In this document: one piece after another, positions 1 to 64,000 of the stretch
Position numbering within the stretch: the first letter of the stretch is position 1
Layout: each line of letters opens with the position of its first letter
Source: Shigella phage ESh28
Reading direction: 5' to 3' (one strand)
Length of the DNA: 64,000 nucleotides
Sequence record: ON528738
Position numbers and translations under genes: made by a program
Notes under the pieces: model-generated
Told to the model about the DNA's origin: nothing
Databases searched by the model: none
Seen by the model: the letters and a program-made list of their open reading frames with translations, nothing else

Positions 1-23
1 TTATTGGAGGTGTTTTAGATGTT

Positions 24-272
24 ATGACTGATATTGATTCTGGCGAAATACTTGTGTTAATGCTAATTCTTCCATTAATAGTTCCACTTTTATTAGTACC
101 CGTAAATTGGGTAGGATACTGGTATCAAGGAAGACATTATCGTAAACGTGTACGTGATTGGAAAGCTCAGTGTAAAAAGATTAAAAAGGAACACCAGCTT
201 AAGCTAGATATGTATGAATTTGATGAAATTATGAAATTTGTTAAGGAATCACGATGCAAAAGCCAAAACTAA
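24..272 (+). CDS. small membrane protein, tandem family member 1
   Basis: ORF with hydrophobic N-terminal helix; GGAGG upstream; overlaps next ORF; shares C-terminal tail pattern with the next two ORFs. Confidence 0.4.
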   Translation: MTDIDSGEILVLMLILPLIVPLLLVPVNWVGYWYQGRHYRKRVRDWKAQCKKIKKEHQLKLDMYEFDEIMKFVKESRCKSQN

Positions 273-616
273 ATAAAGTCAAATATTCGTTTCCTGAGGC
301 ACTATTAATTCTTGCTGTATCAGTATTTACAGCTCTTGCGGGTAGTCTTATTGGATTGTTAATTGACTGTTTTATTTTAAATATCGACGGCACAGTAATT
401 ATAACAGAGGTTTGGAGTGAACTTCGTTTTACTATAGCGATTTCATTATTTTCATTCTTTGGTACCATGTTATATTTTCATTATGATAATTTTAAAATAA
501 ATTGGCAAAGAAAAAAGGATTACAAAATACAATTAAAGGAATATAATAGCTATATGTCTTATATTGAAAAAGAATCAATGGAAGAGTTTGTGAGTGATTG
601 TAGGAAAATTAAATGA
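254..616 (+). CDS. small membrane protein, tandem family member 2
   Basis: Two predicted TM segments; C-terminal tail ...FVSDCRKIK resembles neighbours; ATGA-type overlap with next gene. Confidence 0.4.
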   Translation: MQKPKLNKVKYSFPEALLILAVSVFTALAGSLIGLLIDCFILNIDGTVIITEVWSELRFTIAISLFSFFGTMLYFHYDNFKINWQRKKDYKIQLKEYNSYMSYIEKESMEEFVSDCRKIK

Positions 617-1101
617 TTTTAAAAACTCGCTGGTATGATTTAGATGATGGGGACGATGGCATTTCAGTTGATAGAGTTGACTGGAGCGGCTGTTCTGAAG
701 ATACAAAGAAACGATTAATTAGGGAGTTTAGAATGGGATATCAAGCAGTTAAGCCATCTACTGTAACAGATGATAAATTCGTGTGTATTCATAATGGTCG
801 TGCTAAGTTAACGAATGCTGAATGGTTCACAGATAAGATTATGATTCTGTGGTATATCATTAGTCTTCCTGTGTCATCATTCGTATTTTACTTTTTTATA
901 AAAAATCCAATGGACAGAATAGGAGATTGGATTCTTTTAACCATACTTGTTAATATTTTTACAGCATCAATATTATCTGGGATATGGTACACGTTCATTG
1001 AAATGCCATGGCGGCTACGCAGACAACAAAAGATTTTTGATGAAAAGAAATATACTCAAAATTTAAATAACTTTATCACTGAATGCAGGAAATTAAAATG
1101 A
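613..1101 (+). CDS. membrane protein, tandem family member 3
   Basis: Hydrophobic central segments; C-terminal ...FITECRKLK; ATGA overlap into nudE. Confidence 0.45.
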   Translation: MILKTRWYDLDDGDDGISVDRVDWSGCSEDTKKRLIREFRMGYQAVKPSTVTDDKFVCIHNGRAKLTNAEWFTDKIMILWYIISLPVSSFVFYFFIKNPMDRIGDWILLTILVNIFTASILSGIWYTFIEMPWRLRRQQKIFDEKKYTQNLNNFITECRKLK

Positions 1102-1538
1102 AAACATTATCAGCTGGTATTATCTTCATGACAGAAGATAAAGATTTATTTATGGGTCGGGTTACTGGTTCTCGTAAGCCTGGAATGATGGCACATCGCT
1201 GGGATATTCCAAAGGGACGTGTAGAAAGTTCTGATTTGAATGCACTGGAAGCTGCAAAAAGAGAATGCTTAGAAGAGACCGGTTTTAGCAATTATAATCC
1301 AGACCTTCTAGAAGACCTAGGTGTATTTAAATATTCTAGTAATAAAGACTTACAGTTATTTTATTATACGATTCCAGTAGAGCATGAGATGTTCAGAAAT
1401 TGCTATTGTGAGTCTTATTTTGAAAATAAAGATGGCGTTATGATTCCAGAGATGGATGCTTTTGCTCTTATTCCTCGTACTCAGTGGCAATATGTGATGG
1501 GTCCTTCACTTTACCGAATAATGAACAACCTCTTTTAA
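1098..1538 (+). CDS. nudE: Nudix hydrolase NudE (T4 e.1-like)
   Basis: Nudix box G-x5-E-x7-REC-LEETGF visible; ATG with AGGA SD at Met 6 of the tracked ORF; sits beside e. Confidence 0.85.
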   Translation: MKTLSAGIIFMTEDKDLFMGRVTGSRKPGMMAHRWDIPKGRVESSDLNALEAAKRECLEETGFSNYNPDLLEDLGVFKYSSNKDLQLFYYTIPVEHEMFRNCYCESYFENKDGVMIPEMDAFALIPRTQWQYVMGPSLYRIMNNLF

Positions 1539-2069
<531 letters not shown>

Positions 2070-2128
2070 AGTTGTTTACTTTCTCCTAGAATTGTGATAG
2101 TATATTCACAGTTACTTGGAGGGATAAA

Positions 2129-2545
2129 ATGACTCGTATTAATTTGACTTTAGTATCTGAACTTGCTGATCAACATTTAATCGCAGAATACCGTGAATTG
2201 CCGCGTGTTTTTGGTATAGTTCGTAAACATGTTGCAAATGGTAAGCGGGTTAAAGATTTTAAAATATCTTCCGAGTTTATTTTAGGTTCTGGTCATGTTA
2301 CTTTCTTTTACGATAAGTTAGAATTTTTGCGAAAGCGTCAATCAGACATTATAACGGAATGCTTAAAACGTGGGTTTAGTATAAAAGATACTGAAGTTCC
2401 TGACATCAGCGATATTCCAGTAGAATGGAAAAATGATTATAATCCATGCAAATCAGCTATTAAATTGAGTCAACAACGACTTGATGAAAAAATTTTAATG
2501 AAACCACATTGGTATAAGTATTACGGTAAAAATATTTACATTTAA
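2129..2545 (+). CDS. denV: endonuclease V, pyrimidine dimer DNA glycosylase
   Basis: 138 aa, N terminus [28 protein letters not shown] matches T4 endo V. Confidence 0.9.
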
Positions 2546-2554
2546 AGGAAACCC

Positions 2555-3028
2555 ATGAAAACATATCAAGAATTTATTACTGAAGCAGCTATTAATTCTC
2601 AAATTATTGCTGAATCTTTTACTGATCTTTTGAAATTTAAAAAAGGTCAAAAAATCACTGCTGTATTGGATGATGGTACAGAAGTTGAGATGGATGTACA
2701 GGGATATAATTATGCAGTAGATGGAAAACTGTATAATAAATCTCATGCTAAATTTGATTCATTTGACGATTTTGTTAATACAGTTGAAGATGAAAAAACT
2801 CGTAGATCCATTGCAACTGGCGACGCTAAGGTTCTTATGGCACACGGTCATGAACGTATCCGCGTCAAACAGAATAAAATGGGCGAAGATAATTTCGCAT
2901 TAGTTGGTTATCAATCTGGTAAACAAACTTATGGCTATCAACGTACTGCTACCATGTATAACAAAAATGGTAAAATTGCCTTTGTAAATAGTAAAGGTTC
3001 TATTCAGTACGTTAAATCGTTCAAATAA
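2555..3028 (+). CDS. internal-protein-like polypeptide with capsid targeting sequence
   Basis: N terminus MKTYQEFITEAA matches the T4 internal protein CTS (MKTYQEFIAE) with I-x-E prohead protease sites; size fits neither ipII nor ipIII. Confidence 0.6.
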   Translation: MKTYQEFITEAAINSQIIAESFTDLLKFKKGQKITAVLDDGTEVEMDVQGYNYAVDGKLYNKSHAKFDSFDDFVNTVEDEKTRRSIATGDAKVLMAHGHERIRVKQNKMGEDNFALVGYQSGKQTYGYQRTATMYNKNGKIAFVNSKGSIQYVKSFK

Positions 3029-3180
3029 GCAAATAAGAAATATGGGAACAAACTGGACCTCATGATTCTGTGAGGGATTCCCGCCAACCTGTAATAAGGT
3101 CGAGCCCAAGTGCGGTAATGGGTAAATACAGAAATGGACAATTCATGCGCCACGGAATGGCCCAAATTTAGAGAGAAGAA

Positions 3181-3720
3181 ATGAGAACATTTTTAACTGG
3201 TCCTTATCTATCCCTGATGAATGCTTTTACACACCATTCTGATGCTAGAGTAGAAGAAATTTGTAAAAACGATTATATCCCACCATTTGAAGACTTACTT
3301 AAGCAGTATTGCACACTTCGACTAGATGGTGGACGTCAATCCGGTAAATCAACTGCAGTAACTAATTTTGCCGCTAATTGGTTGTATGACGGTGGAACAG
3401 TTATTGTTCTTTCTAATACTTCAGCTTACGCTAAAATTTCCGCAGATAATATTAAAAAGGAATTTTCGCGTTATTCTAATGATGATATTCGATTCCGCTT
3501 ATTTACTGATTCTGTGCGCAGTTTTATTGGTAATAAAGGAAGCAAGTTCAGAGGTTTATCGCTTTCGCGAATTTTATATATAATTGATGAGCCTGTCAAA
3601 TCTCCTGATATGGATAAGATTTATAGTGTCCATATTGACACTGTACACTGCTGCTGTAATATTAAATGTTGCATTGGTGGTATTACTCGTCCACAGTTTT
3701 TCGTAATCGGAATGCAATGA
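3181..3720 (+). CDS. hypothetical protein with P-loop-like GGRQSGKST motif
   Basis: ORF with Walker A-like motif; weak SD; ATGA overlap with next ORF. Confidence 0.4.
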   Translation: MRTFLTGPYLSLMNAFTHHSDARVEEICKNDYIPPFEDLLKQYCTLRLDGGRQSGKSTAVTNFAANWLYDGGTVIVLSNTSAYAKISADNIKKEFSRYSNDDIRFRLFTDSVRSFIGNKGSKFRGLSLSRILYIIDEPVKSPDMDKIYSVHIDTVHCCCNIKCCIGGITRPQFFVIGMQ

Positions 3721-4046
3721 TGACAGACACTCAGCTTTTCGAATATCTTTATTTTTCGCCAAAAACTATTAAAAATAAATTGGTGAATCATTTTGAAATT
3801 TTGGCAAATAACAACGTCTTGAGCGAATTTTATCCTAAGCAATACAAATTACAAAAAGGCGTATTCAAAGGATGCAGAGTTTTGTGTACTGCTCCTAATG
3901 CACGGTTAATGAATAAAATTCCATATTTTACCATGGAATTTATTGATGGTCCTTTTAAAGGACTAATCACACAGAGTTTAATGGCATATGATTCTGAGCC
4001 ATTTTTAATTAAAGAACAATCTTGGATAAATTTATTTTCTAATTGA
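3717..4046 (+). CDS. hypothetical protein
   Basis: ATG (MMTDTQ...) overlapping stop of previous gene; start chosen inside tracked ORF 3666-4046. Confidence 0.4.
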
Positions 4047-4053
4047 GGTTTAT

Positions 4054-4416
4054 ATGAAAGCATATCAAATTCTTGAAGGCACACACAAAGGTACTATTTA
4101 TTTTGAAGATGGTATTCAAGCACGAATTATTGTCTCTAAAACCTTTAAAGAGGACTCTTTTGTAGACCCAGAAATTTTCTACGGTTTGCATTCCCGTGAA
4201 ATTGAAATTGAAACACAACCTACAGTTAAAATTGAAGGTGGTCAACACCTGAACGTTAACGTTCTGCGTCGTGAAACTCTGGAAGATGCAGTTAAGCATC
4301 CGGAAAAATATCCGCAGCTGACCATCCGTGTATCCGGTTATGCAGTTCGCTTTAACTCTCTGACTCCGGAACAGCAGCGCGACGTTATCGCTCGTACCTT
4401 CACCGAGAGCTTGTAA
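4054..4416 (+). CDS. autonomous glycyl radical cofactor, GrcA/YfiD-like (T4 Y06I-type)
   Basis: C-terminal half near-identical to the E. coli YfiD glycyl radical domain ([14 protein letters not shown]...[29 protein letters not shown]); host-like GC-rich codons. Confidence 0.85.
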
Positions 4417-4637
4417 TGGCAAAGATAATTATTGAAGGTTCTGAAGATGTGCTAAATGCTTTCGCCGAGTGGTTTAGTAATTCAGGCGAACAGCAATTTA
4501 ATGAAGCATGGAACATGGGTGATATTAATGGAATTTATCCTACGACAGAAATTTCTGTTCAGGGATATGGCATTCATGAACCTATTCGTTTAGTTGAATA
4601 TGATTTATGCACTGGTGAGGAAGTCAAATATGATTGA
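4416..4637 (+). CDS. hypothetical small protein
   Basis: ORF with ATGG overlap to GrcA-like stop. Confidence 0.45.
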   Translation: MAKIIIEGSEDVLNAFAEWFSNSGEQQFNEAWNMGDINGIYPTTEISVQGYGIHEPIRLVEYDLCTGEEVKYD

Positions 4638-4896
4638 AGATATTAAAGGTTATAAGCCACATACCGACGAAAAAATCGGTAAAGTAAATGCTATCAAAGA
4701 TGCTGAAGTTCGTTTAGGACTTATCTTTGATGCTTTATACGATGAATTTTGGGAAGCATTTGATAGCTGTGAAGATGATGAACTCGCGAAGAATTATGCT
4801 GAAAGCCTCGATCAGTTAACTATTGCTAAAACGAAACTCAAAGAAGCCAGTATGTGGGCTTGCCGTGCTGTGTTCCAACCAGAGGAAAAATACTAA
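4630..4896 (+). CDS. hypothetical small acidic protein (vs-region)
   Basis: ATG at Met 13 of tracked ORF preceded by GGTGAGGAAG; 88 aa. Confidence 0.45.
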
Positions 4897-5174
4897 TGGC
4901 TCAATTAAGTGCAGGGTTTGGTTATGAATATTATACTGCACCTCGTCGTGTATCTGCCGCTCCTAAGAAAATTCAAAGTCTTGATGACTTCCAAGAAGTA
5001 ATTCGTAATGCTTTCCAGGACTATGCGCGTTATCTTAAAGAAGATTCACAGGACTGCCTCGAAGAAGATGAAATTGCTTACTATGCGCAGCGTCTTGAAC
5101 AGCTCAAAAATCTACATGAGGTTCGTGCAGAAGTTTCAAAGTCTATGAATAAATTGATCAGATTTAAAGAATAA
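4896..5174 (+). CDS. hypothetical small protein (vs-region)
   Basis: ATG ([13 protein letters not shown]...) preceded by AGAGGA, overlaps upstream stop; 92 aa. Confidence 0.45.
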
Positions 5175-5176
5175 CT

Positions 5177-5206
5177 GTTTACTTTTCCTCTTGACTGTGG
5201 TATAAT
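5177..5206 (+). promoter_or_regulatory. T4-type early promoter
   Basis: GTTTAC, spacer, TGTGGTATAAT just upstream of regB. Confidence 0.6.
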
Positions 5207-5233
5207 TTTTCTATCAGTTAAGAGGAGAATAAC

Positions 5234-5695
5234 ATGACTATCAATACAGAAGTTTTTATCCGTCGAAATAAGCTCCGTCGTCACTTTGAGTCGGAGTTTC
5301 GTCAAATTAACAATGAGATTCGTGAGGCATCAAAAGCAGCAGGGGTCTCATCGTTTCATCTAAAATATTCTCAGCATCTTCTTGATCGTGCAATTCAACG
5401 GGAGATTGATGAGACATATGTTTTTGAATTATTCCATAAAATAAAAGACCATGTTTTAGAAGTTAATGAATTCCTGAGTATGCCTCCACGTCCTGACATT
5501 GACGAGGATTTTATTGATGGGGTTGAATATCGTCCTGGACGTTTAGAAATCACAGATGGAAATCTTTGGCTTGGATTTACAGTTTGTAAACCTAATGCGA
5601 AGTTCAAAGACCCGTCACTTCAGTGCAGGATGGCAATTATCAATAGTCGCCGTTTACCAGGAAAGGCTTCTAAAGCAGTAATTAAAACTCAATGA
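5234..5695 (+). CDS. regB: RegB site-specific endoribonuclease
   Basis: 153 aa, N terminus MTINTEVFIRRNKLRRHFESEFRQINNEIRE as in T4 RegB; strong SD. Confidence 0.85.
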   Translation: MTINTEVFIRRNKLRRHFESEFRQINNEIREASKAAGVSSFHLKYSQHLLDRAIQREIDETYVFELFHKIKDHVLEVNEFLSMPPRPDIDEDFIDGVEYRPGRLEITDGNLWLGFTVCKPNAKFKDPSLQCRMAIINSRRLPGKASKAVIKTQ

Positions 5696-5702
5696 GGTAA
5701 GC

Positions 5703-6248
5703 ATGAGAAAAGCACTACTCGCTGGTCTATTGGCCATTTCAATGATGGCACATAGCTCCGAGCATACTTTCAGTAATGTCCAACTCGATAACATGCGTTA
5801 CGCGTATCAATTCGGGGAACAATTTTCTAAGGATGGAAAATATAAAACACACAAAAATATCCACAAGAGCGGATTAGGTCATATAATGGCTGCTATTTTA
5901 TGGCAAGAAAGCTCTGGCGGAGTTAATTTAAAATCTAAACCAAAGCATCACGCCTACGGAATGTTCCAAAATTATTTGCCTACTATGCGAGCAAGAGTTA
6001 AGGAACTTGGTTATAATATGACCGATGCTGAAATAAAAAGAATGTTGAATAAACGATCCAATTCAGCTTCCTGGGCGTACATTGAACTTTCTTATTGGTT
6101 AAATATACATAAGGGCGATATAAGAAAAGCAATATCCTCTTATAATTCGGGATGGAATGTTAAAGCTGGTTCTAAATATGCTTCTGAAGTCCTAGAAAAG
6201 GCTAATTACCTTAAAAATAATAAACTTTTGGAAATAGTAAATGACTAA
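5703..6248 (+). CDS. secreted lytic transglycosylase-like protein
   Basis: Signal peptide; motifs E-S-S-G ... G-M-F-Q ... S-Y-N-S-G resemble family 1 lytic transglycosylase signatures. Confidence 0.55.
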   Translation: MRKALLAGLLAISMMAHSSEHTFSNVQLDNMRYAYQFGEQFSKDGKYKTHKNIHKSGLGHIMAAILWQESSGGVNLKSKPKHHAYGMFQNYLPTMRARVKELGYNMTDAEIKRMLNKRSNSASWAYIELSYWLNIHKGDIRKAISSYNSGWNVKAGSKYASEVLEKANYLKNNKLLEIVND

Positions 6249-6588
6249 AATTTTAGTTTTATGTATAGGATTAATTTCATTTTCTGCTTCTGCGTCAGCA
6301 GATACATCATATACTGAAATTAGAGAATATGTAAACCGCACTGCGGCAGATTATTGTGGGAAAAATAAAGCATGCCAAGCTGAATTTGCACAGAAATTAA
6401 TATATGCATATAAAGACGGAGAAAGAGATAAATCAAGCAGATACAAAAACGATACATTATTAAAACGATATGCTAAAAAGTGGAATACCTTAGAATGTTC
6501 AGTTGCGGAGGAGAAAGATAAAGCCGCTTGTCATTCAATGGTTGACCGTTTAGTAGATTCTTATAATCGAGGATTGAGTACTAGATGA
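6241..6588 (+). CDS. secreted cysteine-containing protein
   Basis: Signal peptide MTKILVLCIGLISFSASASA; 115 aa. Confidence 0.45.
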   Translation: MTKILVLCIGLISFSASASADTSYTEIREYVNRTAADYCGKNKACQAEFAQKLIYAYKDGERDKSSRYKNDTLLKRYAKKWNTLECSVAEEKDKAACHSMVDRLVDSYNRGLSTR

Positions 6589-7064
6589 TTGTAAAATATA
6601 TCAAGGGCGATATTGTCGCCCTATTTCTTCAAGGTAATATTATTGCGCACGGGTGCAATTGCTTCCACACAATGGGCTCTGGCGTAGCGGGTCAATTAGC
6701 AAGAGCCTATCCCAAAATTTTAGAAATAGATAAAACCACTACCGAGTACGGTTCTCGTGATAAATTAGGCGATATGTCTATTGTTTTTAAACATAGTCCT
6801 ACGGGATTTGGTATATGCTATAACCTGTATACACAATACGAACCGGGTCCTAATCTTGATTATGGTGCTTTAGTAAACTGCATGATAGAATTAAATCTAC
6901 AGGCAGAAACCCTTTTGTTTAAACCAGTAATTTACATTCCACGCATAGGTTGTGGTATTGCTGGCGGTGATTGGGATAAGGTTTCTAAATTAATCGACAT
7001 GTTTACTCCTGATATTGATTTGATAGTGGTGGATTATGAAAGTACATTACCCGCATCCGTTTGA
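6585..7064 (+). CDS. macro domain protein (ADP-ribose binding or hydrolysing)
   Basis: KGDIV...NIIAHGCN...GSGVAGQLA and IPRIGCGIAGGDW match macro-domain nucleotide-binding motifs. Confidence 0.6.
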   Translation: MIVKYIKGDIVALFLQGNIIAHGCNCFHTMGSGVAGQLARAYPKILEIDKTTTEYGSRDKLGDMSIVFKHSPTGFGICYNLYTQYEPGPNLDYGALVNCMIELNLQAETLLFKPVIYIPRIGCGIAGGDWDKVSKLIDMFTPDIDLIVVDYESTLPASV

Positions 7065-7248
7065 TCCTAAAAACAAAGCAGAAATTATTCGTCAATGGGA
7101 ACGCATTTGCCGTACTAAATGTCCAATTAATAGTCCACATGATGTAGATAAAGACTACATTGGAACATTCGTTGAATATACCTTTATTGATAAGAAAGGT
7201 CGTAAACAACATGTAGAAGAATATTGCTTAAAGGTTACATGGTTATGA
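7036..7248 (+). CDS. hypothetical protein
   Basis: Tracked ORF overlapping macro gene end; start uncertain. Confidence 0.3.
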   Translation: MKVHYPHPFDPKNKAEIIRQWERICRTKCPINSPHDVDKDYIGTFVEYTFIDKKGRKQHVEEYCLKVTWL

Positions 7249-7451
7249 GCCAAACTAGTATTCTTAAAAATGCCCACTGTGAAAAGTGTAAGTGGCCGGT
7301 TGTTTTTGCTTTATGTAATGATGAAATGGCTTGTGATTTCGATTATTGGTGCTATTGTTCTAATAAAGGATGCATCAATCATAAAGGTGAAGGATTTTAT
7401 TCAGGATTTTATCCTTATCCTGATTTCGTTAAAGAAGGTAAACCAAAATGA
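7245..7451 (+). CDS. cysteine-rich small protein, likely zinc binding
   Basis: 8 Cys in 68 aa (CEKCKW...CNDEMACDFDYWCYCSNKGC); ATGA overlap start. Confidence 0.4.
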   Translation: MSQTSILKNAHCEKCKWPVVFALCNDEMACDFDYWCYCSNKGCINHKGEGFYSGFYPYPDFVKEGKPK

Positions 7452-7621
7452 ATAGTTTTGAGTTACAATACGAAGTGTTACGTGAGCTTGATAATTTAAT
7501 TGAACTCGCTGTTAATAAAGGTTTTGCCATTGGAATCGGTCAAAAAGATACTGGTCATTTAACTATGGAAATATTTAAGCAAAAGCGAATTATTTTAAAA
7601 CTCCTGGAAATTAATATATGA
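7448..7621 (+). CDS. hypothetical small protein
   Basis: 57-codon ORF not in track (under 60 aa); ATGA overlaps on both sides. Confidence 0.35.
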   Translation: MNSFELQYEVLRELDNLIELAVNKGFAIGIGQKDTGHLTMEIFKQKRIILKLLEINI

Positions 7622-7803
7622 GTCTGAGTAAAGAACAAAAAGATAAATTGTTTGAGCTTATCCATGAACTTCTAGATGAGCATACAGAAACAAACACCTT
7701 TTATGATGAATACGGCCCGCTATCTCCCGAACAGCAGGAAGAATTTGTTGATCGGTTTGATAAGAAAGAAAATGAATTAATAGCTTATGTGAATACGCTT
7801 TAA
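7618..7803 (+). CDS. hypothetical acidic small protein
   Basis: Tracked ORF, coupled to upstream ORF. Confidence 0.4.
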   Translation: MSLSKEQKDKLFELIHELLDEHTETNTFYDEYGPLSPEQQEEFVDRFDKKENELIAYVNTL

Positions 7804-7812
7804 GAAGGTGAT

Positions 7813-8394
7813 ATGGCGAGTTTAATTTTTACTTATGCAGCAATGAATGCTGGAAAATCTGCTTCTCTTTTGACTGCTGCGCATAATTATAAAGAACGTG
7901 GAATGAGTGTATTAGTTCTTAAGCCTGCTATTGATACTCGCGATTCTGTCTGTGAAGTTGTTTCTCGCATTGGAATTAAACAGGAAGCGAATATTATTAC
8001 AGATGATATGGATATTTTCGAATTCTATAAATGGGCCGAAGCACAAAAAGATATTCATTGCGTATTTGTAGATGAAGCTCAGTTTTTAAAAACTGAACAG
8101 GTGCACCAATTAAGCCGAATTGTTGATACATATAATGTTCCTGTTATGACTTATGGATTAAGGACTGATTTCGCTGGAAAATTGTTTGAAGGTTCTAAAG
8201 AACTTTTAGCGATTGCAGATAAACTTATTGAACTAAAGGCAGTTTGTCATTGCGGCAAAAAAGCGATTATGACAGCTCGATTAATGGAAGATGGAACACC
8301 AGTTAAAGAAGGTAATCAAATCTGTATTGGTGATGAAATTTATGTTTCTTTGTGCAGAAAACATTGGAATGAATTAACTAAAAAGCTCGGTTAG
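7813..8394 (+). CDS. tk: thymidine kinase
   Basis: 193 aa, P-loop MNAGKSASLL, C-terminal zinc ribbon; matches T4 tk. Confidence 0.95.
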   Translation: MASLIFTYAAMNAGKSASLLTAAHNYKERGMSVLVLKPAIDTRDSVCEVVSRIGIKQEANIITDDMDIFEFYKWAEAQKDIHCVFVDEAQFLKTEQVHQLSRIVDTYNVPVMTYGLRTDFAGKLFEGSKELLAIADKLIELKAVCHCGKKAIMTARLMEDGTPVKEGNQICIGDEIYVSLCRKHWNELTKKLG

Positions 8395-8436
8395 TGCAAA
8401 AGTTATAAATAGGTTTATCTAACTAAAGGGGTATAT

Positions 8437-8649
8437 ATGCTACAATTAACTGAAAAGCAACTTCGCAATCTTACTGTGCTTCAATTAGATGAAATTCGTA
8501 GGGAAGTTGGAAATATCATTTCAGCTTTGCGTCGAGAAGTATCACTCAACCAATCTCCGGCAGACTATACTAGATTGCGAAATTTTGAAAAATACCTTGA
8601 TAAAGTTAAGGCCGTGCATCGGCATAAAGTAAATACAGGACAAAAATGA
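8437..8649 (+). CDS. hypothetical small protein
   Basis: Tracked ORF with AGGGG SD. Confidence 0.45.
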
Positions 8650-8661
8650 TAGGAGGCCTTT

Positions 8662-8955
8662 ATGGCCTTAAAAGCAACGGCACTATTTGCCATGCTAGGA
8701 TTGTCATTTGTTTTATCTCCATCGATTGAAGCGAATGTCGATCCTCATTTTGATAAATTTATGGAATCTGGTATTAGGCATGTTTATATGCTTTTTGAAA
8801 ATAAAAGCGTAGAATCGTCTGAACAATTCTATAGTTTTATGAGAACGACCTATAAAAATGACCCGTGCTCTTCTGATTTTGAATGTATAGAACGAGGCGC
8901 GGAGATGGCACAATCATACGCTAGAATTATGAACATTAAATTGGAGACTGAATGA
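8662..8955 (+). CDS. rI: lysis inhibition regulator rI
   Basis: 97 aa, signal-anchor N terminus MALKATALFAMLGLSFVLSPSIEA as in T4 rI. Confidence 0.9.
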   Translation: MALKATALFAMLGLSFVLSPSIEANVDPHFDKFMESGIRHVYMLFENKSVESSEQFYSFMRTTYKNDPCSSDFECIERGAEMAQSYARIMNIKLETE

Positions 8956-9338
8956 AATTCAGCGACTTTTCACAAAGTGGAAAACCTTCAAAGGCAGATG
9001 AATACTTAGGTTTATTAATGGCTGCACAAGCTTATTTTCATTCTGCACATTTTGAAACTAAAAGTTATGCTAGACACAAAGCATACGATTTTATTTTCTC
9101 CGAGTTGCCAGATTTGATTGATAAATTTGGTGAGCAATATTTGGGGTATTCTGGTAGAAAATACACGCCTTCAATTCCAGATGCCAGTAAACTTCCTACC
9201 GACACAATTAAAATGATTGATCGCATACTAGACCAATCTAACAGCATTTACAAAGAAATGCCTCCAGCCATCCAAAGCACGATAGATGATATTACTGGAA
9301 TGTTTTACCAGAGTAAGTATCTTCTTTCCCTCGAATAA
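8952..9338 (+). CDS. hypothetical protein
   Basis: ATGA-coupled to rI; followed by terminator. Confidence 0.5.
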
Positions 9339-9342
9339 CATT

Positions 9343-9366
9343 AGTCTCCTTCGGGAGACTTTTTTC
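9343..9366 (+). terminator. rho-independent terminator
   Basis: AGTCTCC-TTCG-GGAGACT hairpin followed by T tract. Confidence 0.7.
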
Positions 9367-9375
9367 ATTTTACCG

Positions 9376-9405
9376 GTTTACTTTCCGTTTGAGCTGTGGT
9401 ACTAT
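9376..9405 (+). promoter_or_regulatory. T4-type early promoter
   Basis: GTTTAC ... TGGTACTATAC with shared leader ACAACTATC. Confidence 0.6.
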
Positions 9406-9433
9406 ACAACTATCGGATAAAGAGGAGAACATC

Positions 9434-9622
9434 ATGAAAATTGAAGCACTCAATCAAGAAGGAAATATCTACGTCATCATTAATGGTGATTTTTTCGTCG
9501 ACATGGATGAAGTTACTAGTGAAGAACTTGTAGAACTTCTTAAGAAACGTTATAATATGTGTGATGAAGTTGCAACTCATATGGCGTGTGCAATATTCTC
9601 TCTTTCATATGTGGTGGAATAA
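9434..9622 (+). CDS. hypothetical small protein
   Basis: ATG after AGAGGAG SD (Met 16 of tracked ORF). Confidence 0.45.
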
Positions 9623-9804
9623 TGATTAGTATCGAACAAGCGGATAAGATTAAAGAATTGGTAGCTTTAATTCGTAAAGCAGACGAGGAGCGCATTAACT
9701 TTGCCTTATCAGGTATTGAAGAATTTGAAGCTAAAGTTGATAATGCTTTAGAAGCGTTAGATATGTTTCTTGATGAAATTATCGATCATAATACGAGAGT
9801 TTAA
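9622..9804 (+). CDS. hypothetical small helical protein
   Basis: ATG overlapping upstream stop. Confidence 0.4.
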   Translation: MISIEQADKIKELVALIRKADEERINFALSGIEEFEAKVDNALEALDMFLDEIIDHNTRV

Positions 9805-9805
9805 T

Positions 9806-10000
9806 ATGCTAACACGCGAACAGTTTGAAAAAATCATTAAATTAGCACGTGATATTGAAATAGATTCATACCAATTAGCAGTTGAGCATTGTGAAGGATA
9901 TTCATACGACGGTATAGAAGCAGCTAAAAAGGATTTGGATAAATCCAAAGCTAAGTTAGTTCAATATCTTGAAATGATTAGGTGGAATAATGAAAACTGA
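9806..10000 (+). CDS. hypothetical small helical protein
   Basis: Internal ATG directly after upstream stop; resembles neighbouring small ORFs. Confidence 0.4.
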   Translation: MLTREQFEKIIKLARDIEIDSYQLAVEHCEGYSYDGIEAAKKDLDKSKAKLVQYLEMIRWNNEN

Positions 10001-10163
10001 AAAGCAGATGTTTTTAATGAAACTAATTGAAGAATATGCTAATGCAGTTTCTGACTATGAATGTTCTTCTCGGGAAAGAGGTACAGCTTTCGCCAAAGAA
10101 GAAATGAAAATCATGGTTGATGCTCACACAAAGCTTCAGAATTTTATTGAAAACGTCATTTAA
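9990..10163 (+). CDS. hypothetical small protein
   Basis: 57-codon ORF not in track; ATGA-type overlap with upstream gene. Confidence 0.35.
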   Translation: MKTEKQMFLMKLIEEYANAVSDYECSSRERGTAFAKEEMKIMVDAHTKLQNFIENVI

Positions 10164-10165
10164 TG

Positions 10166-10196
10166 GTTTACAAGTTGGCAAGGTTATGGTATAGTA
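10166..10196 (+). promoter_or_regulatory. T4-type early promoter with stem-loop around -10
   Basis: GTTTAC ... TATGGTATAGT; imperfect inverted repeat flanks the -10. Confidence 0.55.
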
Positions 10197-10223
10197 ATCT
10201 TGTCAACTGCCAAGGAGAAGAGA

Positions 10224-10328
10224 ATGAAAGTTTTGTTTGTTGTGTATGTGATGATTCAATATAATTACCCAATGTTTACTTATAATCTGGTGAACAACAT
10301 TATTGATATTATTCAAAGGAGTATGTAA
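10224..10328 (+). CDS. possible small hydrophobic peptide (34 aa)
   Basis: AAGGAGAAG SD then ATG; stop overlaps start of next gene. Confidence 0.3.
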   Translation: MKVLFVVYVMIQYNYPMFTYNLVNNIIDIIQRSM

Positions 10329-10513
10329 TGACGAGTGAGCAGGCTTTTAAATTAAGAGAATTAATTGAGACGTATAGTAAAGCTGTTCATACATCAACAA
10401 TTATTGATGAATCAGCTTTCTCCGGACATGCTAACAAGATTAAATACAAAACTCTTATGGAAGAAGCTAAAGTAAATCTTGATTCTTATATTGAAACTTT
10501 AATTGGTGAATAA
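10328..10513 (+). CDS. hypothetical small protein
   Basis: Tracked ORF with AAGGAG SD. Confidence 0.45.
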   Translation: MTSEQAFKLRELIETYSKAVHTSTIIDESAFSGHANKIKYKTLMEEAKVNLDSYIETLIGE

Positions 10514-10514
10514 C

Positions 10515-10781
10515 ATGGGCTTTCCTAAATTAGAAGTAGGTGATTTAATCTTAACAAAATTATGGAATGATGTTCAATCAGTAGAAATCTGCCAATATCG
10601 TGGAGCAACAGGTAATTTGATGTACACGATTTATAATCCAGAAATTTTGTTAGAGTGTCATTTGGAACGCTTTATAAAAGACACCGATAGTATGCCTTAT
10701 AGTGTATCAATTGTACGTAAATCTGATACAAAGGAATATTCTAAAATTTTAGAACAAATCAGCGCAAATAAAAAGGATTAA
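10515..10781 (+). CDS. hypothetical protein
   Basis: ATG (MGFPKLEV...) right after upstream stop; tracked ORF begins at GTG. Confidence 0.45.
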   Translation: MGFPKLEVGDLILTKLWNDVQSVEICQYRGATGNLMYTIYNPEILLECHLERFIKDTDSMPYSVSIVRKSDTKEYSKILEQISANKKD

Positions 10782-10782
10782 T

Positions 10783-11316
10783 ATGAAACGATTAGTATTA
10801 GAAGTTAGTCCACTTTTTGGTGAATTGGCTATAGAAAAAGTAAATAATATGTATCGTTTGACGCAAGAAGACGATATGATGTATTTTACACCTAGTGAAA
10901 TTATTCATTTAACCCAAATTGAATATCCTTATACTGATAAAATAGTAAGCATCAATGATGAGCACAAAATTCATTTTTATTCTTCATGCCCAGGATTTAA
11001 TATTAAAAGTGAGTCAATGTGTTTATCAGTTATCCATTGGGATAGTTTTATAGCTAAGATTAAATATTTTTATTATTCTAATGAAAGAAAACATAGTTTA
11101 AAATGGCTCAAAAATTGCAATGCTATTATTACTAACGCTTGCAATCAGAATGATGAAACTCTTTTAAATGTATCAAAATGTTATGAAGATGGAGATGTCT
11201 TAACTATTCGTCAAATTGACGATTTTCGATCGCATATTGTCACATTTACCAAAGACGAAGCTATTGCGCTAAAGACTTATCTTGATTCTGTCATTCCAAC
11301 TATGATTTCAAAGTGA
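10783..11316 (+). CDS. hypothetical protein, paralog pair member A
   Basis: C terminus ...KDEAIALKTYLDSVIPTMISK resembles that of the next ORF. Confidence 0.5.
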   Translation: MKRLVLEVSPLFGELAIEKVNNMYRLTQEDDMMYFTPSEIIHLTQIEYPYTDKIVSINDEHKIHFYSSCPGFNIKSESMCLSVIHWDSFIAKIKYFYYSNERKHSLKWLKNCNAIITNACNQNDETLLNVSKCYEDGDVLTIRQIDDFRSHIVTFTKDEAIALKTYLDSVIPTMISK

Positions 11317-11322
11317 GGAAAT

Positions 11323-11844
11323 ATGTTTATTTCAAGTGAAAGTGGTTTAATTCGTGCTGAATTTAAAAATGACATCTTTCTTATTCAAGGAGATGATATT
11401 ATTAAAATGAGTTATGACGAAATCAAGAAAATTTGTCATGCTCTTGAAAGTCATGGAAAAGTGAACGCTGTTATTGATATTGGCGATTTATGGGTGACAC
11501 TTTATGAAGTATCCGAAGGATTTAATATTGAAGATGAAAACAACATCTTAGCTATTGATAAAAGAAGTGATTTGTTTGATGTATTAAAAGTTTATGAACA
11601 GTCAAACGGTGGAAGAAAAGCTGTATTGATTTATCAAAAACCACATTCATGTGGAACTGCTTCAATCATTTCAAATATTGATGATGAAACTGATACTTAT
11701 ATGTGTGTTTTAAAAGCTGGTGGTGACCGTCATCCGGATTTTATTTCTATTCGTCAAAACAATGGAGAAATTTCATTATCAAAATCAGAAGCTGAAGCGA
11801 TGATTAAGTATTTAACAACCGTTACGCCTTCAATGAAAGGATAG
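11323..11844 (+). CDS. hypothetical protein, paralog pair member B
   Basis: C terminus ...KSEAEAMIKYLTTVTPSMKG resembles previous ORF. Confidence 0.5.
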   Translation: MFISSESGLIRAEFKNDIFLIQGDDIIKMSYDEIKKICHALESHGKVNAVIDIGDLWVTLYEVSEGFNIEDENNILAIDKRSDLFDVLKVYEQSNGGRKAVLIYQKPHSCGTASIISNIDDETDTYMCVLKAGGDRHPDFISIRQNNGEISLSKSEAEAMIKYLTTVTPSMKG

Positions 11845-11846
11845 TT

Positions 11847-12308
11847 ATGATTATTAATGAAAACTCTTGGCACTATAAATTATTCAAATTGTTTAACGAT
11901 GAATGGCAACGACCTAAGACACTATGCGCATACTTTTGGTCTATTGTTATCCCTACATTTTTCGTTTCTATTTTTGGGTGTGCTATACTCGTAGGGTTAA
12001 CAATTATTTGTGCAGAAAGCCTACAACGTTGGCTTATTTTCGGTAGTTTATGGACTTTGCTTCCATCAGCATTTATACTTGCGCTTTTGGTTGTTTTACT
12101 TATTATCGGTTCATTTGTTATTCCTGCACAACTGCGTGAAAAATATAAAGATTATAAATGGAAAAAGGACTATGCTTTACACGTAGAAAATATTGATAGA
12201 GCGTATAAAGGTTTACCTCCTATTCAACCCAAGAAATCGATTATCGTCGAATTTTTAAAAGCTCGTAAAGCTAAAGTATGTCCTGTTATTGAATATAAGG
12301 CTGAATGA
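11847..12308 (+). CDS. polytopic membrane protein
   Basis: Several hydrophobic helices; ATGA overlap into next gene. Confidence 0.5.
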   Translation: MIINENSWHYKLFKLFNDEWQRPKTLCAYFWSIVIPTFFVSIFGCAILVGLTIICAESLQRWLIFGSLWTLLPSAFILALLVVLLIIGSFVIPAQLREKYKDYKWKKDYALHVENIDRAYKGLPPIQPKKSIIVEFLKARKAKVCPVIEYKAE

Positions 12309-13318
12309 TGAAAACAGTAATGAAAAGCTATTTTGGTAGTCATCTTTATGGAACTTCTACCCCAGAATCTGATGTAGATTTTAAAGAAATCTTTGTTCCT
12401 CCTGCTCGCGATATTCTTATTGGAAATGTTAAAGAGCACATGAGTAAAAATACCAACAACACATCATCTAAAAACACTAAAGATGATATTGACCACGAAT
12501 TGTATAGTCTTAAGTATTTCTTTAAATTAGCAGCAGATGGTGAAACTGTAGCATTGGATATGCTTCACACTCCACCTGAACTAGTGGTTAAATCTGATTT
12601 GCCTGATGTGTGGAAGTTTATTCAAGACAACCGTTCTCGTTTTTATACGACTAACATGAAATCCTATTTAGGATATGTCCGCAAGCAAGCTTCTAAATAT
12701 GGTGTCAAGGGTTCTCGTTTGGCTGCATTACGCGATGTATTGAAAGTAGTTAATCAAATCCCTGAGCAATGGGTTGATTACCAAGAAGATGGTTCTATTA
12801 AGCAGCGTCGTACTAAAGTTGAAGATATTAAGCATCGTCTTCCAGAAAACGAATTCTGTGAATGGGTGTTCCATAATCATGAGAAAACAGGCCCACAAAC
12901 GTTCTACACTGTGTTGGGTCGTAAATATCAGACAACGCTTTCTCTTATTGAGCTTAAGCAGTCACTGAACAAATTAGATGCTGAATATGGTGAACGTGCT
13001 CGTAAGGCCGAAGCCAATGAAGGTATTGACTGGAAAGCTCTGAGTCATGCTTGCCGTGGTGGACTCCAACTATTGGAAATTTACAAAACTGGTGACTTGG
13101 TTTATCCACTCAAAGATGCTCCTTTTATTCTCGACGTGAAGTTGGGTAAGCATCCATTTAAAACGGTTCAAGAGTTTTTGGAAGATGTGGTCGATCAAGT
13201 AGAAGCAGCATCTACTGAAGCTTCTAAGAACGGTATGCAACAAAAAGTAGACATGAGTTTCTGGGATGACTTCCTTGAGAAGGTCTATCTTGAAAACCAC
13301 CGAAATTATTATAAATGA
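12305..13318 (+). CDS. nucleotidyltransferase-fold protein (Pol-beta superfamily motif)
   Basis: N-terminal G-S-x10-D-V-D signature (YFGSHLYGTSTPESDVDF); 337 aa. Confidence 0.55.
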   Translation: MMKTVMKSYFGSHLYGTSTPESDVDFKEIFVPPARDILIGNVKEHMSKNTNNTSSKNTKDDIDHELYSLKYFFKLAADGETVALDMLHTPPELVVKSDLPDVWKFIQDNRSRFYTTNMKSYLGYVRKQASKYGVKGSRLAALRDVLKVVNQIPEQWVDYQEDGSIKQRRTKVEDIKHRLPENEFCEWVFHNHEKTGPQTFYTVLGRKYQTTLSLIELKQSLNKLDAEYGERARKAEANEGIDWKALSHACRGGLQLLEIYKTGDLVYPLKDAPFILDVKLGKHPFKTVQEFLEDVVDQVEAASTEASKNGMQQKVDMSFWDDFLEKVYLENHRNYYK

Positions 13319-13320
13319 TA

Positions 13321-13345
13321 GGGAGCCTTCGGGCTCCCTTTTTTA
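13321..13345 (+). terminator. rho-independent terminator
   Basis: GGGAGCC-TTCG-GGCTCCC hairpin plus T tract. Confidence 0.7.
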
Positions 13346-13368
13346 TTTCAAAAATTTTTCACAAAGTT

Positions 13369-13398
13369 GTTTACAAGCATAAAGCTTTATGGTACTAT
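13369..13398 (+). promoter_or_regulatory. T4-type early promoter with conserved leader cassette
   Basis: A/T-rich UP, GTTTAC, TATGGTACTATAC, then leader ACAACTATCAACTGATACGGATTTGGAGAATAAAATG. Confidence 0.6.
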
Positions 13399-13432
13399 AC
13401 AACTATCAACTGATACGGATTTGGAGAATAAA

Positions 13433-14401
13433 ATGAAAACTGTAACTATCAATAAGGGTATCTACTTCGGTAAAGAAATCTCTGGAACTTTTGAGCTCTT
13501 AGGCGAATGGTTCCCAGATAATGCTCCGGTAGATGCACAAGGAGATGGTAAAGTTTTTGTTGAAATTGACGGTAAGCGTCGCGGTGTTTGGGTTTACAAA
13601 TCAGACATTTCATATGATGGTGTAAAAGTTGAAGAAGTTAAAGAATCATATGAAGATATGAAAACCCGCATTAATAAAAGATTTAATGTTATGGGAATGA
13701 TGACGAATGGTATTATTAACGGAAACATTCGTTCATTAATTATCTCTGGTGCGGCGGGTATTGGTAAAACGTATTCTTTAGATAAAGCTTTAAATAAAGC
13801 AAATGATATTGGATACATTGAATATAAAAGCATTAACGGTAAAATCTCTGGTATCGGTCTTTATGAACAGCTTTGGAATAATCGTGAAGAGAATTCTGTC
13901 CTTTTGATTGATGATGTGGATGTTTTCTCTGATATGGACATTCTTAATCTTCTAAAAGCTGCTCTGGACACTGGAGAGACCCGTAAAGTCTGCTGGAGCA
14001 CTGCATCTTCTTACTTAGAAGAAAAAGGCATTGAGCGTGAGTTTGAATTTAAAGGAACGATTGTTTTTATCACAAACGTTGACATTGACCGCGAATTAGA
14101 CCGTGGTACTAAACTTGCTCCGCATTTACAAGCATTAGTGTCCCGCTCAGTTTATTTGGATTTGGGTGTTCACACTAATGAAGAAATTATGGTCAGGGTT
14201 GAAGATGTTATTCTTTCAACTGACATGATGCAAAAGCGCGGTCTTTCTGATGAAGAAACTTATAAAGCATTATCATGGATGAAAGTCAATGTTAATCGTT
14301 TACGCAATGTTTCACTGCGTACTGCACTTTATCTTGCTGACTTTATTATGACCGACAAAAATGGTTGGGAAGAAATTGCTGAGGTTACTCTTCTGAAATA
14401 A
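13433..14401 (+). CDS. AAA+ family ATPase
   Basis: Walker A GAAGIGKT and Walker B VLLIDDVD; start ATG is the terminal ATG of the leader cassette. Confidence 0.6.
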   Translation: MKTVTINKGIYFGKEISGTFELLGEWFPDNAPVDAQGDGKVFVEIDGKRRGVWVYKSDISYDGVKVEEVKESYEDMKTRINKRFNVMGMMTNGIINGNIRSLIISGAAGIGKTYSLDKALNKANDIGYIEYKSINGKISGIGLYEQLWNNREENSVLLIDDVDVFSDMDILNLLKAALDTGETRKVCWSTASSYLEEKGIEREFEFKGTIVFITNVDIDRELDRGTKLAPHLQALVSRSVYLDLGVHTNEEIMVRVEDVILSTDMMQKRGLSDEETYKALSWMKVNVNRLRNVSLRTALYLADFIMTDKNGWEEIAEVTLLK

Positions 14402-14499
14402 TTCATAAGAGGCCTTCTATGACAAAAAGGCAGTTCAGAAATAGATTATATGGACTGCCATCAAAAAGATGACTAGAATTAAACTGGTAAATGGAGGTA

Positions 14500-14805
14500 A
14501 TGATGTTATACTCAAAGGCTCGTGAAATTTATGAAACTAAAATTAAAGACGCGGTTCATCAGTTCGCAACGACAATGCGTTGGACAAATGACTGGGAATA
14601 CTCCAAGAATCATAAGAAGCCCTTGGTGACAAGAAAGGCTCATATATTAGTGTTAATAGACCGTGAGCAGATTAAAGCCCGAGAAGCCCTCCAGAATCAT
14701 AAAAAGGCTGCCTTTGAATGGTTTATGGATAACACTGCTCCTGAGACTAAGAAAGCAGTGAGCGCTTGGTTCAGTGGAAAAAATTGTGAAAGAAGTTTCT
14801 TTTAG
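14500..14805 (+). CDS. hypothetical protein
   Basis: GGAGG then ATGATG; start placed at internal Met of tracked ORF. Confidence 0.4.
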   Translation: MMLYSKAREIYETKIKDAVHQFATTMRWTNDWEYSKNHKKPLVTRKAHILVLIDREQIKAREALQNHKKAAFEWFMDNTAPETKKAVSAWFSGKNCERSFF

Positions 14806-14807
14806 TT

Positions 14808-14837
14808 GTTTACAAGACCGTTCCTCTGTGGTACTAT
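14808..14837 (+). promoter_or_regulatory. T4-type early promoter with conserved leader cassette
   Basis: GTTTAC ... TGTGGTACTATACAACTATCAACTACGGAGG. Confidence 0.55.
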
Positions 14838-14865
14838 ACAACTATCAACTACGGAGGAACAGAAA

Positions 14866-15393
14866 ATGAATGCTAAAGATATTTTCAACTTGGTAAACTA
14901 CAATGATGGTAAATTTAAATCTGAAGCTCAAAGCAAGTTCTTTAATGATGTCTCAATCGGTGGTGAAATCACGGTTGATGGAGGACAAATTTACAAATCC
15001 CGTTGGAATTGGATCGTTATTATCGATGAGATTGGTATTGTAGAAATTTACAAGAATACGAATAAAAATCGTACATTACACTGGTCTCGTGATACTAACG
15101 AACAGTACAAAAAGGATAAAGCATCTAAATTATCTCGTGTAACTCAAGAAGATATTGAGTTCATCAAGAAAGATATTTTGATGTATGATAACTTAATTGC
15201 TGAAGAGCAAGCTGTTATTGATAAATTTGACGAGATTAAAGCTTCTCGTGAAATTCCTGATTTTATGAAAGAATCAGTAAATGAACGATACACTCTCATT
15301 TCAGAGCGTATTGAAACTTACAAAAAGCAAAGAGCTGAACGCCAAAATACTCTTCGGAAGTTTGAAGAACGGTTAAAGACGGTACTCGCATAA
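14866..15393 (+). CDS. hypothetical protein with C-terminal coiled coil (family member 0)
   Basis: C-terminal heptad-like ...ERIETYKKQRAERQNTLRKFEERLKTVLA; ATG after GGAGG. Confidence 0.5.
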   Translation: MNAKDIFNLVNYNDGKFKSEAQSKFFNDVSIGGEITVDGGQIYKSRWNWIVIIDEIGIVEIYKNTNKNRTLHWSRDTNEQYKKDKASKLSRVTQEDIEFIKKDILMYDNLIAEEQAVIDKFDEIKASREIPDFMKESVNERYTLISERIETYKKQRAERQNTLRKFEERLKTVLA

Positions 15394-15448
15394 CCGCTTT
15401 ATACCAAGGATGGTATAATGGTTCTAAGCCCTTTTAATTGAGATTATT

Positions 15449-15811
15449 ATGAAACAGTTGATAATTAAAAGATTGAATTTATTGATATGTTGTTTATGTA
15501 TAGTAATTGCATATGGTTATTACGCAATTAATGATTATATGCATTATAAAGATTATGATGTTACTGTAGTTAATACCATTACAGGAACACAAGGAAAGGG
15601 GTCTAGTTTATCGTTTATTGCCGTATATGAACTCAAAGACGGTTATAGATTTAGCGAATATATTTCGCCAGAGATGTATTCATCAATAGAAAAAGGTGAT
15701 AATATTACTGTAAGTTTACGTCCTTTCGACGTAAAACAGACATTGTTTGATAATATTGTTTGGTTTTTTGGAATGGTATTAGTTCAATCTGTGTGTGTGG
15801 TGCTTATATAG
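15449..15811 (+). CDS. membrane protein
   Basis: N- and C-terminal hydrophobic helices; upstream TATAAT-like box. Confidence 0.45.
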   Translation: MKQLIIKRLNLLICCLCIVIAYGYYAINDYMHYKDYDVTVVNTITGTQGKGSSLSFIAVYELKDGYRFSEYISPEMYSSIEKGDNITVSLRPFDVKQTLFDNIVWFFGMVLVQSVCVVLI

Positions 15812-15865
15812 TCTGTTCCATCTTATTCTGTATATTTAGTAAAATTGAAATTGAGTGAGGAAAAT

Positions 15866-16753
15866 ATGTCAGTAGTAATTAATAATGTCAATGCAGTAAT
15901 TAAATCTTTAGTTAATAAAAAATTGAATGAATGGACTGTACTTCGTCGTGGAGAGCCAGATAAATTTTTTCATAGATTTAACCCAACTTTGGATTTGAAT
16001 GTTATTGATAAAGATGTTCATGCTGAAATTTTAGATAAATTTAAAGTTGATATTGGGTTTGGATTAGATAAACATTTACAACGAACAAACGGGTCTGGAA
16101 TGGGTTTATCTAATCGCATTATGAAAGCCCTTAATAAAATTGGAGCATTGTCTCGTATTAACGCGAGTGAAATCCTTCGCAATTATAATAAAGGATACGA
16201 CCTTTATGGTCGACTAATGCCGAAATTATCATTTGACCAAATGATAGCGGATTTGTGGGAAAATCAACGACGATTATTAGCATTAGGCGCTCGATTAGCT
16301 AAAGGTCTAGATAAACAAATGATTTTTAAGACCAATAATACAGAAGACCTTAAATGCTTTAAATTTAGTATTCGCGGAGATGATTATTACATCAGAGCTC
16401 GCTCTACAGATTATGTTAATATGGGACATCATCTCTGTTTAGCTTTTGAAGTTTTAAAAGAAGCCGGAACATTAGAATATTCGTCTGGTGCAAAATGCCC
16501 GATTGGTTCAAGTTGTATTTTAATTTATCGCCCGGATGAATCCAGTTCATCTAAATTACCTACAAAACCTGTACCAGTTCGTAGTAACGAAAAACATTCT
16601 GAACAAATTGATTATTTTAATAAGCAAATTGAAGAGCTGAATATTTCTATTCAACAGTATGACGATGAAATTTTCAGACTATCTGGATTGAGTAGTAAAG
16701 CTAAATCTGAGCGTGAAAAGTTAATTAAAATTGTTGATTTACTTAAATCTTAA
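15866..16753 (+). CDS. hypothetical protein with C-terminal coiled coil (family member 1)
   Basis: Start at Met 8 of tracked ORF (GAGGAAAATATG); coiled-coil C terminus. Confidence 0.5.
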   Translation: MSVVINNVNAVIKSLVNKKLNEWTVLRRGEPDKFFHRFNPTLDLNVIDKDVHAEILDKFKVDIGFGLDKHLQRTNGSGMGLSNRIMKALNKIGALSRINASEILRNYNKGYDLYGRLMPKLSFDQMIADLWENQRRLLALGARLAKGLDKQMIFKTNNTEDLKCFKFSIRGDDYYIRARSTDYVNMGHHLCLAFEVLKEAGTLEYSSGAKCPIGSSCILIYRPDESSSSKLPTKPVPVRSNEKHSEQIDYFNKQIEELNISIQQYDDEIFRLSGLSSKAKSEREKLIKIVDLLKS

Positions 16754-16761
16754 GGAACACT

Positions 16762-17790
16762 ATGAAAACTCGTTCTCAAATTGAAGATATAGTTCGTAAT
16801 GCCAGCTATACTCGTGATGTTATGACATTTTTGTGCCAAAATAATTTAGACCCTGATAAAGTTAATCGTGATATTCATCACTTTAAGTATACGAATAGCA
16901 GTGAATGGGTGCGTAATTTTAGTAAAGCAGGGTATATTACGCAAATGACTGCTCGTGAACAGCTCACCGATTTCTGTAAAACTATTGATTATAAAAATCC
17001 TTTATTTGTTCAAGGCGTTGGTCAGAGTAAGGTTGATTTATCAACAGGATTTTTTAATCCAAATCATTATCGTCTTGAATGGAGATTTATTGCTCTATTC
17101 CGTAAACAATTAAAGCAAATTTTGTCTACAGCTAGTCGATTAAAAGGTTCTAATATTAACTTAAAGAATCTGAAATTTGATGGTTATACTCTTCAAATGG
17201 AAGTAAGACCATCTAAAGAAAATAATAGAACTGCACGAATTAGCTTTAAACCTAATACAAAAAATTCTCTTTCAATTTGTGAATGTCTTAAATCACAGTT
17301 GACAGAAGCATTTAAGTATATGGATGTTGTTGCTGCTGTTCAATCTAAGATTTTACCTCGTTTTGAACGATTTAAGTTAGATACAACATCATATGAACTT
17401 GATATGATCGTTTCATTTAAATACGATTTTTTGAGAAAGGACGAAGTCCCGCAAGAGAAAAAGCAGGAAGTGCAAGATAACTTAAATTTAAATTTATCCA
17501 ATTACTTATCAAACGATCCTAAATTTTGGATGTATAGCTCAAGCAATATAGATGCATGTAAACTTAATAAAGTGAGTTTTCTTCCTACTGAAAATTCAAA
17601 TTTTAAACCTGTAGAAAAATGGCACGCTGACGCGATTGAGAAGTCTCTTAAGGCAGTAGATGATGAACTCGTTAAAGCGACCAATGAAGTGCTAGAAGCT
17701 GAAAAGGTGTTAGAACAAGCTCAGTCAAGGGTTCAAAATCTGACAAAGCAACGTTCTAAACTGAACAATGCACTAAATGCACTGAACTAG
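16762..17790 (+). CDS. hypothetical protein with C-terminal coiled coil (family member 2)
   Basis: 342 aa; C terminus ...VLEAEKVLEQAQSRVQNLTKQRSKLNNALNALN. Confidence 0.5.
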   Translation: MKTRSQIEDIVRNASYTRDVMTFLCQNNLDPDKVNRDIHHFKYTNSSEWVRNFSKAGYITQMTAREQLTDFCKTIDYKNPLFVQGVGQSKVDLSTGFFNPNHYRLEWRFIALFRKQLKQILSTASRLKGSNINLKNLKFDGYTLQMEVRPSKENNRTARISFKPNTKNSLSICECLKSQLTEAFKYMDVVAAVQSKILPRFERFKLDTTSYELDMIVSFKYDFLRKDEVPQEKKQEVQDNLNLNLSNYLSNDPKFWMYSSSNIDACKLNKVSFLPTENSNFKPVEKWHADAIEKSLKAVDDELVKATNEVLEAEKVLEQAQSRVQNLTKQRSKLNNALNALN

Positions 17791-17819
17791 TTTACTTTGC
17801 CACAAGGATGTGGTATAAT
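17790..17819 (+). promoter_or_regulatory. T4-type early promoter (near-identical copy at 61688)
   Basis: AGTTTACTTTGCCACAAGGATGTGGTATAAT; small hairpin CCACA/TGTGG before -10. Confidence 0.6.
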
Positions 17820-17847
17820 GTTCTTACTTTCTACTGAGGAGATTAAT

Positions 17848-18849
17848 ATGACTCGTAACGAATATATCAAATCATTCAATAGCGTTATTGATGATAAAGC
17901 TATACCGATGTTTGGTCAAAATATCGTTCTTTCTATTATCAATCAATGGCTCAATAGTGTTGATGCAAGTATTGTTTCTTCTACTAAATTTATTCATGAA
18001 ATTCGTAAAATTTCTAGCCGTGTAGATAAAGATCTTATCAAGAAAACCTTTAAAGAGTCTCGTCTTCTTTCATATTTGGTTAATCGGGATATTCTTGGTA
18101 ATTTTGGGAAAGAAATTAAACGAACCAAAGATGTAGTAGGATATAATTGGTTCGGTGATGTTAATTCTTATCATCTTAATAATAAAGAAGACCCTGAGAA
18201 TATTTTTACTCGTCGTTGGATTAGTAATTTCAGACTTTTCAAAGGACAGATTCTAAAATCAGCTTCTAAATTATGTTATGGCGATTATCGTCAAATTCAT
18301 CCTTTGGCTTCTGATATGATTATCGTAAAAGAATATGAGCTTGATGAAAATAAAGTAGCTATTTTTGTGAATTATGGATTTTTTACACCAGAAACTAACC
18401 AAAAGAACATCAATAAATTTTTCTCAATTGCTAGCACTATAACTCGTCAATTAGAGACCGCATTACTTTGTATGGAAACAGTAGAAAATATTCATACATA
18501 TCCTTTTAAGAATATATGCGGTTGGGAAGGATATAAAATTGTAGTTAGTCTTCGTGAAGTGAAATGTACTTATTCACCTACTAGTAAAGAAATTTACCAA
18601 CAAAAATGTGATGAAATTGTGAATACTCCTAAAGAAGAAACTACCCTTGAGGAACTAATGGAATGTCTTGACGATTCACCTGAACCGATAGAAATTCGTC
18701 CAGAAGTTATTGCACTAGAAAAAGCTTATAAAGAAGCTCTAGAAATTTCTAATAAAGCACAGAAAGAATATGAGAAGGCTAAAAGGATTTGGGAAGAATC
18801 TGTTAATCGCCTGGATCGTCTTGAACAAGCTTTACAGTTAATTAAGTAA
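17848..18849 (+). CDS. hypothetical protein with C-terminal coiled coil (family member 3)
   Basis: Start at Met 18 of tracked ORF after GAGGAG SD; coiled-coil C terminus. Confidence 0.5.
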   Translation: MTRNEYIKSFNSVIDDKAIPMFGQNIVLSIINQWLNSVDASIVSSTKFIHEIRKISSRVDKDLIKKTFKESRLLSYLVNRDILGNFGKEIKRTKDVVGYNWFGDVNSYHLNNKEDPENIFTRRWISNFRLFKGQILKSASKLCYGDYRQIHPLASDMIIVKEYELDENKVAIFVNYGFFTPETNQKNINKFFSIASTITRQLETALLCMETVENIHTYPFKNICGWEGYKIVVSLREVKCTYSPTSKEIYQQKCDEIVNTPKEETTLEELMECLDDSPEPIEIRPEVIALEKAYKEALEISNKAQKEYEKAKRIWEESVNRLDRLEQALQLIK

Positions 18850-18901
18850 TTTAAAGCCAAGGATGGCTCGGAGTATAAACCATTAACCAAGTGAGAAGAA
18901 T

Positions 18902-19831
18902 ATGAAAACTCGTAAACATTATATTGATTATTTTGACAGTCTTATTACTAAACACCGTAATTATCAGATCGGGCACAGAGCAGTAATCAATAATATTCTT
19001 CGTGATTTCCTTCAATATGTTGGCCAGGAAAATCATATCTGTAAAGATACTCAAAACGCTTATTCTCATTCGTTAGGCAATTTGCTTCAATGGTTTAAAC
19101 GTTCTCGTCTGTTATCTTCTACTGTAGCTAGTGATAACATTAAAAACTTTATGAAGCCGAGCTTCATTAAATCTGAGACATCTATAACCGATTTGGTTGA
19201 ATTTACTATTGTTAACGATGTTAAAAAGACCCATTTGGCTGATTGGTTATCTACCATTCCCGAAACTAAATTTGCTGATAAATTCGCTTGTCAATTCAAT
19301 GACCAAGTGAATATGCTTTTTAAGCATGCTCGTAAACTATTTACCGCGGGCGATGACCGTACAAATACAGTTCATGTTAAGGATTGGGTTATTGCTGATG
19401 AAGTAACACACAAGCCAGGTGGTTCATCAGTATTAATTAATATCCAGGTTCCTTATTATTACTCACGTAATCTCGGCACCATGACAGCTAGAGAAATTAA
19501 TAAGCACAACAAAACTATTCGTTCGTTGTCTTATAAACTCTGCACGATGGTGGAGATGATGGACGTAGTGGAAATGTATGATGAAACCGAAGATAATGGT
19601 TCAATGTTATACAGTTCACGCATTCTAATTAAACTGAAGAACCCTAATACATATAAGACAGTTGTAAAAGAGCCTAAAGTAGAAAAGGTTGATAATCTGA
19701 GTGAAGAACGTGAATATCTCAATGCCCGTTTGACTGAAGTTGAAAAACAAATTGCAGAACACACCAAATTGTTAAAATCTCTTAATGCAAAAGCAAATGG
19801 TTTACGTAATGCTATTGAGGTATTGAAATGA
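18902..19831 (+). CDS. hypothetical protein with C-terminal coiled coil (family member 4)
   Basis: 309 aa; C terminus ...[37 protein letters not shown]. Confidence 0.5.
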   Translation: MKTRKHYIDYFDSLITKHRNYQIGHRAVINNILRDFLQYVGQENHICKDTQNAYSHSLGNLLQWFKRSRLLSSTVASDNIKNFMKPSFIKSETSITDLVEFTIVNDVKKTHLADWLSTIPETKFADKFACQFNDQVNMLFKHARKLFTAGDDRTNTVHVKDWVIADEVTHKPGGSSVLINIQVPYYYSRNLGTMTAREINKHNKTIRSLSYKLCTMVEMMDVVEMYDETEDNGSMLYSSRILIKLKNPNTYKTVVKEPKVEKVDNLSEEREYLNARLTEVEKQIAEHTKLLKSLNAKANGLRNAIEVLK

Positions 19832-20145
19832 AAAAGCGTCTATTAGAAGACATTGCAGCTTCAAGTAATTCCAGTTTAATTAAAATTATTATGGCCGGTG
19901 AAGAAGACGATATGGAAATGCGTGGAAAGATTCACGGCTGCGACGATCTAGACTTTAAACCTCCTGCTTGGGATGCTATTATGGCTATGGTTGAACGTCG
20001 CGAAAGGGCTTCTAAAAACGTTCCTAATTGTCCTGAATGCGGTACTGAACAGGTTCAATTGGTCCATTGGCAGACTAGTAATCTTCGTTATAAATGCCGT
20101 CATTGCAAACACCGATTTAACCGAGAAGAAAATGACAAAGCGTAA
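19828..20145 (+). CDS. zinc-ribbon protein
   Basis: C-terminal CPECG ... CRHCKH four-cysteine ribbon. Confidence 0.45.
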
Positions 20146-20374
20146 AGAATATATGGAGGCTGCTGAAAAGGCAGTCCGTGAATTAGCAATATCTTATTAT
20201 AATGAACATGGCAAATTTCCTGATAGATACAGTGTGCTTAAATCTGCTTTAACTCGTTCATACAAAAATATGCTATCAGAAGTAAGTGATATTATATACA
20301 AACATAAAGAACAAACGGGCCAAAGTCTTGATTACGACGAGACTTTTAAACAAGTACTAGGAATTAAGGAATAA
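20132..20374 (+). CDS. hypothetical protein
   Basis: Internal ATG (MTKRKEY...) of tracked ORF 19973-20374; short overlap with upstream gene. Confidence 0.35.
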
Positions 20375-20375
20375 T

Positions 20376-20639
20376 ATGTTTAAAGTATATGGTTATGATA
20401 GCAACATCCACAAATGCGTATATTGCGATAATGCAAAACGTCTCTTGACTGTGAAGAAACAGCCATTTGAATTTATCAATATTATGCCGGAAAAAGGTGT
20501 TTTTGATGATGAGAAAATCGCTGAGCTTCTGACTAAACTAGGTCGTGATACTCAAATCGGCTTGACGATGCCTCAAGTATTTGCTCCTGATGGAAGTCAT
20601 ATTGGTGGATTTGACCAATTGCGGGAATACTTTAAATGA
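20376..20639 (+). CDS. nrdC: glutaredoxin/thioredoxin NrdC
   Basis: 87 aa, CVYC active site, matches T4 NrdC. Confidence 0.9.
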   Translation: MFKVYGYDSNIHKCVYCDNAKRLLTVKKQPFEFINIMPEKGVFDDEKIAELLTKLGRDTQIGLTMPQVFAPDGSHIGGFDQLREYFK

Positions 20640-20851
20640 TTCTCGAAGGAACTGATTATATCCATGATTACCGCGGAAGCGCGGTATATGTAGGTGATGA
20701 AGTTGCAGTTTATTATGGGTATGGAACTTTGATGACAGCTAAGGTTATTCAAATTAAAAATAATCGTGCTAAACTCGAAGTTTATTATTCTAATGGTGAA
20801 AAGTCTATTTCTAAGTGGAAATATGGCGATTGCATGGTCAAACTGGGGTAA
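20636..20851 (+). CDS. hypothetical small protein
   Basis: Tracked ORF coupled to nrdC. Confidence 0.45.
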   Translation: MILEGTDYIHDYRGSAVYVGDEVAVYYGYGTLMTAKVIQIKNNRAKLEVYYSNGEKSISKWKYGDCMVKLG

Positions 20852-20853
20852 AT

Positions 20854-21024
20854 ATGATTTACGATATTAATGCAGCAAGAGCTCCGTCAATGGTTACTAT
20901 TCCAGTTGAAGAATTAGATCGTCTTCATAAAATTGAAGAACTTCTTTGGGAAATTGAATCTGATTTGCCATCAGGATTAGAATCCTGGATTGATTATGAA
21001 GACCTTAATAAATTGCGAAATTAA
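20854..21024 (+). CDS. hypothetical small acidic protein
   Basis: ATG right after upstream stop (Met 14 of tracked ORF). Confidence 0.4.
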   Translation: MIYDINAARAPSMVTIPVEELDRLHKIEELLWEIESDLPSGLESWIDYEDLNKLRN

Positions 21025-21034
21025 GTGGTGACAA

Positions 21035-21355
21035 ATGACTATTGAAAATAAATTAGATGTTGATGCAGTTCTGAGTGAAATCATTGAAGACCATGATGCA
21101 TTTTCAGAAAACTATGATTTCGATTTTTCCGATTATCTCAAACCTGTCGAAATAGAAGACTGGGTACAAGACGGCAAATGTCAATATCGTCAGTGTGTTT
21201 ATTTTAGTCCAAAACATAACGTTCATGTGGCTGTAAATGAAACTCGCTCAGGTTCTTACCATTCTGACTGGTATTATGCAGTTCCTACTGTTGAACTGGT
21301 TGAGCTTCGAGAACGTGTAGTAACTCAGACAGTACGAGAATGGATTACGCTATAA
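21035..21355 (+). CDS. hypothetical acidic protein
   Basis: Tracked ORF. Confidence 0.45.
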   Translation: MTIENKLDVDAVLSEIIEDHDAFSENYDFDFSDYLKPVEIEDWVQDGKCQYRQCVYFSPKHNVHVAVNETRSGSYHSDWYYAVPTVELVELRERVVTQTVREWITL

Positions 21356-21495
21356 AACCTTGGTGGGCGGCTAGATGGGAAATTGTAGAGCCAGAGCCGG
21401 AAGAACCGGTTTACACTGATGAAGAAACAGTATATAATGAACCAACGATAAATGACTTAATTGATATGGAGATGGGACATGATTACAGTAGATAA
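21340..21495 (+). CDS. possible small acidic ORF (51 aa)
   Basis: Untracked frame spanning GC-richer patch; overlaps both neighbours; weak SD. Confidence 0.25.
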   Translation: MDYAIKPWWAARWEIVEPEPEEPVYTDEETVYNEPTINDLIDMEMGHDYSR

Positions 21496-21964
21496 GTGGT
21501 TTAGAATTAATCGTGCTGATAAAGAGCTATGTAATTACTGGCCGGAACTTAGTGCAGGTACTGTCTTTAAAGTTCGTGAACTTGCAAAAGAATGCGAAGA
21601 TGATATAGAACCTGATACTGGAATTATTGAAATTGAACTTTCTGGTGGAAAGATTATTAACATCTACGATAAGCCAACTGCGTATTGGTGCTTGTGGAAT
21701 ACTGAATCAGTAGAAAATGGTGAAATCGAGGAAGTTGTAGAGAGAACTAATCAAGTTGTTCAGAAGCCTAAAGCCGATTTTCAAGGTGAACGTATTCCAT
21801 ACGCATTAGCTAAATTAGCTGCGCAAGAAAATAACGATGGCTATGAAGGTAACCTGATGCAAGCTGCCGCAGAATACATTGAATGGCTTGAAAATCAAAT
21901 TTCTTTTTCTGACCAAAAGATTCGGCAATATAAGCGATTGAATCAAATGTTTTACAATACTTGA
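21479..21964 (+). CDS. hypothetical protein; positional candidate for T4 Pin (Lon protease inhibitor)
   Basis: 161 aa from internal ATG after GGAGATGGGA; lies between nrdC block and gene 49 where T4 has pin. Confidence 0.45.
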   Translation: MITVDKWFRINRADKELCNYWPELSAGTVFKVRELAKECEDDIEPDTGIIEIELSGGKIINIYDKPTAYWCLWNTESVENGEIEEVVERTNQVVQKPKADFQGERIPYALAKLAAQENNDGYEGNLMQAAAEYIEWLENQISFSDQKIRQYKRLNQMFYNT

Positions 21965-22005
21965 AAATAATAAATACCCTTATCTATTTAAGGTAAGGGT
22001 TTATT

Positions 22006-22479
22006 ATGTTATTGACTGGCAAATTATATAAAGAAGAAAAACAGAAATTTTATGATGCACAAAACGGTAAATGCTTAATTTGCCAACGAGAACTAAATCC
22101 TGATGTTCAAGCTAATCACCTCGACCATGACCATGAATTAAATGGACCAAAAGCAGGAAAGGTACGTGGATTGCTTTGTAATCTCTGCAATGCCGCAGAA
22201 GGTCAAATGAAACATAAATTTAATCGTTCTGGCTTAAAGGGGCAAGGTGTTGATTATCTTGAATGGTTAGAAAATTTACTTACTTATTTAAAATCCGATT
22301 ACACCCAAAATAATATTCACCCTAACTTTGTTGGAGATAAATCAAAGGAATTTTCTCGTTTAGGAAAAGAGGAAATGATGGCCGAGATGCTTCAAAGAGG
22401 ATTTGAATATAATGAATCTGACACCAAAACACAATTAATAGCTTCATTTAAGAAGCAGCTTAGAAAGAGTTTAAAATGA
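22006..22479 (+). CDS. 49: endonuclease VII (Holliday junction resolvase)
   Basis: 157 aa; zinc-binding CLICQ ... HLDHDHELNGPKAGKVRGLLCNLCN motif as in T4 gp49. Confidence 0.9.
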   Translation: MLLTGKLYKEEKQKFYDAQNGKCLICQRELNPDVQANHLDHDHELNGPKAGKVRGLLCNLCNAAEGQMKHKFNRSGLKGQGVDYLEWLENLLTYLKSDYTQNNIHPNFVGDKSKEFSRLGKEEMMAEMLQRGFEYNESDTKTQLIASFKKQLRKSLK

Positions 22480-24293
22480 CAATTGAAAAAGAAATTGAAG
22501 GATTGATTCATAAAACTAATAAAGACCTTTTGAACGAGAATGCTAATAAAGATTCTCGTGTTTTTCCAACTCAACGGGACCTTATGGCTGGTATTGTGTC
22601 TAAACACATTGCCAAAAATATGGTCCCGTCTTTTATTATGAAAGCGCATGAAAGCGGAATTATTCATTTCCATGATATTGATTATTCCCCTGCTCTTCCA
22701 TTTACTAATTGTTGTTTAGTAGATTTAAAAGGAATGCTTGAAAACGGATTTAAGCTAGGTAATGCACAGATTGAAACTCCTAAATCAATTGGAGTTGCTA
22801 CTGCAATTATGGCACAAATTACTGCGCAAGTTGCTTCTCACCAATACGGCGGAACGACTTTTGCGAATGTAGATAAAGTACTTTCTCCTTATGTTAAACG
22901 CACCTATGCAAAACATATTGAGGATGCAGAAAAATGGCAAATCGCTGATGCGTTGAATTATGCTCAATCTAAAACAGAAAAAGATGTATACGATGCATTC
23001 CAAGCTTATGAATATGAAGTAAATACTCTCTTTAGTTCAAACGGACAGACTCCTTTTGTAACAATTACATTTGGTACGGGAACTGACTGGACTGAACGAA
23101 TGATTCAGAAAGCAATTCTGAAAAATCGTATTAAAGGTCTTGGTCGTGATGGGATAACTCCTATTTTCCCTAAGCTTGTTATGTTCGTCGAAGAAGGTGT
23201 TAATCTTTATAAAGACGATCCGAACTATGATATTAAGCAACTTGCTCTAGAGTGCGCAAGTAAAAGAATGTATCCTGATATTATTTCAGCTAAGAACAAT
23301 AAAGCTATCACTGGCTCATCTATTCCTGTTTCTCCAATGGGTTGTCGTAGTTTCTTGAGCGTGTGGAAAGATTCGACTGGTAATGAAATTCTTGATGGAC
23401 GTAATAATCTTGGCGTTGTAACACTGAATCTTCCTCGTATTGCGTTAGATTCTTATATTGGAACACAGTTCAATGAACAGAAATTTATCGAATTGTTCAA
23501 TGAACGAATGGATTTATGTTTTGAAGCTTTGATGTGTAGAATTAGTTCCTTAAAAGGAGTTAAAGCGACTGTTGCTCCTATTCTTTACCAAGAAGGTGCA
23601 TTTGGGGTTCGTCTTAAACCTGATGACGATATAATTGAGTTATTTAAAAACGGTAGAAGTTCAGTGTCTCTAGGATACATTGGTATTCACGAATTGAATA
23701 TTCTTGTCGGTCGTGATATTGGACAGGAAATTTTAACTAAAATGAATGCTCGTCTTAAACGGTGGACTGAAAGAACCGGATTTGCTTTTAGCTTGTATTC
23801 TACTCCTGCTGAAAACCTTTGTTATCGCTTCTGTAAACTTGATACAGAAAAATACGGAAGTGTAAAGGATGTTACTGATAAAGGATGGTACACTAATAGT
23901 TTCCATGTTTCAGTAGAAGAAAATATTACTCCGTTTGAAAAGATTTCTCGTGAAGCGCCATATCATTTCATTGCGACAGGTGGTCACATTTCTTATGTTG
24001 AACTTCCTGATATGAAAAATAATCTAAAAGGTCTTGAGGCCGTATGGGATTATGCTGCACAGCATTTAGATTATTTTGGTGTTAACATGCCAGTAGATAA
24101 GTGTTTTACATGCGGAAGTACCCATGAAATGACTCCTACTGAAAACGGATTTGTTTGTTCTATTTGTGGAGAAACTGATCCTAAAAAGATGAATACCATA
24201 AGAAGAACATGTGGTTATTTGGGAAATCCGAACGAGCGCGGATTTAATCTAGGTAAAAATAAAGAAATCATGCATAGGGTTAAACACCAATGA
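22476..24293 (+). CDS. nrdD: anaerobic ribonucleoside-triphosphate reductase NrdD
   Basis: 605 aa contiguous; C-terminal glycyl radical motif RRTCGYLG; Cys-rich zinc site. Confidence 0.95.
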   Translation: MTIEKEIEGLIHKTNKDLLNENANKDSRVFPTQRDLMAGIVSKHIAKNMVPSFIMKAHESGIIHFHDIDYSPALPFTNCCLVDLKGMLENGFKLGNAQIETPKSIGVATAIMAQITAQVASHQYGGTTFANVDKVLSPYVKRTYAKHIEDAEKWQIADALNYAQSKTEKDVYDAFQAYEYEVNTLFSSNGQTPFVTITFGTGTDWTERMIQKAILKNRIKGLGRDGITPIFPKLVMFVEEGVNLYKDDPNYDIKQLALECASKRMYPDIISAKNNKAITGSSIPVSPMGCRSFLSVWKDSTGNEILDGRNNLGVVTLNLPRIALDSYIGTQFNEQKFIELFNERMDLCFEALMCRISSLKGVKATVAPILYQEGAFGVRLKPDDDIIELFKNGRSSVSLGYIGIHELNILVGRDIGQEILTKMNARLKRWTERTGFAFSLYSTPAENLCYRFCKLDTEKYGSVKDVTDKGWYTNSFHVSVEENITPFEKISREAPYHFIATGGHISYVELPDMKNNLKGLEAVWDYAAQHLDYFGVNMPVDKCFTCGSTHEMTPTENGFVCSICGETDPKKMNTIRRTCGYLGNPNERGFNLGKNKEIMHRVKHQ

Positions 24294-24760
24294 ATTATGA
24301 TAGATTTTATCCTTGTGATTTTGTGAATGGCCCTGGTTGCAGGGTCGTTCTTTTCGTCACAGGTTGTTTGCATAAATGCGAAGGGTGTTATAATAAATCA
24401 ACATGGAATGCTAGAAATGGTATTCCATTCACTGGAGAGACACTAGAACAATTAATTGAATGTTTGAATAATGATTATATAGAAGGATTAACTATAACCG
24501 GAGGAGACCCTCTCTATCCTGACAATCGAGATGTTATTCATTGCATTGTTCAAACAGTAAAAAATCTTTATCCCAATAAAAGCATTTGGTTGTGGACAGG
24601 ATATAAGTTTGAAGATATTAAACAACTAGAAATGCTTAAATATGTTGATGTTATTATTGATGGGAAGTATGAGAAAAATCTTCCGACTAAAAAGCTGTGG
24701 CGAGGATCAGATAATCAGCGACTTTGGTCAAATACCGATGGGGTGTGGAAACATGATTAA
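24290..24760 (+). CDS. nrdG: anaerobic RNR activating radical-SAM protein NrdG
   Basis: 156 aa; CxxxCxxC radical SAM cluster motif (CLHKCEGC). Confidence 0.9.
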   Translation: MNYDRFYPCDFVNGPGCRVVLFVTGCLHKCEGCYNKSTWNARNGIPFTGETLEQLIECLNNDYIEGLTITGGDPLYPDNRDVIHCIVQTVKNLYPNKSIWLWTGYKFEDIKQLEMLKYVDVIIDGKYEKNLPTKKLWRGSDNQRLWSNTDGVWKHD

Positions 24761-24874
24761 ATTGAATTATATTATGGATACTATAAATGATATGATTTTT
24801 CATTTTGGTCCAGAATTTTATTCACAGTATAGTTTAGTGCTTATCAATGCTTGGTTAATTAATTAAGGGTAAAT

Positions 24875-25087
24875 ATGTATAAATTTCGTAAAGGTTTAGC
24901 TGATTTTCTTACAACTGTAACATTCTTTCTGTTTATGGCAGTTGGAGCTATTTTCCTTATTCCTTTTATTGTTATATTTTTCGTAATTAGTTTAATTTCT
25001 CCAGAAAAAGGACTATCTTCTAGCGAGTTCAATGAGCGTCTGGATAAAATTACTAACAAGCTGAATGCTGCTCTTAGTAAGGAATAG
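24875..25087 (+). CDS. small membrane protein
   Basis: Two hydrophobic helices; strong SD. Confidence 0.4.
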   Translation: MYKFRKGLADFLTTVTFFLFMAVGAIFLIPFIVIFFVISLISPEKGLSSSEFNERLDKITNKLNAALSKE

Positions 25088-25089
25088 TT

Positions 25090-25398
25090 GTGAAACAAAA
25101 TAAGATTGAAGTCTATGGAATTCCAGATGAAGTAGGTCGTTGTCCTGGATGTCAATCAGTTACAAAACTTCTAAAGGAGCTCAATGCTCCTTTTACTTTC
25201 TATAAAGTTCTTACAAATAATGGTAAGATTGAGTATGATCGTCCACTGATTGTATCTCTTGCTAAACGTGCTGGATTCACATCTCTTAACATTCGTTATC
25301 CAGTCATTTTCATTAATGATTCTAGACAAAAGAACATTAAACACTTCAAAGAAACTCTCATTTCACTTGGATATGATAGAGATATCATAGAAGACTAA
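25090..25398 (+). CDS. nrdH: glutaredoxin-like protein NrdH
   Basis: 102 aa; CPGC redox motif. Confidence 0.8.
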   Translation: MKQNKIEVYGIPDEVGRCPGCQSVTKLLKELNAPFTFYKVLTNNGKIEYDRPLIVSLAKRAGFTSLNIRYPVIFINDSRQKNIKHFKETLISLGYDRDIIED

Positions 25399-25401
25399 GA
25401 C

Positions 25402-25423
25402 GGGCCCTCTGGGCCTTTCTTTC
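25402..25423 (+). terminator. possible weak terminator hairpin
   Basis: GGCCC-TCT-GGGCC then T-rich tract. Confidence 0.4.
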
Positions 25424-25495
25424 TTACATTCTGTATATTACCATTCTAAGCTATCGTTCCCTTCTTATCATTCCCTAAAATAATTTTCACAAAGT

Positions 25496-25525
25496 TGTTT
25501 ACAACAAGTTCAAACCGTGGTATTA
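25496..25525 (+). promoter_or_regulatory. T4-type early promoter
   Basis: TTTTCACAAAGTTGTTTAC ... GTGGTATTATTAAT. Confidence 0.55.
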
Positions 25526-25556
25526 TTAATACATGAATTGCCTTTGAGGAATTGAT

Positions 25557-25733
25557 ATGGTTGATAAAGAGATTAAAATTGACCAGTACTATCGTGTTAA
25601 CGGACATATCGTTATTGTTACAGCAGTCGATGATTTAGATGTTCATTATACTGTAATTAAATGGAACAAACGTATGATTTGTGACCGTGTTGTATTTAGT
25701 TCAGTTGCTAAGGAAATTAAACTCCATGGGTAA
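25557..25733 (+). CDS. hypothetical small protein
   Basis: 58-codon ORF not in track; SD GAGGAATTGATATG. Confidence 0.35.
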   Translation: MVDKEIKIDQYYRVNGHIVIVTAVDDLDVHYTVIKWNKRMICDRVVFSSVAKEIKLHG

Positions 25734-26019
25734 AACGTATCGTCGTAAAGACTTAAAAGTGCGTGATTATGACTATTTCGGAAAGCGTAAAGCTCCTGAT
25801 GGGGTAAGTCATAAAGATATGGTTGAAAACATTTTTCGCTCAGATAAATGGCGTAGAATGAAAGGTATTGATTCAGAAGTTAAAGATGAGCTAAATCGCC
25901 AATTACGTGGTGAAGTAAGAAAGTTGAAAAAATCAGTTTACATTGACGATGATTTTGATTATAATACATCTCAACGAGTTGCTAAGCGCAAATCAAACGA
26001 GTGTTATCGTTACAGCTGA
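25726..26019 (+). CDS. highly basic small protein, possibly nucleic-acid binding
   Basis: Lys/Arg-rich; internal ATG overlapping upstream stop. Confidence 0.4.
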   Translation: MGKTYRRKDLKVRDYDYFGKRKAPDGVSHKDMVENIFRSDKWRRMKGIDSEVKDELNRQLRGEVRKLKKSVYIDDDFDYNTSQRVAKRKSNECYRYS

Positions 26020-26026
26020 GGAAAAT

Positions 26027-26158
26027 ATGAATATCAAACGAATGCTTTTTAAGCAAGGACTATACACTTTAAATGTTGCACCAAAAGGCGATACAACTAA
26101 GTGGTCAGTAAATGACTGGATTAAATTCATTGATGAAAACGGTAATTGGAAAATTTAA
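26027..26158 (+). CDS. hypothetical small protein (43 aa)
   Basis: GAGGAAAATATG start inside tracked ORF. Confidence 0.3.
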   Translation: MNIKRMLFKQGLYTLNVAPKGDTTKWSVNDWIKFIDENGNWKI

Positions 26159-26359
26159 ATGAATCCTGAATCTAAATTATCGCAACGAATTGCTGAAGCT
26201 CGTCGCCAGTTCTTTGAAAATATGATAGCCCAAGGTATTGATGACGAAGTTTTTCTAAACTGGTTTTGGAATCACAAATATTCAAGTTGCTCAGGAGCAA
26301 TATTAATATCAGCCGCAATGATGTACGAAGGCTGGAAGGGTGCCAAAAAGTTTAGCTAA
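26159..26359 (+). CDS. hypothetical small protein
   Basis: Tracked ORF followed by terminator. Confidence 0.4.
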   Translation: MNPESKLSQRIAEARRQFFENMIAQGIDDEVFLNWFWNHKYSSCSGAILISAAMMYEGWKGAKKFS

Positions 26360-26378
26360 GGGCTTCGGCCCTTTTTGG
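26358..26378 (+). terminator. rho-independent terminator
   Basis: AGGGC-TTCG-GCCCT hairpin plus T tract. Confidence 0.65.
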
Positions 26379-26411
26379 ATAATAAAATTTTAATGCAATT
26401 GAGGATAATGT

Positions 26412-26738
26412 ATGACTATTCAAATTAAAAACGCCATCAATTCTTACGCATATGATAAAGTAGTTTCTTTGCTAGAAAAAGGCGATATTGTAACTCCTCA
26501 AATTTTGGATAAATGGGAAAAAGAGCTTCATCAAACGATGAAACAGAATGATCAGAAGATTGGACGCAATACTGTCCGTGAATTGTTGGTTCAATATATC
26601 TTGTCAGAATTTGATGTTAAAGCTTTTGGTGTAGAATCTAAAGCTTATCAAAAGCATGAAATTTCCGATAAAACTATTCGTCGCATGAAAAATCAACGCA
26701 AGAAAAAATTTGCAGACCTGAAAATTACTAAGGTATAA
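26412..26738 (+). CDS. hypothetical protein
   Basis: Tracked ORF with GAGGATAATGTATG SD. Confidence 0.45.
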   Translation: MTIQIKNAINSYAYDKVVSLLEKGDIVTPQILDKWEKELHQTMKQNDQKIGRNTVRELLVQYILSEFDVKAFGVESKAYQKHEISDKTIRRMKNQRKKKFADLKITKV

Positions 26739-26740
26739 TT

Positions 26741-26956
26741 ATGAACGAAGCTCTTATTAACGATTTACGTCTTGCTGGGTATGAAGTAAATACAAATGGC
26801 ATTGGTTTAACTCAAATTGAAGGAAATGGATTCATCCTTGAGTATGAATTTAGCCAATGGTGGTTATACGCTAATTACGGCGAATTGATTGAATATGTTG
26901 ATCAATTTGATTCACTAGATGCAGCTCTTGAAGCGGCTAAGTTGATGAATGCATGA
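26741..26956 (+). CDS. hypothetical small acidic protein
   Basis: Tracked ORF. Confidence 0.45.
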   Translation: MNEALINDLRLAGYEVNTNGIGLTQIEGNGFILEYEFSQWWLYANYGELIEYVDQFDSLDAALEAAKLMNA

Positions 26957-27222
26957 AATTTATTAATATTTCTATTACTATTGAAAATTATGGCATTTTC
27001 TATGTTGATCAATACATGAAAATTTCATTTTTCCCAAATAAGACTGGTGTTGGATATTGGGAAAGCCATGTTTCTGAATTAAATGAAAGTGAATATGTTA
27101 GTACACATGAAAAGTTTTTAGACTTTTTATATCATGCTGATCTAACTAGTCATTATATAGATATTCATGAATTTAAAAAGATGATGGAGAAAGTATTCCA
27201 AGCATACTGTTTACTTAGATAA
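26953..27222 (+). CDS. hypothetical protein
   Basis: Tracked ORF, ATGA-coupled. Confidence 0.4.
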   Translation: MKFINISITIENYGIFYVDQYMKISFFPNKTGVGYWESHVSELNESEYVSTHEKFLDFLYHADLTSHYIDIHEFKKMMEKVFQAYCLLR

Positions 27223-27300
27223 CTGATATCCTCTATGCTTTAAGATAGATCTTCAAATATTATGATATAATAGATCTATGAATTGAGCTAAGAGGTGAAA

Positions 27301-27858
27301 ATGTCAGAAACTAAGCCTAAATATAATTACGTAAACAATAAAGAGCTTTTACAAGCTATTATTGATTGGAAAACAGAATTAGCAAATAATAAAGACCCAA
27401 ATAAAGTAGTTCGTCAGAATGATACTATCGGATTAGCCATTATGCTTATTGCAGAAGGCTTATCTAAACGTTTTAACTTTTCAGGATACACCCAATCTTG
27501 GAAACAAGAAATGATTGCAGATGGTATAGAAGCTTCTATTAAGGGGCTTCACAATTTTGATGAAACGAAATATAAAAACCCACATGCATATATAACTCAA
27601 GCTTGTTTTAATGCATTCGTCCAACGTATTAAAAAAGAACGTAAGGAAGTTGCAAAGAAATATAGTTACTTCGTTCACAATGTCTATGACAGTCGTGACG
27701 ACGATATGGTTGCGTTAGTAGATGAAACTTTTATTCAAGACATCTATGATAAAATGACGCATTACGAAGAATCAACCTATAGAACACCGGGGGCTGAAAA
27801 GAAAAGTGTTGTAGACGATTCTCCTAGTTTGGATTTTTTATATGAGGCTAACGATTAA
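27301..27858 (+). CDS. 55: late-transcription sigma factor gp55
   Basis: 185 aa from ATG after AAGAGGTG; [26 protein letters not shown] matches T4 gp55. Confidence 0.9.
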
Positions 27859-28060
27859 CCTCTCCGGATTCTTGGAAGAAATACCTGAAGTTGAAGCTAT
27901 TCCCTATTTACTTAAAATGTATCTCAGGGAAGTTTTAGCTCTTGACATTGATATTGATCCAGAAAATCCGTATGATACCGCTTTTAAATCTAATGGTGTA
28001 GAATTAAACTATCGGTATCATTTAACAGATGATGATTTTTATTTTATATTAGAGAAATAA
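27842..28060 (+). CDS. hypothetical small protein
   Basis: Tracked ORF overlapping gp55 end. Confidence 0.4.
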
Positions 28061-28061
28061 T

Positions 28062-28379
28062 ATGACTGATAAACCCGAAATTAATGATGAAGTGGAAAAG
28101 CTTATTTCTTCTATTGAAGAAAAGAACCGTCTTGAAGCAGAAAGAAAAGCAAATAAGTTATTGTCTAAAAACAAACGCGAACTGAATCGTCTTTATAAGC
28201 ACGCTCAGATCGCAGCTGAAAATAATAATTTTGCTCAATACGAATATGCTATCAAGAAAAGTCGGGATATTCTAAAACAGCCATATAACGATGAACTCAT
28301 CAGTATTCTTTGGAAGACTACTAGATCGCAAATTGAGGATATGATTGATGCTTACACACGTAAAATTCAAGCGTCTTAA
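28062..28379 (+). CDS. hypothetical helical protein
   Basis: Tracked ORF. Confidence 0.45.
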   Translation: MTDKPEINDEVEKLISSIEEKNRLEAERKANKLLSKNKRELNRLYKHAQIAAENNNFAQYEYAIKKSRDILKQPYNDELISILWKTTRSQIEDMIDAYTRKIQAS

Positions 28380-28551
28380 AATTAATGCAGGATTTACTGA
28401 ATCTTTGAATGGTCATCTTTGTGTGAAAATTTCTGAAAAAGAATACCATGATAGTTCAATTAAAGAAGTTAATCCTCCTATTGTAAGAGCAGACCCTAAT
28501 ATGAAAGTGTGGGTTGATTCCTATCAAGTCAAAAAATGGTGGCAACTGTGA
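28345..28551 (+). CDS. hypothetical small protein
   Basis: Tracked ORF overlapping previous. Confidence 0.35.
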   Translation: MMLTHVKFKRLKINAGFTESLNGHLCVKISEKEYHDSSIKEVNPPIVRADPNMKVWVDSYQVKKWWQL

Positions 28552-28554
28552 AAG

Positions 28555-28728
28555 ATGAACACCCAGACTTCTGAAATAGATTATAATAAAATTCGTTCCT
28601 CTAAAGAGGAAATGATGAGACGCTTTAAAGAGTCTCATGATAAAGCTAAAGCAGAAGGAACTATAAAATATAAGCGCATAAAATTTAAAAGTTCTAACGA
28701 GCCTCTGTACGGCGTATTATGCGGATAG
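28555..28728 (+). CDS. possible small basic ORF (57 aa)
   Basis: Untracked; ends at hairpin AGGAGC-TTCG-GCTCCT. Confidence 0.3.
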   Translation: MNTQTSEIDYNKIRSSKEEMMRRFKESHDKAKAEGTIKYKRIKFKSSNEPLYGVLCG

Positions 28729-28745
28729 GAGCTTCGGCTCCTATA
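28726..28745 (+). terminator. hairpin, possible terminator
   Basis: AGGAGC-TTCG-GCTCCT; weak T tract. Confidence 0.45.
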
Positions 28746-28794
28746 TTGCTTTATAAATTTTTGGTAAAATAAACCAAAACAAAGAGGATATTAA

Positions 28795-29997
28795 ATGAAA
28801 GTATGTATTTTTATGGCTCGAGGTCTTGAAGGTTGTGGTGTAACAAAATTCTCACTCGAGCAACGTGATTGGTTTATTAAAAATGGTCATGAAGTGACTT
28901 TGGTTTATGCTAAAGATAAATCATTTACTCGTAATTGCGCGCATGATTATAAATCATTTTCAATTCCGGTTTTATTGGCAAAAGAATATGATAAAACACT
29001 TAAGCTGGTAAATGATTGTGATATTCTAATTATCAATTCAGTTCCTGCTACTTCGGTTGAAGAAGACACTATTAATAACTATAAAAAAATTATTGATAAC
29101 ATTAAACCTTCTGTTCGTGTTGTAGTTTATCAGCATGACCATTCTTCTCTTTCTTTGCGTCGAAATTTGGGATTAGAAGAAACTGTTCGTCGAGCTGATG
29201 TTATTTTTAGCCATTCTGATAATGGCGATTTTAATAAAGTTCTGATGAAAGAATGGTATCCAGAAACTGTTTCTCTGTTTGATGATATTGAAGAAGCACC
29301 GACAGTATATAACTTTCAGCCTCCTATGGATATTGCGAAGGTTCGGTCAACCTACTGGAAAGATGTTTCTGAAATTAACATGAATATCAACCGTTGGATT
29401 GGTCGTACGACTACATGGAAAGGTTTTTATCAGATGTTTGATTTTCACGAAAAACATCTTAAACCTGCAGGACTAAGTACTATTATGGAAGGTCTGGAAC
29501 GTTCTCCAGCGTTCATTCCCATTAAAGAAAAAGGAATTCCATACGAGTATTATCGTCTTCATCAAGTAGACCAAATTAAAATTGCTCCTAATTTGCCAAC
29601 GCAAATTCTTGACCGTTATGTAAATAGCGAAATGCTTGAACGCATGAGTAAATCCGGATTTGGTTATCAGCTGAGTAAGTTGGACAAAAAATATCTACAA
29701 CGTTCTTTAGAATATACTCATCTCGAGCTTGGTGCATGTGGAACAATTCCGGTATTTTGGAAATCTACTGGCGAAAATTTAAAATTCCGTGTTGATAATA
29801 CTCCTTTGACCTCGCATGATAGCGGTATCATTTGGTTTGATGAAAATGACATGGAATCAACATTTGAACGTATTAAAGAACTGTCATCTGACCGAACTCT
29901 TTATGACCGCGAACGCGAAAAAGCTTATGAATTTTTGTATCAGCATCAAGATTCAAGCTTCTGCTTTAAAGAACAGTTTGACATTATTACAAAATAA
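28795..29997 (+). CDS. agt: DNA alpha-glucosyltransferase
   Basis: 400 aa; MKVCIFMARGLEGCGVTKFSLEQRDWFIKNGHEVTLVYAKDKSF matches T4 alpha-gt. Confidence 0.9.
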   Translation: MKVCIFMARGLEGCGVTKFSLEQRDWFIKNGHEVTLVYAKDKSFTRNCAHDYKSFSIPVLLAKEYDKTLKLVNDCDILIINSVPATSVEEDTINNYKKIIDNIKPSVRVVVYQHDHSSLSLRRNLGLEETVRRADVIFSHSDNGDFNKVLMKEWYPETVSLFDDIEEAPTVYNFQPPMDIAKVRSTYWKDVSEINMNINRWIGRTTTWKGFYQMFDFHEKHLKPAGLSTIMEGLERSPAFIPIKEKGIPYEYYRLHQVDQIKIAPNLPTQILDRYVNSEMLERMSKSGFGYQLSKLDKKYLQRSLEYTHLELGACGTIPVFWKSTGENLKFRVDNTPLTSHDSGIIWFDENDMESTFERIKELSSDRTLYDREREKAYEFLYQHQDSSFCFKEQFDIITK

Positions 29998-30016
29998 AGG
30001 GCTTCGGCCCTTTAGC
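29998..30016 (+). terminator. rho-independent terminator
   Basis: AAGGGC-TTCG-GCCCTT hairpin. Confidence 0.7.
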
Positions 30017-30173
30017 TTTATACGGAGTTTGATATAATGATATTTCTTGGATATGTGATACTTTTTCTTGCATTTTATCTATTCACTAGAGCATGTTGGA
30101 TTGGGTTCTTTAGCACACCAGATGGGTTTATTTCAATAATTTTATTTTGCATTTCAATGACGGTTCTTGATAT

Positions 30174-31193
30174 ATGAAAATTTTAAATTTAGGTGATTGG
30201 CATTTAGGCGTTAAAGCTGATGATGAGTGGATTCGCGGTATTCAAATTGATGGAATTAAGCAAGCGATAGAATATTCTAAGAAAAATGGAATTACGGTAT
30301 GGATTCAATACGGTGATATTTTTGATGTGCGAAAAGCGATCACGCATAAAACTATGGAGTTTGCCCGTGAAATAGTTCAAATGCTTGATGGTGCTGGAAT
30401 CAAATTACATACTATTGTAGGAAATCACGATCTCCACTACAAAAATGTAATGCATCCAAATGCCTCTACTGAGCTTTTGGCTAAATATCCTAATGTTAAA
30501 GTATATGATAAGCCTACTACAGTAGATTTTGACGGATGTTTAATTGATTTAATTCCTTGGATGTGTGAAGAAAATACTGGTGAAATTCTTGAACACATCA
30601 AAACTTCATCTGCTTCTTTTTGTGTTGGTCACTGGGAGCTGAATGGATTTTATTTTTATAAAGGAATGAAATCTCACGGTCTTGAACCTGATTTCCTTAA
30701 GACTTATAAAGAAGTGTGGTCTGGTCACTTCCATACTATCTCTGAGGCTGCTAACGTCAGATATATTGGGACACCATGGACACTAACTGCAGGTGACGAG
30801 AATGACCCTCGTGGGTTCTGGATGTTTGATACAGAAACAGAACGAATGGAATTTATTCCAAACAATACTACCTGGCATCGTAGAATTCATTATCCATTTA
30901 AAGGAAAAATTGACTATAAAGATTTTACAAATCTATCAGTACGTGTTATAGTAACTGAGGTAGACAAAAATCTGACGAAGTTCGAATCTGAACTAGAAAA
31001 AGTTGTGCATTCATTACGAGTTGTGTCAAAAATTGATAACTCTGTCGAGTCAGATGAAAGTGAAGAAGTTGAAGTTCAATCTCTTCAGACGTTGATGGAA
31101 GAATACATTAATGCAATTCCAGACATCACTGATTCTGACCGCGAAGCACTTATTCAATATGCAAATCAGTTATATGTAGAGGCAACACAATGA
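30174..31193 (+). CDS. 47: recombination nuclease subunit gp47 (Mre11/SbcD-like)
   Basis: 339 aa; phosphoesterase motifs DWHLG, GNHD, GHWE, GHFH. Confidence 0.9.
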   Translation: MKILNLGDWHLGVKADDEWIRGIQIDGIKQAIEYSKKNGITVWIQYGDIFDVRKAITHKTMEFAREIVQMLDGAGIKLHTIVGNHDLHYKNVMHPNASTELLAKYPNVKVYDKPTTVDFDGCLIDLIPWMCEENTGEILEHIKTSSASFCVGHWELNGFYFYKGMKSHGLEPDFLKTYKEVWSGHFHTISEAANVRYIGTPWTLTAGDENDPRGFWMFDTETERMEFIPNNTTWHRRIHYPFKGKIDYKDFTNLSVRVIVTEVDKNLTKFESELEKVVHSLRVVSKIDNSVESDESEEVEVQSLQTLMEEYINAIPDITDSDREALIQYANQLYVEATQ

Positions 31194-31453
31194 CTTTTGA
31201 TGAATTTAAAAATGTTATGATGAGTCAGCATTTTGAATGCGAAGTAAAAGATGATATTGGGCATAAAGAAATTATTGAATATTGGTTTGAACCGCTAGAG
31301 GTTGAAGATAATTGTATTAAAAAGGTTACAGTCTGCACTGACTGGGCTGTATCTTTTAACTTCAACATTTTAGATAATGACACACCTAAATCATTACGAG
31401 ATATGGCTGTATCTTGTATTAAGGATGCATACTGTGAAGTTTTCGACATTTGA
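31190..31453 (+). CDS. hypothetical small protein
   Basis: Tracked ORF, ATGA-coupled to gene 47. Confidence 0.4.
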   Translation: MTFDEFKNVMMSQHFECEVKDDIGHKEIIEYWFEPLEVEDNCIKKVTVCTDWAVSFNFNILDNDTPKSLRDMAVSCIKDAYCEVFDI

Positions 31454-31640
31454 CATTAATGATGAATTCATAGCAAATATTGATTATACTGAAGAAGATT
31501 CCAGATATGTTGGAATAATTTATATTACATCAAAAACAGCACAAGGTGTTGTTTGCATGGCTGAATTTGATGAATACTTTCTAGATTATGATGATATGAT
31601 AGAATGGTCTAAAAGATACATTAAAAGGAATCTTTTGTGA
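31425..31640 (+). CDS. hypothetical small protein
   Basis: Internal ATG of tracked ORF 31377-31640; start uncertain. Confidence 0.3.
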   Translation: MHTVKFSTFDINDEFIANIDYTEEDSRYVGIIYITSKTAQGVVCMAEFDEYFLDYDDMIEWSKRYIKRNLL

Positions 31641-33319
31641 AAAATTTTAAACTAAACCGAGTTAGGTATCAAAATATAATGTCAGTAGGTGGAAATCCTA
31701 TTGACATTCAATTAGATAAGGTTCAAAAAACTCTTATTACTGGACGAAATGGCGGTGGTAAGTCTACTATGTTAGAAGCCATCACATTTGGGCTTTTTGG
31801 CAAGCCATTTCGTGATGTAAAGAAAGGTCAATTAATAAACAGCACAAATAAGAAAGAACTTTTAGTTGAACTGTGGATGGAATATGATGAGAAAAAGTAC
31901 TACATCAAAAGAGGACAAAAACCAAACGTTTTCGAAATCACCGTTAACGGTACACGTCTTAATGAATCTGCCAGCAGTAAAGATTTCCAAGCAGAATTTG
32001 AACAGCTTATCGGAATGTCATATGCCAGTTTCAAGCAGATTGTTGTCCTTGGTACAGCAGGGTATACCCCTTTCATGGGTTTGTCGACCCCTGCACGAAG
32101 AAAGCTTGTGGAAGACCTGCTTGAGGTAGGAACATTAGCTGAAATGGATAAGCTTAATAAAGCACTAATACGTGAATTAAATTCACAAAACCAAGTGCTT
32201 GATGTTAAAAAAGATAGTATTATCCAACAAATTAAAATATATAATGATAACGTTGAACGCCAGAAAAAATTAACGGGTGACAATCTTACTCGTCTGCAAA
32301 ATATGTATGATGATTTGGCAAAAGAAGCTAGAACGCTAAAATCGGAAATAGAAGAAGCTAATGAAAGATTAGTTAATATTGTTTTAGACGAAGACCCGAC
32401 TGATGCATTTAATAAAATCGGTCAAGAAGCAGTTTTAATTAAATCAAAAATTGACTCGTACAATAAAGTCATTAATATGTATCACGAAGGTGGATTATGT
32501 CCAACCTGTTTGTCACAATTAAGTTCCGGTGATAAAGTTGTTTCTAAAATTAAAGATAAAGTTTCTGAATGTACGCATTCGTTTGAACAGCTTTCAACAC
32601 ACCGTGATAATTTAAAAGTTCTTGTTGATGAATACCGAGATAATATTAAAACTCAGCAGTCGTTGGCAAATGATATTCGCAATAAAAAGCAATCTCTAAT
32701 CACGACGGTAGATAAAGCTAAAAAAGTTAAAGCAGCTATAGAAAAAGCATCTTCTGAGTTTATTGACCATGCTGATGAAATAGCACTGCTTCAAGAAGAA
32801 CTTGATAAAATTGTTAAGACAAAAACTAATTTAGTAATGGAAAAATACCACCGAGGAATTTTGACTGATATGCTCAAAGATTCTGGTATTAAAGGTGCTA
32901 TTATTAAAAAGTACATTCCATTATTCAATAAGCAGATTAACCATTATCTTAAAATAATGGAAGCGGATTATGTGTTTACATTAGATGAAGAATTTAATGA
33001 GACAATTAAATCCCGTGGTCGTGAAGATTTTAGTTATGCTTCATTTAGTGAAGGTGAAAAGGCACGAATCGATATTGCTCTTTTATTTACTTGGCGTGAT
33101 ATTGCTTCTATCGTATCTGGTGTTAGTATTAGTACATTAATACTCGATGAAGTGTTTGATGGGTCATTTGATGCCGAAGGTATTAAAGGTGTAGCTAATA
33201 TTATAAATTCAATGAAAAACACTAATGTCTTTATAATTTCGCATAAAGACCATGACCCGCAAGAATATGGTCAGCATCTTCAAATGAAGAAAGTTGGTCG
33301 ATTTACTGCAATGGTTTAA
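31637..33319 (+). CDS. 46: recombination ATPase gp46 (Rad50/SbcC-like)
   Basis: 560 aa; Walker A GRNGGGKST, coiled-coil with CPTC zinc hook, signature FSEGE and Walker B LILDE. Confidence 0.9.
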   Translation: MKNFKLNRVRYQNIMSVGGNPIDIQLDKVQKTLITGRNGGGKSTMLEAITFGLFGKPFRDVKKGQLINSTNKKELLVELWMEYDEKKYYIKRGQKPNVFEITVNGTRLNESASSKDFQAEFEQLIGMSYASFKQIVVLGTAGYTPFMGLSTPARRKLVEDLLEVGTLAEMDKLNKALIRELNSQNQVLDVKKDSIIQQIKIYNDNVERQKKLTGDNLTRLQNMYDDLAKEARTLKSEIEEANERLVNIVLDEDPTDAFNKIGQEAVLIKSKIDSYNKVINMYHEGGLCPTCLSQLSSGDKVVSKIKDKVSECTHSFEQLSTHRDNLKVLVDEYRDNIKTQQSLANDIRNKKQSLITTVDKAKKVKAAIEKASSEFIDHADEIALLQEELDKIVKTKTNLVMEKYHRGILTDMLKDSGIKGAIIKKYIPLFNKQINHYLKIMEADYVFTLDEEFNETIKSRGREDFSYASFSEGEKARIDIALLFTWRDIASIVSGVSISTLILDEVFDGSFDAEGIKGVANIINSMKNTNVFIISHKDHDPQEYGQHLQMKKVGRFTAMV

Positions 33320-33330
33320 TTTATAAGAGA

Positions 33331-33358
33331 TTATGCTTTAATTTATTAGAGTATAATC
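33331..33358 (+). promoter_or_regulatory. candidate MotA-dependent middle promoter
   Basis: MotA-box-like TGCTTTA about 11 bp upstream of TATAAT. Confidence 0.5.
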
Positions 33359-33374
33359 TCTATGGAGGAAAAAC

Positions 33375-33563
33375 ATGGAATATTCAACCGGACAGCATCT
33401 ATTAACTATTCCTGAAATAAAACGATATATTCTGAGAAATAATTTTTCTAATGAAGAGCATATAGTTACTGAATCTATGCTTAGGAATGCATTTAAAGCA
33501 GAATATACAAAAATAATGTCCAATAGAAATGAAGCTTGGACTGTTACTGATTATTATGACTAA
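33375..33563 (+). CDS. hypothetical small protein
   Basis: GGAGG SD; tracked ORF. Confidence 0.45.
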   Translation: MEYSTGQHLLTIPEIKRYILRNNFSNEEHIVTESMLRNAFKAEYTKIMSNRNEAWTVTDYYD

Positions 33564-33572
33564 AGGTGTATT

Positions 33573-33962
33573 ATGACTAAAATTACTGTGAATTATACTG
33601 TTGATGTAAAAGATATTCAGCCAAAACACGTGCGTTCTGACTCAAATCCGCAAAACCAAAATAAAATTCGTCGAGCATGGGTTTTGTCTCTTTCTGATAA
33701 CGCAATGGAAGTTATTCAGAACAAAATTAAATCTGCACCTGCTCGTCATGCGTATTATGAAGCTATCGATCGTGAAGTAAGTAATAAATGGATTGAATTA
33801 ATGCGCAAACATACTGCAGAATCTCTAAACGCCGGTGCTAAATTTATTATGACTTCATGTGGTGAACGCCTTGAAGATGAATATTGCGGTAATGCAGATG
33901 AACGCCTAATTGTTGCTGCTCAAATTGTTGCTGAAACAATTGCGGCTGATTTTAATCGTTAA
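33573..33962 (+). CDS. rpbA: RNA polymerase binding protein RpbA
   Basis: 129 aa immediately upstream of gene 45 as in T4. Confidence 0.65.
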
Positions 33963-34017
33963 TTGCTTTATTAAATTAGTTATAAAATTAAATCTCATTT
34001 GAATTGAAGGAAATTAC

Positions 34018-34704
34018 ATGAAACTGTCTAAAGATACTACTGCTCTGCTTAAAAATTTCGCTACTATTAACTCCGGTATTATGCTTAAATCCGGTCAATT
34101 TATTATGACTCGCGCAGTTAATGGTACAACTTATGCGGAAGCAAATATTTCTGACGTTATTGATTTTGATGTAGCAATTTACGATTTAAACGGTTTTCTC
34201 GGTATTCTGTCTCTAGTTAATGATGACGCAGAAATTTCCCAGTCAGAAGATGGAAATATTAAAATTGCTGATGCTCGCTCAACAATTTTTTGGCCAGCAG
34301 CCGATCCGAGTACAGTAGTTGCTCCTAATAAACCGATTCCATTCCCGGTAGCATCTGTTGTTACTGAAATTAAAGCTGAAGACCTTCAACAACTGTTGCG
34401 TGTATCTCGTGGTCTACAAATTGATACAATTGCTATCACGGTAAAAGAAGGTAAAATCGTAATTAACGGTTTTAATAAAGTAGAAGATTCTGCTTTGACT
34501 CGTGTTAAATATTCTTTGACTCTTGGTGATTATGATGGTGAAAATACATTTAATTTCATTATCAATATGGCAAATATGAAAATGCAACCAGGAAATTATA
34601 AACTTCTGCTCTGGGCAAAAGGTAAACAAGGTGCTGCTAAATTTGAAGGTGAACACGCGAATTATGTAGTAGCTCTTGAAGCTGATTCTACCCACGATTT
34701 TTAA
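34018..34704 (+). CDS. 45: sliding clamp gp45
   Basis: 228 aa; MKLSKDTTALLKNFATINSGIMLKSGQFIMTRAVNGTTYAEANISD matches T4 gp45. Confidence 0.95.
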   Translation: MKLSKDTTALLKNFATINSGIMLKSGQFIMTRAVNGTTYAEANISDVIDFDVAIYDLNGFLGILSLVNDDAEISQSEDGNIKIADARSTIFWPAADPSTVVAPNKPIPFPVASVVTEIKAEDLQQLLRVSRGLQIDTIAITVKEGKIVINGFNKVEDSALTRVKYSLTLGDYDGENTFNFIINMANMKMQPGNYKLLLWAKGKQGAAKFEGEHANYVVALEADSTHDF

Positions 34705-34706
34705 TA

Positions 34707-34726
34707 GAGGGCTTCGGCCCTTTATA
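34707..34726 (+). terminator. rho-independent terminator/attenuator
   Basis: GAGGGC-TTCG-GCCCTT hairpin. Confidence 0.65.
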
Positions 34727-34755
34727 ATTTACACTAAAATTTGAATGAGGAAATT

Positions 34756-35715
34756 ATGATTACCGTAAATGAAAAAGAACACATTCTTGAACAGAAATAT
34801 CGTCCATCTACTATCGATGAATGTATTCTTCCCGCCTTTGATAAAGAAACCTTTAAATCTATTACAAGTAAAGGTAAGATTCCACATATTATTCTTCATT
34901 CTCCTTCTCCAGGAACAGGTAAAACAACTGTAGCAAAAGCATTGTGTCATGATGTAAATGCTGATATGATGTTTGTGAATGGATCAGATTGTAAAATTGA
35001 TTTCGTTCGTGGTCCTTTGACTAATTTTGCCAGCGCCGCTTCATTTGATGGTCGTCAAAAAGTAATCGTTATTGATGAATTTGACCGCTCAGGATTAGCA
35101 GAATCTCAGCGACATCTTCGTTCCTTTATGGAAGCTTATAGTTCGAACTGTAGTATTATTATTACTGCTAACAATATTGATGGTATTATTAAACCACTTC
35201 AGTCACGCTGCCGAGTTATTACGTTCGGTCAACCGACCGATGAAGATAAAATTGAAATGATGAAGCAGATGATTCGTCGATTGACTGAAATCTGTAAACA
35301 TGAAGGTATTGCTATAGCTGATATGAAAGTTGTAGCAGCTTTGGTTAAAAAGAATTTTCCTGATTTTCGTAAAACTATTGGCGAGCTCGATAGTTATTCA
35401 TCTAAAGGTGTTTTGGATGCTGGTATTTTATCACTGGTTACTAACGATCGTGGTGCTATTGATGATGTTCTTGAGTCTCTCAAAAATAAAGATGTTAAAC
35501 AACTCAGAGCTTTAGCACCAAAATATGCAGCTGATTATTCGTGGTTCGTGGGTAAACTTGCCGAAGAAATCTATACACGTGTAACACCACAGAGTATTAT
35601 TCGTATGTACGAAATTGTCGGCGAAAATAATCAGTATCATGGAATTGCGGCTAATACTGAATTGCATCTAGCTTATCTTTTCATTCAGTTAGCATGTGAA
35701 ATGCAGTGGAAGTGA
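34756..35715 (+). CDS. 44: clamp loader large subunit gp44
   Basis: 319 aa from ATG (MITVNEKEH...) after GAGG; Walker A GTGKTT; tracked ORF begins at upstream TTG. Confidence 0.95.
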
Positions 35716-35716
35716 T

Positions 35717-36280
35717 ATGAGCTTATTTGAAGATGATATTCAATTAAACGAGCATCAAGTTGCTTGGTATTCAAAAGATTGGACAGCTGTCCAATCCGCT
35801 GCTGATTCTTTTAAAGAAAAAGCTGAAAATGAGTTTTTTGAAATAATTGGAGCTATTAATAATAAAACTAAATGCTCTATTGCTCAAAAAGATTATTCAA
35901 AATTCATGGTTGAAAATGCATTATCACAATTTCCGGAGTGCATGCCAGCTGTATATGCTATGAATTTAATTGGATCAGGTTTAAGCGATGAAGCCCATTT
36001 TAATTATCTGATGGCTGCAGTTCCTCGTGGTAAAAGATATGGTAAATGGGCAAAACTAGTTGAAGATTCCACCGAAGTATTGATTATTAAGTTACTTGCT
36101 AAGCGGTATCAAGTTAATACAAATGATGCAATTAACTATAAATCAATTCTTACTAAAAATGGAAAACTACCTTTAGTATTAAAAGAACTAAAAGGTTTAG
36201 TCACGGATGATTTTTTGAAAGAAGTGACTAAGAACGTAAAAGAACAGAAACAACTCAAAAAACTAGCATTGGAATGGTAA
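35717..36280 (+). CDS. 62: clamp loader small subunit gp62
   Basis: 187 aa from ATG ([14 protein letters not shown]...) just after gene 44 stop. Confidence 0.9.
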
Positions 36281-36281
36281 A

Positions 36282-36650
36282 ATGATTGAAATTACTCTTA
36301 AAAAACCTGAAGATTTTCTGAAAGTAAAAGAAACTTTGACTCGTATGGGAATTGCTAATAATAAAGATAAAGTTCTGTATCAGTCCTGTCATATTCTTCA
36401 GAAAAAAGGACTATACTATATCGTTCATTTTAAAGAAATGCTTCGTATGGATGGACGTCAAGTTGAAATGACAGAAGAAGATGAAGTTCGTCGTGATTCG
36501 ATTGCATGGCTGTTAGAAGATTGGGGACTGATTGAAATCGTCCCTGGTCAAAGAACTTTTATGAAAGATTTAACTAATAACTTCCGAGTTATTTCTTTTA
36601 AACAAAAACATGAATGGAAACTCGTTCCTAAATATACGATTGGTAATTAA
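36282..36650 (+). CDS. regA: translational repressor RegA
   Basis: 122 aa; MIEITLKKPEDFLKVKETLTRMGIANNKDKVLYQSCHILQKKGLYYIVHF matches T4 RegA. Confidence 0.9.
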   Translation: MIEITLKKPEDFLKVKETLTRMGIANNKDKVLYQSCHILQKKGLYYIVHFKEMLRMDGRQVEMTEEDEVRRDSIAWLLEDWGLIEIVPGQRTFMKDLTNNFRVISFKQKHEWKLVPKYTIGN

Positions 36651-36652
36651 GC

Positions 36653-36676
36653 AAGGGGCTTCGGCCCCTTATTTGG
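36653..36676 (+). terminator. rho-independent terminator
   Basis: AAGGGGC-TTCG-GCCCCTT hairpin then T-rich. Confidence 0.7.
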
Positions 36677-36692
36677 AGTATAATATATCAAG

Positions 36693-36728
36693 AGCCTAAT
36701 AACTCGGGCTATAAACTAAGGAATATCT
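36693..36728 (+). promoter_or_regulatory. candidate gp43 translational operator hairpin plus SD
   Basis: GAGCCTAATAACTCGGGCT stem-loop directly 5' of AAGGAA SD and ATG; resembles the autogenous operator described for T4 gene 43. Confidence 0.5.
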
Positions 36729-39425
36729 ATGAAAGAATTTTATATCTCTATCGAAACAGTCGGAAATAATATTGTTGAACGTTATATTGACGAAAATGGA
36801 AAGGAACGTACTCGCGAAGTAGAATATCTTCCGACTATGTTTAGACATTGTAAGGAAGAATCAAAATACAAAGACATTTACGGTAAAAACTGCGCTCCTC
36901 AAAAATTTCCATCAATGAAAGATGCACGAGATTGGATGAAACGAATGGAAGACATCGGTCTCGAAGCTCTCGGTATGAACGATTTTAAACTCGCTTATAT
37001 CAGTGATACATACGGTTCAGAAATTGTTTATGACCGAAAATTTGTTCGTGTAGCTAACTGTGACATTGAGGTTACTGGTGATAAATTTCCTGACCCAATG
37101 AAAGCTGAATATGAAATTGATGCTATCACTCATTACGATTCAATTGATGATCGTTTTTATGTTTTCGACCTTTTGAATTCAATGTATGGTTCAGTATCAA
37201 AATGGGATGCAAAGTTAGCTGCTAAGCTTGACTGTGAAGGTGGTGATGAAGTTCCTCAAGAAATTCTTGACCGAGTAATTTATATGCCATTCGATAATGA
37301 GCGTGATATGCTCATGGAATATATTAATCTTTGGGAACAGAAACGACCTGCTATTTTTACTGGTTGGAATATTGAGGGATTTGACGTTCCGTATATCATG
37401 AATCGTGTTAAAATGGTTCTCGGTGAACGTAGTATGAAACGCTTCTCTCCAATCGGTCGAGTAAAATCTAAACTTATCCAAAATATGTACGGTAGCAAAG
37501 AAATTTATTCTATTGATGGCGTATCTATTCTTGATTATTTAGATTTGTATAAGAAATTCGCATTTACTAATTTGCCGTCATTCTCTTTGGAATCAGTTGC
37601 TCAGCATGAAACCAAAAAAGGTAAATTACCATACGACGGTCCTATTAATAAACTTCGTGAGACTAATCATCAACGATACATTAGTTATAACATCATTGAC
37701 GTAGAATCAGTTCAAGCAATTGATAAAATTCGCGGGTTTATCGATCTAGTTTTAAGTATGTCTTATTACGCTAAAATGCCTTTTTCCGGTGTAATGAGTC
37801 CTATTAAAACCTGGGATGCTATTATTTTTAACTCATTGAAAGGTGAACATAAGGTTATTCCTCAACAAGGTTCGCACGTTAAACAAAGTTTTCCGGGTGC
37901 ATTTGTATTTGAACCTAAACCAATTGCTCGTCGATATATTATGAGTTTTGACTTGACGTCTCTGTATCCGAGCATTATTCGTCAGGTTAACATTAGTCCT
38001 GAGACTATTCGTGGTCAGTTTAAAGTTCATCCAATTCATGAATATATCGCAGGAACAGCTCCTAAACCGAGTGATGAATATTCTTGTTCTCCGAATGGAT
38101 GGATGTACGATAAGCATCAAGAAGGTATCATTCCAAAGGAAATCGCTAAAGTATTTTTCCAGCGTAAAGATTGGAAAAAGAAAATGTTCGCTGAAGAAAT
38201 GAATGCCGAAGCTATTAAAAAGATTATTATGAAAGGCGCAGGGTCTTGTTCAACTAAACCAGAAGTTGAACGATATGTTAAGTTCAGTGATGATTTCTTA
38301 AATGAACTATCGAATTATACTGAATCTGTTCTCAATAGTTTGATTGAAGAATGTGAAAAAGCAGCTACACTTGCTAACACAAATCAGCTGAACCGTAAAA
38401 TTCTTATTAACAGTCTTTACGGTGCTCTTGGTAATATTCATTTCCGTTACTATGATTTGCGAAATGCTACTGCTATCACAATTTTCGGCCAAGTTGGTAT
38501 TCAGTGGATTGCTCGTAAAATTAATGAATATCTGAATAAAGTATGCGGAACTAATGGTGAAGATTTCATCGCAGCAGGTGATACTGATTCGGTATATGTT
38601 TGTGTAGATAAAGTTATTGAAAAAGTCGGTCTTGACCGATTCAAAGAGCAGAACGATTTGGTTGAATTTATGAATCAGTTCGGTAAGAAAAAGATGGAAC
38701 CTATGATTGATGTTGCATATCGTGAGTTATGCGATTATATGAATAACCGCGAGCATCTGATGCATATGGACCGTGAAGCTATTTCTTGCCCTCCGCTTGG
38801 TTCAAAGGGTGTCGGTGGATTTTGGAAAGCGAAAAAGCGTTATGCTCTGAACGTTTATGATATGGAAGATAAGCGATTTGCTGAACCGCATTTAAAAATC
38901 ATGGGTATGGAAACTCAGCAAAGTTCAACGCCTAAAGCGGTCCAAGAAGCTCTTGAAGAAAGTATCCGTCGTATTCTTCAAGAAGGCGAAGAGTCTGTCC
39001 AAGAATACTACAAGAACTTCGAGAAAGAATATCGTCAACTTGACTATAAAGTTATCGCTGAAGTAAAAACTGCGAACGATATAGCGAAATATGACGATAA
39101 AGGTTGGCCAGGATTTAAATGCCCGTTCCACATTCGTGGTGTGCTAACTTATCGTCGAGCTGTTAGTGGTCTGGGTGTAGCTCCAATTTTGGATGGAAAT
39201 AAAGTAATGGTTCTTCCATTACGTGAAGGAAATCCATTTGGTGACAAGTGCATTGCTTGGCCATCGGGTACAGAACTTCCAAAAGAAATTCGTTCTGATG
39301 TGCTATCTTGGATTGACCACTCAACTTTGTTCCAAAAATCGTTTGTTAAACCGCTTGCGGGTATGTGTGAATCGGCTGGCATGGACTATGAAGAAAAAGC
39401 TTCGTTAGACTTCCTGTTTGGCTGA
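36729..39425 (+). CDS. 43: DNA polymerase gp43 (family B, with 3'-5' exonuclease)
   Basis: 898 aa; exo motifs and polymerase motifs SLYPSII, KILINSLYG, GDTDS; near-identical to T4 gp43. Confidence 0.97.
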   Translation: MKEFYISIETVGNNIVERYIDENGKERTREVEYLPTMFRHCKEESKYKDIYGKNCAPQKFPSMKDARDWMKRMEDIGLEALGMNDFKLAYISDTYGSEIVYDRKFVRVANCDIEVTGDKFPDPMKAEYEIDAITHYDSIDDRFYVFDLLNSMYGSVSKWDAKLAAKLDCEGGDEVPQEILDRVIYMPFDNERDMLMEYINLWEQKRPAIFTGWNIEGFDVPYIMNRVKMVLGERSMKRFSPIGRVKSKLIQNMYGSKEIYSIDGVSILDYLDLYKKFAFTNLPSFSLESVAQHETKKGKLPYDGPINKLRETNHQRYISYNIIDVESVQAIDKIRGFIDLVLSMSYYAKMPFSGVMSPIKTWDAIIFNSLKGEHKVIPQQGSHVKQSFPGAFVFEPKPIARRYIMSFDLTSLYPSIIRQVNISPETIRGQFKVHPIHEYIAGTAPKPSDEYSCSPNGWMYDKHQEGIIPKEIAKVFFQRKDWKKKMFAEEMNAEAIKKIIMKGAGSCSTKPEVERYVKFSDDFLNELSNYTESVLNSLIEECEKAATLANTNQLNRKILINSLYGALGNIHFRYYDLRNATAITIFGQVGIQWIARKINEYLNKVCGTNGEDFIAAGDTDSVYVCVDKVIEKVGLDRFKEQNDLVEFMNQFGKKKMEPMIDVAYRELCDYMNNREHLMHMDREAISCPPLGSKGVGGFWKAKKRYALNVYDMEDKRFAEPHLKIMGMETQQSSTPKAVQEALEESIRRILQEGEESVQEYYKNFEKEYRQLDYKVIAEVKTANDIAKYDDKGWPGFKCPFHIRGVLTYRRAVSGLGVAPILDGNKVMVLPLREGNPFGDKCIAWPSGTELPKEIRSDVLSWIDHSTLFQKSFVKPLAGMCESAGMDYEEKASLDFLFG

Positions 39426-39438
39426 TAGAATAAATCTA

Positions 39439-39461
39439 GGGACCTCCAGGTCCCTTTTTCA
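39439..39461 (+). terminator. rho-independent terminator
   Basis: GGGACC-TCCA-GGTCCC hairpin plus T tract. Confidence 0.7.
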
Positions 39462-39542
39462 TACAAGTAATATAAATCTATACTTATGAAAAAGAGATGA
39501 TTCTGGACCCTTTGGATTCCCTAAAAATTTTTTCACAAAACC

Positions 39543-39572
39543 GTTTACATCCCTGTTCTTCTATGGTACTAT
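39543..39572 (+). promoter_or_regulatory. T4-type early promoter with conserved leader cassette
   Basis: UP element, GTTTAC, TATGGTACTATAC, leader ACAACTATCAACTACTGATACGGATTTGGAGAATGAAATG. Confidence 0.6.
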
Positions 39573-39609
39573 ACAACTATCAACTACTGATACGGATTTG
39601 GAGAATGAA

Positions 39610-39990
39610 ATGAAAATCGCTATTTTGGTTATTGCATTAGGTCTTACTGGTTGTGTAGCTCAAGGACCGGTAGTAAATCAGTCTGATGTAGGAAAAATTG
39701 TAAACTGTTCAAGCAAGTTTTATAATCCTAATGTCAAGTGTTATAAAGAAGCTCCAAAGCAGACAGTAGAACAAATGCAGGCGAATTTTGACGAAGCTAT
39801 TCGTCCAGATGAATCTGCTCAAGCATATCGTAATTCGGATGTAATTACACGCGAAGAAAAAATTGAAAACTACTGTGCAGAACTTTGGGCAAATTGGGCT
39901 AATAATTATCAATGGCGTACAGGTAAAAATGCTCCGATGGAGTATGTAGTGAATTCTTATAATTCATGTGTAAAAAATTTGACTAAGTGA
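39610..39990 (+). CDS. predicted lipoprotein
   Basis: Signal peptide with lipobox L-T-G-C (MKIAILVIALGLTGCVAQ); start is the cassette ATG after GGAG. Confidence 0.55.
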   Translation: MKIAILVIALGLTGCVAQGPVVNQSDVGKIVNCSSKFYNPNVKCYKEAPKQTVEQMQANFDEAIRPDESAQAYRNSDVITREEKIENYCAELWANWANNYQWRTGKNAPMEYVVNSYNSCVKNLTK

Positions 39991-39997
39991 GGAAAAC

Positions 39998-40249
39998 ATG
40001 GAAACTTTAGTAGCAGGTTCAATTTTTATGGTTTTAGTTTCAGGTGTGTTGGCTATTATTATATACATGCTTCCATGGTTCATTGCCTTGATGCGTGGGT
40101 CAAAATCGACAGTAGGAATCTTTTTCACATCTTTACTGTTTAACTGGTCAATTATTGGTTGGTTTATTACATTTATTTGGTCAATTGCGGGTGAAACTAA
40201 AAAGTCTGCACAACCAAATCAGGTAATTATCATCAGAGAGAAGGAATGA
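39998..40249 (+). CDS. imm: superinfection immunity protein Imm
   Basis: 83 aa two-TM protein; sequence and position (between 43 and 42) match T4 Imm. Confidence 0.8.
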   Translation: METLVAGSIFMVLVSGVLAIIIYMLPWFIALMRGSKSTVGIFFTSLLFNWSIIGWFITFIWSIAGETKKSAQPNQVIIIREKE

Positions 40250-40395
40250 AAAGCAAAATTATAACAGTGTTGCTTTTAATCTTGATGATTATAATAAGTA
40301 TATACTATAGTGTAACGGTTCCTCCTATGATTCCAACTATTATTTTAGGTTGGGGTTTATTACTGTTACAAGTTAAATATGAATGTATCAATTGA
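40246..40395 (+). CDS. possible small membrane peptide (49 aa)
   Basis: Untracked hydrophobic ORF, ATGA overlap with imm stop. Confidence 0.35.
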   Translation: MKSKIITVLLLILMIIISIYYSVTVPPMIPTIILGWGLLLLQVKYECIN

Positions 40396-40402
40396 GGTTT
40401 AA

Positions 40403-41143
40403 ATGATTAGTGACTCTATGACAGTTGAAGAAATCCGTCTTCATTTGGGGCTTGCATTAAAAGAAAAAGATTTCGTAGTTGATAAAACTGGTGTTAAAAC
40501 TATTGAAATTATTGGCGCATCATTTGTAGCAGATGAACCGTTTATTTTTGGCGCTCTTAATGATGAATACATTCAGCGTGAACTTGAATGGTACAAGTCT
40601 CAAAGTCTGTTTGTTAAAGATATTCCAGGTGAAACACCAAAGATTTGGCAGCAGGTAGCATCTTCTAAAGGCGAAATTAACTCGAATTATGGTTGGGCTA
40701 TTTGGTCAGAAGATAACTATGCCCAGTATGATATGTGTTTAGCTGAACTTGGTCAAAATCCTGATTCTCGACGTGGCATCATGATTTATACTCGTCCATC
40801 TATGCAGTTTGACTACAATAAAGATGGTATGTCAGATTTCATGTGTACGAATACAGTACAGTACCTGATTCGTGATAAGAAAGTCAATGCAGTAGTAAGC
40901 ATGCGCTCAAATGACGTGGTCTTCGGATTCCGCAATGATTATGCATGGCAAAAATACGTACTAGATAAATTAGTATCTGATTTGAATGCAGGCGATTCAA
41001 CTCGTCAGTATAAAGCAGGTTCTATTATATGGAATGTCGGAAGTCTTCATGTATATTCTCGTCATTTTTACTTGGTTGATCATTGGTGGAATACTGGCGA
41101 AACTCATATTGTGAAAAAAGATTATAACGGTGAGTGGAAATGA
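40403..41143 (+). CDS. 42: dCMP hydroxymethylase gp42
   Basis: 246 aa; thymidylate-synthase-like fold; matches T4 gp42. Confidence 0.9.
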   Translation: MISDSMTVEEIRLHLGLALKEKDFVVDKTGVKTIEIIGASFVADEPFIFGALNDEYIQRELEWYKSQSLFVKDIPGETPKIWQQVASSKGEINSNYGWAIWSEDNYAQYDMCLAELGQNPDSRRGIMIYTRPSMQFDYNKDGMSDFMCTNTVQYLIRDKKVNAVVSMRSNDVVFGFRNDYAWQKYVLDKLVSDLNAGDSTRQYKAGSIIWNVGSLHVYSRHFYLVDHWWNTGETHIVKKDYNGEWK

Positions 41144-41982
41144 TTCAATTCGTAATTCCAAGCTATCAACGTGTAGGGGCAGTTTCTGCCCTTGATATGT
41201 TTCCGACTGATTATGAACCGCATATTGTAGTGCGTGAACACGAAGAAAAAGCTTATTATGATGCCTATGGGTCTAGAGCTAAAATTATAACTATTCCTGA
41301 TGATGTTAATGGAATTTCCGGTACTCGTAAAGCAATTACTGATATGTATGCAGGTCAACGAATCTGGATGATTGACGATGATACTACTATTCGTATGAGT
41401 TCAATACGAAAAAGAGATGATCGCCGATGTGTAGATAAAATTAATCAATTAACTCGTGAACAGTTCTATGAATTGATTCAATACGTTGAGGATGCCATGG
41501 ATTGTGGGTATTATCATGGCCATGCTCGTCTACCAATTTTTAAAATTACTTCATCTTGGGGTAATTATCGTGAAAATTCATATGGATTCACAAATACATG
41601 GTATGACCTTGGAAAACTTACGACAGAACAAATTGGGTATGGAAAAATTGATTTATGTGAAGATATGTATGCATTTCTCAATTTAATTAATCAAGGTTAT
41701 CCGCATTTGGCCTTGTTCAAATATCTGGTTGTATCTGGAAAAGCACAGGCTCCTGGCGGGTGCAGTTCAATTCGTAGTAATTCTAAACATAATAGAGCGC
41801 TTGAGCAAATCAATAGAGAGTTTCCAGAGCAAGCTCGTTGGAAAACTTCTAATATTGAAAAACGAAAATCGTTGGGTGAAGAAGACGAACCATTAAAGGT
41901 TCTTCGCATGTGTGTTTCGCGCAAAGAAAAATCAGAAGCATTTCATAAGTTTAATGTTATTCATCCAATAGCAGTTGATTAA
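41140..41982 (+). CDS. glycosyltransferase at the beta-gt position; candidate beta-glucosyl-HMC-alpha-glucosyltransferase (T2/T6 type)
   Basis: About 280 aa, unlike T4 beta-gt (351 aa, MKIAIINMG...); occupies slot between 42 and uvsX; DDD motif. Confidence 0.55.
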   Translation: MIQFVIPSYQRVGAVSALDMFPTDYEPHIVVREHEEKAYYDAYGSRAKIITIPDDVNGISGTRKAITDMYAGQRIWMIDDDTTIRMSSIRKRDDRRCVDKINQLTREQFYELIQYVEDAMDCGYYHGHARLPIFKITSSWGNYRENSYGFTNTWYDLGKLTTEQIGYGKIDLCEDMYAFLNLINQGYPHLALFKYLVVSGKAQAPGGCSSIRSNSKHNRALEQINREFPEQARWKTSNIEKRKSLGEEDEPLKVLRMCVSRKEKSEAFHKFNVIHPIAVD

Positions 41983-42006
41983 TGCCTAAATTTATTGTGT
42001 TATAAT
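41983..42006 (+). promoter_or_regulatory. candidate middle promoter upstream of uvsX
   Basis: MotA-box-like TGCCTAA about 11 bp upstream of TATAAT. Confidence 0.4.
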
Positions 42007-42059
42007 TACTCTATCTTTAACCAGTGAGGAAAATATAATGATGCCTATGGAAAAAATGA

Positions 42060-43241
42060 ATGTCTATTGCAGATTTAAAATCCCGTTTGATTAAAGCTTC
42101 CACTTCTAAAATGACTGCTGAACTGACTACATCTAAATTCTTTAATGAAAAGGATGTAATTCGTACAAAAATTCCAATGCTTAATATTGCTATTTCTGGT
42201 GCGATTGATGGCGGTATGCAGTCTGGTTTAACTATTTTCGCAGGGCCTTCTAAACACTTTAAATCAAATATGTCTTTGACTATGGTTGCGGCATATTTAA
42301 ACAAATATCCTGACGCGGTTTGTCTATTCTATGATAGTGAATTTGGTATTACTCCAGCTTATTTGCGATCCATGGGAGTTGACCCGGAACGAGTAATTCA
42401 TACGCCAATCCAGTCAGTTGAACAGCTGAAAATTGATATGGTGAATCAGCTTGAAGCTATTGAGCGCGGTGAAAAAGTTATTGTATTCATCGACTCAATC
42501 GGTAATATGGCTTCTAAGAAAGAAACGGAAGATGCCTTGAATGAAAAATCTGTGGCAGATATGACTCGTGCTAAATCACTGAAGTCATTATTCCGTATTG
42601 TTACTCCTTACTTTAGCATTAAAAATATTCCATGTGTTGCGGTTAACCATACAATTGAAACAATTGAAATGTTTAGTAAAACCGTGATGACAGGTGGTAC
42701 AGGCGTAATGTATTCGGCTGATACCGTATTCATTATCGGTAAGCGTCAGATTAAAGATGGTTCTGATCTTCAGGGGTATCAATTTGTTCTAAATGTAGAA
42801 AAATCTCGTACCGTTAAAGAAAAAAGTAAATTCTTTATTGATGTTAAATTTGATGGTGGTATCGATCCTTATTCTGGATTGTTAGATATGGCTCTAGAAT
42901 TAGGATTTGTGGTAAAACCTAAAAATGGCTGGTATGCTCGTGAATTTCTTGATGAAGAAACTGGCGAGATGATTCGCGAAGAAAAATCTTGGCGCGCAAA
43001 AGATACCAACTGCACTACATTCTGGGGTCCTTTATTTAAGCATCAACCATTCCGAGATGCTATTAAACGTGCTTATCAGTTAGGTGCTATTGATAGTAAT
43101 GAAATTGTTGAAGCTGAAGTTGATGAATTGATTAACTCAAAGGTTGAAAAATTTAAATCTCCGGAAAGTAAAAGTAAATCAGCTGCTGATTTAGAAACTG
43201 ACCTCGAGCAGTTAAGTGATATGGAAGAATTTAATGAATAA
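42060..43241 (+). CDS. uvsX: recombinase UvsX (RecA-like)
   Basis: 393 aa; Walker A GPSKHFKS; near-identical to T4 UvsX. Confidence 0.95.
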   Translation: MSIADLKSRLIKASTSKMTAELTTSKFFNEKDVIRTKIPMLNIAISGAIDGGMQSGLTIFAGPSKHFKSNMSLTMVAAYLNKYPDAVCLFYDSEFGITPAYLRSMGVDPERVIHTPIQSVEQLKIDMVNQLEAIERGEKVIVFIDSIGNMASKKETEDALNEKSVADMTRAKSLKSLFRIVTPYFSIKNIPCVAVNHTIETIEMFSKTVMTGGTGVMYSADTVFIIGKRQIKDGSDLQGYQFVLNVEKSRTVKEKSKFFIDVKFDGGIDPYSGLLDMALELGFVVKPKNGWYAREFLDEETGEMIREEKSWRAKDTNCTTFWGPLFKHQPFRDAIKRAYQLGAIDSNEIVEAEVDELINSKVEKFKSPESKSKSAADLETDLEQLSDMEEFNE

Positions 43242-43578
43242 AGATGATTTAGACTTAGATCTAGAAATTATCGATGAATCCCCCTCTTCGGAGGGGGAAG
43301 AAGAAAGAAAAGAACGTCTTTTTAATGAATCTCTTAAGATAATTAAATCCGCTATGGAAAATGTTATCCAGGAGATTGTCATTAAACTAGAAGATGGTTC
43401 TACGCATATAGTATATGTAACAAAACTGGATTGGGTTAATGGAAAGGTTGTAATGGACTTTGCTGTTCTTGACCAAGAAAGAAAAGCTGAGTTAGCTCCT
43501 CATGTAGAAAAATGTATTACAATGCAACTACAAGATGCATTTAATAAAAGGTCAAAGAAAAAATTTAAATTCTTTTAA
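43234..43578 (+). CDS. 40: gp40-like head vertex assembly protein (positional call)
   Basis: ORF between uvsX and 41; ATG overlapping uvsX stop. Confidence 0.5.
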   Translation: MNKDDLDLDLEIIDESPSSEGEEERKERLFNESLKIIKSAMENVIQEIVIKLEDGSTHIVYVTKLDWVNGKVVMDFAVLDQERKAELAPHVEKCITMQLQDAFNKRSKKKFKFF

Positions 43579-43587
43579 GGAGTAAGT

Positions 43588-45015
43588 GTGGTAGAAATTA
43601 TTCTTTCTCATCTCATATTTGATCAAGCTTATTTTTCAAAAGTTTGGCCATATATGGATTCAGAATATTTTGAAAGTGGTCCAGCTAAAAATACGTTCAA
43701 ATTAATTAAATCTCATGTTAATGAGTATCATAGCGTTCCATCTATTAATGCGTTAAATGTTGCATTAGAAAATAGTTCATTTACTGAAACGGAATATTCT
43801 GGTGTAAAAACACTTATTTCAAAACTAGCCGATTCTCCAGAAGACCACAGCTGGTTAATAAAAGAAACAGAAAAATATGTTCAGCAAAGGGCGATGTTTA
43901 ATGCTACGTCTAAAATAATCGAAATTCAAACTAATGCTGAGCTTCCTCCGGAAAAACGAAATAAGAAAATGCCGGATGTTGGTGCTATTCCTGACATCAT
44001 GCGTCAAGCATTATCAATTTCATTTGATAGCTACGTTGGTCATGATTGGATGGATGACTACGAAGCACGCTGGCTATCTTATATGAATAAAGCTCGTAAG
44101 GTTCCATTTAAACTCAGAATTCTAAACAAAATTACTAAAGGCGGAGCTGAGACTGGAACACTGAACGTTTTAATGGCTGGTGTTAACGTTGGTAAATCAT
44201 TAGGACTTTGTTCATTAGCAGCAGATTATTTGCAGCTTGGTCATAACGTTCTTTATATCTCCATGGAAATGGCAGAAGAAGTCTGTGCTAAGCGTATTGA
44301 TGCTAATATGCTTGATGTTTCTCTTGATGACATTGATGATGGGCATATTTCTTACGCTGAGTATAAAGGAAAAATGGAAAAATGGCGCGAGAAATCTACT
44401 CTCGGTCGTTTAATCGTTAAACAGTATCCTACTGGTGGAGCAGACGCTAATACATTCAGGTCTCTCTTGAACGAATTGAAGCTCAAAAAGAATTTTGTTC
44501 CAACAATCATTATTGTCGACTATCTAGGTATTTGTAAATCTTGCCGCATTAGAGTTTATTCAGAAAATAGTTACACAACTGTTAAAGCTATTGCAGAGGA
44601 ATTGCGTGCTCTGGCTGTTGAAACCGAAACTGTTCTTTGGACTGCAGCACAGGTCGGTAAACAAGCTTGGGACTCTTCTGATGTTAACATGAGCGATATT
44701 GCAGAATCTGCCGGTCTTCCAGCAACGGCTGATTTTATGCTTGCGGTCATTGAAACCGAGGAGCTAGCAGCTGCTGAACAACAACTTATTAAGCAAATCA
44801 AATCACGATATGGCGATAAGAATAAGTGGAATAAGTTTTTGATGGGTGTTCAAAAGGGAAATCAGAAATGGGTAGAAATTGAACAAGATTCTACTCCAAC
44901 CGAAGTGAGTGAAGTAGCAGGTTCACAACAGATTCAGGCTGAACAGAATCGCTATCAAAGAAACGAATCAGCTCGAGCTCAGTTAGATGCTTTGGCAAAT
45001 GAATTAAAATTTTAG
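43588..45015 (+). CDS. 41: replicative helicase gp41 (DnaB-like)
   Basis: 475 aa; Walker A GVNVGKSLG; GTG start; near-identical to T4 gp41. Confidence 0.95.
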   Translation: MVEIILSHLIFDQAYFSKVWPYMDSEYFESGPAKNTFKLIKSHVNEYHSVPSINALNVALENSSFTETEYSGVKTLISKLADSPEDHSWLIKETEKYVQQRAMFNATSKIIEIQTNAELPPEKRNKKMPDVGAIPDIMRQALSISFDSYVGHDWMDDYEARWLSYMNKARKVPFKLRILNKITKGGAETGTLNVLMAGVNVGKSLGLCSLAADYLQLGHNVLYISMEMAEEVCAKRIDANMLDVSLDDIDDGHISYAEYKGKMEKWREKSTLGRLIVKQYPTGGADANTFRSLLNELKLKKNFVPTIIIVDYLGICKSCRIRVYSENSYTTVKAIAEELRALAVETETVLWTAAQVGKQAWDSSDVNMSDIAESAGLPATADFMLAVIETEELAAAEQQLIKQIKSRYGDKNKWNKFLMGVQKGNQKWVEIEQDSTPTEVSEVAGSQQIQAEQNRYQRNESARAQLDALANELKF

Positions 45016-45044
45016 TTTACAAGCTGACAAGACTATGGTATAGT
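45015..45044 (+). promoter_or_regulatory. T4-type early promoter with -10 inside stem-loop
   Basis: GTTTAC; inverted repeat ACAAGACT / AGTCTTGT flanks TATGGTATAGT. Confidence 0.55.
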
Positions 45045-45073
45045 AGTCTTGTTGGTTAAATGAGGAGATTGTT

Positions 45074-45256
45074 ATGGAATTGGTAAAGGTAGTTTTTATG
45101 GGGTGGTTTAAGAATGAAAGTATGTTTACTAAAGAAATCACAATGATGAAAGATGACGTTCAATGGGCTACTACTCAATATGCTGAAGTTAATAAAGCAT
45201 TAGTTAAAGCTTTCATTGATGACAAGAAAGTATGTGAAGTGGATTGCCGAGGATAA
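45074..45256 (+). CDS. dmd: Dmd antitoxin (discriminator of mRNA degradation)
   Basis: 60 aa, MELVKVVFMGWFKNESMFTKEITMMKDDVQWATTQYAEV as recalled for T4 Dmd; position just after 41. Confidence 0.8.
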   Translation: MELVKVVFMGWFKNESMFTKEITMMKDDVQWATTQYAEVNKALVKAFIDDKKVCEVDCRG

Positions 45257-45257
45257 T

Positions 45258-45515
45258 ATGCATATTGTTTTATTTAAACCTACTCCATATAACGTCAGGA
45301 AAAATACTCAATTCAAAGCACTTATTGCAGATACGTGGGAATTGGTGTTAGATATTCCAGCAGAAGAAAGTCCTCCATTTGGTCGAGTGGAATTTATTAA
45401 GTTTGCTGTACGTCCTACGAAGAGACAGATTCGTCAGTGTAAAAGGTATTTTCGTAAAATCGTTAAGCTAGAGAAACAGTTTGTAACATGTGATTATGCA
45501 GAAGTTTTAAAATAG
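45258..45515 (+). CDS. hypothetical protein (61.4-position)
   Basis: Internal ATG after GAGGATAAT, 85 aa. Confidence 0.4.
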   Translation: MHIVLFKPTPYNVRKNTQFKALIADTWELVLDIPAEESPPFGRVEFIKFAVRPTKRQIRQCKRYFRKIVKLEKQFVTCDYAEVLK

Positions 45516-45517
45516 CT

Positions 45518-45547
45518 GTTTACTTTTGTTGGAAATTGATATACTAT
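45518..45547 (+). promoter_or_regulatory. T4-type early promoter
   Basis: GTTTAC ... GATATACTAT upstream of sp. Confidence 0.5.
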
Positions 45548-45575
45548 ATAAACATAAACTACTGAGGAGATTATC

Positions 45576-45869
45576 ATGAAAAAATTTATCTTTGCTACAA
45601 TTTTTGCTTTAGCTTCTTGTGCTGCTCAGCCTGCTATGGCAGGATATGATAAAGATTTGTGTGAATGGTCTATGACTGCAGATCAGACTGAAGTTGAAAC
45701 TCAAATTGAAGCGGATATTATGAATATCGTTGAGCGCGATCGTCCTGAAATGAAAGCTGAAGTGCAAAAACAACTTAAGTCTGGTGGTGTAATGCAGTAT
45801 AATTATGTTCTGTATTGCGATAAAAACTTTAATAACAAAAATATCGTAACCGAAATCACAGGCGAATAA
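45576..45869 (+). CDS. sp: Spackle periplasmic protein Sp
   Basis: 97 aa with signal peptide MKKFIFATIFALASCAAQPAMA; matches T4 Sp. Confidence 0.8.
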   Translation: MKKFIFATIFALASCAAQPAMAGYDKDLCEWSMTADQTEVETQIEADIMNIVERDRPEMKAEVQKQLKSGGVMQYNYVLYCDKNFNNKNIVTEITGE

Positions 45870-45870
45870 T

Positions 45871-46503
45871 ATGATTTATTATATGCACAAAAATCCACCG
45901 TTTAAATACGGTAAATTTCCTGATGCACAATGTTATAACATAACGCCTGATGAAAATAACCGTGGATATCTTATTGGCACAATTTTTGTAATTGTTAAAG
46001 ATAACGAAATCGTTGCCTGGGCAGATTTTAAAGGTACAACATATGATGTTAATCCGGTGCCTTTCACATATTACAATTTAATGGATTTGGCATACGATTA
46101 TAATTGGTTTAATCATGACACGTTGGCTCATATTGAAGGTGTAGGATTTGACATCTCTTATTCTAGCTACTCATTGTGTCCTATGAGTCGGGCTCATAAA
46201 GAACCTGAATATTTTTCATTTAGGAAACGTGTAAACTTTAAACGCAACACAGAGTATGTCGGTGGAATCTTTGTTAAAGATAATCGAATTACTCGCATTA
46301 TTTATCCTTTGGGCTGTGGTCAAAAAGATATTGATGTTGATTTAGACTTTACTGAAAACATCATTAATCATATTGCTTCTGTGTATTTTGGTATCGATCA
46401 CAAAATTGTAATATGTGGATATGAATTACCGTTTGAAGAACAACCTAAAGTAAAAGTTTCTATTGACGATCAAATTTTTAATGCTTTTATGAATAAAGGT
46501 TAA
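45871..46503 (+). CDS. hypothetical protein (61.2-position), shares C-terminal tail with next ORF
   Basis: 210 aa; C terminus ...SIDDQIFNAFMNKG. Confidence 0.5.
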   Translation: MIYYMHKNPPFKYGKFPDAQCYNITPDENNRGYLIGTIFVIVKDNEIVAWADFKGTTYDVNPVPFTYYNLMDLAYDYNWFNHDTLAHIEGVGFDISYSSYSLCPMSRAHKEPEYFSFRKRVNFKRNTEYVGGIFVKDNRITRIIYPLGCGQKDIDVDLDFTENIINHIASVYFGIDHKIVICGYELPFEEQPKVKVSIDDQIFNAFMNKG

Positions 46504-46507
46504 TATG
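46459..46507 (+). repeat. direct repeat copy 1 (about 49 bp)
   Basis: TCTATTGACGATCAAATTTTTAATGCTTTTATGAATAAAGGTTAATATG, repeated at 46817 with 3 mismatches. Confidence 0.75.
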
Positions 46508-46861
46508 TATAGTTCTGAATTTTCATATTTAAAAATGGAAAAAATTTCATACGATTTTATAGATGAAAAGGTTTATTACAGTTTCCATGAACCACGTTTT
46601 AATAGTGAGGTTGGGTTTATTGTAGTAAAAGACAATTTCATTTTAAAGATATATTCGGCATTAAAGGATTTTCACTACGAAAATATTAACCTAAAATTTG
46701 ATAAAGAAAACGTTCGTAATTGTGCAGTAACAATTACAGGAAATAAAGGCACATGTGTTATGCTATCTGATGAAATTAATGATTTGCTAAATGATGCCGA
46801 AAAGGTTGCTATTCCATCTATTGATGACCAAATTTTTAATGCTTTTATGAATAGAGGTTAA
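46505..46861 (+). CDS. hypothetical protein flanked by direct repeats
   Basis: 118 aa; C terminus ...SIDDQIFNAFMNRG encoded by repeat copy 2. Confidence 0.45.
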   Translation: MYSSEFSYLKMEKISYDFIDEKVYYSFHEPRFNSEVGFIVVKDNFILKIYSALKDFHYENINLKFDKENVRNCAVTITGNKGTCVMLSDEINDLLNDAEKVAIPSIDDQIFNAFMNRG

Positions 46862-46865
46862 TATG
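46817..46865 (+). repeat. direct repeat copy 2 (about 49 bp)
   Basis: TCTATTGATGACCAAATTTTTAATGCTTTTATGAATAGAGGTTAATATG. Confidence 0.75.
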
Positions 46866-47027
46866 AAAACATATAAAGAATTTATTAAAGAAGATATGGT
46901 AGCTGGAGATTCAGGTGGTAATCCTGAAAATATCTCTACTGGAACAACATCAGGTGCTGTAGTAAATAAAGGTCCTGAACAGATTCCTAAAAAGAAAAAA
47001 GAGGAATCTAAAGAAAAAGAAGAGTAA
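46863..47027 (+). CDS. small ORF with capsid-targeting-sequence-like N terminus
   Basis: 54 aa; MKTYKEFIKED resembles internal protein CTS; GAGGTTAATATG start; low-complexity Lys/Glu tail. Confidence 0.35.
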   Translation: MKTYKEFIKEDMVAGDSGGNPENISTGTTSGAVVNKGPEQIPKKKKEESKEKEE

Positions 47028-47029
47028 AA

Positions 47030-48058
47030 ATGTCATCAATACCTTGGATTGATAATGAGTTTGCGTATCGTGCATTAGCTCATTTACCTAAATTCACACA
47101 AGTAAATAATAGTTCAACTTTTAAATTGCGGTTTAGATGCCCTGTTTGTGGAGATTCAAAAACCGACCAGAATAAAGCTCGTGGATGGTATTATGGTGAT
47201 AATAATGAAGGAAATATTCATTGTTATAACTGTAACTATCATGCACCAATCGGAATATATTTAAAGGAGTTTGAACCTGATTTATATCGTGAGTATATCT
47301 TTGAAATAAGAAAAGAAAAAGGTAAAAGTCGTCCAATAGAAAAACCTAAAGAACTTCCTAAACAACCTGAGAAGAAAATAATTAAATCTCTTCCGTCATG
47401 CGTTAGATTAGATAAACTGGCGGAAGACCATCCAATTATAAAATATGTAAAAGCTCGTTGTATTCCAAAGGATAAATGGAAATTTCTTTGGTTTACAACC
47501 GAATGGCCTAAATTAGTTAATAGCATAGCACCGGGAACATACAAAAAGGAAATTTCTGAGCCTCGTCTTGTTATTCCAATTTATAATGCTAACGGAAAAG
47601 CCGAGTCTTTTCAAGGACGCGCATTAAAGAAAGATGCTCCTCAAAAATATATCACCATCAAAGCTTATCCTGAGGCAACAAAAATTTACGGTGTTGAACG
47701 AGTTAAAGATGGTGATGTATATGTTCTAGAAGGACCTATAGATTCGCTTTTTATTGAAAATGGTATAGCTATTACGGGTGGTCAATTAGACCTAGAAGTT
47801 GTTCCATTTAAAGATAGACGAGTGTGGGTTTTAGATAATGAACCTCGTCATCCTGACACTATCAAGCGAATGACTAAATTAGTTGATGCAGGAGAAAGGG
47901 TTATGTTTTGGGATAAATCTCCCTGGAAATCAAAAGATGTTAATGATATGATTAGAAAGGAAGGTGCAACCCCTGAACAAATTATGGAATATATGAAAAA
48001 TAATATTGCCCAGGGGTTGATGGCTAAAATGCGGCTATCTAAATATGCTAAGATTTAA
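47030..48058 (+). CDS. 61: DNA primase gp61
   Basis: 342 aa; N-terminal zinc ribbon CPVCGDS ... CYNCNYH; matches T4 gp61. Confidence 0.9.
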   Translation: MSSIPWIDNEFAYRALAHLPKFTQVNNSSTFKLRFRCPVCGDSKTDQNKARGWYYGDNNEGNIHCYNCNYHAPIGIYLKEFEPDLYREYIFEIRKEKGKSRPIEKPKELPKQPEKKIIKSLPSCVRLDKLAEDHPIIKYVKARCIPKDKWKFLWFTTEWPKLVNSIAPGTYKKEISEPRLVIPIYNANGKAESFQGRALKKDAPQKYITIKAYPEATKIYGVERVKDGDVYVLEGPIDSLFIENGIAITGGQLDLEVVPFKDRRVWVLDNEPRHPDTIKRMTKLVDAGERVMFWDKSPWKSKDVNDMIRKEGATPEQIMEYMKNNIAQGLMAKMRLSKYAKI

Positions 48059-48255
48059 ATCAACCCAACTAAAGCAAATGCTAAATCTACGAATGTATCA
48101 AGAGTAACTATTGGAATATTAATACCATGTGCAATTGCAACAGGTGATAGAATAAAGTTCCAGAGTAAAATTCCTACCATAGCAGAAATAGTAAAAGCTA
48201 TACGTTTTTTATTACCTTTTATGGCATTAACAAGTGCCATTAATTTTTGTACCAT
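48055..48255 (-). CDS. small two-helix membrane protein, antisense to the early genes
   Basis: 66 aa hydrophobic ORF on minus strand in the 61-56 gap; strong minus-strand SD TAAGGAGG four nt before ATG; AATAAATA late-promoter-like box upstream. Confidence 0.5.
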   Translation of the reverse strand: MVQKLMALVNAIKGNKKRIAFTISAMVGILLWNFILSPVAIAHGINIPIVTLDTFVDLAFALVGLI

Positions 48256-48328
48256 ATGTCCTCCTTATTGCTTTATATATTTATTGTATAATTAATCTAC
48301 TAACCCATGAATTGAAAGGAAAAATAAC

Positions 48329-48847
48329 ATGCCACATTTCAACGAATGTAGTCAACTGATCGAAGGTGCTGATAAAGCTCAAAATGAATATTGGGATATT
48401 CTCGGTGATGAAAAAGACCCGCTGCAGGTAATGCTTGACATGCAGAAATCTCTACAGATTCGTTTAGCTAAAGATAAACCTGAATATAACCGTCATCCTG
48501 ATGATTTGGCTACTGCAGGTGAAGTTGTTGATTGGCTGCGTAATCAGAAAGATTACATTGATGATGAATTCCGTGAACTTCTGACTTCTCTTGGTGGTAT
48601 GAGCAATGGTGAAAAAGATGCATCTGCTGTATGGAAGCCTTGGAAGTCGCAGCATGGTGAACGCCGTGAAACTCTAATTACTGATTTGTCTCCTCAAGAC
48701 CAGTTGGAAATTAAATTCGAAATGATTGATATTCTTCATTTCGTTCTGAACATGTTCCAAGGTCTTGGTCTTACGGCTGAAGAAATCTTTAAACTTTATT
48801 ATCTGAAAAATGCTGAAAACTTCGCTCGTCAAGATCGAGGTTATTAA
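48329..48847 (+). CDS. 56: dCTPase/dUTPase gp56 (MazG-like)
   Basis: 172 aa; ...EEIFKLYYLKNAENFARQDRGY; matches T4 gp56. Confidence 0.8.
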   Translation: MPHFNECSQLIEGADKAQNEYWDILGDEKDPLQVMLDMQKSLQIRLAKDKPEYNRHPDDLATAGEVVDWLRNQKDYIDDEFRELLTSLGGMSNGEKDASAVWKPWKSQHGERRETLITDLSPQDQLEIKFEMIDILHFVLNMFQGLGLTAEEIFKLYYLKNAENFARQDRGY

Positions 48848-48891
48848 TGGCTCGTTTAAATAAACGACGACTTAAAAGCCGTGAGAATTAT

Positions 48892-48899
48892 TATAAATA
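48892..48899 (+). promoter_or_regulatory. late promoter box TATAAATA for soc
   Basis: Exact TATAAATA about 30 nt upstream of soc ATG. Confidence 0.6.
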
Positions 48900-48929
48900 A
48901 TCATGTAATTTAAATAAAAGGAGAATTAC

Positions 48930-49175
48930 ATGGCTAGTACTCGCGGTTATGTTAATATCAAAACATTTGAGCAGAAATTAGATGGAAATAAGAAAATTGA
49001 AGGAAAGGAAATTTCAGTAGCTTTCCCTCTTTATTCTGACGTTCACAAAATTTCTGGCGCTCATTACCAGACATTCCCTTCAGAAAAAGCAGCATATACT
49101 ACTGTATATGAAGAAAATCAACGTGCTGCATGGATTGCTGCAAACGAAGATTTGTGGAAAGTAACTGGTGGTTAA
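48930..49175 (+). CDS. soc: small outer capsid protein Soc
   Basis: 81 aa; MASTRGYVNIKTFEQKLDGNKKIEGKEISVAFPLYSDVHKISGAHYQTF matches T4 Soc. Confidence 0.9.
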   Translation: MASTRGYVNIKTFEQKLDGNKKIEGKEISVAFPLYSDVHKISGAHYQTFPSEKAAYTTVYEENQRAAWIAANEDLWKVTGG

Positions 49176-49182
49176 TAATTCA

Positions 49183-49208
49183 AGGACTCCTTCGGGAGTC
49201 CTTTTTTC
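49183..49208 (+). terminator. rho-independent terminator
   Basis: GGACTCC-TTCG-GGAGTCC hairpin plus T tract. Confidence 0.7.
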
Positions 49209-49217
49209 ATTTAAACG

Positions 49218-49247
49218 GTTTACTTTCCAAAATGAGTATGGTATAAT
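49218..49247 (+). promoter_or_regulatory. T4-type early promoter
   Basis: GTTTAC ... TATGGTATAAT. Confidence 0.6.
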
Positions 49248-49273
49248 AGATTTATCTTATAGAGGAGAGCACT

Positions 49274-49486
49274 ATGTTAAATCGCTGGATTAAACCAAAT
49301 GAAGACCTCCAGAAGGTTCTTGATAAAGCTATCTCTGATAAATGGGGTATGAAAAGCTGGGATTGTGATGTCGTTACGCATTCATTCATGATGCATGCAG
49401 ATGGTTCAGTCGAGTTCAATGCTGAAATGCGATACACTGACTGGGGTGGATTTCAAAGAGTCGAATTTCAAAGAGGCTTTTTATAA
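49274..49486 (+). CDS. hypothetical small protein
   Basis: Tracked ORF with GAGGAGAG SD. Confidence 0.45.
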   Translation: MLNRWIKPNEDLQKVLDKAISDKWGMKSWDCDVVTHSFMMHADGSVEFNAEMRYTDWGGFQRVEFQRGFL

Positions 49487-49818
49487 TGTTTATCTTTAAT
49501 TGGTTTAAAAGTTTCTTTACGGATTTTTTCTCTACAACTCCTGGAGAAGGTGTAGTTCCTATTTCAAATGACTATCTTCCTTTAACTGTAGTTGAATATG
49601 TTTATATGGGAGATGGAACAGTAGAAGCAGTCACTATGACTTACGAAGAAGCCCAAGAATATTATAAAAATCCTTGGCGATGGTCAGTACCTGCATCTTC
49701 TAACGAAGTTAAAAGTTCTAATTCTTCATATGATACAAATGTCCCTGTTCACATATGGGCAGGTGATTCATGCGGAAGTTCTTGTGATTCTAGTTGTTCA
49801 TCTACATCTTGCGATTGA
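49486..49818 (+). CDS. hypothetical protein with Cys/Ser-rich C-terminal tail
   Basis: Tail [18 protein letters not shown]; hydrophobic N terminus. Confidence 0.45.
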
Positions 49819-49826
49819 GGAAAATT

Positions 49827-50312
49827 ATGGAAGCAATTTTGTTTGAAATGTATATTAGCAGTAATAGTATGTCGTTTGCTAAAGACGTTCCAATTACAGT
49901 AGCAGTAATGATTGATAAAAGATATGACAATAACATGTATCTAGTAGAAGATTTTATTTCAATGCCAGTTCCAGAAGATGTTGAAATAAAACTTAAAAAG
50001 ATCGGAATTATTGAAACTGTACAAAATTCTCCATTTATGTCAATTCAAGCATTTACTAAATCTAGCTATATTGATGTTAGTGAAGCATATTATAATAATA
50101 AACCATTGTCCTTCTATTCATATGATTCAATATATGACTGGAAAATAGATAAGGGAAATAAATTTATAATTACGGACGAAAGTGCGCTATCATATTTTAT
50201 TACCTCTTTATGGAATAATTTAAATCCAAATTTGCTAAAAATTCATGAATTTGACGATGCTCCTACTATTGTTTTAGGTAAAACAAATGAAAGTTCTGAA
50301 GAAAATGTTTGA
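49827..50312 (+). CDS. hypothetical protein
   Basis: ATG after GAGGAAAATT (internal Met of tracked ORF). Confidence 0.45.
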
Positions 50313-50490
50313 ATGGTTCAATAGACCAAACTCAATGTATATTGATGATGGTTGGGTTGAACAGGCAAATAAAGAAATGCAGAACGAATCAGAAGAATGG
50401 ATGAAATCAATGATTAGTGCCGAGAAAGAAAAGAAATTAGAACGCTCAGCGCTTAAATTGATGAGAGACATCTATGGGGATAAATCATGA
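50305..50490 (+). CDS. hypothetical small protein
   Basis: ATG overlapping upstream stop. Confidence 0.4.
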
Positions 50491-50651
50491 ACAGAGATAT
50501 GACGTTAGAAGAGGCTAAAGCTAAAGCAAATGAAGCATTGGATTTGCTTCTTAAAATCGGTAGTAAAATGATGGAAGAAAATGAGAAATATATCCAGGAA
50601 AACAAAATTCCTGACGGCCCGTTAGTAGGCAAGAGGAAATCACATGATTGA
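50487..50651 (+). CDS. possible small ORF (54 aa)
   Basis: Untracked; ATGA overlap. Confidence 0.3.
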
Positions 50652-51114
50652 AGTAGCAAAACATTATTCAATAGAATTTATGTCTAAAGAAGGTAAATCA
50701 GTAAATACGCTTGATAAAAAGTGCTCATTAATTATTCCTTTAGCAGAAAATCCAGATCTTTTAATTAAAGATATAAAAGAAAGAAAATATCCAGAAAATG
50801 TTATTCTAATTATAAAGCATACTGAAGATATTTTGCAGAATACAGATTCACCATTTTCTTCTTCTGAAGCTTTAACTATTAAAGGCTATAAAAGAGCTCA
50901 TGAATATGGTCTTTTTGACATGTTTGAAGACGATAAAGTTAAATTAGCGAGTCAACCTTCTAAAAGTAAAACATTCATTATTGAAGATATTAAAGATATA
51001 AATGCATTTGTTAAGATGGTCTGGGCTCATTTTGACGTTGGACTACGCTGGAGAATGTCCGAAGAAGAAAGAAAGATTATTGAAGCTAATCGTTATTTTG
51101 GTTTTTATCGTTAG
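50644..51114 (+). CDS. hypothetical protein
   Basis: Tracked ORF. Confidence 0.45.
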
Positions 51115-51122
51115 GAATTAGT

Positions 51123-51305
51123 ATGGATTTATTTGAGATGTTAGAAGATAATCATTCTACGAATATCCAGAATGATTCTAGTGATTATAAGAAAGAGTAC
51201 CGTATAGTATTACAGAATTATGGAATTGAAGCCCCAGACGCTCTTCTAGAAGAACTAGCTTCATACCATCTTGACCCTCCGCCCTGGGCTCCCTGGGCAA
51301 AATAA
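51123..51305 (+). CDS. hypothetical small acidic protein
   Basis: Tracked ORF. Confidence 0.4.
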   Translation: MDLFEMLEDNHSTNIQNDSSDYKKEYRIVLQNYGIEAPDALLEELASYHLDPPPWAPWAK

Positions 51306-51315
51306 TTCAAAAAGT

Positions 51316-51345
51316 TGTTTACTTTCCTTTCTAACGATGATATGA
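51316..51345 (+). promoter_or_regulatory. T4-type early promoter
   Basis: AAAAAGTTGTTTAC ... GATATGATAG. Confidence 0.5.
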
Positions 51346-51372
51346 TAGCTTCTGAAGTATACGGAGGCTATC

Positions 51373-51996
51373 ATGATTATTAATCCTGTAGATGTTGAAC
51401 AATTATCTATAAAAGCTGAAAGCGTTGATTTTCAATATGATATGTATAAAAAGGTCTGTGAAAAATTTACTGACTTCGAGCAGTCAGTTCTTTGGCAATG
51501 TATGGAAGCTAAAAAGAATGAAGCTCTTCACCGGCAGTTGAATAAAATCATTAAAAAGCATTTAACTAAATCACCTTATCAGCTATATCGTGGTATATCA
51601 AAATCGACAAAAGAGCTCATTAAAGGTTTACAAGTTGGAGAAGTGTTTTCAACGAACAGAGTAGATTCATTTACTACTAGTTTGCATACAGCGTGTTCTT
51701 TTTCTTATGCTGAATATTTTACTGAAACAATACTTCGCTTAAAAACTGATAAAGCTTTTAATTACTCTGACCATATCAGCGATATTATACTTTCTTCTCC
51801 TAATACTGAGTTTAAGTATACATATGAAGATACTGATGGATTAGATTCAGAACGTACTGATAACTTAATGATGATTGTGCGTGAACAAGAATGGATGATT
51901 CCAATTGGAAAGTATAAAATAACTTCTATTTCAAAAGAAAAATTACACGATTCATTTGGAACATTTAAAGTGTATGATATTGAGGTAGTTGAATGA
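51373..51996 (+). CDS. modB: ADP-ribosyltransferase ModB
   Basis: 207 aa; R-S-E catalytic triad elements (LYRG, FTTS, EQEWMIP); adjacent paralog. Confidence 0.65.
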   Translation: MIINPVDVEQLSIKAESVDFQYDMYKKVCEKFTDFEQSVLWQCMEAKKNEALHRQLNKIIKKHLTKSPYQLYRGISKSTKELIKGLQVGEVFSTNRVDSFTTSLHTACSFSYAEYFTETILRLKTDKAFNYSDHISDIILSSPNTEFKYTYEDTDGLDSERTDNLMMIVREQEWMIPIGKYKITSISKEKLHDSFGTFKVYDIEVVE

Positions 51997-52595
51997 AATA
52001 TTCAGCAATGCAATTAAAAGATTTTAAAATCAAATCAATGGATGCATCTGTGCGTGCTTCTATTCGTGAAGAATTACTTTCTGAAGGATTTAATTTATCT
52101 GAAATTGAACTTTTAATTCATTGTATTACTAATAAGCCAGACGATCATTCTTGGTTAAATGAAATAATCAAATCTCGTTTGGTTCCAAACGATAAACCTC
52201 TTTGGAGAGGTGTTCCAGCTGAGACTAAGCAGGTGTTAAATCAAGGAATTGATATTATTACATTTGATAAAGTCGTATCAGCTTCATATGATAAAAATAT
52301 AGCTCTACATTTTGCTTCTGGATTAGAATACAATACACAAGTTATTTTTGAATTCAAAGCTCCTATGGTATTTAATTTCCAGGAGTATGCTATAAAAGCT
52401 CTACGTTGTAAAGAATACAGTCCAAGTTTTAAATTTCCGGATAGCCATCGTTATCGTAATATGGAATTAGTTTCAGATGAACAGGAAGTAATGATACCAG
52501 CTGGAAGTGTATTTAGAATTGCGGATAGATATGAGTATAAAAAGTATTCAACATACACTATCTATACTCTTGATTTTGAAAGATTTAATCTATAA
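51993..52595 (+). CDS. modA: ADP-ribosyltransferase ModA
   Basis: 200 aa; R-S-E elements (LWRG, SASY, EQEVMIP). Confidence 0.65.
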   Translation: MKYSAMQLKDFKIKSMDASVRASIREELLSEGFNLSEIELLIHCITNKPDDHSWLNEIIKSRLVPNDKPLWRGVPAETKQVLNQGIDIITFDKVVSASYDKNIALHFASGLEYNTQVIFEFKAPMVFNFQEYAIKALRCKEYSPSFKFPDSHRYRNMELVSDEQEVMIPAGSVFRIADRYEYKKYSTYTIYTLDFERFNL

Positions 52596-52651
52596 TGGAA
52601 GGACTTAGATTCATTATACCATGAAAGTTTTAAAGCATTTTTCATAAAGTT

Positions 52652-52680
52652 GTTTACAAGCTGAAGTAAAAATGATATAG
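52652..52680 (+). promoter_or_regulatory. T4-type early promoter
   Basis: TTTTTCATAAAGTTGTTTAC ... GATATAGTATAAG. Confidence 0.5.
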
Positions 52681-52710
52681 TATAAGTAGTTAACCGTCCG
52701 TGAGAAAAAT

Positions 52711-53457
52711 ATGAAACTGTCTAAAAATCAAATTCGTAAAATTACACGTCGTTTAGAGCACACTCAGGCATCGGCTAAAAGACGTTCTAAAGATTTTAAC
52801 TTAGACTTCAATTACATTAAGAACATTTTAGATCAGAAAGTTTGCGCTTACTCGGGAGAACCTTTTGATAATCGTATTGAAGGAGAGAAATTATCGTTAG
52901 AACGTTTTGATAATAACATTGGATACATTAAAGGGAATGTTATTGCAGTAAAGAAAAAGTATAATACATTTCGTTCTGATTATACTTTAGAAGAGTTGAT
53001 TGAAAAGCGTGATTTATTTGCTTTGCGAATTGGTCGTTCATCTGCGAAAAAAGTTCATAAACTAAATTTAGATGAAAAGAAATGGGCTAAAATCAAAAAG
53101 ACTTATAATCAAATTAAAGCTATACAGAAAAAGCGTGAAAATCGAATTGAACACATTTCTCAGCTTTCTAAATCAAAACAAACTTCTGACGTTAAGCTAA
53201 CGATTATAGCACTTAAAGCTCGTATTGATGGTTCTCGTATAGCAGAAGGCGCTGAAGTTGTTAAATTGAACGTTCTTCTTAAAGGCTCGGATTGGAAAAT
53301 TGTGAAAAAGTTGTCAGAAGCAGAAATGCAATATGATATGTGTGATAAAATTATTCAAGGTGTAGAGCGGTATCAAAACTTATCATTTATTGATAAACTC
53401 AAATTAAAAAGAGGATACCCGCTAAACTGTTCAATTTTTAAACTTATCCGAGGATAA
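52711..53457 (+). CDS. basic protein; positional candidate for Srd
   Basis: 248 aa, between modA and dda as srd is in T4. Confidence 0.45.
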   Translation: MKLSKNQIRKITRRLEHTQASAKRRSKDFNLDFNYIKNILDQKVCAYSGEPFDNRIEGEKLSLERFDNNIGYIKGNVIAVKKKYNTFRSDYTLEELIEKRDLFALRIGRSSAKKVHKLNLDEKKWAKIKKTYNQIKAIQKKRENRIEHISQLSKSKQTSDVKLTIIALKARIDGSRIAEGAEVVKLNVLLKGSDWKIVKKLSEAEMQYDMCDKIIQGVERYQNLSFIDKLKLKRGYPLNCSIFKLIRG

Positions 53458-53458
53458 T

Positions 53459-53770
53459 ATGGTTTATGTATATGCGATAGTTTACCGAGACAAAGACGGA
53501 TTTACGGCGCCAGTTCCACTTGATGAACATCGTCCTGCTGTATTTTTTGAATGGAATATTGCTGATAAAGTATTTACCACTCTTAAAGAGCAGTATCAAT
53601 TAGCTTTAGGTAAGGGAATTCCAAGATTAGTTGAGACTCCACGTAAATTTTGGTTTAATAAAATAGAAGTTAAACATGTTAAGCCTGACGTAGACACACA
53701 AAGATTATATCAGCGAATTTTAGATACTGGGCGTATTGTTAGTATACCAATTGCAGGGAATTTACGATGA
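53459..53770 (+). CDS. hypothetical protein
   Basis: Tracked ORF, coupled to dda. Confidence 0.45.
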   Translation: MVYVYAIVYRDKDGFTAPVPLDEHRPAVFFEWNIADKVFTTLKEQYQLALGKGIPRLVETPRKFWFNKIEVKHVKPDVDTQRLYQRILDTGRIVSIPIAGNLR

Positions 53771-55086
53771 CATTTGATGATTTGACCGAAGGCCAGAAAA
53801 ATGCCTTTAACATCGTTATGAGGGCTATTAAAGAAAAGAAACATCATGTAACTATTAATGGACCTGCTGGTACTGGTAAGACTACTCTTACTAAGTTCAT
53901 CATTGAAGCTTTAATATCAACAGGCGAAACTGGTATCATTTTGGCAGCTCCTACACATGCAGCTAAAAAGATTCTTTCAAAACTGTCGGGGAAAGAAGCG
54001 AGTACTATTCACAGTATTCTTAAAATTAACCCAGTTACGTATGAAGAAAACGTTCTTTTTGAACAGAAGGAAGTACCAGATTTAGCTAAATGCAGGGTAT
54101 TAATCTGCGACGAAGTGTCAATGTATGATAGAAAGCTATTTAAAATTCTGCTTTCAACTATTCCACCTTGGTGTACTATAATTGGAATAGGTGATAATAA
54201 GCAAATTAGACCTGTTGATCCAGGAGAAAATACTGCTTATATCAGTCCATTCTTTACACACAAAGATTTTTATCAGTGTGAACTTACTGAAGTTAAACGC
54301 AGTAATGCTCCTATTATTGATGTAGCTACTGATGTTCGCAACGGTAAGTGGATTTATGATAAAGTTGTTGACGGGCATGGAGTACGTGGATTTACTGGTG
54401 ATACCGCTTTACGCGATTTTATGGTAAATTATTTTTCAATTGTCAAATCTTTAGATGATTTGTTTGAAAATCGCGTAATGGCATTTACGAATAAATCTGT
54501 TGATAAGTTAAATAGCATTATTCGTAAAAAGATTTTTGAAACTGATAAAGATTTTATTGTCGGTGAAATTATTGTAATGCAGGAACCATTAATTAAAACA
54601 TATAAAATTGATGGAAAGCCTGTGTCAGAAATTATTTTTAATAACGGACAATTAGTTCGTATTATAGAAGCAGAGTATACATCAACCTTTGTTAAAGCTC
54701 GTGGTGTTTCTGGAGAATATCTAATTCGTCATTGGGATTTAACAGTAGAAACTTACGGCGATGATGAATATTATCGTGAAAAGATTAAAATAATTTCATC
54801 TGATGAAGAACTGTATAAGTTTAACTTATTTTTAGGTAAAACGGCAGAAACTTATAAAAATTGGAACAAAGGCGGAAAAGCTCCATGGAGTGATTTTTGG
54901 GATGCTAAATCACAGTTTAGTAAAGTGAAAGCACTTCCTGCATCAACATTCCATAAAGCGCAGGGCATGTCTGTAGACCGTGCTTTCATTTATACGCCTT
55001 GTATTCATTATGCAGATGCTGAATTGGCTCAACAACTTCTTTATGTTGGTGTTACCCGTGGTCGTTATGATGTGTTTTATGTGTGA
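53767..55086 (+). CDS. dda: DNA helicase Dda (SF1B)
   Basis: 439 aa; Walker A GPAGTGKTT; matches T4 Dda. Confidence 0.9.
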   Translation: MTFDDLTEGQKNAFNIVMRAIKEKKHHVTINGPAGTGKTTLTKFIIEALISTGETGIILAAPTHAAKKILSKLSGKEASTIHSILKINPVTYEENVLFEQKEVPDLAKCRVLICDEVSMYDRKLFKILLSTIPPWCTIIGIGDNKQIRPVDPGENTAYISPFFTHKDFYQCELTEVKRSNAPIIDVATDVRNGKWIYDKVVDGHGVRGFTGDTALRDFMVNYFSIVKSLDDLFENRVMAFTNKSVDKLNSIIRKKIFETDKDFIVGEIIVMQEPLIKTYKIDGKPVSEIIFNNGQLVRIIEAEYTSTFVKARGVSGEYLIRHWDLTVETYGDDEYYREKIKIISSDEELYKFNLFLGKTAETYKNWNKGGKAPWSDFWDAKSQFSKVKALPASTFHKAQGMSVDRAFIYTPCIHYADAELAQQLLYVGVTRGRYDVFYV

Positions 55087-55092
55087 GGCTAT

Positions 55093-55353
55093 ATGATTAA
55101 CATCAATTCAAAATATTTAAATCGTCTAATAGATGGTATAAGGAAGCATACTAATAAGCAAGATAATCTTAATGTTATGGTAACAGGAGCTGAGCTCCTT
55201 CATAAGCTTTATCTTATAAGTGATACTATATTAGCAATTAAACGAATTGAAAAACAATCATATCACAGTAATACAGATACGGTAATTACACTAGATGAAA
55301 GTGTCTGTAAATTACTAATTAAATTTGAGGAAGCTATTCGTGGAAATAACTAA
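55093..55353 (+). CDS. hypothetical small protein (trio member 1)
   Basis: Tracked ORF. Confidence 0.4.
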   Translation: MININSKYLNRLIDGIRKHTNKQDNLNVMVTGAELLHKLYLISDTILAIKRIEKQSYHSNTDTVITLDESVCKLLIKFEEAIRGNN

Positions 55354-55585
55354 AGATCAGTTTTATCTTCTTCAGGATAAAGTTAGCGAAATTTATGAAA
55401 TAGCTTATAGTAAAAATCGCAAAAACGTGAAAATTGAATCAGGCAAGTTAATGCTTCAATTGGAAGAAATTGAACGAGATTTGATTGCGTTAGAATTCTT
55501 TTGTGGTGAAGTAAAAACTGTTACAATCAGTGATTACATTTTAGGTGAAATTAGCCATCTTTATAAGGCGGTTATTAATGATTGA
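55325..55585 (+). CDS. hypothetical small protein (trio member 2)
   Basis: Tracked ORF; start uncertain. Confidence 0.35.
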   Translation: MRKLFVEITKDQFYLLQDKVSEIYEIAYSKNRKNVKIESGKLMLQLEEIERDLIALEFFCGEVKTVTISDYILGEISHLYKAVIND

Positions 55586-55820
55586 ATTAAGTTGGTGTCA
55601 GTTTAAATCTCTTATGACAAATGTTAAAGCTGTCATTGAGAAAAATTCTGGTCCTGAAAATATTACTATTCGCGAAAAAGCTTTAAAGATAATATACAGT
55701 CTTGAAGAGATGCAAAAAGATATTGAATCTATGGCAAAATTTATTGATGAACCTATTAATAAAGTTTATATTCAAGACTATACTGTAGGTCAAATTCGCG
55801 ATTTAGCAAGGAAAATTTAA
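55545..55820 (+). CDS. hypothetical small protein (trio member 3)
   Basis: Tracked ORF; start uncertain. Confidence 0.35.
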   Translation: MKLAIFIRRLLMIELSWCQFKSLMTNVKAVIEKNSGPENITIREKALKIIYSLEEMQKDIESMAKFIDEPINKVYIQDYTVGQIRDLARKI

Positions 55821-56503
55821 TGTTTGATTTTATTATAGATTTTGAAACAATGGGAAGTGGTGAAAAAGCAGCTGTTATTGATTTAGCTGTAATTGCTTTT
55901 GACCCTAACCCAGAAGTAGTTGAAACATTTGATGAATTAGTTTCACGCGGCATTAAAATCAAATTTGATTTAAAAAGCCAAAAAGGACATCGTCTTTTTA
56001 CTAAAAGCACTATCGAATGGTGGAAAAATCAGTCTCCTGAAGCTCGAAAAAATATTGCACCATCAGATGAAGATGTAAGCACCATCGATGGTATTGCAAA
56101 ATTTAATGATTACATCAATGCACATAATATCGATCCTTGGAAATCTCAAGGCTGGTGCCGTGGAATGTCGTTTGATTTTCCAATTTTAGTCGATCTCATT
56201 CGTGATATTCAACGTCTTAATGGTGTTTCTGAGAATGAGCTTGACACATTTAAGTTAGAACCATGTAAATTCTGGAATCAGCGTGATATTCGTACCAGAA
56301 TTGAAGCACTTCTGCTTGTTCGTGATATGACCACGTGTCCTCTTCCAAAAGGAACTTTAGATGGATTCGTTGCGCATGATTCTATTCATGACTGTGCGAA
56401 AGACATCCTGATGATGAAGTATGCTTTGCGCTATGCTATGGGTCTTGAAGACGCTCCATCAGAGGAAGAATGCGATCCTCTGTCTCTTCCAACAAAACGA
56501 TAA
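55820..56503 (+). CDS. dexA: exonuclease A DexA (DEDD 3'-5' exonuclease)
   Basis: 227 aa; DFETMG and HDSIHDC motifs. Confidence 0.85.
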   Translation: MFDFIIDFETMGSGEKAAVIDLAVIAFDPNPEVVETFDELVSRGIKIKFDLKSQKGHRLFTKSTIEWWKNQSPEARKNIAPSDEDVSTIDGIAKFNDYINAHNIDPWKSQGWCRGMSFDFPILVDLIRDIQRLNGVSENELDTFKLEPCKFWNQRDIRTRIEALLLVRDMTTCPLPKGTLDGFVAHDSIHDCAKDILMMKYALRYAMGLEDAPSEEECDPLSLPTKR

Positions 56504-56508
56504 AAAGT

Positions 56509-56540
56509 TGTTTACTTCCTCGGTTAGTTGTGGTATTATA
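56509..56540 (+). promoter_or_regulatory. T4-type early promoter
   Basis: AAAAAGTTGTTTAC ... GTGGTATTATAAC. Confidence 0.55.
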
Positions 56541-56566
56541 ACACCATAGCTACTGAGGATAATAAA

Positions 56567-57079
56567 ATGAAAATTTATCGTGTTGAATCATCGTTTAGCG
56601 CATTAAATGATGATAGTGGTATAGTGAAAATTAGGCAAGAGTTGTGCGTTCAATCAACTCCTTATCGTGGATTTGATTCTATGAAAACTCGAACTTGGCT
56701 AAAATTTTGCGGTATTAATTCATCGTCATTTCATCATCATAGCGATAATTATGAAAGCCATGAAAGTATTCCTATTCCACACGATGATAAGTTATTAGTT
56801 GAAAATGCTAATGATGTTATTAAAACTAAATGGAATAAAGATTATTCACAATTTGAAAATTATATTCCGTTGTGGCTTATTGCATTATATCATTTTGCTT
56901 TCGCTAGTGAATATGATATGATGAGATGGTTCACCCGAGAAGAGCGTGAAGACTTAAAAGATCGTGGAATGTACATTGCGATTTATGAAGTTCCTGAAGA
57001 TGAAGTTATCATTGGCGGGCACCAAGTAATGTTCCGTAAATCCCATGCTGAACTTGTAGATTTTATTGAAATGAGATAA
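56567..57079 (+). CDS. hypothetical protein
   Basis: ATG after GAGGATAATAAA (Met 14 of tracked ORF). Confidence 0.45.
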   Translation: MKIYRVESSFSALNDDSGIVKIRQELCVQSTPYRGFDSMKTRTWLKFCGINSSSFHHHSDNYESHESIPIPHDDKLLVENANDVIKTKWNKDYSQFENYIPLWLIALYHFAFASEYDMMRWFTREEREDLKDRGMYIAIYEVPEDEVIIGGHQVMFRKSHAELVDFIEMR

Positions 57080-57081
57080 TT

Positions 57082-57627
57082 ATGAAATTTAATTATAATC
57101 TTGAATACACACCGAATCCTGTAGATAAACTGATTGATTTTGATGTTATAAGCACTTATGTATGCCCTGTTAAACCACTGGAAATTAAGGAACCTACTAT
57201 GACTACCGCTATTGAAATCGGCAAAACCTACAAACTGGTTGAACCTAAAATTAAAACTAATGCCTTGATTTCTGGTCATAAAACTCTGACTGATGTTTTT
57301 GGCGAAGGCGAATTTATTGTTGAAGAATTTGCCAAAAGTGAGTGGTTTGACAAATCTTACGTCATCCACGGTCGCCGGTTAGATAATAACAAAATAAAGA
57401 AAAACCTGGTTTATGAAGATGAGTTCATCCTGTTCCAAGAAGTTGAAGAACAAGACCCTACAGACCTGTTGTGTGCTGCTGTGTCTATCCGTCGTCCTTT
57501 TGATAATCCTATCTGTGGTTGGGTAACAGACCAGTGGATTGAAGATGGTGTTGAGCTTCTGAACGTTGTCCATGCAGGAGATTTTAGTGTAGTACCTCGT
57601 AGTGCGGTGGTAGCTATTTTGAATTAA
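57082..57627 (+). CDS. MotB-like paralog
   Basis: C-terminal CGWVTDQWIEDGVELLNVV parallels the next ORF. Confidence 0.45.
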   Translation: MKFNYNLEYTPNPVDKLIDFDVISTYVCPVKPLEIKEPTMTTAIEIGKTYKLVEPKIKTNALISGHKTLTDVFGEGEFIVEEFAKSEWFDKSYVIHGRRLDNNKIKKNLVYEDEFILFQEVEEQDPTDLLCAAVSIRRPFDNPICGWVTDQWIEDGVELLNVVHAGDFSVVPRSAVVAILN

Positions 57628-57629
57628 TA

Positions 57630-57659
57630 GTTTACAAACTCTTGGGACCAGAGTATAAT
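57630..57659 (+). promoter_or_regulatory. T4-type early promoter with -10 in stem-loop
   Basis: GTTTAC; GGACCA / TGGTCC inverted repeat around GAGTATAAT. Confidence 0.6.
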
Positions 57660-57703
57660 GGTCCTGTGGAGTATAAAATCTTTTTAACAAGTGAGAGATA
57701 ACT

Positions 57704-58192
57704 ATGATTATTAATATTGGTGAAATTGCTCGTGTATCTGATAAATCCTGCTCTAAAGCAGCAGGAAAATTGGTCGAAATTGTAAGCATTCAGCTTAAAC
57801 ACGGTGTTAAAGATGAAGATTCTGAAGTAAAAGTGCGTATCATTCCTAAAGATGGAAAGTCTAAACCTCAGTTTGGCTATGTTCGTGCGAAATTTCTTGA
57901 ATCTGCGTTTTTGAAAGCTGTTCCCGCTAAAGGAATTGAAACGATTGATACTTCGCATGTAGGTGTAGACTTTAAGTGGAAACTCGGTCAAGCTATTAAG
58001 TTCATTGCTCCTTGTGAATTTAAATTTATCAAAGATGATGGAAAGGCTGCTTATACTCGCGCTATGTGTGGATACATTACCGATCAATGGGTAGAAGATG
58101 GCGTTAAGTTGTACAACGTGGTATTTTTAGGAACATACAAAGTCATTCCTGAAAGTTGGATTAAACACTATAGCAATGCTCTCTATGCATAA
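57704..58192 (+). CDS. MotB-like protein (positional and size match to T4 MotB)
   Basis: 162 aa; CGYITDQWVEDGVKLYNVV. Confidence 0.45.
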   Translation: MIINIGEIARVSDKSCSKAAGKLVEIVSIQLKHGVKDEDSEVKVRIIPKDGKSKPQFGYVRAKFLESAFLKAVPAKGIETIDTSHVGVDFKWKLGQAIKFIAPCEFKFIKDDGKAAYTRAMCGYITDQWVEDGVKLYNVVFLGTYKVIPESWIKHYSNALYA

Positions 58193-58207
58193 AGTTTAAA
58201 ATTTTTT

Positions 58208-58262
58208 CATAAAACTATATACATCAGTAGTTGATTATGGTACTATATCAATATCAACTACT
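58208..58262 (+). promoter_or_regulatory. promoter stem-loop cassette (PeSL-like)
   Basis: Perfect 11-bp inverted repeat CAGTAGTTGAT / ATCAACTACTG flanking TATGGTACTATAT; followed by GGAGAATAAAATG. Confidence 0.5.
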
Positions 58263-58364
58263 GATATAGAAAACAACTTGGAGAATAAAATGGATAATTC
58301 GTTAAAGGTGCTGATACTCTTCTGAAACGCATCGCTCCAATGTTCAATTAATGAGGAAATTGTA

Positions 58365-58580
58365 ATGAAACGTAAAATTGTTCAGAACTGCACTAATGAC
58401 GAATTTGAAGATGTATTATTTGATCCAGATTTGGTAGTAGTTCAAAAGGAACATACTAGCAAGTTTACTCACTTGACTTCTGTTTATGTGTATGAGAAAG
58501 TCGGTGATAAACAGCCAATTTACGGTGTATTTCGTGAAATTACTGAAGACGGCACAACTTACTGGAAGGAAATTTATTAA
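58365..58580 (+). CDS. hypothetical small protein
   Basis: Tracked ORF; GAGGAAATTGTAATG. Confidence 0.45.
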
Positions 58581-58984
58581 TGGCTATTAAATTTGAAGTT
58601 AATAAATGGTATCAATTTAAAAATAAACAAGCTCAAGAAAATTTTATTAAAGACCATATTGATAACGGAATCTATGCACGACGTTTAGGTATGGAGCCTT
58701 TTAAAATTTTAGATGTTGACTATTACGGGCGTCCTACTAAAATTGTGACATCCACAGGTGTACTTAAACGTTGTGCCGGCGCTGATATCCTTGACGAAAA
58801 CTTTATCTGGCTCTCTACTAACGAAGCTGAGTTCTTTAATGAAGTGGAAAATCCATACCAAGCTTCTGAAGAGCAAGAACAGATAGAAGATTTCACAGAA
58901 TTCCCGGTCATGAAAGTTACTATCGAAAATAACGACCAGGCATGGTCCTTGTATCAGATGTTGAAAGCTCACTTTAAGGAATAA
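58580..58984 (+). CDS. hypothetical protein
   Basis: Tracked ORF, ATGG overlap. Confidence 0.45.
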
Positions 58985-58986
58985 TT

Positions 58987-59163
58987 ATGCCAATGTATGA
59001 TTATAAATGCCAATCCGAAGATTGCGGGCATGAATATGAAAAAATTAAAAAGATTTCTGAACGAGAAAATGATGTTTGCCCTAAATGTCATCGTTTGTCT
59101 ACTCGTCGGCCTTCTGCTCCTAAGCATGTGAATGGTGGTTTTTACGACTTACTTAAAGGGTGA
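58987..59163 (+). CDS. small zinc-ribbon protein (58 aa)
   Basis: CQSEDCGH ... CPKCH four-Cys ribbon; untracked. Confidence 0.4.
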   Translation: MPMYDYKCQSEDCGHEYEKIKKISERENDVCPKCHRLSTRRPSAPKHVNGGFYDLLKG

Positions 59164-59165
59164 TT

Positions 59166-59537
59166 ATGTTTAAAATCGGTAAGAAATATCGTATTCGCGA
59201 AGGCGAAGAAAAGAAATATCTAATGTCTGCTATTTATAGGAATGGTTCTATTAATGCTGTAATATCTACAAGCGAATTTATCGTTGAAGATATGAAAGGT
59301 AATAATGTTACAATGATTAGTACAGCATCTGGAAATGATGGAAAAATTCTTCACAGTTTTCAGAGTAATGTTCTAATTTATGATGAAGAATTTGACTTCT
59401 TCGAAGAAGTTCCTGAAGATTTTGATTTTGAATGCACCATCACTATGAAATCTGGTGACCCTCTTTCATTTACGGTTAAAGATGAAAGAAGTCGCTTGAG
59501 AATTATTAGTCTTCTTCAAGCCATTAAATTTGAGTGA
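59166..59537 (+). CDS. hypothetical protein
   Basis: ATG after GGGTGATT; tracked ORF starts at GTG. Confidence 0.45.
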   Translation: MFKIGKKYRIREGEEKKYLMSAIYRNGSINAVISTSEFIVEDMKGNNVTMISTASGNDGKILHSFQSNVLIYDEEFDFFEEVPEDFDFECTITMKSGDPLSFTVKDERSRLRIISLLQAIKFE

Positions 59538-59541
59538 AATT

Positions 59542-59802
59542 ATGAAATATGTTAATCGTTCTATCGCGGCATTAGTATTAGCAGTATCTTTAGTAGGATG
59601 TACTGATGCTGATAATGCAACCAAAGTTTTGTCTTCAAGTGGTTTTACTAATATTGAAATCACTGGATATAATTGGTTCGGTTGCTCTGAAAATGATTTC
59701 CAGCATACTGGATTTCGTGCTATTGGACCTACCGGGCAGAAAGTAGAAGGAACAGTATGTTCTGGTCTATTCTTCAAGGATTCGACTATCCGTTTTAAAT
59801 AA
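59542..59802 (+). CDS. predicted lipoprotein
   Basis: Signal peptide with lipobox LVGC. Confidence 0.5.
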   Translation: MKYVNRSIAALVLAVSLVGCTDADNATKVLSSSGFTNIEITGYNWFGCSENDFQHTGFRAIGPTGQKVEGTVCSGLFFKDSTIRFK

Positions 59803-59820
59803 AAGGCCTTCGGGCCTTTA
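59802..59820 (+). terminator. rho-independent terminator
   Basis: AAGGCC-TTCG-GGCCTT hairpin. Confidence 0.7.
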
Positions 59821-59871
59821 GCTTTATGATTACCGGAGTATAATATTCCCGAAACCAAACGAGGATAAGTG

Positions 59872-61689
59872 ATGATTAAGAATGAAATTAAAATTCTGAG
59901 CGATATTGAACATATCAAAAAGCGTAGCGGCATGTACATTGGTTCTTCTGCTAATGAAATGCATGAGCGCTTTCTGTTTGGTAAATGGGAAAGTGTTCAG
60001 TATGTACCTGGTCTTGTTAAGCTTATTGATGAAATTATCGATAACTCAGTAGATGAAGGTATTCGTACTAAGTTTAAATTCGCAAATAAAATTAATGTTA
60101 CTATTAAAAACAATCAAGTAACAGTTGAAGATAACGGTCGTGGTATTCCGCAAGCGATGGTTAAAACACCTACCGGTGAAGAAATTCCTGGTCCTGTTGC
60201 TGCCTGGACTATTCCAAAAGCAGGTGGTAACTTCGGTGATGATAAAGAACGCGTCACTGGTGGTATGAATGGTGTTGGTTCTAGTTTGACAAATATTTTT
60301 TCTGTGATGTTTGTCGGTGAAACTGGCGACGGTCAAAATAATATTGTAGTTCGTTGTTCAAATGGCATGGAAAATAAATCGTGGGAAGATATTCCTGGAA
60401 AATGGAAAGGAACTCGCGTTACTTTCATTCCTGATTTTATGTCATTTGAAACTAATGAGCTATCTCAAGTTTATCTTGACATTACGCTAGATCGTCTTCA
60501 GACACTTGCAGTAGTTTATCCTGATATTCAATTTACCTTTAATGGTAAAAAGGTTCAGGGTAATTTTAAGAAATACGCACGCCAATATGATGAGCATGCT
60601 ATCGTTCAAGAACAAGAAAACTGTTCTATTGCGGTTGGTCGTTCACCGGATGGTTTTCGTCAATTAACATACGTCAATAACATTCATACTAAGAATGGTG
60701 GCCATCACATTGACTGTGTTATGGATGATATTTGTGAAGACCTTATTCCACAAATCAAACGTAAATTTAAAATTGACGTAACTAAAGCACGTGTTAAAGA
60801 ATGTTTGACTATCGTTATGTTTGTTCGTGATATGAAAAACATGCGATTTGACTCTCAAACTAAAGAGCGTCTGACTTCTCCATTTGGTGAAATCCGTAGT
60901 CATATTCAGCTTGATGCTAAAAAGATTTCACGTGCTATTTTAAATAATGAAGCGATTTTAATGCCAATTATTGAAGCTGCCTTGGCTCGTAAATTGGCGG
61001 CAGAAAAAGCAGCAGAAACTAAAGCAGCTAAAAAGGCTTCTAAAGCTAAGGTTCATAAACATATCAAAGCGAATCTTTGTGGTAAAGATGCTGACACTAC
61101 TCTTTTCTTGACTGAGGGTGATTCTGCTATCGGATATCTTATTGATGTTCGTGATAAAGAACTTCACGGTGGTTATCCATTGCGTGGTAAAGTTCTCAAC
61201 AGTTGGGGTATGTCATATGCTGATATGCTTAAAAACAAAGAACTGTTTGATATTTGCGCAATCACTGGATTAGTTCTTGGTGAAAAAGCTGAAAACTTGA
61301 ATTATCATAATATTGCTATTATGACTGATGCTGACCATGATGGTCTAGGAAGCATTTATCCTTCTCTGCTCGGATTTTTTAGTAATTGGCCAGAATTGTT
61401 TGAGCAAGGACGAATTCGCTTTGTCAAAACTCCTGTAATCATCGCTCAGGTCGGTAAAAAACAAGAATGGTTTTATACAGTCGCTGAATATGAGAGTGCT
61501 AAAGATGCTCTACCTAAACATAGCATCCGTTATATTAAGGGACTTGGCTCTTTGGAAAAATCTGAATATCGTGAGATGATTCAGAACCCAGTATATGATG
61601 TTGTTAAACTTCCTGAGAACTGGAAAGAGCTTTTTGAAATGCTCATGGGAGATAATGCTGACCTTCGCAAAGAATGGATGAGCCAGTAG
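59872..61689 (+). CDS. 39: DNA topoisomerase II large (ATPase, GyrB-like) subunit, single-ORF form
   Basis: 605 aa continuous ORF; T4 splits this into 39 plus 60 (with bypass), so this is the fused T2/T6-like form. Confidence 0.9.
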   Translation: MIKNEIKILSDIEHIKKRSGMYIGSSANEMHERFLFGKWESVQYVPGLVKLIDEIIDNSVDEGIRTKFKFANKINVTIKNNQVTVEDNGRGIPQAMVKTPTGEEIPGPVAAWTIPKAGGNFGDDKERVTGGMNGVGSSLTNIFSVMFVGETGDGQNNIVVRCSNGMENKSWEDIPGKWKGTRVTFIPDFMSFETNELSQVYLDITLDRLQTLAVVYPDIQFTFNGKKVQGNFKKYARQYDEHAIVQEQENCSIAVGRSPDGFRQLTYVNNIHTKNGGHHIDCVMDDICEDLIPQIKRKFKIDVTKARVKECLTIVMFVRDMKNMRFDSQTKERLTSPFGEIRSHIQLDAKKISRAILNNEAILMPIIEAALARKLAAEKAAETKAAKKASKAKVHKHIKANLCGKDADTTLFLTEGDSAIGYLIDVRDKELHGGYPLRGKVLNSWGMSYADMLKNKELFDICAITGLVLGEKAENLNYHNIAIMTDADHDGLGSIYPSLLGFFSNWPELFEQGRIRFVKTPVIIAQVGKKQEWFYTVAEYESAKDALPKHSIRYIKGLGSLEKSEYREMIQNPVYDVVKLPENWKELFEMLMGDNADLRKEWMSQ

Positions 61690-61718
61690 TTTACTTTACC
61701 ACAAGGATGTGGTATAAT
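61688..61718 (+). promoter_or_regulatory. T4-type early promoter (near-identical copy of 17790)
   Basis: AGTTTACTTTACCACAAGGATGTGGTATAAT. Confidence 0.6.
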
Positions 61719-61743
61719 TAATTGGGCAAATGAGGATATTAGA

Positions 61744-61947
61744 ATGAAATCATATAAAGTAAATTTAGAACTTTTTGATAAAGCAGTTCATCGAGAATAT
61801 AGAATCATTCAACGCTTTTTCGATATGGGAGAAGCCGAAGAATTTAAAAACCGCTTTAAAGATATTAGAGATAAAATTCAATCCGACACCGCAACTAAAG
61901 ATGAACTACTAGAAGTTGCTGAAGTTATTAAACGCAATATGAATTAA
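61744..61947 (+). CDS. hypothetical small protein (rIIA-upstream)
   Basis: Tracked ORF with GAGGATATTAGAATG. Confidence 0.45.
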
Positions 61948-61957
61948 TGAGGAAATT

Positions 61958-64000
61958 ATGATTATCACCACTGAAAAAGAAACAATTCTTGGTAATGGTT
62001 CTAAATCAAAAGCATTTAGCATCACAGCATCTCCTAAAGTATTTAAAATTCTGTCATCTGATTTGTATACAAACAAAATTCGCGCAGTAGTCCGTGAATT
62101 GATTACCAACATGATTGATGCCCATGCTCTCAATGGAAATCCTGAAAAATTTATCATTCAAGTTCCTGGACGTTTAGATCCACGATTTGTTTGCCGAGAT
62201 TTTGGTCCAGGTATGAGTGATTTTGATATTCAGGGTGATGATAATTCTCCTGGTTTGTATAATTCATACTTCAGTTCATCTAAGGCTGAATCTAACGATT
62301 TCATTGGCGGATTTGGTTTAGGTTCTAAATCTCCGTTTAGTTATACTGATACATTTAGTATTACTTCATATCATAAAGGCGAAATTCGTGGTTATGTAGC
62401 TTACATGGATGGTGATGGTCCGCAAATTAAACCTACATTCGTAAAAGAAATGGGTCCAGACGATAAAACTGGTATTGAAATCGTAGTTCCAGTTGAAGAA
62501 AAAGACTTTAGAAACTTTGCTTATGAAGTTTCTTATATCATGCGACCATTCAAAGATTTGGCTATCATTAATGGTCTTGACCGCGAAATTGATTATTTTC
62601 CGGATTTTGATGATTATTACGGTGTAAATCCAGAAAGATACTGGCCTGATCGCGGTGGATTATATGCTATCTATGGCGGTATTGTTTATCCTATTGATGG
62701 TGTTATTAGAGACCGCAACTGGTTAAGCATTCGCAATGAAGTGAATTACATTAAGTTTCCAATGGGTTCACTGGATATTGCTCCATCACGCGAAGCTCTT
62801 TCACTGGACGATCGCACTCGCAAAAATATTATTGAACGAGTTAAAGAACTCAGTGAGAAAGCATTTAATGAAGATGTAAAACGATTTAAAGAATCTACAT
62901 CTCCTCGTCACACATATCGTGAATTGATGAAGATGGGATATTCTGCTCGAGATTATATGATTAGTAATTCAGTCAAATTCACGACTAAAAATCTGTCATA
63001 TAAAAAGATGCAGAGCATGTTTGAACCTGATAGTAAGTTATGCAACGCGGGAGTTGTGTATGAAGTAAATCTTGACCCTCGACTGAAACGCATTAAGCAA
63101 AGCCATGAAACTTCAGCCGTTGCATCAAGTTATCGTCTGTTTGGTATTAATACAACAAAAATTAATATCGTTATTGATAATATTAAAAATCGTGTTAATA
63201 TTGTCCGCGGATTAGCACGAGCGTTAGATGATAGTGAATTTAATAACACTTTGAATATTCATCATAATGAGCGTCTTCTGTTTATTAATCCAGAAGTAGA
63301 ATCGCAGATTGATTTACTTCCTGATATTATGGCGATGTTTGAAAGTGATGAAGTTAACATTCATTATTTGTCAGAAATTGAAGCTTTAGTTAAAAGCTAT
63401 ATTCCAAAGGTAGTTAAAAGTAAAGCTCCTCGTCCTAAAGCTGCTACAGCATTTAAGTTTGAAATTAAAGACGGACGCTGGGAAAAAGAGGAACTATTTA
63501 CGCTCACATCAGAAGCAGATGAAATTACTGGTTATGTAGCGTATATGCATCGTTCTGATATTTTCTCTATGGATGGTACTACATCTCTTTGTCATCCATC
63601 TATGAATATTTTGATTCGTATGGCTAATCTTATTGGCATTAATGAATTTTATGTTATTCGTCCGCTTTTACAGAAAAAGGTAAAAGAACTCGGTCAGTGC
63701 CAATGTATTTTTGAAGCTTTGCGTGATTTATATGTAGATGCTTTTGATGATGTAGATTATGATAAGTACGTAGGTTATTCAAGTTCAGCTCAACGATATA
63801 TTGATAAAATTATCAAGTATCCTGAACTAGATTTTATGATGAAGTACTTCAGTGTAGATGAAGTTTCTGAAGAATATACACGACTCGCTAATATGGTTAG
63901 TTCATTACAGGGTGTATATTTTAATGGTGGAAAAGATACCATCGGTCATGACATCTGGACAGTAACTAATCTTTTTGATGTATTATCAAATAATGCTTCA
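61958..64000 (+). CDS. rIIA: rIIA membrane-associated protein, 3' end beyond window
   Basis: Open frame from ATG at 61958 to window end (hence absent from track); [57 protein letters not shown] matches T4 rIIA. Confidence 0.85.

What the first reader, a model, noticed from the sequence alone, without database searches (positions are those of the whole stretch)
39543..39990. Lipoprotein gene delivered by an early promoter cassette directly upstream of imm
ORF 39610-39990 starts on the cassette ATG, carries a signal peptide with lipobox L-T-G-C, and sits immediately 5' of the superinfection immunity gene imm. Phage lipoproteins at the envelope commonly mediate superinfection exclusion or receptor masking.
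Basis: partly seen in the sequence, partly recalled or inferred. Interest (0 to 1): 0.5.

Follow-up and report, generated by a model that had tools for sequence, protein, structure and literature searches.

The report
T4 imm.1 lipoprotein gene beside imm
The flagged ORF is the T4-type phage gene imm.1: an early-expressed, probably outer-membrane lipoprotein of unknown function that stays next to the superinfection-immunity gene imm in most T4-like phages, so it may assist in blocking secondary infection, though this is untested.

Summary
Window 39610-39990 (+) encodes a 126-aa protein that is 99% identical to T4 Imm.1 (Pfam DUF5481, phrog_1754). It has a canonical lipoprotein signal, MKIAILVIALG-LTGC. 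It lies 7 nt upstream of imm and downstream of a T4 early promoter whose 21-nt core recurs five times in the window (0 expected by chance).

The gene is already known. T4 omics show early RNA and early protein, and two T4 screens call it dispensable. Its function is uncharacterised.

What I add is comparative. The lipobox Cys and a C-terminal Cys pair are conserved across the family. phrog_1754 lipoproteins sit beside imm in 13 of 15 T4-like lineages examined. They can be upstream or downstream of imm, sometimes overlapping it by 4 nt, and in Mosigvirus the pair has moved to sit next to spackle. Two genera keep the lipoprotein without imm.

"Delivered by the cassette" is not supported. The promoter/ATG junction is an indel hot spot where other ORFs come and go, while imm.1-imm stays constant. 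Receptor masking is unlikely, because Imm.1 is about 98% identical in T4 and T2.

My best reading is an early outer-membrane-anchored periplasmic accessory of the Imm/Spackle immunity apparatus. The role in immunity is inferred, with about 0.35-0.4 probability. Interest is modest.

The parts
39438..39460 (+). Intrinsic terminator hairpin after gene 43 (AGGGACC-TCCA-GGTCCCT followed by TTTTT). This is the stem-loop part of the promoter-early/stem-loop (PeSL-type) unit.
   Evidence: 7 pairs, 5 G-C, T-run. (-12 kcal/mol, z -3.2). Annotated as a terminator in phage e11/2.
39522..39572 (+). T4-type immediate-early sigma-70 promoter. It has an A/T-rich UP-like tract (39522-39540), -35 GTTTAC (39543-39548), TGn (39564-39566) and -10 TACTAT (39567-39572). 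The transcription start is inferred near 39579.
   Evidence: Early-promoter architecture UP/-35/TGn/-10 as described in PMC2988021. T4 imm.1 RNA is classed as early (PMC9697503 supplements).
39564..39615 (+). Repeated cassette segment: extended -10, 5'UTR, SD GGAG (39600-39603), and ATG plus the first Lys codon. Other copies have their cores at 13390-13410, 14829-14849, 9397-9417 and 58238-58258.
   Evidence: PeSL cassettes ending in an SD and a start codon are described in PMC2839356.
39610..39990 (+). imm.1 CDS, 126 aa. The signal peptide is aa 1-14 (39610-39651), the lipobox LTGC is 39643-39654, and the lipidated Cys15 is 39652-39654. The mature protein is 111 aa: a flexible N-terminal tether (about aa 16-50) followed by a small helical domain (helices 53-64, 68-75, 81-104, 110-125). 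Cys pairs are C33/C44 and C89/C120.
   Evidence: DUF5481, 239 bits; phrog_1754, 5e-44; 99% to T4 Imm.1; AF2; synonymous far outnumber non-synonymous changes.
39989..39992 (+). SD (GAGG) of imm, overlapping the imm.1 stop codon. No promoter or terminator lies between the two genes, so both are read from one mRNA.
39998..40249 (+). imm, the superinfection immunity inner-membrane protein (83 aa).
   Evidence: Imm binds the tape-measure protein gp29 (preprint 10.64898/2026.03.06.709160).
40246..40395 (+). 49-aa hydrophobic ORF (phrog_3610; relatives carry Pfam PF26865 Phage_T4_Y02C). It overlaps the imm stop by 4 nt and is the third, facultative member of the cluster.

Best explanation
Window 39610-39990 is the orthologue of bacteriophage T4 gene imm.1.

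Shown:
- It is a real, constrained, early-expressed gene, transcribed from a strong T4 immediate-early promoter on the same mRNA as imm.
- Its product carries a canonical lipoprotein signal.
- The lipidation Cys and a C-terminal Cys pair are conserved through the family.
- The family (Pfam DUF5481, within phrog_1754) is confined to T4-like phages and is almost always adjacent to imm.

Inferred from sequence rules:
- The precursor is exported by Sec, diacylglycerol-modified by Lgt at Cys15, cleaved by signal peptidase II and N-acylated.
- Because position +2 is Val (never Asp in any relative), the Lol system sends it to the inner leaflet of the outer membrane.
- There, a roughly 35-residue flexible tether lets a small disulfide-stabilised helical domain reach into the periplasm.

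Inferred from linkage only:
- Within the first minutes of infection this periplasmic domain acts as an accessory of the superinfection-immunity apparatus (Imm blocks the gp29 tape-measure channel at the inner membrane; Spackle blocks the gp5 lysozyme).
- It most likely engages the incoming tail-tip/tape-measure complex, or Imm itself, from the outer-membrane side.
- It is not required for Imm's basic activity, and it is not a receptor mask.

My confidences differ by step: identity as imm.1 about 0.99, exported lipoprotein about 0.85-0.9, outer-membrane location about 0.6, role in superinfection immunity about 0.35-0.4.
For: Identity:
- 124/125 residues identical to T4 Imm.1.
- DUF5481 at 239 bits against a 27-bit cut-off; phrog_1754 at 5e-44.
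- 501 phage records carry a copy at 95% identity or more.

Expression and dispensability in T4:
- Early RNA and early protein (PMC9697503 supplements 4 and 6).
- CRISPRi-ART 'Not Fit' (score -0.77, p 0.98) and 31/31 insertions tolerated in HIDEN-SEQ. This is what one expects of a competition gene.

Constraint:
- 6-12 synonymous against 1-4 non-synonymous codon differences among window, T4, T2 and e11/2.

Lipoprotein:
- The rule-based signal is met.
- G-1 is invariant, and L-3 and the Cys are nearly invariant, in alignments of 12 and 22 sequences.
- The one T4-versus-window substitution is LAGC to LTGC, and both are allowed.
- The +2 residue is V, A, G, Q or S in the sequences read, never D.
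- UniRef names relatives 'Lipoprotein'.

Periplasmic fold:
- C89 and C120 are invariant or nearly so, lying across a confident helical hairpin (pLDDT about 90).
- C33/C44 are gained or lost together.

Linkage to imm:
- Adjacent in Tequatrovirus (T4, T2, e11/2, window), four metagenomic DUF5481 lineages, Mosigvirus, Gelderlandvirus, Jiaodavirus, Muldoonvirus and P0022 (all upstream of imm).
- Adjacent in Gaprivervirus, Dhakavirus, P0019 and P0015 (downstream of imm).
- 4-nt overlaps with imm in PS2, P0022 and P0019 suggest translational coupling.
- In Mosigvirus the pair has moved between genes 41 and 61, directly next to spackle.
- All these lipoproteins hit phrog_1754 over the full length (1.6e-15 to 4.5e-52).
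- Record counts agree: about 656-690 + 132 + 148 lipoprotein-bearing records against 1001 Imm-bearing records, which include non-T4 phages.
Against: - No experiment links Imm.1 to exclusion.
- Imm alone, from a plasmid, excludes T4 and binds gp29.
- From memory (Lu & Henning, J Virol 1989), interrupting imm alone abolishes immunity although imm.1 lies upstream. If so, Imm.1 is not sufficient on its own.
- Kanagawavirus CIP9 has the lipoprotein but no Imm anywhere in its genome (best E 0.16, against 1e-33 for the positive control). Winklervirus Gravdalen lacks imm at this locus. The protein must therefore have some Imm-independent value.
- One lineage (P0004) has lost the lipidated Cys, so anchoring is not indispensable.
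- Non-T4 phages carry Imm without any such lipoprotein.
- Structure prediction is poor for the N-terminal half (mean pLDDT 64-65), and no fold relative was found. There is no structural clue to a target.
- Adjacency could partly reflect shared residence in a non-essential early region.
Confidence: 0.45

Rival explanations
1. Imm.1 is an envelope or periplasmic protein whose job is unrelated to superinfection immunity. Examples would be countering an envelope-based host defence, tuning envelope integrity or lysis timing, or excluding unrelated competitors. On this view it is next to imm only because both are small, non-essential early genes sharing one early transcript downstream of gene 43.
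For: - The lipoprotein persists without Imm in Kanagawavirus CIP9 (whole genome searched) and at the Winklervirus Gravdalen locus.
- In those phages it still keeps the position after gene 43 and the 47-aa Y02C-like peptide.
- It is non-essential, with no fitness effect in the laboratory.
- Imm works alone.
- It evolves much faster than Imm: 33% against about 64% identity between Tequatrovirus and Mosigvirus.
Against: - The pair moved together to a different genome position in Mosigvirus, landing beside spackle.
- Gene order flips (upstream or downstream of imm) while adjacency is kept.
- 4-nt overlaps with imm occur in three lineages.
- 13 of 15 lineages keep the pair.
Confidence: 0.3
2. Imm.1 is a stand-alone superinfection-exclusion lipoprotein of the T5 Llp / phi80 Cor type. 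It would bind and inactivate the phage's outer-membrane receptor.
For: - It is an early, small lipoprotein predicted to sit at the outer membrane.
- Weak hits of relatives to the Cor PHROG (phrog_1119, E 0.0008-0.035) exist, but they cover only the signal-peptide region.
Against: - The window protein itself has no hit to Cor or Llp families.
- The protein is about 98-99% identical in T4 and T2 and in phages of many host genera. T4 and T2 use different receptors (OmpC/LPS against OmpF/FadL; textbook knowledge). Receptor-specific binders should diverge with the adhesin.
- One lineage has lost the lipid anchor.
Confidence: 0.08
3. The N-terminal hydrophobic stretch is an uncleaved membrane anchor or an ordinary signal peptidase I signal, so the protein is not lipidated. 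This matches the database label 'predicted membrane protein'.
For: - T4 annotations call it a 'hypothetical predicted membrane protein'.
- P0004 has an SPase-I-like AHA|S site instead of the Cys.
- Spackle in the same window has a lipobox-like LASC, yet is described in the literature as a soluble periplasmic protein (PMC7677548 abstract).
Against: - The lipobox Cys is kept in 11/12 and 21/22 aligned sequences, with invariant Gly at -1.
- The h-region is only 9 residues, too short for a stable transmembrane helix.
- No other hydrophobic segment exists (maximum 19-aa hydropathy 0.23 in the mature part).
Confidence: 0.07

Closest known systems
Bacteriophage T4 Imm.1 (gene imm.1, T4p046, UniProt P18057; Pfam DUF5481/PF17578; phrog_1754)
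   Same: 124/125 identical residues. Same position (43 | imm.1 | imm | 49-aa ORF | 42), and the same promoter, terminator and 5'UTR almost base for base.
   Different: One lipobox substitution (LAGC to LTGC). A 1-nt indel at the 3' end gives 126 rather than 125 aa, and closes the upstream in-frame ATG of imm.
T4 Imm (PF14373) and Spackle (PF25676), the two known T4 superinfection-immunity proteins
   Same: Early expression, envelope location and dispensability in the laboratory. Genes are clustered: imm.1-imm everywhere, and imm.1-imm-sp contiguous in Mosigvirus.
   Different: No sequence or fold similarity to either. Imm is an inner-membrane helical protein that binds gp29. Spackle is a soluble periplasmic inhibitor of the gp5 lysozyme. 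No target is known for Imm.1.
Superinfection-exclusion lipoproteins Llp (T5) and Cor (phi80/N15/HK022)
   Same: A small phage-encoded lipoprotein made early, predicted to face the periplasm from the outer membrane.
   Different: No homology: only signal-peptide-level hits of relatives to phrog_1119. Llp and Cor block FhuA, the phage's own receptor. Imm.1's near-identity in T4 and T2, which use different receptors, argues against that mode.
PeSL (promoter-early/stem-loop) mobile regulatory cassettes of T4-type phages (Arbiol et al. 2010, PMC2839356; Comeau et al. 2014, PMC4122927)
   Same: A stem-loop terminator plus a strong early promoter plus SD and start codon. It is repeated in the genome and sits at an insertion/deletion junction for small ORFs.
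   Different: Here the stem-loop lies about 85 nt upstream of the -35, rather than inside the promoter. The gene behind the cassette is not an ORFan but a family conserved across genera.
Outer-membrane lipoproteins with long disordered tethers that reach inner-membrane partners (E. coli LpoA/LpoB, RcsF)
   Same: Lipobox, no Asp at +2, a roughly 35-residue low-confidence/disordered linker, then a small folded domain. This is an analogy from textbook knowledge, not a tested relationship.
   Different: No sequence or fold relationship. The reach to the inner membrane is only a geometric possibility.

Membership tests
T4 Imm.1 / Pfam DUF5481 / phrog_1754 | Sequence match above the curated threshold over the full domain | tested here: met
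   PF17578 at 239.2 bits against a cut-off of 27, profile positions 1-103/103. phrog_1754 at 5e-44, 2-148/148. 99% identity to T4 Imm.1.
T4 Imm.1 / Pfam DUF5481 / phrog_1754 | Genomic position adjacent to imm in a T4-like phage | tested here: met
   imm starts 7 nt after the stop codon. The same holds in 13 of 15 lineages.
Bacterial-type lipoprotein (Lgt/LspA/Lnt substrate; PROSITE PS51257 class) | Positively charged n-region, a 7-22-residue hydrophobic h-region, and lipobox [LVI][ASTVI][GAS]-C with the Cys within the first ~35 residues | tested here: met
   MK-IAILVIALG-LTG-C15 passes both patterns. The lipobox is conserved in 11/12 and 21/22 homologues.
Bacterial-type lipoprotein (Lgt/LspA/Lnt substrate; PROSITE PS51257 class) | Actual lipid modification and signal peptidase II (globomycin-sensitive) cleavage | not testable with these tools
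   Needs palmitate labelling, globomycin treatment or mass spectrometry. No SignalP or LipoP was available either.
Outer-membrane-sorted lipoprotein (Lol pathway) | No Lol-avoidance signal (Asp at +2) | tested here: met
   +2 is Val here. It is A, G, V, Q or S in the relatives read, never D. This is a prediction only.
Receptor-blocking Sie lipoproteins (T5 Llp, Cor) | Homology to Llp or Cor families | tested here: not met
   The window protein has no hit. Relatives touch phrog_1119 only in the signal peptide (E 0.0008-0.035).
Receptor-blocking Sie lipoproteins (T5 Llp, Cor) | Specificity matched to the phage's own receptor | tested here: not met
   Imm.1 is about 98-99% identical in T4 and T2 and in phages from six or more host genera. 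T4 and T2 use different receptors (textbook knowledge).
T4 Spackle (PF25676) | Sequence match to the Spackle family | tested here: not met
   No match. Spackle is a separate gene at window 45576-45869.
o-spanin (Rz1-type outer-membrane lipoprotein of lysis cassettes) | Paired with or embedded in an i-spanin gene in a late lysis cassette | tested here: not met
   The neighbours are gene 43, imm and gene 42. The gene has an early promoter and its product is an early protein.
PeSL regulatory cassette | Stem-loop plus strong early promoter plus SD/ATG, repeated in the genome, flanking variable ORFs | tested here: met
   Hairpin at 39438-39455. Five cassette copies against 0 expected. The cassette lies at the junction of the 78-aa (e11/2) and 83-aa (T2) ORF indels. 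Definition taken from PMC2839356.
Component of T4 superinfection immunity (functional class) | Loss reduces, or expression confers, exclusion of secondary phage | not testable with these tools
   Only guilt by association is available. The published screens measured plaque or lytic fitness, not exclusion.

The most novel reading that the evidence does not exclude
T4-type superinfection immunity would be a three-part, trans-envelope module rather than Imm acting alone. The parts would be an outer-membrane lipoprotein (Imm.1, phrog_1754), the inner-membrane protein Imm, and the 47-49-aa membrane peptide Y02C. Imm.1 would be the most widely retained member. From the outer-membrane side it would capture the incoming tail-tip/tape-measure complex, or position Imm at the penetration site. 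This would explain how immunity is established within a minute or two. Imm.1's rapid divergence would reflect an arms race with the tail tips of competing T-even relatives.
Probability: 0.22. Interest if true: 0.6.

Novelty: already known. Interest (0 to 1): 0.33.

Why it matters
T4 superinfection immunity is a classic, 70-year-old phenomenon. Its molecular basis is only now being resolved: Spackle-gp5 in 2020 and Imm-gp29 in a 2026 preprint. Imm.1 is expressed early and lies on the same predicted early transcript as imm. It has been ignored or mis-annotated, as 'iduronate sulfatase', 'immunity protein' or 'membrane protein'.

Showing that a lipoprotein of one family accompanies imm across T4-like genera gives a concrete, cheap hypothesis to test, namely delta-imm.1 phage and Imm.1 plus Imm co-expression. 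It would also correct the annotations. If Imm.1 turns out to be irrelevant to immunity, it remains one of many conserved envelope proteins of unknown function in T-even phages.

Tried and rejected
- Word-indexed protein search with the single sequence found only near-identical proteins. The exhaustive representative search found just six clusters, so the Pfam family is tiny.
- HMM and BLAST of mature sequences did not connect the DUF5481 core with the SP18, IME08, S16, PS2 and Nispero lipoproteins (hhalign 76% over 26 columns only). The connection came from phrog_1754.
- Two AlphaFold2 runs (6-row and 22-row alignments) gave mean pLDDT 64-65. Only the C-terminal helical hairpin was confident.
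- Foldseek against the PDB gave nothing below E = 1. Against BFVD it found only family members. No fold-based function can be proposed.
- Rfam found nothing in 36000-43500.
- NCBIfam gave only noise. The RefSeq label 'iduronate sulfatase' has no support.
- The generic sigma-70 scan is not above background in this A/T-rich DNA, so I relied on cassette repetition instead.
- Literature searches for 'imm.1' were swamped by journal abbreviations. The classic papers (Miller 2003; Lu & Henning 1989 and 1993) are not held, so what I say about them is from memory.
- I rejected these readings: spurious ORF, given proteomics plus purifying selection; o-spanin, given the wrong context and timing; receptor mask, for the reasons given under the rival explanations.

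Full report
WHAT IS THERE

The window is a Tequatrovirus (T4/T2-type) genome segment, read opposite to the conventional T4 map. The gene order is as follows:
- DNA polymerase gp43 (36729-39425)
- the flagged ORF (39610-39990)
- imm (39998-40249)
- a 49-aa hydrophobic ORF (40246-40395)
- dCMP hydroxymethylase gp42 (40403-41143)
- a T2/T6-type beta-glucosyl-HMC-alpha-glucosyltransferase (41134-41982)
- uvsX

The 1-kb region matches 518 phage records at 90-99% identity. The flagged ORF translates to 126 aa and is 124/125 identical to T4 Imm.1. It hits Pfam DUF5481 at 239 bits (cut-off 27) and phrog_1754, 'unknown function'.

CHECKING THE OBSERVATION

The start is ATG 39610, with GGAG six bases upstream. 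The N-terminus MKIAILVIALGLTGC has a Lys n-region, a nine-residue very hydrophobic core and the lipobox L-T-G-C. It passes the PROSITE-type pattern and the strict lipobox rule. Only 4 of 536 Met-starts in the window do so. The mature part has no hydrophobic segment.

Upstream there is a gene-43 terminator hairpin at 39438-39455 (-12 kcal/mol, z -3.2). After it comes a T4-style early promoter: an A/T tract, GTTTAC, then TGgTACTAT.

The generic promoter scan is not above chance in this A/T-rich DNA. The cassette is. Its 21-nt core occurs five times, all on the + strand, against none in 100 shuffles. The copy at 13388-13438 matches through the 5'UTR, SD and ATG. This matches the 'uber' UP/-35/TGn/-10 early promoters reviewed in PMC2988021. 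It also matches the PeSL cassettes, which end with an SD and a start codon (PMC2839356).

IS IT A REAL, EXPRESSED GENE?

Yes.
- Among window, T4, T2 and e11/2, codon differences are 6-12 synonymous against 1-4 non-synonymous.
- In T4, imm.1 is classed 'early RNA, early protein' in time-resolved transcriptome and proteome data (PMC9697503 supplements).
- It is dispensable. It is 'Not Fit' in CRISPRi-ART (PMC11879866 supplement), and 31/31 insertions are tolerated in HIDEN-SEQ (bioRxiv 10.1101/2025.11.20.689424 supplement).

No paper I could search assigns it a function. One comparative paper merely assumes it is involved in superinfection exclusion (PMC5885020). The 2026 preprint showing that Imm binds the tape-measure protein gp29 does not mention it.

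FAMILY AND CONSERVED FEATURES

The Pfam family is tiny: six clusters at 50% identity among 1.8 billion representatives. Five of the six keep the lipobox. One (P0004) has Phe in place of the Cys and an AHA|S site, which looks like a soluble periplasmic variant.

Looking next to imm in genera where DUF5481 is not detected, I found lipoprotein genes in each. These were S16 gp27, Nispero gp23, PS2 gp047, SP18 gp045 and IME08 orf44. Direct HMM and BLAST linkage to DUF5481 is weak. However, all of them match phrog_1754 over its full length, with E from 1.6e-15 to 4.5e-52.

Alignments of 12 and 22 sequences show the following:
- Invariant in both: K2, the Gly before the lipid Cys, and C120. M1 is invariant only in the 22-sequence alignment.
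- C89 is invariant in the 12-sequence alignment and nearly invariant in the 22-sequence one.
- L-3 and Cys15 are nearly invariant in both.
- A middle Cys pair is present or absent as a pair (NCSS...KC, or NQCGNNC, or none).

AlphaFold2 gives a low-confidence N-terminal portion of about 40 residues. It gives a confident helical hairpin (81-104 and 110-125, pLDDT about 90) that carries C89 and C120. This picture is what one expects of an exported, disulfide-bonded periplasmic domain: a lipid anchor, a flexible tether and a small helical knob. No fold relatives exist outside the family.

LINKAGE TO imm

Lipoprotein upstream of imm:
- T4, T2, e11/2 and the window
- metagenomic lineages P0004, P0005 and P0007
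- Mosigvirus, Gelderlandvirus (S16, ABTNLPp2), Jiaodavirus, Muldoonvirus PS2, and P0022

Lipoprotein downstream of imm:
- Gaprivervirus SP18, Dhakavirus, P0019 and P0015
- sometimes with the 47-aa peptide in between

In PS2, P0022 and P0019 the two genes overlap by 4 nt.

In Mosigvirus the pair is not behind gene 43. It lies between genes 41 and 61, in the order dmd, 61.4, lipoprotein, imm, spackle, adfA. The pair has thus been kept through a relocation, and it sits with the other superinfection gene.

Record counts are consistent with near-universal co-occurrence in T4-like phages. About 656-690 + 132 + 148 records carry the lipoprotein, against 1001 with Imm. The Imm total includes non-T4 phages that have Imm alone.

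There are exceptions. Kanagawavirus CIP9 has 43 | lipoprotein | SIS isomerase | 47-aa peptide, and no Imm anywhere in its genome. Winklervirus Gravdalen has the same local arrangement. The 47-49-aa peptide (phrog_3610; PF26865 Y02C) is a third, facultative member.

THE CASSETTE STORY

The T4 and window arrangement fuses the cassette ATG to imm.1.

In e11/2 the same ATGAAAAT... starts a 78-aa signal-peptide ORF. imm.1 follows with its own SD. The 247-bp difference is flanked by the 14-nt repeat ATGAAAATYGYTAT.

In T2 the promoter is followed by an unrelated 83-aa ORF.

So the promoter/ATG junction is a recombination hot spot for small ORFs, as described for PeSLs. imm.1-imm is the stable cargo. 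It was not 'delivered' by the cassette.

MECHANISM

Shown: identity, early expression in T4, a conserved lipoprotein signal, conserved Cys pairs, and linkage with imm.

Inferred from rules: Sec/Lgt/LspA/Lnt processing, and Lol sorting to the outer membrane (the +2 residue is never Asp).

Inferred from linkage: an accessory role in the early envelope defence against secondary phage, alongside Imm (which blocks the gp29 channel) and Spackle (which inhibits gp5). It would most plausibly act from the outer-membrane side on the penetrating tail tip or on Imm.

Receptor masking is unlikely, for two reasons. The protein is nearly identical in T4 and T2, which use different receptors (textbook knowledge). 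T4-infected cells still adsorb secondary phage (established knowledge).

Imm.1 is not needed for Imm's basic activity, and it can exist without Imm. An Imm-independent function is therefore a serious rival.

VERDICT

This is a correct observation of an already known, uncharacterised T4 gene. The lipoprotein call is well supported. The functional idea is plausible, sharpened by comparative genomics, and unproven. Interest is modest.

Noticed in passing
window 40246-40395 (+); T4 NC_000866.4 locus L002 4228-4377 (-): A 49-aa hydrophobic ORF overlaps the imm stop by 4 nt (phrog_3610; relatives carry Pfam PF26865 Phage_T4_Y02C). It is intact in T4 but not annotated in the T4 RefSeq record. It is found in 10 loci, including the imm-less CIP9 and Gravdalen. 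It is absent near imm in Mosigvirus, S16, Nispero, PS2 and L007.
   Followed up: partly
window 39960-40000; L002 4610-4665: The 94-aa N-terminally extended Imm, used for cryo-EM in the 2026 preprint, cannot be made by this phage. A 1-nt indel relative to T4 puts the upstream ATG out of frame, and it also lengthens Imm.1 from 125 to 126 aa. This supports the 83-aa start as the conserved one.
   Followed up: yes
between window 39572 and 39610; L001 1711-1947; L016 249-500: The slot between the early promoter and imm.1 is polymorphic among Tequatroviruses. It is empty in the window and T4. e11/2-type phages have a 78-aa ORF with a signal peptide, flanked by the 14-nt repeat ATGAAAATYGYTAT. T2 has an unrelated 83-aa ORF. 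Neither extra ORF has a Pfam match.
   Followed up: partly
T4 RefSeq NC_000866.4 T4p046 and many GenBank phage records: imm.1 orthologues are labelled 'iduronate sulfatase', 'immunity protein', 'Phage immunity' or 'membrane protein'. Pfam, PHROGs and NCBIfam support none of these beyond DUF5481/phrog_1754. UniRef calls some relatives 'Lipoprotein'.
   Followed up: yes
window 45576-45869 (+): Spackle (PF25676, E 3.5e-45) starts MKKFIFATIFALASC, which passes my strict lipobox rule. The literature nevertheless describes Spackle as a periplasmic protein. This is either a false positive of the rule or a point worth re-examining.
   Followed up: no
window 59542-59802 (+): An 86-aa ORF has a strict lipoprotein signal (MKYVNRSIAALVLAVSLVGC) and no Pfam match. 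It is another candidate early lipoprotein.
   Followed up: no
window 13341-13455, 14780-14895, 9350-9465, 58189-58305 (+): Four further copies of the early-promoter cassette. The one at 13341 shares the whole 5'UTR, SD and ATG-AAA with the imm.1 copy, and it drives a 323-aa AAA/STAND-like NTPase ORF (13430-14401).
   Followed up: partly
L006 718-1086 (metagenomic contig, protein P0004): One Imm.1 lineage has replaced the lipidated Cys by Phe and has an AHA|S signal-peptidase-I-like site. It is still followed by imm and the 49-aa ORF, but is preceded by an frd.3-like gene rather than gene 43.
   Followed up: partly
L017 (Enterobacter phage CIP9) and L018 (Erwinia phage Gravdalen): In these genera the position of imm is occupied by a SIS-domain sugar isomerase gene, between the lipoprotein and the 47-aa peptide. 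CIP9 has no Imm homologue anywhere in its 175-kb genome.
   Followed up: yes

Follow-up and report, generated by a model that had tools for sequence, protein, structure and literature searches.

The locus described here raises the question of how a small gene lying between two nearly identical stretches of DNA comes to be present in some T4-like phages and absent from their close relatives, and whether the flanking stretches are the ends of a recombinational cassette, as an earlier note on the same DNA had suggested, or are of a different nature. The DNA analyzed is a 64-kb stretch (64,000 nucleotides; hereafter, the window) of Shigella phage ESh28 (ON528738), a T4-like phage of the genus Tequatrovirus. 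Among the 664 phage records matched by its positions 45500-47200, RB51 and RB68 were matched at 98%. The gene order is gp41 helicase, dmd, 61.4 (tifA), sp (61.3), 61.2, a gene of 118 aa, 61.1 and gp61 primase. The features of this region, all on the + strand, are as follows:

45074-45256, +: dmd (ORF list; the same gene is annotated in related records)
45258 (ATG) to 45515, +: 61.4/tifA (ORF list and annotation in relatives; DUF7279 match for the dmd-tifA stretch 45074-45515)
45576-45869, +: sp (61.3, spackle), the conserved left flank of the variable slot (Pfam T4_Spackle, E 3.5e-45)
45871-46503, +: gene 61.2 = adfA (anti-DarT factor A), 210 aa (Pfam PF23813 AdfA, E 1.4e-137)
46459-46507, +: repeat copy 1, comprising the last 14 codons of adfA (SIDDQIFNAFMNKG), TAA at 46501-46503, T, and the ATG of the 118-aa gene at 46505-46507
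46505-46861, +: the 118-aa gene (phrog_4122, E 6.7e-73; RB32ORF033c / ar1_036)
46817-46865, +: repeat copy 2, comprising the last 14 codons of the 118-aa gene (SIDDQIFNAFMNRG), TAA at 46859-46861, T, and the ATG of 61.1 at 46863-46865
46863-47027, +: gene 61.1, 54 aa, the conserved right flank (phrog_1823, E 7e-34; annotated 61.1 in relatives)
47030-48058, +: gp61 DNA primase, a conserved core gene given as context (annotation of matching records)

The genes dmd and 61.4/tifA (45074-45515) form the start of the ‘anti-toxin island’ operon and represent the upstream context of the variable slot; the region consisting of dmd, tifA and adfA received this name previously (PMC9391042). The best promoter-like site was located upstream of dmd, at 45016-45044. 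The sp gene is annotated in all relatives. The 210-aa ORF matched the PF23813 model over its full length (456.4 bits at a cut-off of 27, model positions 1-211 of 211), and its counterpart in the record PV857777 is annotated as ‘anti-DarT factor A’. Its His167, situated in the NIINH motif, aligns with R168 of the RB69-like protein (R164 if numbered from M5), and a His at the position equivalent to RB69 R164 marks the allele type reported to neutralise DarT1 (PMC11257639). The ORF thus resembles AdfA (T4 gp61.2) both in its full length and in this His, which is linked to the neutralisation of DarT1. The ORFs 45871-46503, 46505-46861 and 46863-47027 are separated from one another by TAA-T-ATG.

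The direct repeats of about 49 bp around the 118-aa gene, on which the cassette proposal was based, proved to be real, as did the two ORFs bounded by them and the C-terminal end common to both proteins. Repeat search detected one 49-nt direct-repeat family, with 46 of the 49 nucleotides (94%) identical between 46459-46507 and 46817-46865 and a start-to-start distance of 358 nt; a pattern search allowing up to three mismatches returned exactly these two sites in the 64-kb window and none in 100 dinucleotide-preserving shuffles. Of the three mismatches, two are synonymous (GAC/GAT and GAT/GAC), and the third, AAA/AGA, replaces K with R. The edges of the repeat are sharp, as only 15 of 45 nucleotides are identical on either side. 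Each copy consists of 14 codons (SIDDQIFNAFMN[KR]G, hereafter the tail), TAA, T and the ATG of the next gene. In copy 2 the last sense codons, AGA GGT, form an SD sequence GAGG (46854-46857) located 5 nt before the ATG, and in copy 1 a weak SD-like AAGG is present at 46496-46499.

Promoter scanning revealed no promoter-like site overlapping 46459-46507 or 46817-46865, and terminator scanning revealed no terminator-like site in the repeat region. Folding of RNA at both junctions showed them to be no more structured than shuffled sequences (z of 0.16 and 0.11). The absence of such sites and of RNA structure indicates that the repeat is a protein tail combined with a translation-coupling junction, and not a regulatory or structured DNA element. 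No recombinase was found nearby, the neighbours being only dmd, tifA, sp, 61.1 and the primase. The repeat is, consequently, a conserved coding and translation-start module and not a dedicated cassette end. The layout of the two copies is such that a crossover between them would remove exactly the 118-aa gene, leaving the upstream ORF in frame and preserving the stop-start junction. An amphipathic character of the tail helix was also considered and dropped, its hydrophobic moment being 0.282 vs 0.278 for shuffles.

The distribution of the genes was analyzed in 50,697 phage records using queries composed of 80 nt, the tail and another 80 nt, for which a query coverage of at least 80% requires that exact junction. 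The junction of adfA with the 118-aa gene, found in the ESh28 window, RB51 and RB68, was present in 157 records, and the junction of sp with the 118-aa gene, characteristic of genomes having this gene only, such as T2, in 141 records. The adfA-61.1 junction of T4 was returned for 325 records, a number which takes in the adfA+118 genomes with the two halves joined across 358 nt; subtraction of these 157 leaves about 168 records with adfA only. The count of 172 for the sp-61.1 junction takes in the T2-type genomes joined likewise, so that about 31 records (172 minus 141), among them RB3, RB5-RB10, Nami and BP32, possess neither gene. The sum of 157 and 141 equals the 298 records in which a separate search detected the body of the 118-aa gene, all these counts including duplicate GenBank/RefSeq entries and near-identical isolates and thus not representing independent events. 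All four combinations occur among phages with flanks 97-99% identical. The gene between the repeats is therefore present or absent among close relatives, as the earlier note had anticipated, and the picture that it held to be incompatible with its proposal, i.e., both genes in all relatives with divergent junctions, was not observed. Genomes bear only one or two tail-ending genes each. An apparent natural array of three tails in phiD1 was rejected, since the extra partial copy (L001, positions 1803-1997) is full of N’s and probably reflects an assembly problem at the repeats.

The alleles at the locus are also reassorted. The adfA allele (208 or 210 aa), the 3′ haplotype of the 118-aa gene (EKVAIP or ENITAP) and the presence of adfA occur in all combinations, and this free reassortment points to frequent recombination within a few hundred bases.

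The precise deletion predicted from the repeats has a natural counterpart. The single junction of T4 is identical to copy 2 of the window base for base and thus matches the product expected from an inter-repeat crossover. Exactly one copy of the repeat, with no other scar, was found in T4, FJ1, L009-L011 and L021-L023, which are natural variants without the 118-aa gene. As for the reverse process, the gain of the gene can equally have proceeded by ordinary recombination in the well-conserved flanks or via the repeats. In all the junction sequences compared, the start region of 61.1 is embedded in the tail.

A different scar was observed in the genomes lacking adfA. In T2, sp is followed by GAATAA-TTAGAGGTTAGTATG, the junction reading ...GGTGAATAA TTAGAGGTTAGTATG CAT..., and the 12-nt spacer together with the start codon represents a 13/14-nt remnant of the tail end (TAGAGGTTAATATG). 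Judging from this remnant, the T2 type looks like a deletion of adfA from an adfA+118 ancestor; all 141 T2-type records carry this one scar. In Nami and RB3, which have neither gene, this same scar is fused directly to 61.1, but with the TTAATATG of copy 2 and not the TTAGTATG of T2. Such a junction is the expected leftover if the 13-nt scar recombined with the tail that closes the 118-aa gene.

Further indications of exchange came from single-nucleotide differences within the tail. The T4-type adfA allele ends with AGA GAT (RD) in phiD1, KAW1E185 and Geo, where the 118-aa gene lies downstream, and with AGA GGT (RG) in T4, FJ1, L009-L011 and L021-L023, where 61.1 does. The tail thus varies at its 3′ end with whichever gene lies downstream and not with the body that it closes. 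When the repeats were checked for chimerism, both the RD-to-RG and the TTAGTATG-to-TTAATATG patterns fitted it, but the variable codon is tightly linked to the indel (4-6 nt). The rule could therefore reflect mere linkage, with one ancient event near the variable codon spread by flank recombination. Synonymous GAC/GAT variants were found in both copies (copy 1 of the window and copy 2 of L006), and a polymorphism common to paralogous copies is a classic sign of exchange between them. The two tails of KAW1E185 and of Geo are identical at all 13 leading codons, including 12 of 12 degenerate ones, for which a chance probability of about 1e-3 or less was estimated by hand from per-codon identity probabilities. 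In the window itself, 10 of 12 degenerate codons coincide between the tails vs 6.55 expected, a marginal result (p = 0.034). From these patterns we infer that crossovers inside the tail, and not only in the flanks, probably created the variants.

The tail extends well beyond Tequatrovirus. Proteins of three families end in it across Tequatrovirus, RB69-like phages, Gaprivervirus and Dhakavirus, the codons differing synonymously from genus to genus. The AdfA of RB69-like phages ends in SVDDQIFNAFMNRG encoded by other synonymous codons (ATA, GCA, CGA), and the same is seen in published primers (PMC11257639). The third tail-bearing family (phrog_8539; 145-167 aa, hereafter the 145-aa family) resembles AdfA in the tail only, with 16 bits at model positions 197-211 and no body signal. 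In Gaprivervirus (VR7, VR20, VR25, P896, TH15) and one Dhakavirus (UGJNEcP3), sp is followed by a gene of the 145-aa family and then by one of the 118-aa family, both ending in the tail; the 118-family proteins of these phages are 44-50% identical to that of the window. JS98-like phages possess the 145-aa gene alone. In total, the 145-aa family was found in 86 records, and the 118-aa family in about 34 records outside Tequatrovirus. The tail is thus ancient, not recent, and its synonymous divergence between genera shows that the predicted helix which it encodes is under protein-level selection. The earlier note had opposed a shared ancient tail to a recent cassette; considering the conservation across genera, the ancient tail is also true. 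As to the recombinational cassette itself, the presence or absence of the gene with a clean junction was borne out, while the repeats turned out to be no special cassette ends and the arrangement not to be recent.

Within these genera, the end of the upstream tail again varies with the downstream gene: in Gaprivervirus and Dhakavirus it reads AAG CGA GAT (KRD) if a 118-family gene is next and AAT/AAC CGA GGT (NRG) if it is not. Over the 39 nt compared, the tails group by lineage and not by gene family. The two tails of one genome differ at 0-3 sites in Tequatrovirus and at 1-6 sites in Gaprivervirus and Dhakavirus, whereas 7-9 sites differ for 118-family orthologues taken from different genera and 5.1 on average for AdfA orthologues. 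Lineage-specific codon usage could explain part of this grouping, but it cannot account for the N-to-K replacement, which is common to both tails in most Gaprivervirus genomes.

The nature of the 118-aa protein was analyzed by comparison with AdfA. In the records the gene is annotated only as hypothetical, and a literature search including its locus tags found no paper mentioning it. BLASTP aligned the protein to AdfA residues 111-210 (36% identity over 106 residues, E 2e-9), and PF23813 matched it with 34.1 bits (cut-off 27) at model positions 113-211; a precomputed match to PF23813 exists in all five database clusters of the 118-aa family. The Pfam match disappeared once the last 15 residues of the protein had been removed, and hhalign of the tail-less 118-aa family against AdfA profiles gave an E value of 0.006 with low probability. 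In an unfiltered HMM search, a tail-less AdfA profile scored 5.6-11.3 bits against four tail-less 118-family bodies, which exceeded 200, 199, 200 and 200 of 200 composition-matched shuffles, respectively; the window's body, with 11.3 bits, was above all 200. These bodies are collinear with AdfA 110-169, around the motif VGxIxVKDNxI. The VKDNxI motif occurs repeatedly within AdfA itself. An origin of AdfA by internal duplication of a 118-like domain was considered and rejected, as hhalign of its N-terminal half against the C-terminal one gave only E 0.03 over 16 columns.

The protein search returned few clusters (118-aa family, 5; AdfA, 16), too shallow a set for good structure models. The AlphaFold models of AdfA and of the 118-aa protein, of low to moderate confidence (pLDDT of 59.5 for one and 69.7 for the other), both show a beta-meander and then a helix, while the tail forms a terminal helix of its own (residues 106-116 of the 118-aa protein and 198-207 of AdfA). 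A sequence search of the PDB with profiles of both families revealed no relatives, and Foldseek with the low-confidence AdfA model returned nothing from the PDB below E 0.15. The body of the 118-aa protein has about 30% identity to AdfA and orthologues in other genera, hence the gene is old. Judged by sequence comparison, it is probably an old, diverged relative of the C-terminal half of AdfA, with which it shares the C-terminal tail, the collinear VGxIxVKDNxI core, a similar predicted topology and the same anti-toxin island; it differs from AdfA in the absence of the whole N-terminal half and in having Asn in place of the critical His/Arg. T2, described as naturally without adfA (PMC11257639), thus keeps a small AdfA relative. 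Our working hypothesis is that the 118-aa protein is a putative toxin-binding anti-defence factor like AdfA, which may be directed at some other variant of DarT or at a further toxin. The tail, in turn, would act as a structural, partner-binding or folding helix common to AdfA-type proteins.

Homologous recombination is very active in T-even phages, and recombination at short repeats in these phages is well known as ordinary phage genome plasticity. In this very region T4 recombines at homologies as short as 2-10 bp (PMC9391042). With such avid recombination and two neighbouring genes ending in one module, the module would work as an in-register joint, and we regard as probable, with moderate confidence, that a conserved coding and translation-start module doubles here as a joint for homologous recombination. 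Three overlapping constraints would act on the same 49 bp: the C-terminal helix, the RBS, stop and start of the next gene, and homogenisation at the DNA level. The final codons (AGA/AAA GGT) with TAA and the next ATG constitute the translation start region of genes arranged stop-to-start in one early operon, and the occurrence of the same module in two adjacent genes would provide in-register homology. A copy-to-copy crossover, within one genome or between co-infecting ones, would drop exactly one gene or, by reciprocal unequal exchange, add one, without damage to the upstream ORF or to the start of the downstream gene. Gene conversion in the course of such exchanges could also homogenise the two copies. 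Exchanges of this kind would explain the four gene combinations seen among natural T-even phages, namely both genes, either one, or neither.

The most serious competitor of this reading holds that the tail is purely an ancient functional element and that one or two old events were reshuffled via the conserved flanks (sp, the adfA body, 61.1, primase), the repeats not being causal. The protein-level conservation of the tail across genera with synonymous differences, the GAGG-N5-ATG inside it and the rampant flank recombination evident from haplotype reassortment all agree with such a history; the single scar of the T2-type records is consistent with one event that spread, and the codon test in the window was only marginal. 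Nevertheless, we consider it doubtful, since the indel equals exactly one repeat period and is scarless, Nami and RB3 represent a second in-register loss, via the 13-nt remnant only and with a chimeric SNP pattern, the polymorphisms are common to both copies and all 12 degenerate codons coincide in KAW1E185 and Geo, and Gaprivervirus and Dhakavirus display the pattern independently. If the 3′ half of adfA had recently undergone partial tandem duplication, the repeats would be the undiverged ends of the duplicate; this would explain why the 118-aa protein aligns to the C-terminal half of AdfA and why the genes are adjacent, but outside the tail the proteins are about 30% identical, the DNA is at random level (15 of 45 nt beside the repeat), and in other genera orthologues of 44-50% identity occupy this position with another gene upstream of them. 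The diverged bodies and these orthologues imply that any duplication was ancient and exclude a recent one, so we give this origin hardly any credence.

A dedicated mobile cassette, in which a 358-bp unit (the gene with one tail) leaves the genome as a circle and enters again at any tail-bearing gene, much like PeSL mini-circles or integron cassettes, the tail being selected as an attachment sequence for the in-frame stacking of anti-defence genes, appears very unlikely to us. Such a unit would account for a single gene bracketed by direct repeats, for three different bodies ending in the tail in the same slot after sp and for the 145-aa family lacking detectable likeness to AdfA except in the tail; PeSL mini-circles, moreover, are documented in T4-type phages (PMC2839356). 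Against it stand the absence, from the repeat and its surroundings, of any recombinase, promoter, terminator or structured site, the occurrence of the tail at one locus only in the window and in only one or two genes per genome, and the fact that the protein-level and translation-start constraints already account for the conservation. For the same reasons, with no recombinase among the neighbours and no structured attachment site, the repeat was rejected as an integron-like site. A bolder version of the joint is that the tail has itself been selected as a portable C-terminal helix plus start-signal module, by which unrelated anti-defence bodies are stacked in frame after sp; we think this improbable, and just as improbable that co-infecting T-even phages trade AdfA, 118-aa and 145-aa units, perhaps in the form of 358-bp circles. 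If true, such a stacking joint would amount to an integron-like array of anti-toxin genes without a dedicated recombinase.

The preferred reading, a functional module doubling as a recombination joint, has several partial parallels. In the T-even tail-fibre adhesins, the glycine-rich motifs of gp37/gp38 reportedly serve as homology joints for the in-frame exchange of host-interaction segments. There the segments are swapped inside one protein, whereas in the ESh28 locus whole genes are gained or lost and the joint carries a start signal. The microhomology events of T4 (Srikant et al. 2022, PMC9391042) concern the same dmd-tifA region and the same recombination machinery, and there, too, short direct repeats delimit what is gained or lost, a single copy remaining at the junction; they differ in exploiting chance homologies of 6-10 bp and in having been seen in the laboratory, whereas the ESh28 joint is a conserved functional module of 49 bp for which the evidence comes from comparisons. 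PeSL shuffling in T4-type phages similarly involves short conserved repeats around non-essential early genes of a variable region, inter-repeat recombination accounting for insertions and deletions between close relatives (Arbiol et al. 2010, PMC2839356; Comeau et al. 2014, PMC4122927). However, PeSLs are intergenic and consist of a promoter and a stem-loop terminator, while the ESh28 repeat is coding sequence with a stop/start junction; containing no promoter, terminator or stem-loop, it was not accepted as a PeSL. In the literature searched, no description was found of a coding tail and translation-start joint common to AdfA-type genes.

The analysis flags a widespread AdfA-like gene, present in about 300 phage records including T2, as a candidate further anti-toxin factor of the dmd-tifA-adfA island, and the predicted 14-residue C-terminal helix found in three protein families may offer a handle on how AdfA-type proteins work. 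On the preferred reading, the locus would be a clear case from nature in which a coding and translation-start module under functional constraint also serves as a joint for recombination, and as such would be useful both for understanding and for engineering the turnover of accessory genes in therapeutic T-even phages.

The adfA gene (61.2) is itself mosaic. Two allele classes of AdfA were distinguished, differing chiefly within the first ~60 residues (window 45871-46060 versus 1393-1580 of the T4 locus, L002; L-numbers denote loci from related phage records, each with its own coordinates). The window AdfA begins with MIYYMHKNPPFKYGKFPDAQCYNIT, as in RB69-type phages, versus MLYQMHKCKDTYKYKGAQCYIINRE in T4. 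The protein of FJ1 (L027) is chimeric close to the C-terminus (ELPFEEQSKVNV) and that of Bas45 (L030) carries a two-residue insertion, HI. Phage T2 is reported to lack adfA naturally (PMC11257639); its locus (L004, 2185-2553) keeps the 118-aa AdfA-like gene and, immediately 3' of sp, a 13-nt scar of an earlier tail, i.e., of the repeated last 14 codons, stop and following start codon.

In the record of Yersinia phage phiD1 (L001, NC_027353; 1446-2354), the 118-aa gene occurs twice in full and once as a partial copy. A natural array of three tails is disfavoured, as the extra segment (about 1803-1997) is filled with N's; this segment is probably an assembly fault due to the repeats.

The ORFs 3' of the last tail gene were considered in L007, L008, L014-L019 and L031-L034, and also in L024 (3653-4337). 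Conserved ORFs of 73 and 63 aa separate the tail-bearing genes from 61.1 in Gaprivervirus and Dhakavirus; RB69-like phages possess a 65-aa ORF related to the 63-aa one, and a 155-aa ORF with a C-terminus similar to 61.1. The 61.1 of the window matches phrog_2086 (positions 109-154). Apparently fragmented primase genes, accompanied by 176-218-aa ORFs (e.g., ...IAVDNGYPDICYRRMIENFNRK), which may be inserted homing-endonuclease-like genes, were observed in some Dhakavirus-type loci:

L017 (vB_EcoM_005), 3664-5888
L018 (VR5), 4952-5608

Within the island, the mechanical ORF list gives 61.4/tifA (window 45216-45515) a TTG start (99 aa, overlapping dmd); in the annotation of related records, it starts at the ATG at 45258 (85 aa, MHIVLFKPTPYN...). 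Between 61.4 and sp, an additional ORF of 84 aa (MMLVNREYQFKSEEDLEKF...) is present in some Tequatroviruses:

L005/L025, 2385-2639
L026 (Nami), 975-1229

This ORF is another presence/absence gene of the same anti-toxin island.

What the first reader, a model, noticed from the sequence alone, without database searches (positions are those of the whole stretch)
46863..47027. Second CTS-like N terminus on a 54-codon ORF immediately upstream of the primase gene
An untracked ORF starts with a good SD (GAGGTTAATATG) and encodes MKTYKEFIKEDM..., closely resembling the internal-protein CTS (MKTYQEFIAE) with an I-K-E site, followed by a low-complexity Gly/Ser then Lys/Glu-rich tail. If real, a small packaged peptide would be delivered into the host with the DNA.
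Basis: seen in the sequence. Interest (0 to 1): 0.5.

Follow-up and report, generated by a model that had tools for sequence, protein, structure and literature searches.

The report
Capsid-protein mimic gene 61.1 of T4-like phage
The 54-codon ORF is the real, conserved but uncharacterised T4 gene 61.1, and its product copies the stretch of the major capsid protein around its maturation cut site behind an internal-protein-style head-targeting tag, so it may be an overlooked head component; packaging remains untested.

Summary
Window 46863..47027 (+) encodes MKTYKEFIKE... behind a GAGG Shine-Dalgarno sequence. It is already annotated in T4-like genomes as gene 61.1 (hypothetical).

It is a real gene. 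A homologue is present in over 1,000 T4-like phage genomes, it lies directly upstream of primase gene 61 in every straboviral genome examined, and dN/dS is about 0.1.

The main new point is that the "low-complexity Gly/Ser" stretch is not low complexity. Residues 2-38 align without gaps to major capsid protein gp23 residues 57-93. This region spans the gp21 protease site (gp23 FLTE65|A; here FIKE10|D) and the "N-fist" of mature gp23. A family HMM scores gp23 at 47-49 bits against 5 bits for the next ORF. T4 gp23 chains are the only PDB hits.

Tyr4, Phe7, Ile8 and Glu10 match the four experimentally defined positions of the capsid targeting sequence. However, this tag is lineage-specific: most T4-like phages carry a ~100-aa domain there instead.

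Many relatives have a late promoter (TATAAATA) just upstream. One family member is fused to a protein kinase.

Genome-wide screens find T4 61.1 non-essential, and infected-cell proteomics did not detect the protein.

Packaging and cleavage are plausible (about 0.4) but unproven.

The parts
46854..46857 (+). Shine-Dalgarno GAGG, 5 nt upstream of the ATG
46863..47027 (+). Gene 61.1 CDS (54 codons plus TAA)
   Evidence: ORF list. Annotated as 61.1 in RB51/AR1 at 99.1% DNA identity. phrog_1823 over full length, E 7e-34. dN/dS about 0.1.
46863..46892 (+). Codons 1-10, MKTYKEFIKE: CTS-like tag ending in the predicted gp21 site I-K-E10|D11
   Evidence: 8/10 aa and 27/30 nt identical to the CTS of the internal-protein gene at 2555. 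Tyr4, Phe7, Ile8 and Glu10 match the experimentally defined CTS positions. They align with gp23 Phe59, Phe62, Leu63 and Glu65.
46893..46988 (+). Codons 11-42, DMVAGDSGGNPENISTGTTSGAVVNKGPEQIP: homologue of the first ~30 residues of mature gp23* (N-fist and start of the N-arm)
   Evidence: BLASTP against RB51 gp23: 16/37 identical, ungapped, E 1e-8. Family HMM scores gp23 of four genera at 46.6-49.2 bits against 5 bits for the next ORF. PDB-wide search returns gp23 only, E 1.3e-5.
46989..47024 (+). Codons 43-54, KKKKEESKEKEE: Lys cluster plus a variable tail. Contains the slippery run AAAAAGAAAAAAG (46989-47001).
   Evidence: A Lys/Arg cluster follows GP..(I/L)P in nearly all family members. 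Deleting one A from the run reproduces the 62-aa T6-type variant P0002 exactly.
46846..46853 (+). TATGAATA: 7/8 match to the T4 late-promoter box TATAAATA, at the place where relatives carry a perfect box
   Evidence: Activity is unknown, and the position-4 mismatch is probably disabling (my inference).
46837..46864 (+). Possible MotA-type middle promoter (TAATGCTTTT, 12-nt spacer, TAATAT) overlapping the 61.1 start. If active, it would start transcripts inside 61.1 and serve gene 61.
   Evidence: Seen by eye; not tested.
46505..46861 (+). Upstream neighbour (context): 118-aa truncated paralogue of 61.2/AdfA
   Evidence: Pfam PF23813 AdfA, profile positions 113-211, E 2.3e-8. Annotated RB32ORF033c, 'similar to gp61.2'.
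47030..48058 (+). Downstream neighbour (context): gene 61 DNA primase, starting 2 nt after the 61.1 stop
   Evidence: phrog_47 DNA primase, E 1e-105
2555..3028 (+).

Best explanation
What it is:
- The ORF is gene 61.1 of a T4-like (Tequatrovirus) phage. It is a 54-aa, largely disordered protein.
- It is a miniature paralogue of the major capsid protein's maturation junction.
- Residues 4-10 (YKEFIKE) correspond to positions P7-P1 of the gp23 site cut by the prohead protease gp21.
- Residues 11-42 correspond to the first ~30 residues of mature gp23*. In the expanded capsid this is the 'N-fist' that docks on four neighbouring subunits.
- A Lys cluster follows.

Most likely mechanism:
1. The N-terminal 10 residues act like the capsid targeting sequence of internal proteins IPI-III and bring gp61.1 into the assembling prohead core.
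2. gp21 cuts after Glu10 (IKE|D), in register with its cut after gp23 Glu65.
3. The 44-aa, 4.6-kDa N-fist-like peptide stays in or on the head as a dispensable accessory component. It is either held with the DNA or docked on gp23/gp24.
4. In most other T4-like genera a ~100-aa helical N-domain takes the place of the 10-aa tag, in front of the same junction.

Shown: gene reality, homology to gp23 in register with the cleavage site, CTS residue pattern, family distribution, promoter motifs, dispensability.

Inferred: prohead targeting, cleavage, retention, and any role after that.
For: Real gene:
- Annotated as 61.1 at 99.1% DNA identity.
- dN/dS 0.07-0.33 with saturated dS.
- tblastn matches in 1,485 phage records, spanning Escherichia, Klebsiella, Acinetobacter, Aeromonas and Vibrio phages.

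Homology to gp23:
- 16/37 identical, ungapped, with FIKE10 over FLTE65.
- A 72-sequence family HMM gives 46.6-49.2 bits for gp23 of RB51, RB69, RB16 and KARL-1. The next ORF of 1,150 scores 5 bits, and gp24 is not hit.
- An HMM built from long forms only still scores gp23 at 26-32 bits.
- In 177,635 PDB sequences, the only four hits at E<=10 are T4 gp23 chains.

Cleavage and targeting signals:
- Hydrophobic-x-Glu at the aligned position in 68/72 family members.
- CTS determinants at residues 4, 7, 8 and 10 are all present.

Structural context (PMC9546572 and PMC9958956):
- gp23* residues 66-105 lie inside the prohead, near the scaffold core.
- After expansion they become an external arm plus a 25-residue N-fist.

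Expression:
- A perfect TATAAATA lies 13-21 nt upstream of the start in JS98/VR5-like, L015 and L025/26 loci. 7/8 variants sit at the same spot in five other lineages.
- The motif occurs only 5 times in the whole window.
- In the T4 omics table, 61.1 has the same 'early' transcript class as ipII and ipIII.

Other family members:
- In Rhizobium phage RHph_I1_18 the module is fused N-terminally to a T7 gp0.7-like protein kinase. The layout resembles Alt, the packaged T4 ADP-ribosyltransferase that carries a CTS.
- In cyanophage BUCT-ZZ01 the family member sits among structural genes.

Dispensability:
- T4 61.1 is non-essential, as the internal proteins are: 13/13 TA sites hit in HIDEN-SEQ, and 'Not Fit' in CRISPRi-ART.
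Against: - No direct evidence of packaging or cleavage was found anywhere.
- The T4 time-course proteome did not detect the protein.
- No text in the searchable library mentions MKTYKEF or the T4 identifiers for 61.1.
- This window has no intact late promoter before 61.1 (TATGAATA, 7/8). The gene sits in an early transcription unit that starts after gene 41.
- In JS98 the 61.1 tag has drifted (F7V, I8M), while that phage's internal proteins keep the canonical CTS. The tag is therefore not under the same constraint everywhere.
- Long forms lack the aromatic residues at P7 and P4.
- A 4.6-kDa disordered peptide could escape through the 14-17 A capsomer openings, as scaffold fragments do.
- Published 3-4 A head maps were interpreted without such a component. 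The one exception is an unassigned helical density under gp24*.
Confidence: 0.4

Rival explanations
1. gp61.1 is a cytoplasmic decoy or mimic of the gp23 junction and N-fist, and is not packaged. Made from early times, it would occupy a partner that recognises the N-terminal part of newly made gp23. That partner could be a host or prophage immune sensor of the capsid protein, or gp21/scaffold/chaperone sites that control when gp23 assembles or is cut.
For: - It lies in a run of counter-defence and competition genes: dmd, 61.4, sp, and 61.2, which matches Pfam AdfA (PF23813) at E 1e-137. From my own knowledge, 61.4 is the anti-ToxIN factor tifA.
- The transcript is early in T4.
- The gene is non-essential on laboratory E. 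coli.
- It mimics a capsid segment that is flexible and exposed before expansion.
- Capsid proteins are known immune triggers: Gol/Lit, PMC3014915.
Against: - Counter-defence genes are usually patchy. This family is present and syntenic across Escherichia, Acinetobacter, Aeromonas and Vibrio phages.
- Consensus late promoters in many lineages.
- It was not among the hits reported in the main text of the HIDEN-SEQ preprint for the defence systems and clinical isolates tested.
- The matched region (gp23 57-101) lies upstream of the conserved stretch I take to be the Gol region. That placement is from memory, not verified.
- The kinase fusion and the structural-module location of distant members fit a targeting role better.
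Confidence: 0.25
2. gp61.1 is a replication-linked small protein. It could be an accessory or regulator of primase gp61, or an upstream ORF that sets gene 61 translation by coupling. Its resemblance to gp23 would then be an evolutionary leftover.
For: - A 61.1 homologue lies immediately upstream of gene 61 in RB51, RB69, RB16 (one small ORF between), Aeromonas phage 65, Vibrio phage VH7D and Acinetobacter phage KARL-1.
- In this window the stop and the gene 61 ATG are 2 nt apart.
- The gene lies in an early transcription unit.
Against: - In phage 65 and VH7D a hairpin plus T-run, followed by an intergenic gap, separates it from gene 61. Coupling is therefore not conserved.
- The peptide sequence itself is strongly conserved, which a mere leader ORF would not need.
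- The cyanophage member is in the structural module, and the rhizobiophage member is fused to a kinase.
- Homology is to a capsid protein, not to any replication protein.
Confidence: 0.1
3. It is a chance ORF or a decaying fragment of gene 23 with no function of its own.
For: It is very short, AlphaFold2 confidence is low (pLDDT 61), there is no Pfam or NCBIfam family, and the protein was not detected by MS.
Against: - dN/dS is about 0.1 with saturated synonymous sites.
- 18 columns are invariant across 15 homologues.
- DNA identity to gene 23 over the aligned 120 nt is only 57/120, so this is not a recent copy.
- It is conserved with an SD and in synteny across genera.
Confidence: 0.02

Closest known systems
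T4 internal proteins IPI, IPII, IPIII and Alt (CTS-bearing, gp21-processed, injected head proteins)
   Same: - A 10-residue N-terminal tag, 8/10 identical to the window's own internal-protein CTS, with the four functionally defined positions conserved.
- An I-x-E cleavage motif.
- Dispensable on laboratory hosts.
- Early transcript class, as for ipII and ipIII.
- Late-promoter motif in relatives, as seen upstream of a JS98 internal-protein gene.
   Different: - The predicted mature part is only 44 aa, far smaller than the internal proteins here (157 aa; 303- and 582-nt genes in T4).
- The mature part is homologous to gp23 rather than being a variable effector.
- It is conserved across the whole T4 superfamily, whereas internal proteins are hypervariable.
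- The tag is absent from most family members.
- It is encoded next to the primase gene, not at the ip loci.
- Packaging has never been shown.
Major capsid protein gp23 (T4-type HK97-fold capsid protein), N-terminal junction and N-fist
   Same: Clear sequence homology to gp23 residues 57-101. This covers the gp21 site (E65|A66) and the N-fist motif GD.G....NIA.G.TSGAV...GP.
   Different: It lacks the whole HK97-fold body and the 56 residues of the propeptide (the Delta-piece removed by gp21) upstream of the match. It carries a Lys-rich tail instead. Database names such as 'major capsid (domain-containing) protein' given to family members are therefore misleading.
Long N-terminal propeptides of head/ejection proteins in giant phages (SPN3US, phiKZ-like)
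   Same: Long-form family members have a ~100-aa N-domain followed by a protease-type motif. This is comparable to the 100-130-residue propeptides cut by a T4-like prohead protease (PMC5694885).
   Different: No sequence or fold similarity was tested or found. No processing data exist for the 61.1 family.
T4 internal peptides II and VII (small acid-soluble head peptides produced by gp21; from my own knowledge)
   Same: They are small gp21 products retained in the head. The predicted 61.1 product is likewise small, and in this phage it is acidic overall (pI 5.0).
   Different: Those peptides derive from scaffold/core proteins (gp67/gp68/gp22), not from a dedicated gene. No sequence relationship was examined.

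Membership tests
gp61.1 family (phrog_1823 short form; phrog_2086 and phrog_18642 long forms) | Full-length match to the family profile | tested here: met
   phrog_1823, residues 1-54 of 54, E 7e-34. phrog_2086, profile positions 109-154, E 2.6e-16.
gp61.1 family (phrog_1823 short form; phrog_2086 and phrog_18642 long forms) | Position immediately upstream of primase gene 61 | tested here: met
   Window; RB51, RB69, RB16, phage 65, VH7D, KARL-1. In 17 of 21 IMG/VR loci a long ORF follows within 3-46 nt; the script found none in the other four.
T4 CTS-bearing internal head proteins (IPI-III, Alt) | N-terminal ~10-aa CTS with the targeting residues at positions 4 and 7 | tested here: met
   Tyr4 and Phe7 are present; 8/10 identical to MKTYQEFITE at 2555. 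The T4 guide RNA sequences reverse-complement to MKTFKEFIKE (my translation).
T4 CTS-bearing internal head proteins (IPI-III, Alt) | gp21 processing motif (L/I)-x-E at positions 8-10 | tested here: met
   I8-K9-E10 followed by D11. Hydrophobic-x-E in 68/72 family members.
T4 CTS-bearing internal head proteins (IPI-III, Alt) | Physical presence in proheads/virions and cleavage by gp21 | not testable with these tools
   No virion proteome listing 61.1 was found. Infected-cell MS did not detect it. Literature searches were negative.
T4 CTS-bearing internal head proteins (IPI-III, Alt) | Protein available during late prohead assembly (late, or early plus late, expression) | tested here: inconclusive
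   Perfect or 7/8 TATAAATA upstream in most relatives, but only TATGAATA here. The T4 transcript is 'early', like ipII and ipIII.
T4 CTS-bearing internal head proteins (IPI-III, Alt) | The tag is conserved together with the internal-protein CTS of the same phage (shared binding target) | tested here: not met
   JS98 internal proteins begin MKTYQEFIKE, MKTYKEFIAE and MKTYNEFLNE, whereas JS98 61.1 begins MKSFKEVMNE. Long forms have no tag.
Major capsid protein gp23 family (HK97 fold) | HK97-fold body (A, P, I domains) able to form capsomers | tested here: not met
   It has 54 aa in total, and homology is confined to gp23 residues 57-101. The AF2 model is mostly disordered.
Major capsid protein gp23 family (HK97 fold) | Maturation junction plus N-fist motif | tested here: met
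   47-49 bits against gp23 of four genera; gp23 chains are the only PDB hits.

The most novel reading that the evidence does not exclude
The 61.1 family is a free-standing copy of the capsid protein's own maturation junction and N-fist. It would be loaded into proheads and cut by gp21 in register with gp23. Two uses are possible:
- A trans-acting N-fist that fills docking sites lacking a cis N-fist. The vertex protein gp24 shows no match to the motif, and an unassigned density has been reported under gp24*.
- A general, capsid-protein-derived capsid-targeting module that can carry cargo, as the kinase fusion in a rhizobiophage suggests.

Either would add a previously unrecognised head component or targeting signal shared by the whole T4 superfamily.
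Probability: 0.15. Interest if true: 0.75.

Novelty: new variant of a known kind. Interest (0 to 1): 0.55.

Why it matters
The T4 head is one of the best-studied virus assemblies and a vaccine and gene-delivery platform that already exploits the 10-residue CTS.

A conserved, dispensable gene combines that tag with a copy of the capsid protein's cleavage junction and N-fist. That points to one of two things:
- an overlooked small head component, or
- a capsid-protein mimic acting in the cytoplasm.

The comparison also shows that the internal-protein CTS, gp61.1 and the last nine residues of the gp23 propeptide share one pattern: aromatic at P7, aromatic at P4, aliphatic at P3, Glu at P1. This suggests that the CTS imitates the capsid protein's own protease-site region, and that idea is directly testable.

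The long-form N-domain, including its kinase fusion, could provide a second, natural cargo-loading signal.

Tried and rejected
Searches and tests that gave nothing:
- Pfam and NCBIfam scans of the ORF and 14 homologues found no family, so the 'major capsid domain' names could not be traced to a model.
- The narrow 15-sequence profile, run against 1.84 billion representative proteins, found 50 relatives but none of gp23 length at E<=1e-3. Only the broader 72-sequence HMM and the PDB search made the link significant.
- CTS co-variation in JS98 was negative.
- Co-variation between 61.1 and each phage's own gp23 N-fist was not informative. gp23 is nearly invariant in the four pairs obtained, and RB16 and KARL-1 show only hints.
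- A blind 45-kb fetch of Aeromonas phage 65 missed gene 23, as did the first RB16 fetch.
- The AF2 model of the 54-aa protein is low confidence.
- The long-form N-domain model (pLDDT ~85 for residues 10-70) has no PDB fold match. BFVD gave only uncharacterised phage proteins, including larger ones of 387-913 aa.
- The last profile search listed only close relatives, so those larger fusions were not recovered. tblastn found just one, the rhizobiophage fusion.
- The N-domain HMM has no match to the gp23 propeptide, gp67, gp68, gp21, gp22 or anything in the window.
- Literature searches found no functional statement about 61.1.

Ideas considered and rejected:
- A Gol/Lit decoy: the match ends before the conserved gp23 stretch I believe to be Gol. 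That residue range is from memory and could not be verified.
- Recent recombination with an ip gene as the source of the tag: the identical synonymous sites all use codons that are, from my knowledge of T4 codon usage, the preferred ones, so this is not diagnostic.

Full report
**Observation.**
- GAGG lies at 46854-46857, five bases before the ATG.
- The upstream ORF stops at 46859-46861, and the primase gene starts at 47030.
- The product is MKTYKEFIKEDMVAGDSGGNPENISTGTTSGAVVNKGPEQIPKKKKEESKEKEE.
- In a six-frame scan of the whole window only two ORFs begin MKT[YF]xxF. One is this ORF. The other is a 157-aa internal-protein gene at 2555..3028 that begins MKTYQEFITE.
- The two N-termini share 8/10 residues and 27/30 nucleotides.
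- The canonical capsid targeting sequence (CTS) used in T4 engineering is MKTYQEFIAE.
- The resemblance is therefore real and not a chance match.

**Identity.**
- The window is a Tequatrovirus, 99.1% identical here to RB51, RB68 and AR1.
- In those records the ORF is annotated as gene 61.1, 'hypothetical protein'. It lies in the order 41, dmd, 61.4, sp, 61.2, an extra 61.2-like ORF, 61.1, 61.
- It matches phrog_1823 over its full length (E 7e-34). It has no Pfam or NCBIfam family.
- It is under strong purifying selection. Pairwise dN/dS among ten diverged short forms is 0.07-0.33, with synonymous sites at or near saturation.
- tblastn finds it in 1,485 phage records, spanning Escherichia, Klebsiella, Acinetobacter, Aeromonas and Vibrio phages.

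**What the 'low-complexity' region really is.**
- Some sources name homologues 'major capsid domain-containing protein'. Following that lead, I compared gp61.1 with gp23 of RB51.
- Residues 2-38 align without gaps to gp23 residues 57-93: 16/37 identical, E 1e-8.
- F-I-K-E10 falls exactly over F-L-T-E65, the site where the prohead protease gp21 removes the 65-residue gp23 propeptide.
- A 72-sequence HMM of the family core scores gp23 from four genera (RB51, RB69, RB16, Acinetobacter phage KARL-1) at 46.6-49.2 bits. The next best of 1,150 six-frame ORFs scores 5 bits, and the vertex paralogue gp24 is not hit.
- An HMM built only from long-form relatives still scores gp23 at 26-32 bits.
- A profile search of all PDB sequences returns T4 gp23 chains as the only four hits at E<=10. 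The best is E 1.3e-5, covering residues 58-94.
- DNA identity over the aligned 120 nt is only 57/120, so this is an old paralogue and not a recent fragment.
- According to the T4 head structures, gp23* residues 66-105 are disordered and inside the unexpanded head, near the scaffold core. After expansion they form an external arm plus a 25-residue 'N-fist'. The N-fist contacts four subunits and helps to form the Soc binding site.
- gp61.1 therefore consists of a CTS-like tag, then a gp23-type cleavage junction, then an N-fist-like peptide, then a Lys cluster.

**Family anatomy.**
- Exhaustive and word-indexed protein searches show two architectures that share the same C-terminal core, hydrophobic-x-E-x-M-V-A-G-D-S-G-G-...-N-I-A-S-G-x-T-S-G-x-V-...-G-P-...-K-K-K-R-K.
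  - Short forms (50-60 aa) occur in T-even-like phages.
  - Long forms (120-165 aa) carry a ~100-aa N-domain (phrog_2086 and phrog_18642). They occur in RB69-like, RB16/RB43-like, Acinetobacter, Aeromonas and Vibrio (KVP40-like) phages.
- By my reading, hydrophobic-x-Glu sits at the aligned position in 68 of 72 members. The Glu is present in all 72.
- Every short form keeps an aromatic residue at P7, a hydrophobic residue at P3 and Glu at P1.
- The full CTS look (MKT[YF]KEF[IV]xE) holds only in Tequatrovirus and a few relatives.
  - JS98 has MKSFKEVMNE, although its three internal proteins keep MKTY[QKN]EF[IL]xE.
  - Another lineage has MTLLEKYKQSLSE.
- The review of Black's work states that CTS residues 4 and 7 matter for targeting and residues 8 and 10 for processing. 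This window has Tyr4, Phe7, Ile8 and Glu10. gp23 itself has Phe59, Phe62, Leu63 and Glu65 at the aligned positions.
- The tail after the Lys cluster is free to vary. A one-base deletion in the A-run at 46989-47001 reproduces the 62-aa T6-type variant exactly. The pI of the predicted mature peptide ranges from 5.0 (this phage) to 10.

**Context and expression.**
- In this window the gene lies in an early unit. A strong sigma-70-type promoter sits at 45016-45044, just after gene 41. No terminator-like site appears until 48221.
- In the T4 time-course study the 61.1 transcript is classed 'early' and the protein was not detected. ipII and ipIII are also 'early' transcripts in that table.
- Relatives differ sharply just upstream of the start codon.
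  - A perfect T4 late-promoter box, TATAAATA, lies 13-21 nt upstream in JS98/VR5-like loci, L015, L025 and L026.
  - 7/8 variants occupy the same place in five further lineages, including the long forms of KARL-1 and RB69-like phages.
  - The box occurs only five times in the entire 64-kb window, one of them in front of soc.
  - This window has TATGAATA at 46846-46853.
- A homologue sits directly upstream of primase in every straboviral genome I examined. In Aeromonas phage 65 and Vibrio phage VH7D, however, a hairpin plus T-run followed by an intergenic gap separates it from gene 61. Translational coupling is therefore not the conserved feature.

**Distant members.**
- Rhizobium phage RHph_I1_18 encodes a 387-aa protein. 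Residues 4-146 are the long-form module, with a degenerate junction (QQLFEE-IASSNMSGGAVADKGG...KKEKVK). Residues 184-253 match a T7 gp0.7-like protein kinase family. A second kinase paralogue follows.
- Cyanophage BUCT-ZZ01 has a 223-aa member. It lies between a baseplate/virion structural gene on one side and, on the other, two small ORFs that look like spanins (my reading of their sequences) followed by the tail sheath gene.
- Both cases fit a module that brings something to the particle. Neither proves it.

**Function data.**
- T4 61.1 is dispensable on laboratory E. coli. All 13 TA sites tolerate transposons in HIDEN-SEQ ('Non-essential'), and dCas13d knock-down gives 'Not Fit'.
- It is not among the anti-defence hits described in the main text of the HIDEN-SEQ preprint.
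- AlphaFold2 predicts a short N-terminal helix (residues 4-11) and little else (pLDDT 61).
- The long-form N-domain is helical with moderate confidence. It has no solved-structure match.

**Interpretation.**
- The best-supported mechanism is that gp61.1 is a prohead-directed, gp21-processed mini-protein. I give this about 0.4.
- Supporting points:
  - It carries the experimentally defined CTS residues.
  - Its cleavage motif is in register with that of gp23 and is conserved family-wide.
  - Many relatives have late promoters.
  - It is dispensable, like the internal proteins.
  - Distant members look like cargo fusions or structural-module genes.
- Not shown: packaging, cleavage, retention, or any role for the N-fist-like peptide.
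- The main rival, at about 0.25, is a cytoplasmic mimic of the gp23 junction. This would act as an anti-defence decoy or an assembly/protease modulator. It is favoured by the neighbourhood of counter-defence genes and by early expression in T4-type phages.
- A primase-linked role (about 0.1) rests only on synteny.
- A non-functional ORF is excluded by conservation.

**Comparison with known systems.**
- It works most like the CTS-bearing internal proteins and Alt, but I do not file it as a member. Physical packaging is untested. One expectation of shared constraint, co-conservation with the CTS of the phage's own internal proteins, failed in JS98.
- It is homologous to gp23 only over the junction and N-fist, and it is not a capsid protein.
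- The gene is known, while its architecture and likely role have not been described in the searchable literature. The Miller et al. 2003 T4 genome review could not be read.
- I rate it a new variant of a known kind, with interest 0.55.

Noticed in passing
window 45871-46503 and 46505-46861 (+): Gene 61.2 is a full-length AdfA (anti-DarT factor A, Pfam PF23813, E 1e-137). The next ORF (118 aa) is a truncated paralogue of its C-terminal half. Both end in ...DDQIFNAFMN[KR]G. This tandem duplication is absent from the T4 gene table, where 61.1 (18966-19130) directly follows 61.2 (19132-19758).
   Followed up: partly
window 46837-46864 (+): A MotA-box-like TAATGCTTTT, a 12-nt spacer, then TAATAT overlapping the 61.1 start codon. 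If this is an active middle promoter, its transcripts would begin inside 61.1 and express primase without 61.1.
   Followed up: no
window 46989-47001 (+): Slippery run AAAAAGAAAAAAG. Deleting one A gives exactly the 62-aa T6-type gp61.1 variant (tail ...KKKKRNLKKKKSKNVINTLD, pI 10), which overlaps the start of gene 61. Both tail versions occur in nature (P0002, P0004).
   Followed up: yes
window 2555-2584 compared with L001:4414-5979 (RB51 gp23 residues 57-65): The internal-protein CTS (MKTYQEFI[AT]E) shares a pattern with the last nine residues of the gp23 propeptide (QAFGSFLTE): aromatic at P7, aromatic at P4, aliphatic at P3, Glu at P1. These are the four positions that mutagenesis found important. 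The CTS may imitate the capsid protein's own cleavage-site region.
   Followed up: partly
L031:899-1365 (RB69 reference genome): In the RB69 reference the long-form 61.1 is split into ORF032c (63 aa) and '61.1' (92 aa) by a frameshift. Close relatives (L019, L020, L023, L024) encode an intact protein of about 154-164 aa. This is either a sequencing error or a pseudogene in the reference strain.
   Followed up: partly
L036:41-1866 (Rhizobium phage RHph_I1_18): A 387-aa protein joins the 61.1 long-form module to a T7 gp0.7-like protein kinase domain. It is followed by a second, stand-alone kinase paralogue.
   Followed up: partly
L035:2495-3793 (Synechococcus phage BUCT-ZZ01): A 223-aa family member lies in the structural gene region. 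It is followed by two small ORFs that look like an i-spanin (N-terminal TM helix) and an o-spanin (lipoprotein signal ...FISAC), then the tail sheath gene.
   Followed up: no
window 48892-48899 and 48930-49175 (+): One of only four +strand TATAAATA boxes in the window lies 30 nt upstream of the 81-aa ORF at the position of soc in RB51. This fits soc being a late gene embedded in an early region.
   Followed up: no
window 48055-48255 (-): A 66-aa ORF with a hydrophobic sequence lies on the opposite strand, abutting the 3' end of gene 61. It is annotated RB32ORF030w in RB51. It is a lone reverse-strand gene in a + strand block.
   Followed up: no
BFVD hits of model m657495d3ae46: The long-form module also matches the N-termini of uncharacterised phage proteins of 396, 672 and 913 aa (27-37% identity). 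These are possibly further cargo fusions. Their sequences could not be retrieved here.
   Followed up: no

Follow-up and report, generated by a model that had tools for sequence, protein, structure and literature searches.

A conserved minus-strand gene for a small, predicted membrane protein between the primase and dCTPase genes of T-even phages

Introduction

T4-like phages carry a small gene that was listed as coding for a hypothetical protein as early as the RB69 and RB32 genomes (older annotation names are RB32ORF030w, "similar to RB69ORF029w", and AR1_033) and that forms PHROG 2024, a family whose function is unassigned there. An earlier note on the DNA analysed here implied that the gene was novel, an impression that did not survive comparison with databases, since hundreds of genomes already list the product as a hypothetical protein. 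The T4 copy lies at NC_000866 17738..17938, within a 309-bp stretch left unannotated by the reference, and the T2 record LC348380 also carries the ORF without annotation. The T4 reference is the base of most T4 transcriptomic, proteomic, and CRISPRi screens, and because its annotation lacks the ORF, those T4 datasets never reported on the gene. Our literature search found nothing on RB69ORF029w or RB32ORF030w, on T4 Ribo-seq or unannotated genes, or on antisense late promoters near dam and gene 61.

Described small membrane proteins with which such a product can be compared include the class II holins and pinholins, which are hydrophobic, about 70 aa long, and have two transmembrane domains, and also small single-pass membrane regulators, such as T4 Ac, E. 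coli AcrZ, and proteins of the MgrB type. The regulators are 50 to 70 aa long, have one transmembrane helix, and are presumed to act by association with a larger membrane protein. T4 Ac is mentioned in PMC13250531.

The transcription programme of T4 is well described. Early and middle transcripts have a single polarity, whereas late transcripts can come from either strand (PMC2988020). The late box covers positions −13 to −6, with little conservation of the T at −13 across T4-like phages (PMC1524935); 32 of the 50 listed T4 late promoters have a perfect box and 9 have A at −13, the commonest accepted late-promoter variant (PMC2988020). A T4 dRNA-seq preprint lists 150 phage start sites, 22 of which are antisense (bioRxiv 10.1101/2024.04.04.588121). 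Here we examine the interval between genes 61 and 56 of Shigella phage ESh28 (record ON528738) within a stretch of 64,000 nucleotides, called the window throughout, and compare it with the corresponding interval of other T4-like phages.

Results

A minus-strand ORF occupies the gap between genes 61 and 56

Plus-strand ORFs of at least 70 aa cover 87% of the window, in agreement with the earlier observation that nearly all genes here are on the plus strand. The 270-bp gap between gene 61 and gene 56 (the former ending at 48058, the latter starting at 48329) holds the 66-aa ATG ORF that the earlier note had described on the minus strand, and the near-perfect Shine–Dalgarno (SD) sequence reported with it is also present (Table 1). 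It is the sole minus-strand ORF of the window that lies in a gap and combines an SD with a plausible protein sequence. The 3′ ends of the ORF and of gene 61 overlap by 4 nt in convergent orientation, such that the 2 stop codons overlap tail-to-tail within the palindrome ATTTAAAT. When the 300-nt region was shuffled 5000 times with its dinucleotides preserved, 56 of the shuffles (1.1%) contained, in whichever frame, an ATG ORF of 66 aa or more. Judged from these features and from the comparisons below, this minus-strand ORF is a real gene that is widely conserved among T-even phages.

Table 1. Features of the interval between genes 61 and 56 and of its surroundings (window coordinates).
Feature	Position	Strand	Remarks
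DNA primase gene 61	47030..48058	+	Named from the annotation of related records; DnaG Pfam match sub-threshold
Long hairpin, candidate 3′ structure of the minus-strand transcript	47966..48019	−	Within the 3′ end of gene 61
CDS, 66-aa protein	48055..48255	−	PHROG 2024 / RB69ORF029w family
Hydrophobic C-terminal helix (predicted), residues 45–66	48058–48123		Conserved D/E53 and D57
Transmembrane helix (predicted), residues 19–42	48130–48201		Contains invariant W32-N33-F34 and P38
Basic amphipathic N-terminus (predicted), residues 1–18			
Terminator-like hairpin and T-run for gene 61 transcripts	48221..48249	+	8 bp, −8.9 kcal/mol, z = −2.8
Shine–Dalgarno sequence TAAGGAGG	48260..48267	−	4 nt upstream of the ATG; a strong SD in all lineages
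Middle-promoter-like element for gene 56	48268..48292	+	MotA box TTGCTTTA 48268–48275, 11-nt spacer, −10 TATAAT 48287–48292
Late-promoter-type box AATAAATA	48278..48285	−	22 nt upstream of the ATG; consensus TATAAATA at −13..−6
dCTPase gene 56	48329..48847	+	dUTPase_2 Pfam match
soc	from 48930		After gene 56; Pfam

The family keeps its place beside gene 61 across T4-like genera

The 66-aa protein matched PHROG 2024 over its full length (E = 6.3e-31, residues 2–66 against profile positions 1–65 of 65), and it is 100% identical to the T2 hypothetical protein AYD82629.1 / BBF63193.1. All 20 aligned members of the family match the same profile. With the window protein as query, tblastn matched 692 phage records, 686 of them at 80% coverage or more (T2 at 100% identity, T4 at 97%). 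A divergent member used as query gave 279 records, mostly additional phages of Klebsiella, Salmonella, Citrobacter, and Enterobacter; RB69 and some Escherichia phages turned up in both searches. The family is found in about 970 phage records, counted with these recurrences, always in one slot and one orientation, at identities down to about 30%. Orthologs in Mosigvirus and Gaprivervirus are 45% to 57% identical at the amino acid level and share this slot and orientation. Among 1.84 billion representative proteins, a profile search gave 7 hits (clusters), all of them ORFs of T4-like phages, with no cellular homologue. The most distant members, 3 proteins of 62 to 68 aa on divergent metagenomic T4-like contigs, matched PHROG 2024 at E = 1e-14 to 1e-21, and on the 2 contigs that are long enough the ORF again lies between primase and dCTPase on the opposite strand. 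The window protein, which shares slot, orientation, and length (62 to 68 aa) with the family, shows no difference from it and belongs to it.

Searches beyond the family gave no match for the 66-aa protein in Pfam, NCBIfam, or PADLOC, and only noise in a sequence-profile search of the PDB (E > 1); Foldseek returned family members only from BFVD and noise only from the PDB. No paralog was found at E < 1 by tblastn against the whole window, sp included. One database "homologue", protein P0090, was set aside as an artefact and not a divergent relative, because its substitutions (A→V, T→I, P→L, S→F, and H→Y throughout) fit C-to-T converted reads, as from bisulfite-type sequencing with a T4-like spike-in.

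The earlier note placed dam in this interval of T4 and remarked on its absence here, and this is correct: T4 has dam between 56 and 61, and the ESh28 window is without it. The implied substitution of the small ORF for dam must be given up, however, since T4, T2, and SG1 have both genes, and we rejected replacement because the ORF adjoins gene 61 in dam-plus phages as well as in phages with a homing endonuclease. The small ORF is accompanied by dam and an extra ORF in T2, by dam in SG1, and by a homing endonuclease in G50 and DK-13. The interval is without cargo in the window, VEc74, RB51, and AR1, and its cargo elsewhere is dam (T4), dam with an ORF of 180 to 190 aa (T2, SG1), or a homing endonuclease (G50, fPS-90, DK-13). 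It is a hot spot of variable cargo in the related loci (L002, L003, L004, L007, L020), and the endonuclease gene of G50 immediately follows the promoter and leader of gene 56. The inserts of Tequatrovirus lie between the promoter of the ORF and gene 56; in Gaprivervirus either 109 nt or a homing endonuclease gene separates the ORF from gene 61, the second arrangement being that of DK-13, whose insert is on the gene 61 side of the ORF. Across the genomes compared, the small ORF, not dam, is the constant neighbour of gene 61.

Purifying selection acts on the protein

The comparison of the 61–56 junction that the earlier note had called for showed the ORF intact in relatives, with low dN/dS and with length differences among orthologs that are all in-frame indels. 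Pairwise dN/dS within Tequatrovirus was 0.06 to 0.30; between genera dS was saturated, yet length and amino acid motifs were retained. Variable sites by codon position numbered 8/3/14 in Tequatrovirus and 43/23/55 in the full set. Because the ORF occupies a gap between plus-strand genes, an overlapping gene cannot account for this pattern. These substitution data show that an ORF of 62 to 68 aa is held under purifying selection.

The product is predicted to be embedded in the membrane

The earlier note had seen a membrane-targeted protein with 2 hydrophobic helices. Transmembrane prediction gave a single confident helix at residues 19–42, in line with membrane targeting and with the first of the 2 helices, which is a clear span, but the C-terminal helix, though hydrophobic, has 2 conserved acidic residues and would make a poor independent span. 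The best 19-residue window (residues 23–41) has a mean Kyte–Doolittle hydropathy of 2.0, and the C-terminal segment was estimated at +5 to +11 kcal/mol (a crude sum of approximate Hessa-scale values). This segment is shorter in distant members and ends in DLAFALVGLI. The AlphaFold2 model, built from the 20-sequence alignment, has a pLDDT of 76 and helices at residues 2–12, 16–42, and 52–63. Positions that are invariant or nearly so are K13, W32-N33-F34, P38, H43-G44, P48, D57, and G64. All five basic residues of the protein precede the transmembrane span, and for this reason the N-terminus should be cytoplasmic. These predictions support well a membrane-embedded product, whose C-terminal segment seems likelier to form an interfacial or re-entrant helix than to make a second span by itself. 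In the proposed topology, with which the distribution of hydropathy and charge agrees, the basic N-terminus would lie in the cytoplasm, residues 19–42 would cross the inner membrane, and the hydrophobic C-terminal helix, with its conserved acidic positions, would lie at or in the periplasmic leaflet.

A late-promoter-type box precedes the ORF in every lineage examined

In every lineage examined, ATAAATA occurs 14 to 33 nt upstream of the ATG and is followed by a strong SD, the box being placed, as a TATAAATA-type element, for a start just upstream of the SD. The late-promoter-like box pointed out in the earlier note is upheld, and its form in the window, AATAAATA, is the commonest accepted variant. 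The position of the box cannot be aligned among lineages: in that of the window it lies within the spacer of the gene 56 promoter on the opposite strand, in Mosigvirus, Gaprivervirus, and the related locus L017 it lies upstream of the MotA box of that promoter, and in dam-plus phages it lies in unrelated sequence. That the motif is retained through such sequence turnover argues for function. The base before ATAAATA is A, G, or C and in no lineage the consensus T, for which reason the promoter may be weak.

With 10 copies where 40 ± 6 would be expected, ATAAATA is under-represented four-fold in the window, and 6 of the 10 copies precede an SD and ATG. Among them are a site in front of soc, which Pfam identified, 2 in tandem before an ORF that we take to be lysozyme e, and a AATAAATA copy, the same variant as at the 66-aa ORF, upstream of an ORF starting MLLTGKLY that is presumably gene 49. 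The units of soc and of the putative lysozyme e and gene 49 resemble the 66-aa ORF in having a strong SD and an ATG within about 15 to 35 nt after a short TATAAATA-type box. They differ in that they share the strand of early transcription and are covered by early read-through RNA, whereas the 66-aa ORF is on the opposite strand, and its box begins with a base other than T in all lineages.

Upstream of the ORF, the minus strand showed no sigma-70-like promoter. Because early and middle transcription of T4 never uses this strand, the ORF should be late-only, and late, gp55-dependent expression of the 66-aa ORF is probable and well supported by the arrangement of its signals. From the position of the box, the transcript is predicted to start at about 48272, the counterpart of NC_000866 position 17722 (+), and to have a 17-nt leader. 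The divergent homologue L014 has a canonical hairpin and T-run, an intrinsic terminator by its form, directly after its stop codon, and given this terminator of its own the L014 homologue is, as far as its sequence indicates, a self-contained unit.

Plus-strand signals and RNA structures share the interval

We recognised the element upstream of gene 56 by the MotA-box consensus of T4 middle promoters (Table 1). T4 has an equivalent upstream of its gene 56 (L004 2800–2850 (−): TTGCTTA, 13 nt, TATAAT), and the element is also found in Mosigvirus, Gaprivervirus, and L017. The T4 record places oriA 22 nt inside gene 56, near this middle-promoter-like element. In the window, the minus-strand late box and the middle-promoter-like element physically overlap back to back.

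The terminator-like hairpin of the plus strand falls within codons 6–12 of the minus-strand ORF and is stronger in plus-strand RNA, where a G-U pair replaces a C-A mismatch of the minus strand. In some related records it carries a terminator annotation. The hairpin is confined to Tequatrovirus, with no counterpart in Mosigvirus or Gaprivervirus. The long hairpin within the 3′ end of gene 61 is a 14-bp imperfect inverted repeat that forms G-U pairs in minus-strand RNA only and has A-C mismatches in gene 61 mRNA. It is conserved in six lineages, and a covariation test on it gave nothing convincing. A search of Rfam returned nothing meaningful in window positions 47400–49300.

Discussion

We consider it likely that the 66-aa ORF is a genuine monocistronic late gene of T-even-type phages. 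Its slot is fixed across many genera, adjoining the primase gene upstream of the dCTPase gene and on the opposite strand, and a locus that stays fixed across many T4-like genera despite the turnover of dam and homing endonucleases argues for a real, if accessory, function. After the onset of replication, RNA polymerase with the T4-type late sigma factor gp55 (together with gp33 and the gp45 clamp) would start at about 48272 and produce a short-leader mRNA that would be translated efficiently. The gene would be among the few in an early region that should be late-only owing to their strand.

Other readings of the locus place its function in RNA or in the plus strand. A late antisense RNA could be the functional product, silencing gene 61 or read-through early transcripts, with the peptide as an incidental by-product. 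The convergence on gene 61 with its 4-nt overlap and the stable minus-strand hairpin within the 3′ end of that gene are consistent with such an RNA, as is a scan of Tequatrovirus in which no minus-strand terminator was found, so that the transcript should enter gene 61 in antisense; T4 also transcribes both strands at some sites at different times (PMC2988020). However, selection is seen at the level of the protein, with dN/dS far under 1, motifs that outlast saturated dS, and conserved SD and ATG, and the separation of the ORF from gene 61 in Gaprivervirus together with the L014 terminator after the stop codon indicates that the overlap with gene 61 is not a conserved feature, which leaves an antisense function very unlikely. 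The small size and hydrophobicity of the peptide, and an mRNA that would pair along its whole length with any early read-through RNA of gene 61, recall type I toxins, in which case convergent or antisense transcription would block the peptide early and free it late to harm the membrane. Convergent gene 61 transcription is the sole antisense source here, neither a dedicated antisense small RNA nor a matching Rfam family was found, the protein has no similarity to known toxin families in Pfam, NCBIfam, or PADLOC, and the plus-strand hairpin is not conserved beyond Tequatrovirus; we regard a toxin as very unlikely too, even slightly more so. The plus-strand signals that overlap the 5′ end of the ORF and its promoter would also suit a chance ORF in a regulatory spacer (the gene 61 terminator, the gene 56 middle promoter, and the vicinity of oriA) conserved for the plus strand only. 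This explanation is already disfavoured and hardly credible, since the 62 to 68 aa stay open down to about 30% identity while the plus-strand hairpin disappears, variation favours the third codon position at low dN/dS, and such an ORF is rare in shuffled sequence.

The earlier note guessed at a holin, an antiholin, or an exclusion factor, a proposal that also takes in pinholin-like lysis proteins. Like class II holins and pinholins, the 66-aa protein is small and hydrophobic, it is probably late, and with residues 19–42 it has the transmembrane domain, at least one, that holins have; one ortholog is labelled "Holin" in UniRef, and one distant member has a marginal match to a holin PHROG (E = 0.012 over 23 residues). 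Against this, none of the 20 members matches any holin PHROG at E ≤ 0.5, Pfam, NCBIfam, and PADLOC give no match, only one transmembrane helix is confident, and the hydrophobic C-terminus (ending VGLI) is without the highly charged, hydrophilic cytoplasmic domain typical of holins. The adjoining genes 61 and 56 serve replication and nucleotide metabolism, not lysis, and the ORF is in no lysis cassette and has no linkage to an endolysin or spanin. The UniRef names are inconsistent, the identical T2 protein being labelled "Head morphogenesis protein", and we rejected both names as evidence since they contradict each other and lack profile support. As for superinfection exclusion of the Imm or Sp kind, the protein resembles neither sp nor anything else in the window, and its expected timing does not fit, because the known T4 exclusion genes are early and the minus strand is without early transcription (PMC2988020). 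All in all, a role as a lysis or exclusion protein of these kinds appears unlikely.

For the late gene that we favour, the conserved residues offer some hint of what its product may do. The 66-aa protein has no similarity of sequence or fold to Ac, AcrZ, or MgrB-type proteins, and its presumed likeness to them is in action only, namely in binding to a larger membrane protein. Asn residues inside a membrane drive helices to associate, and on this ground we propose self-association or binding to a partner membrane protein. Together with the Pro kink and the HG turn, the invariant Asn within WNF points to helix–helix association, and we tentatively suggest, as a possibility, a small membrane-embedded modulator that works through itself or through a larger phage or host partner. 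Candidate processes would be lysis timing or lysis inhibition, envelope integrity, and membrane-bound assembly, and it would not be an autonomous holin.

A broader and more doubtful speculation is that this is an overlooked late-only T-even gene, in T4 as well, whose membrane product tunes a late envelope event, and that early transcription from gene 61 and from the gene 56 middle promoter keeps it silent until the gp55 switch. If true, the tuned event would be the timing or inhibition of lysis, the activity of an inner-membrane complex of the host, or the membrane-bound assembly of head or baseplate, and strand polarity would enforce the timing of a late-only gene.

Other observations in the window

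Four ATAAATA copies (at 1153−, 4101−, 46305−, and 59237−) have no SD and ATG after them, and these may be silent or may drive antisense late RNAs. At window positions 21969–22020 (+), a hairpin (CCCTTA...TAAGGG) after AATAAATA takes in the SD of the ORF starting MLLTGKLY, presumably gene 49; this resembles the arrangement in T4, where the ribosome-binding site is exposed by the late transcript only. Between sp and 61.1, 2 adjoining plus-strand ORFs of 210 and 118 aa (45871–46503 and 46505–46861) end almost alike (SIDDQIFNAFMNKG and SIDDQIFNAFMNRG, respectively). From their sequences they look like tandem paralogs of 61.2, of which T4 has a single copy.
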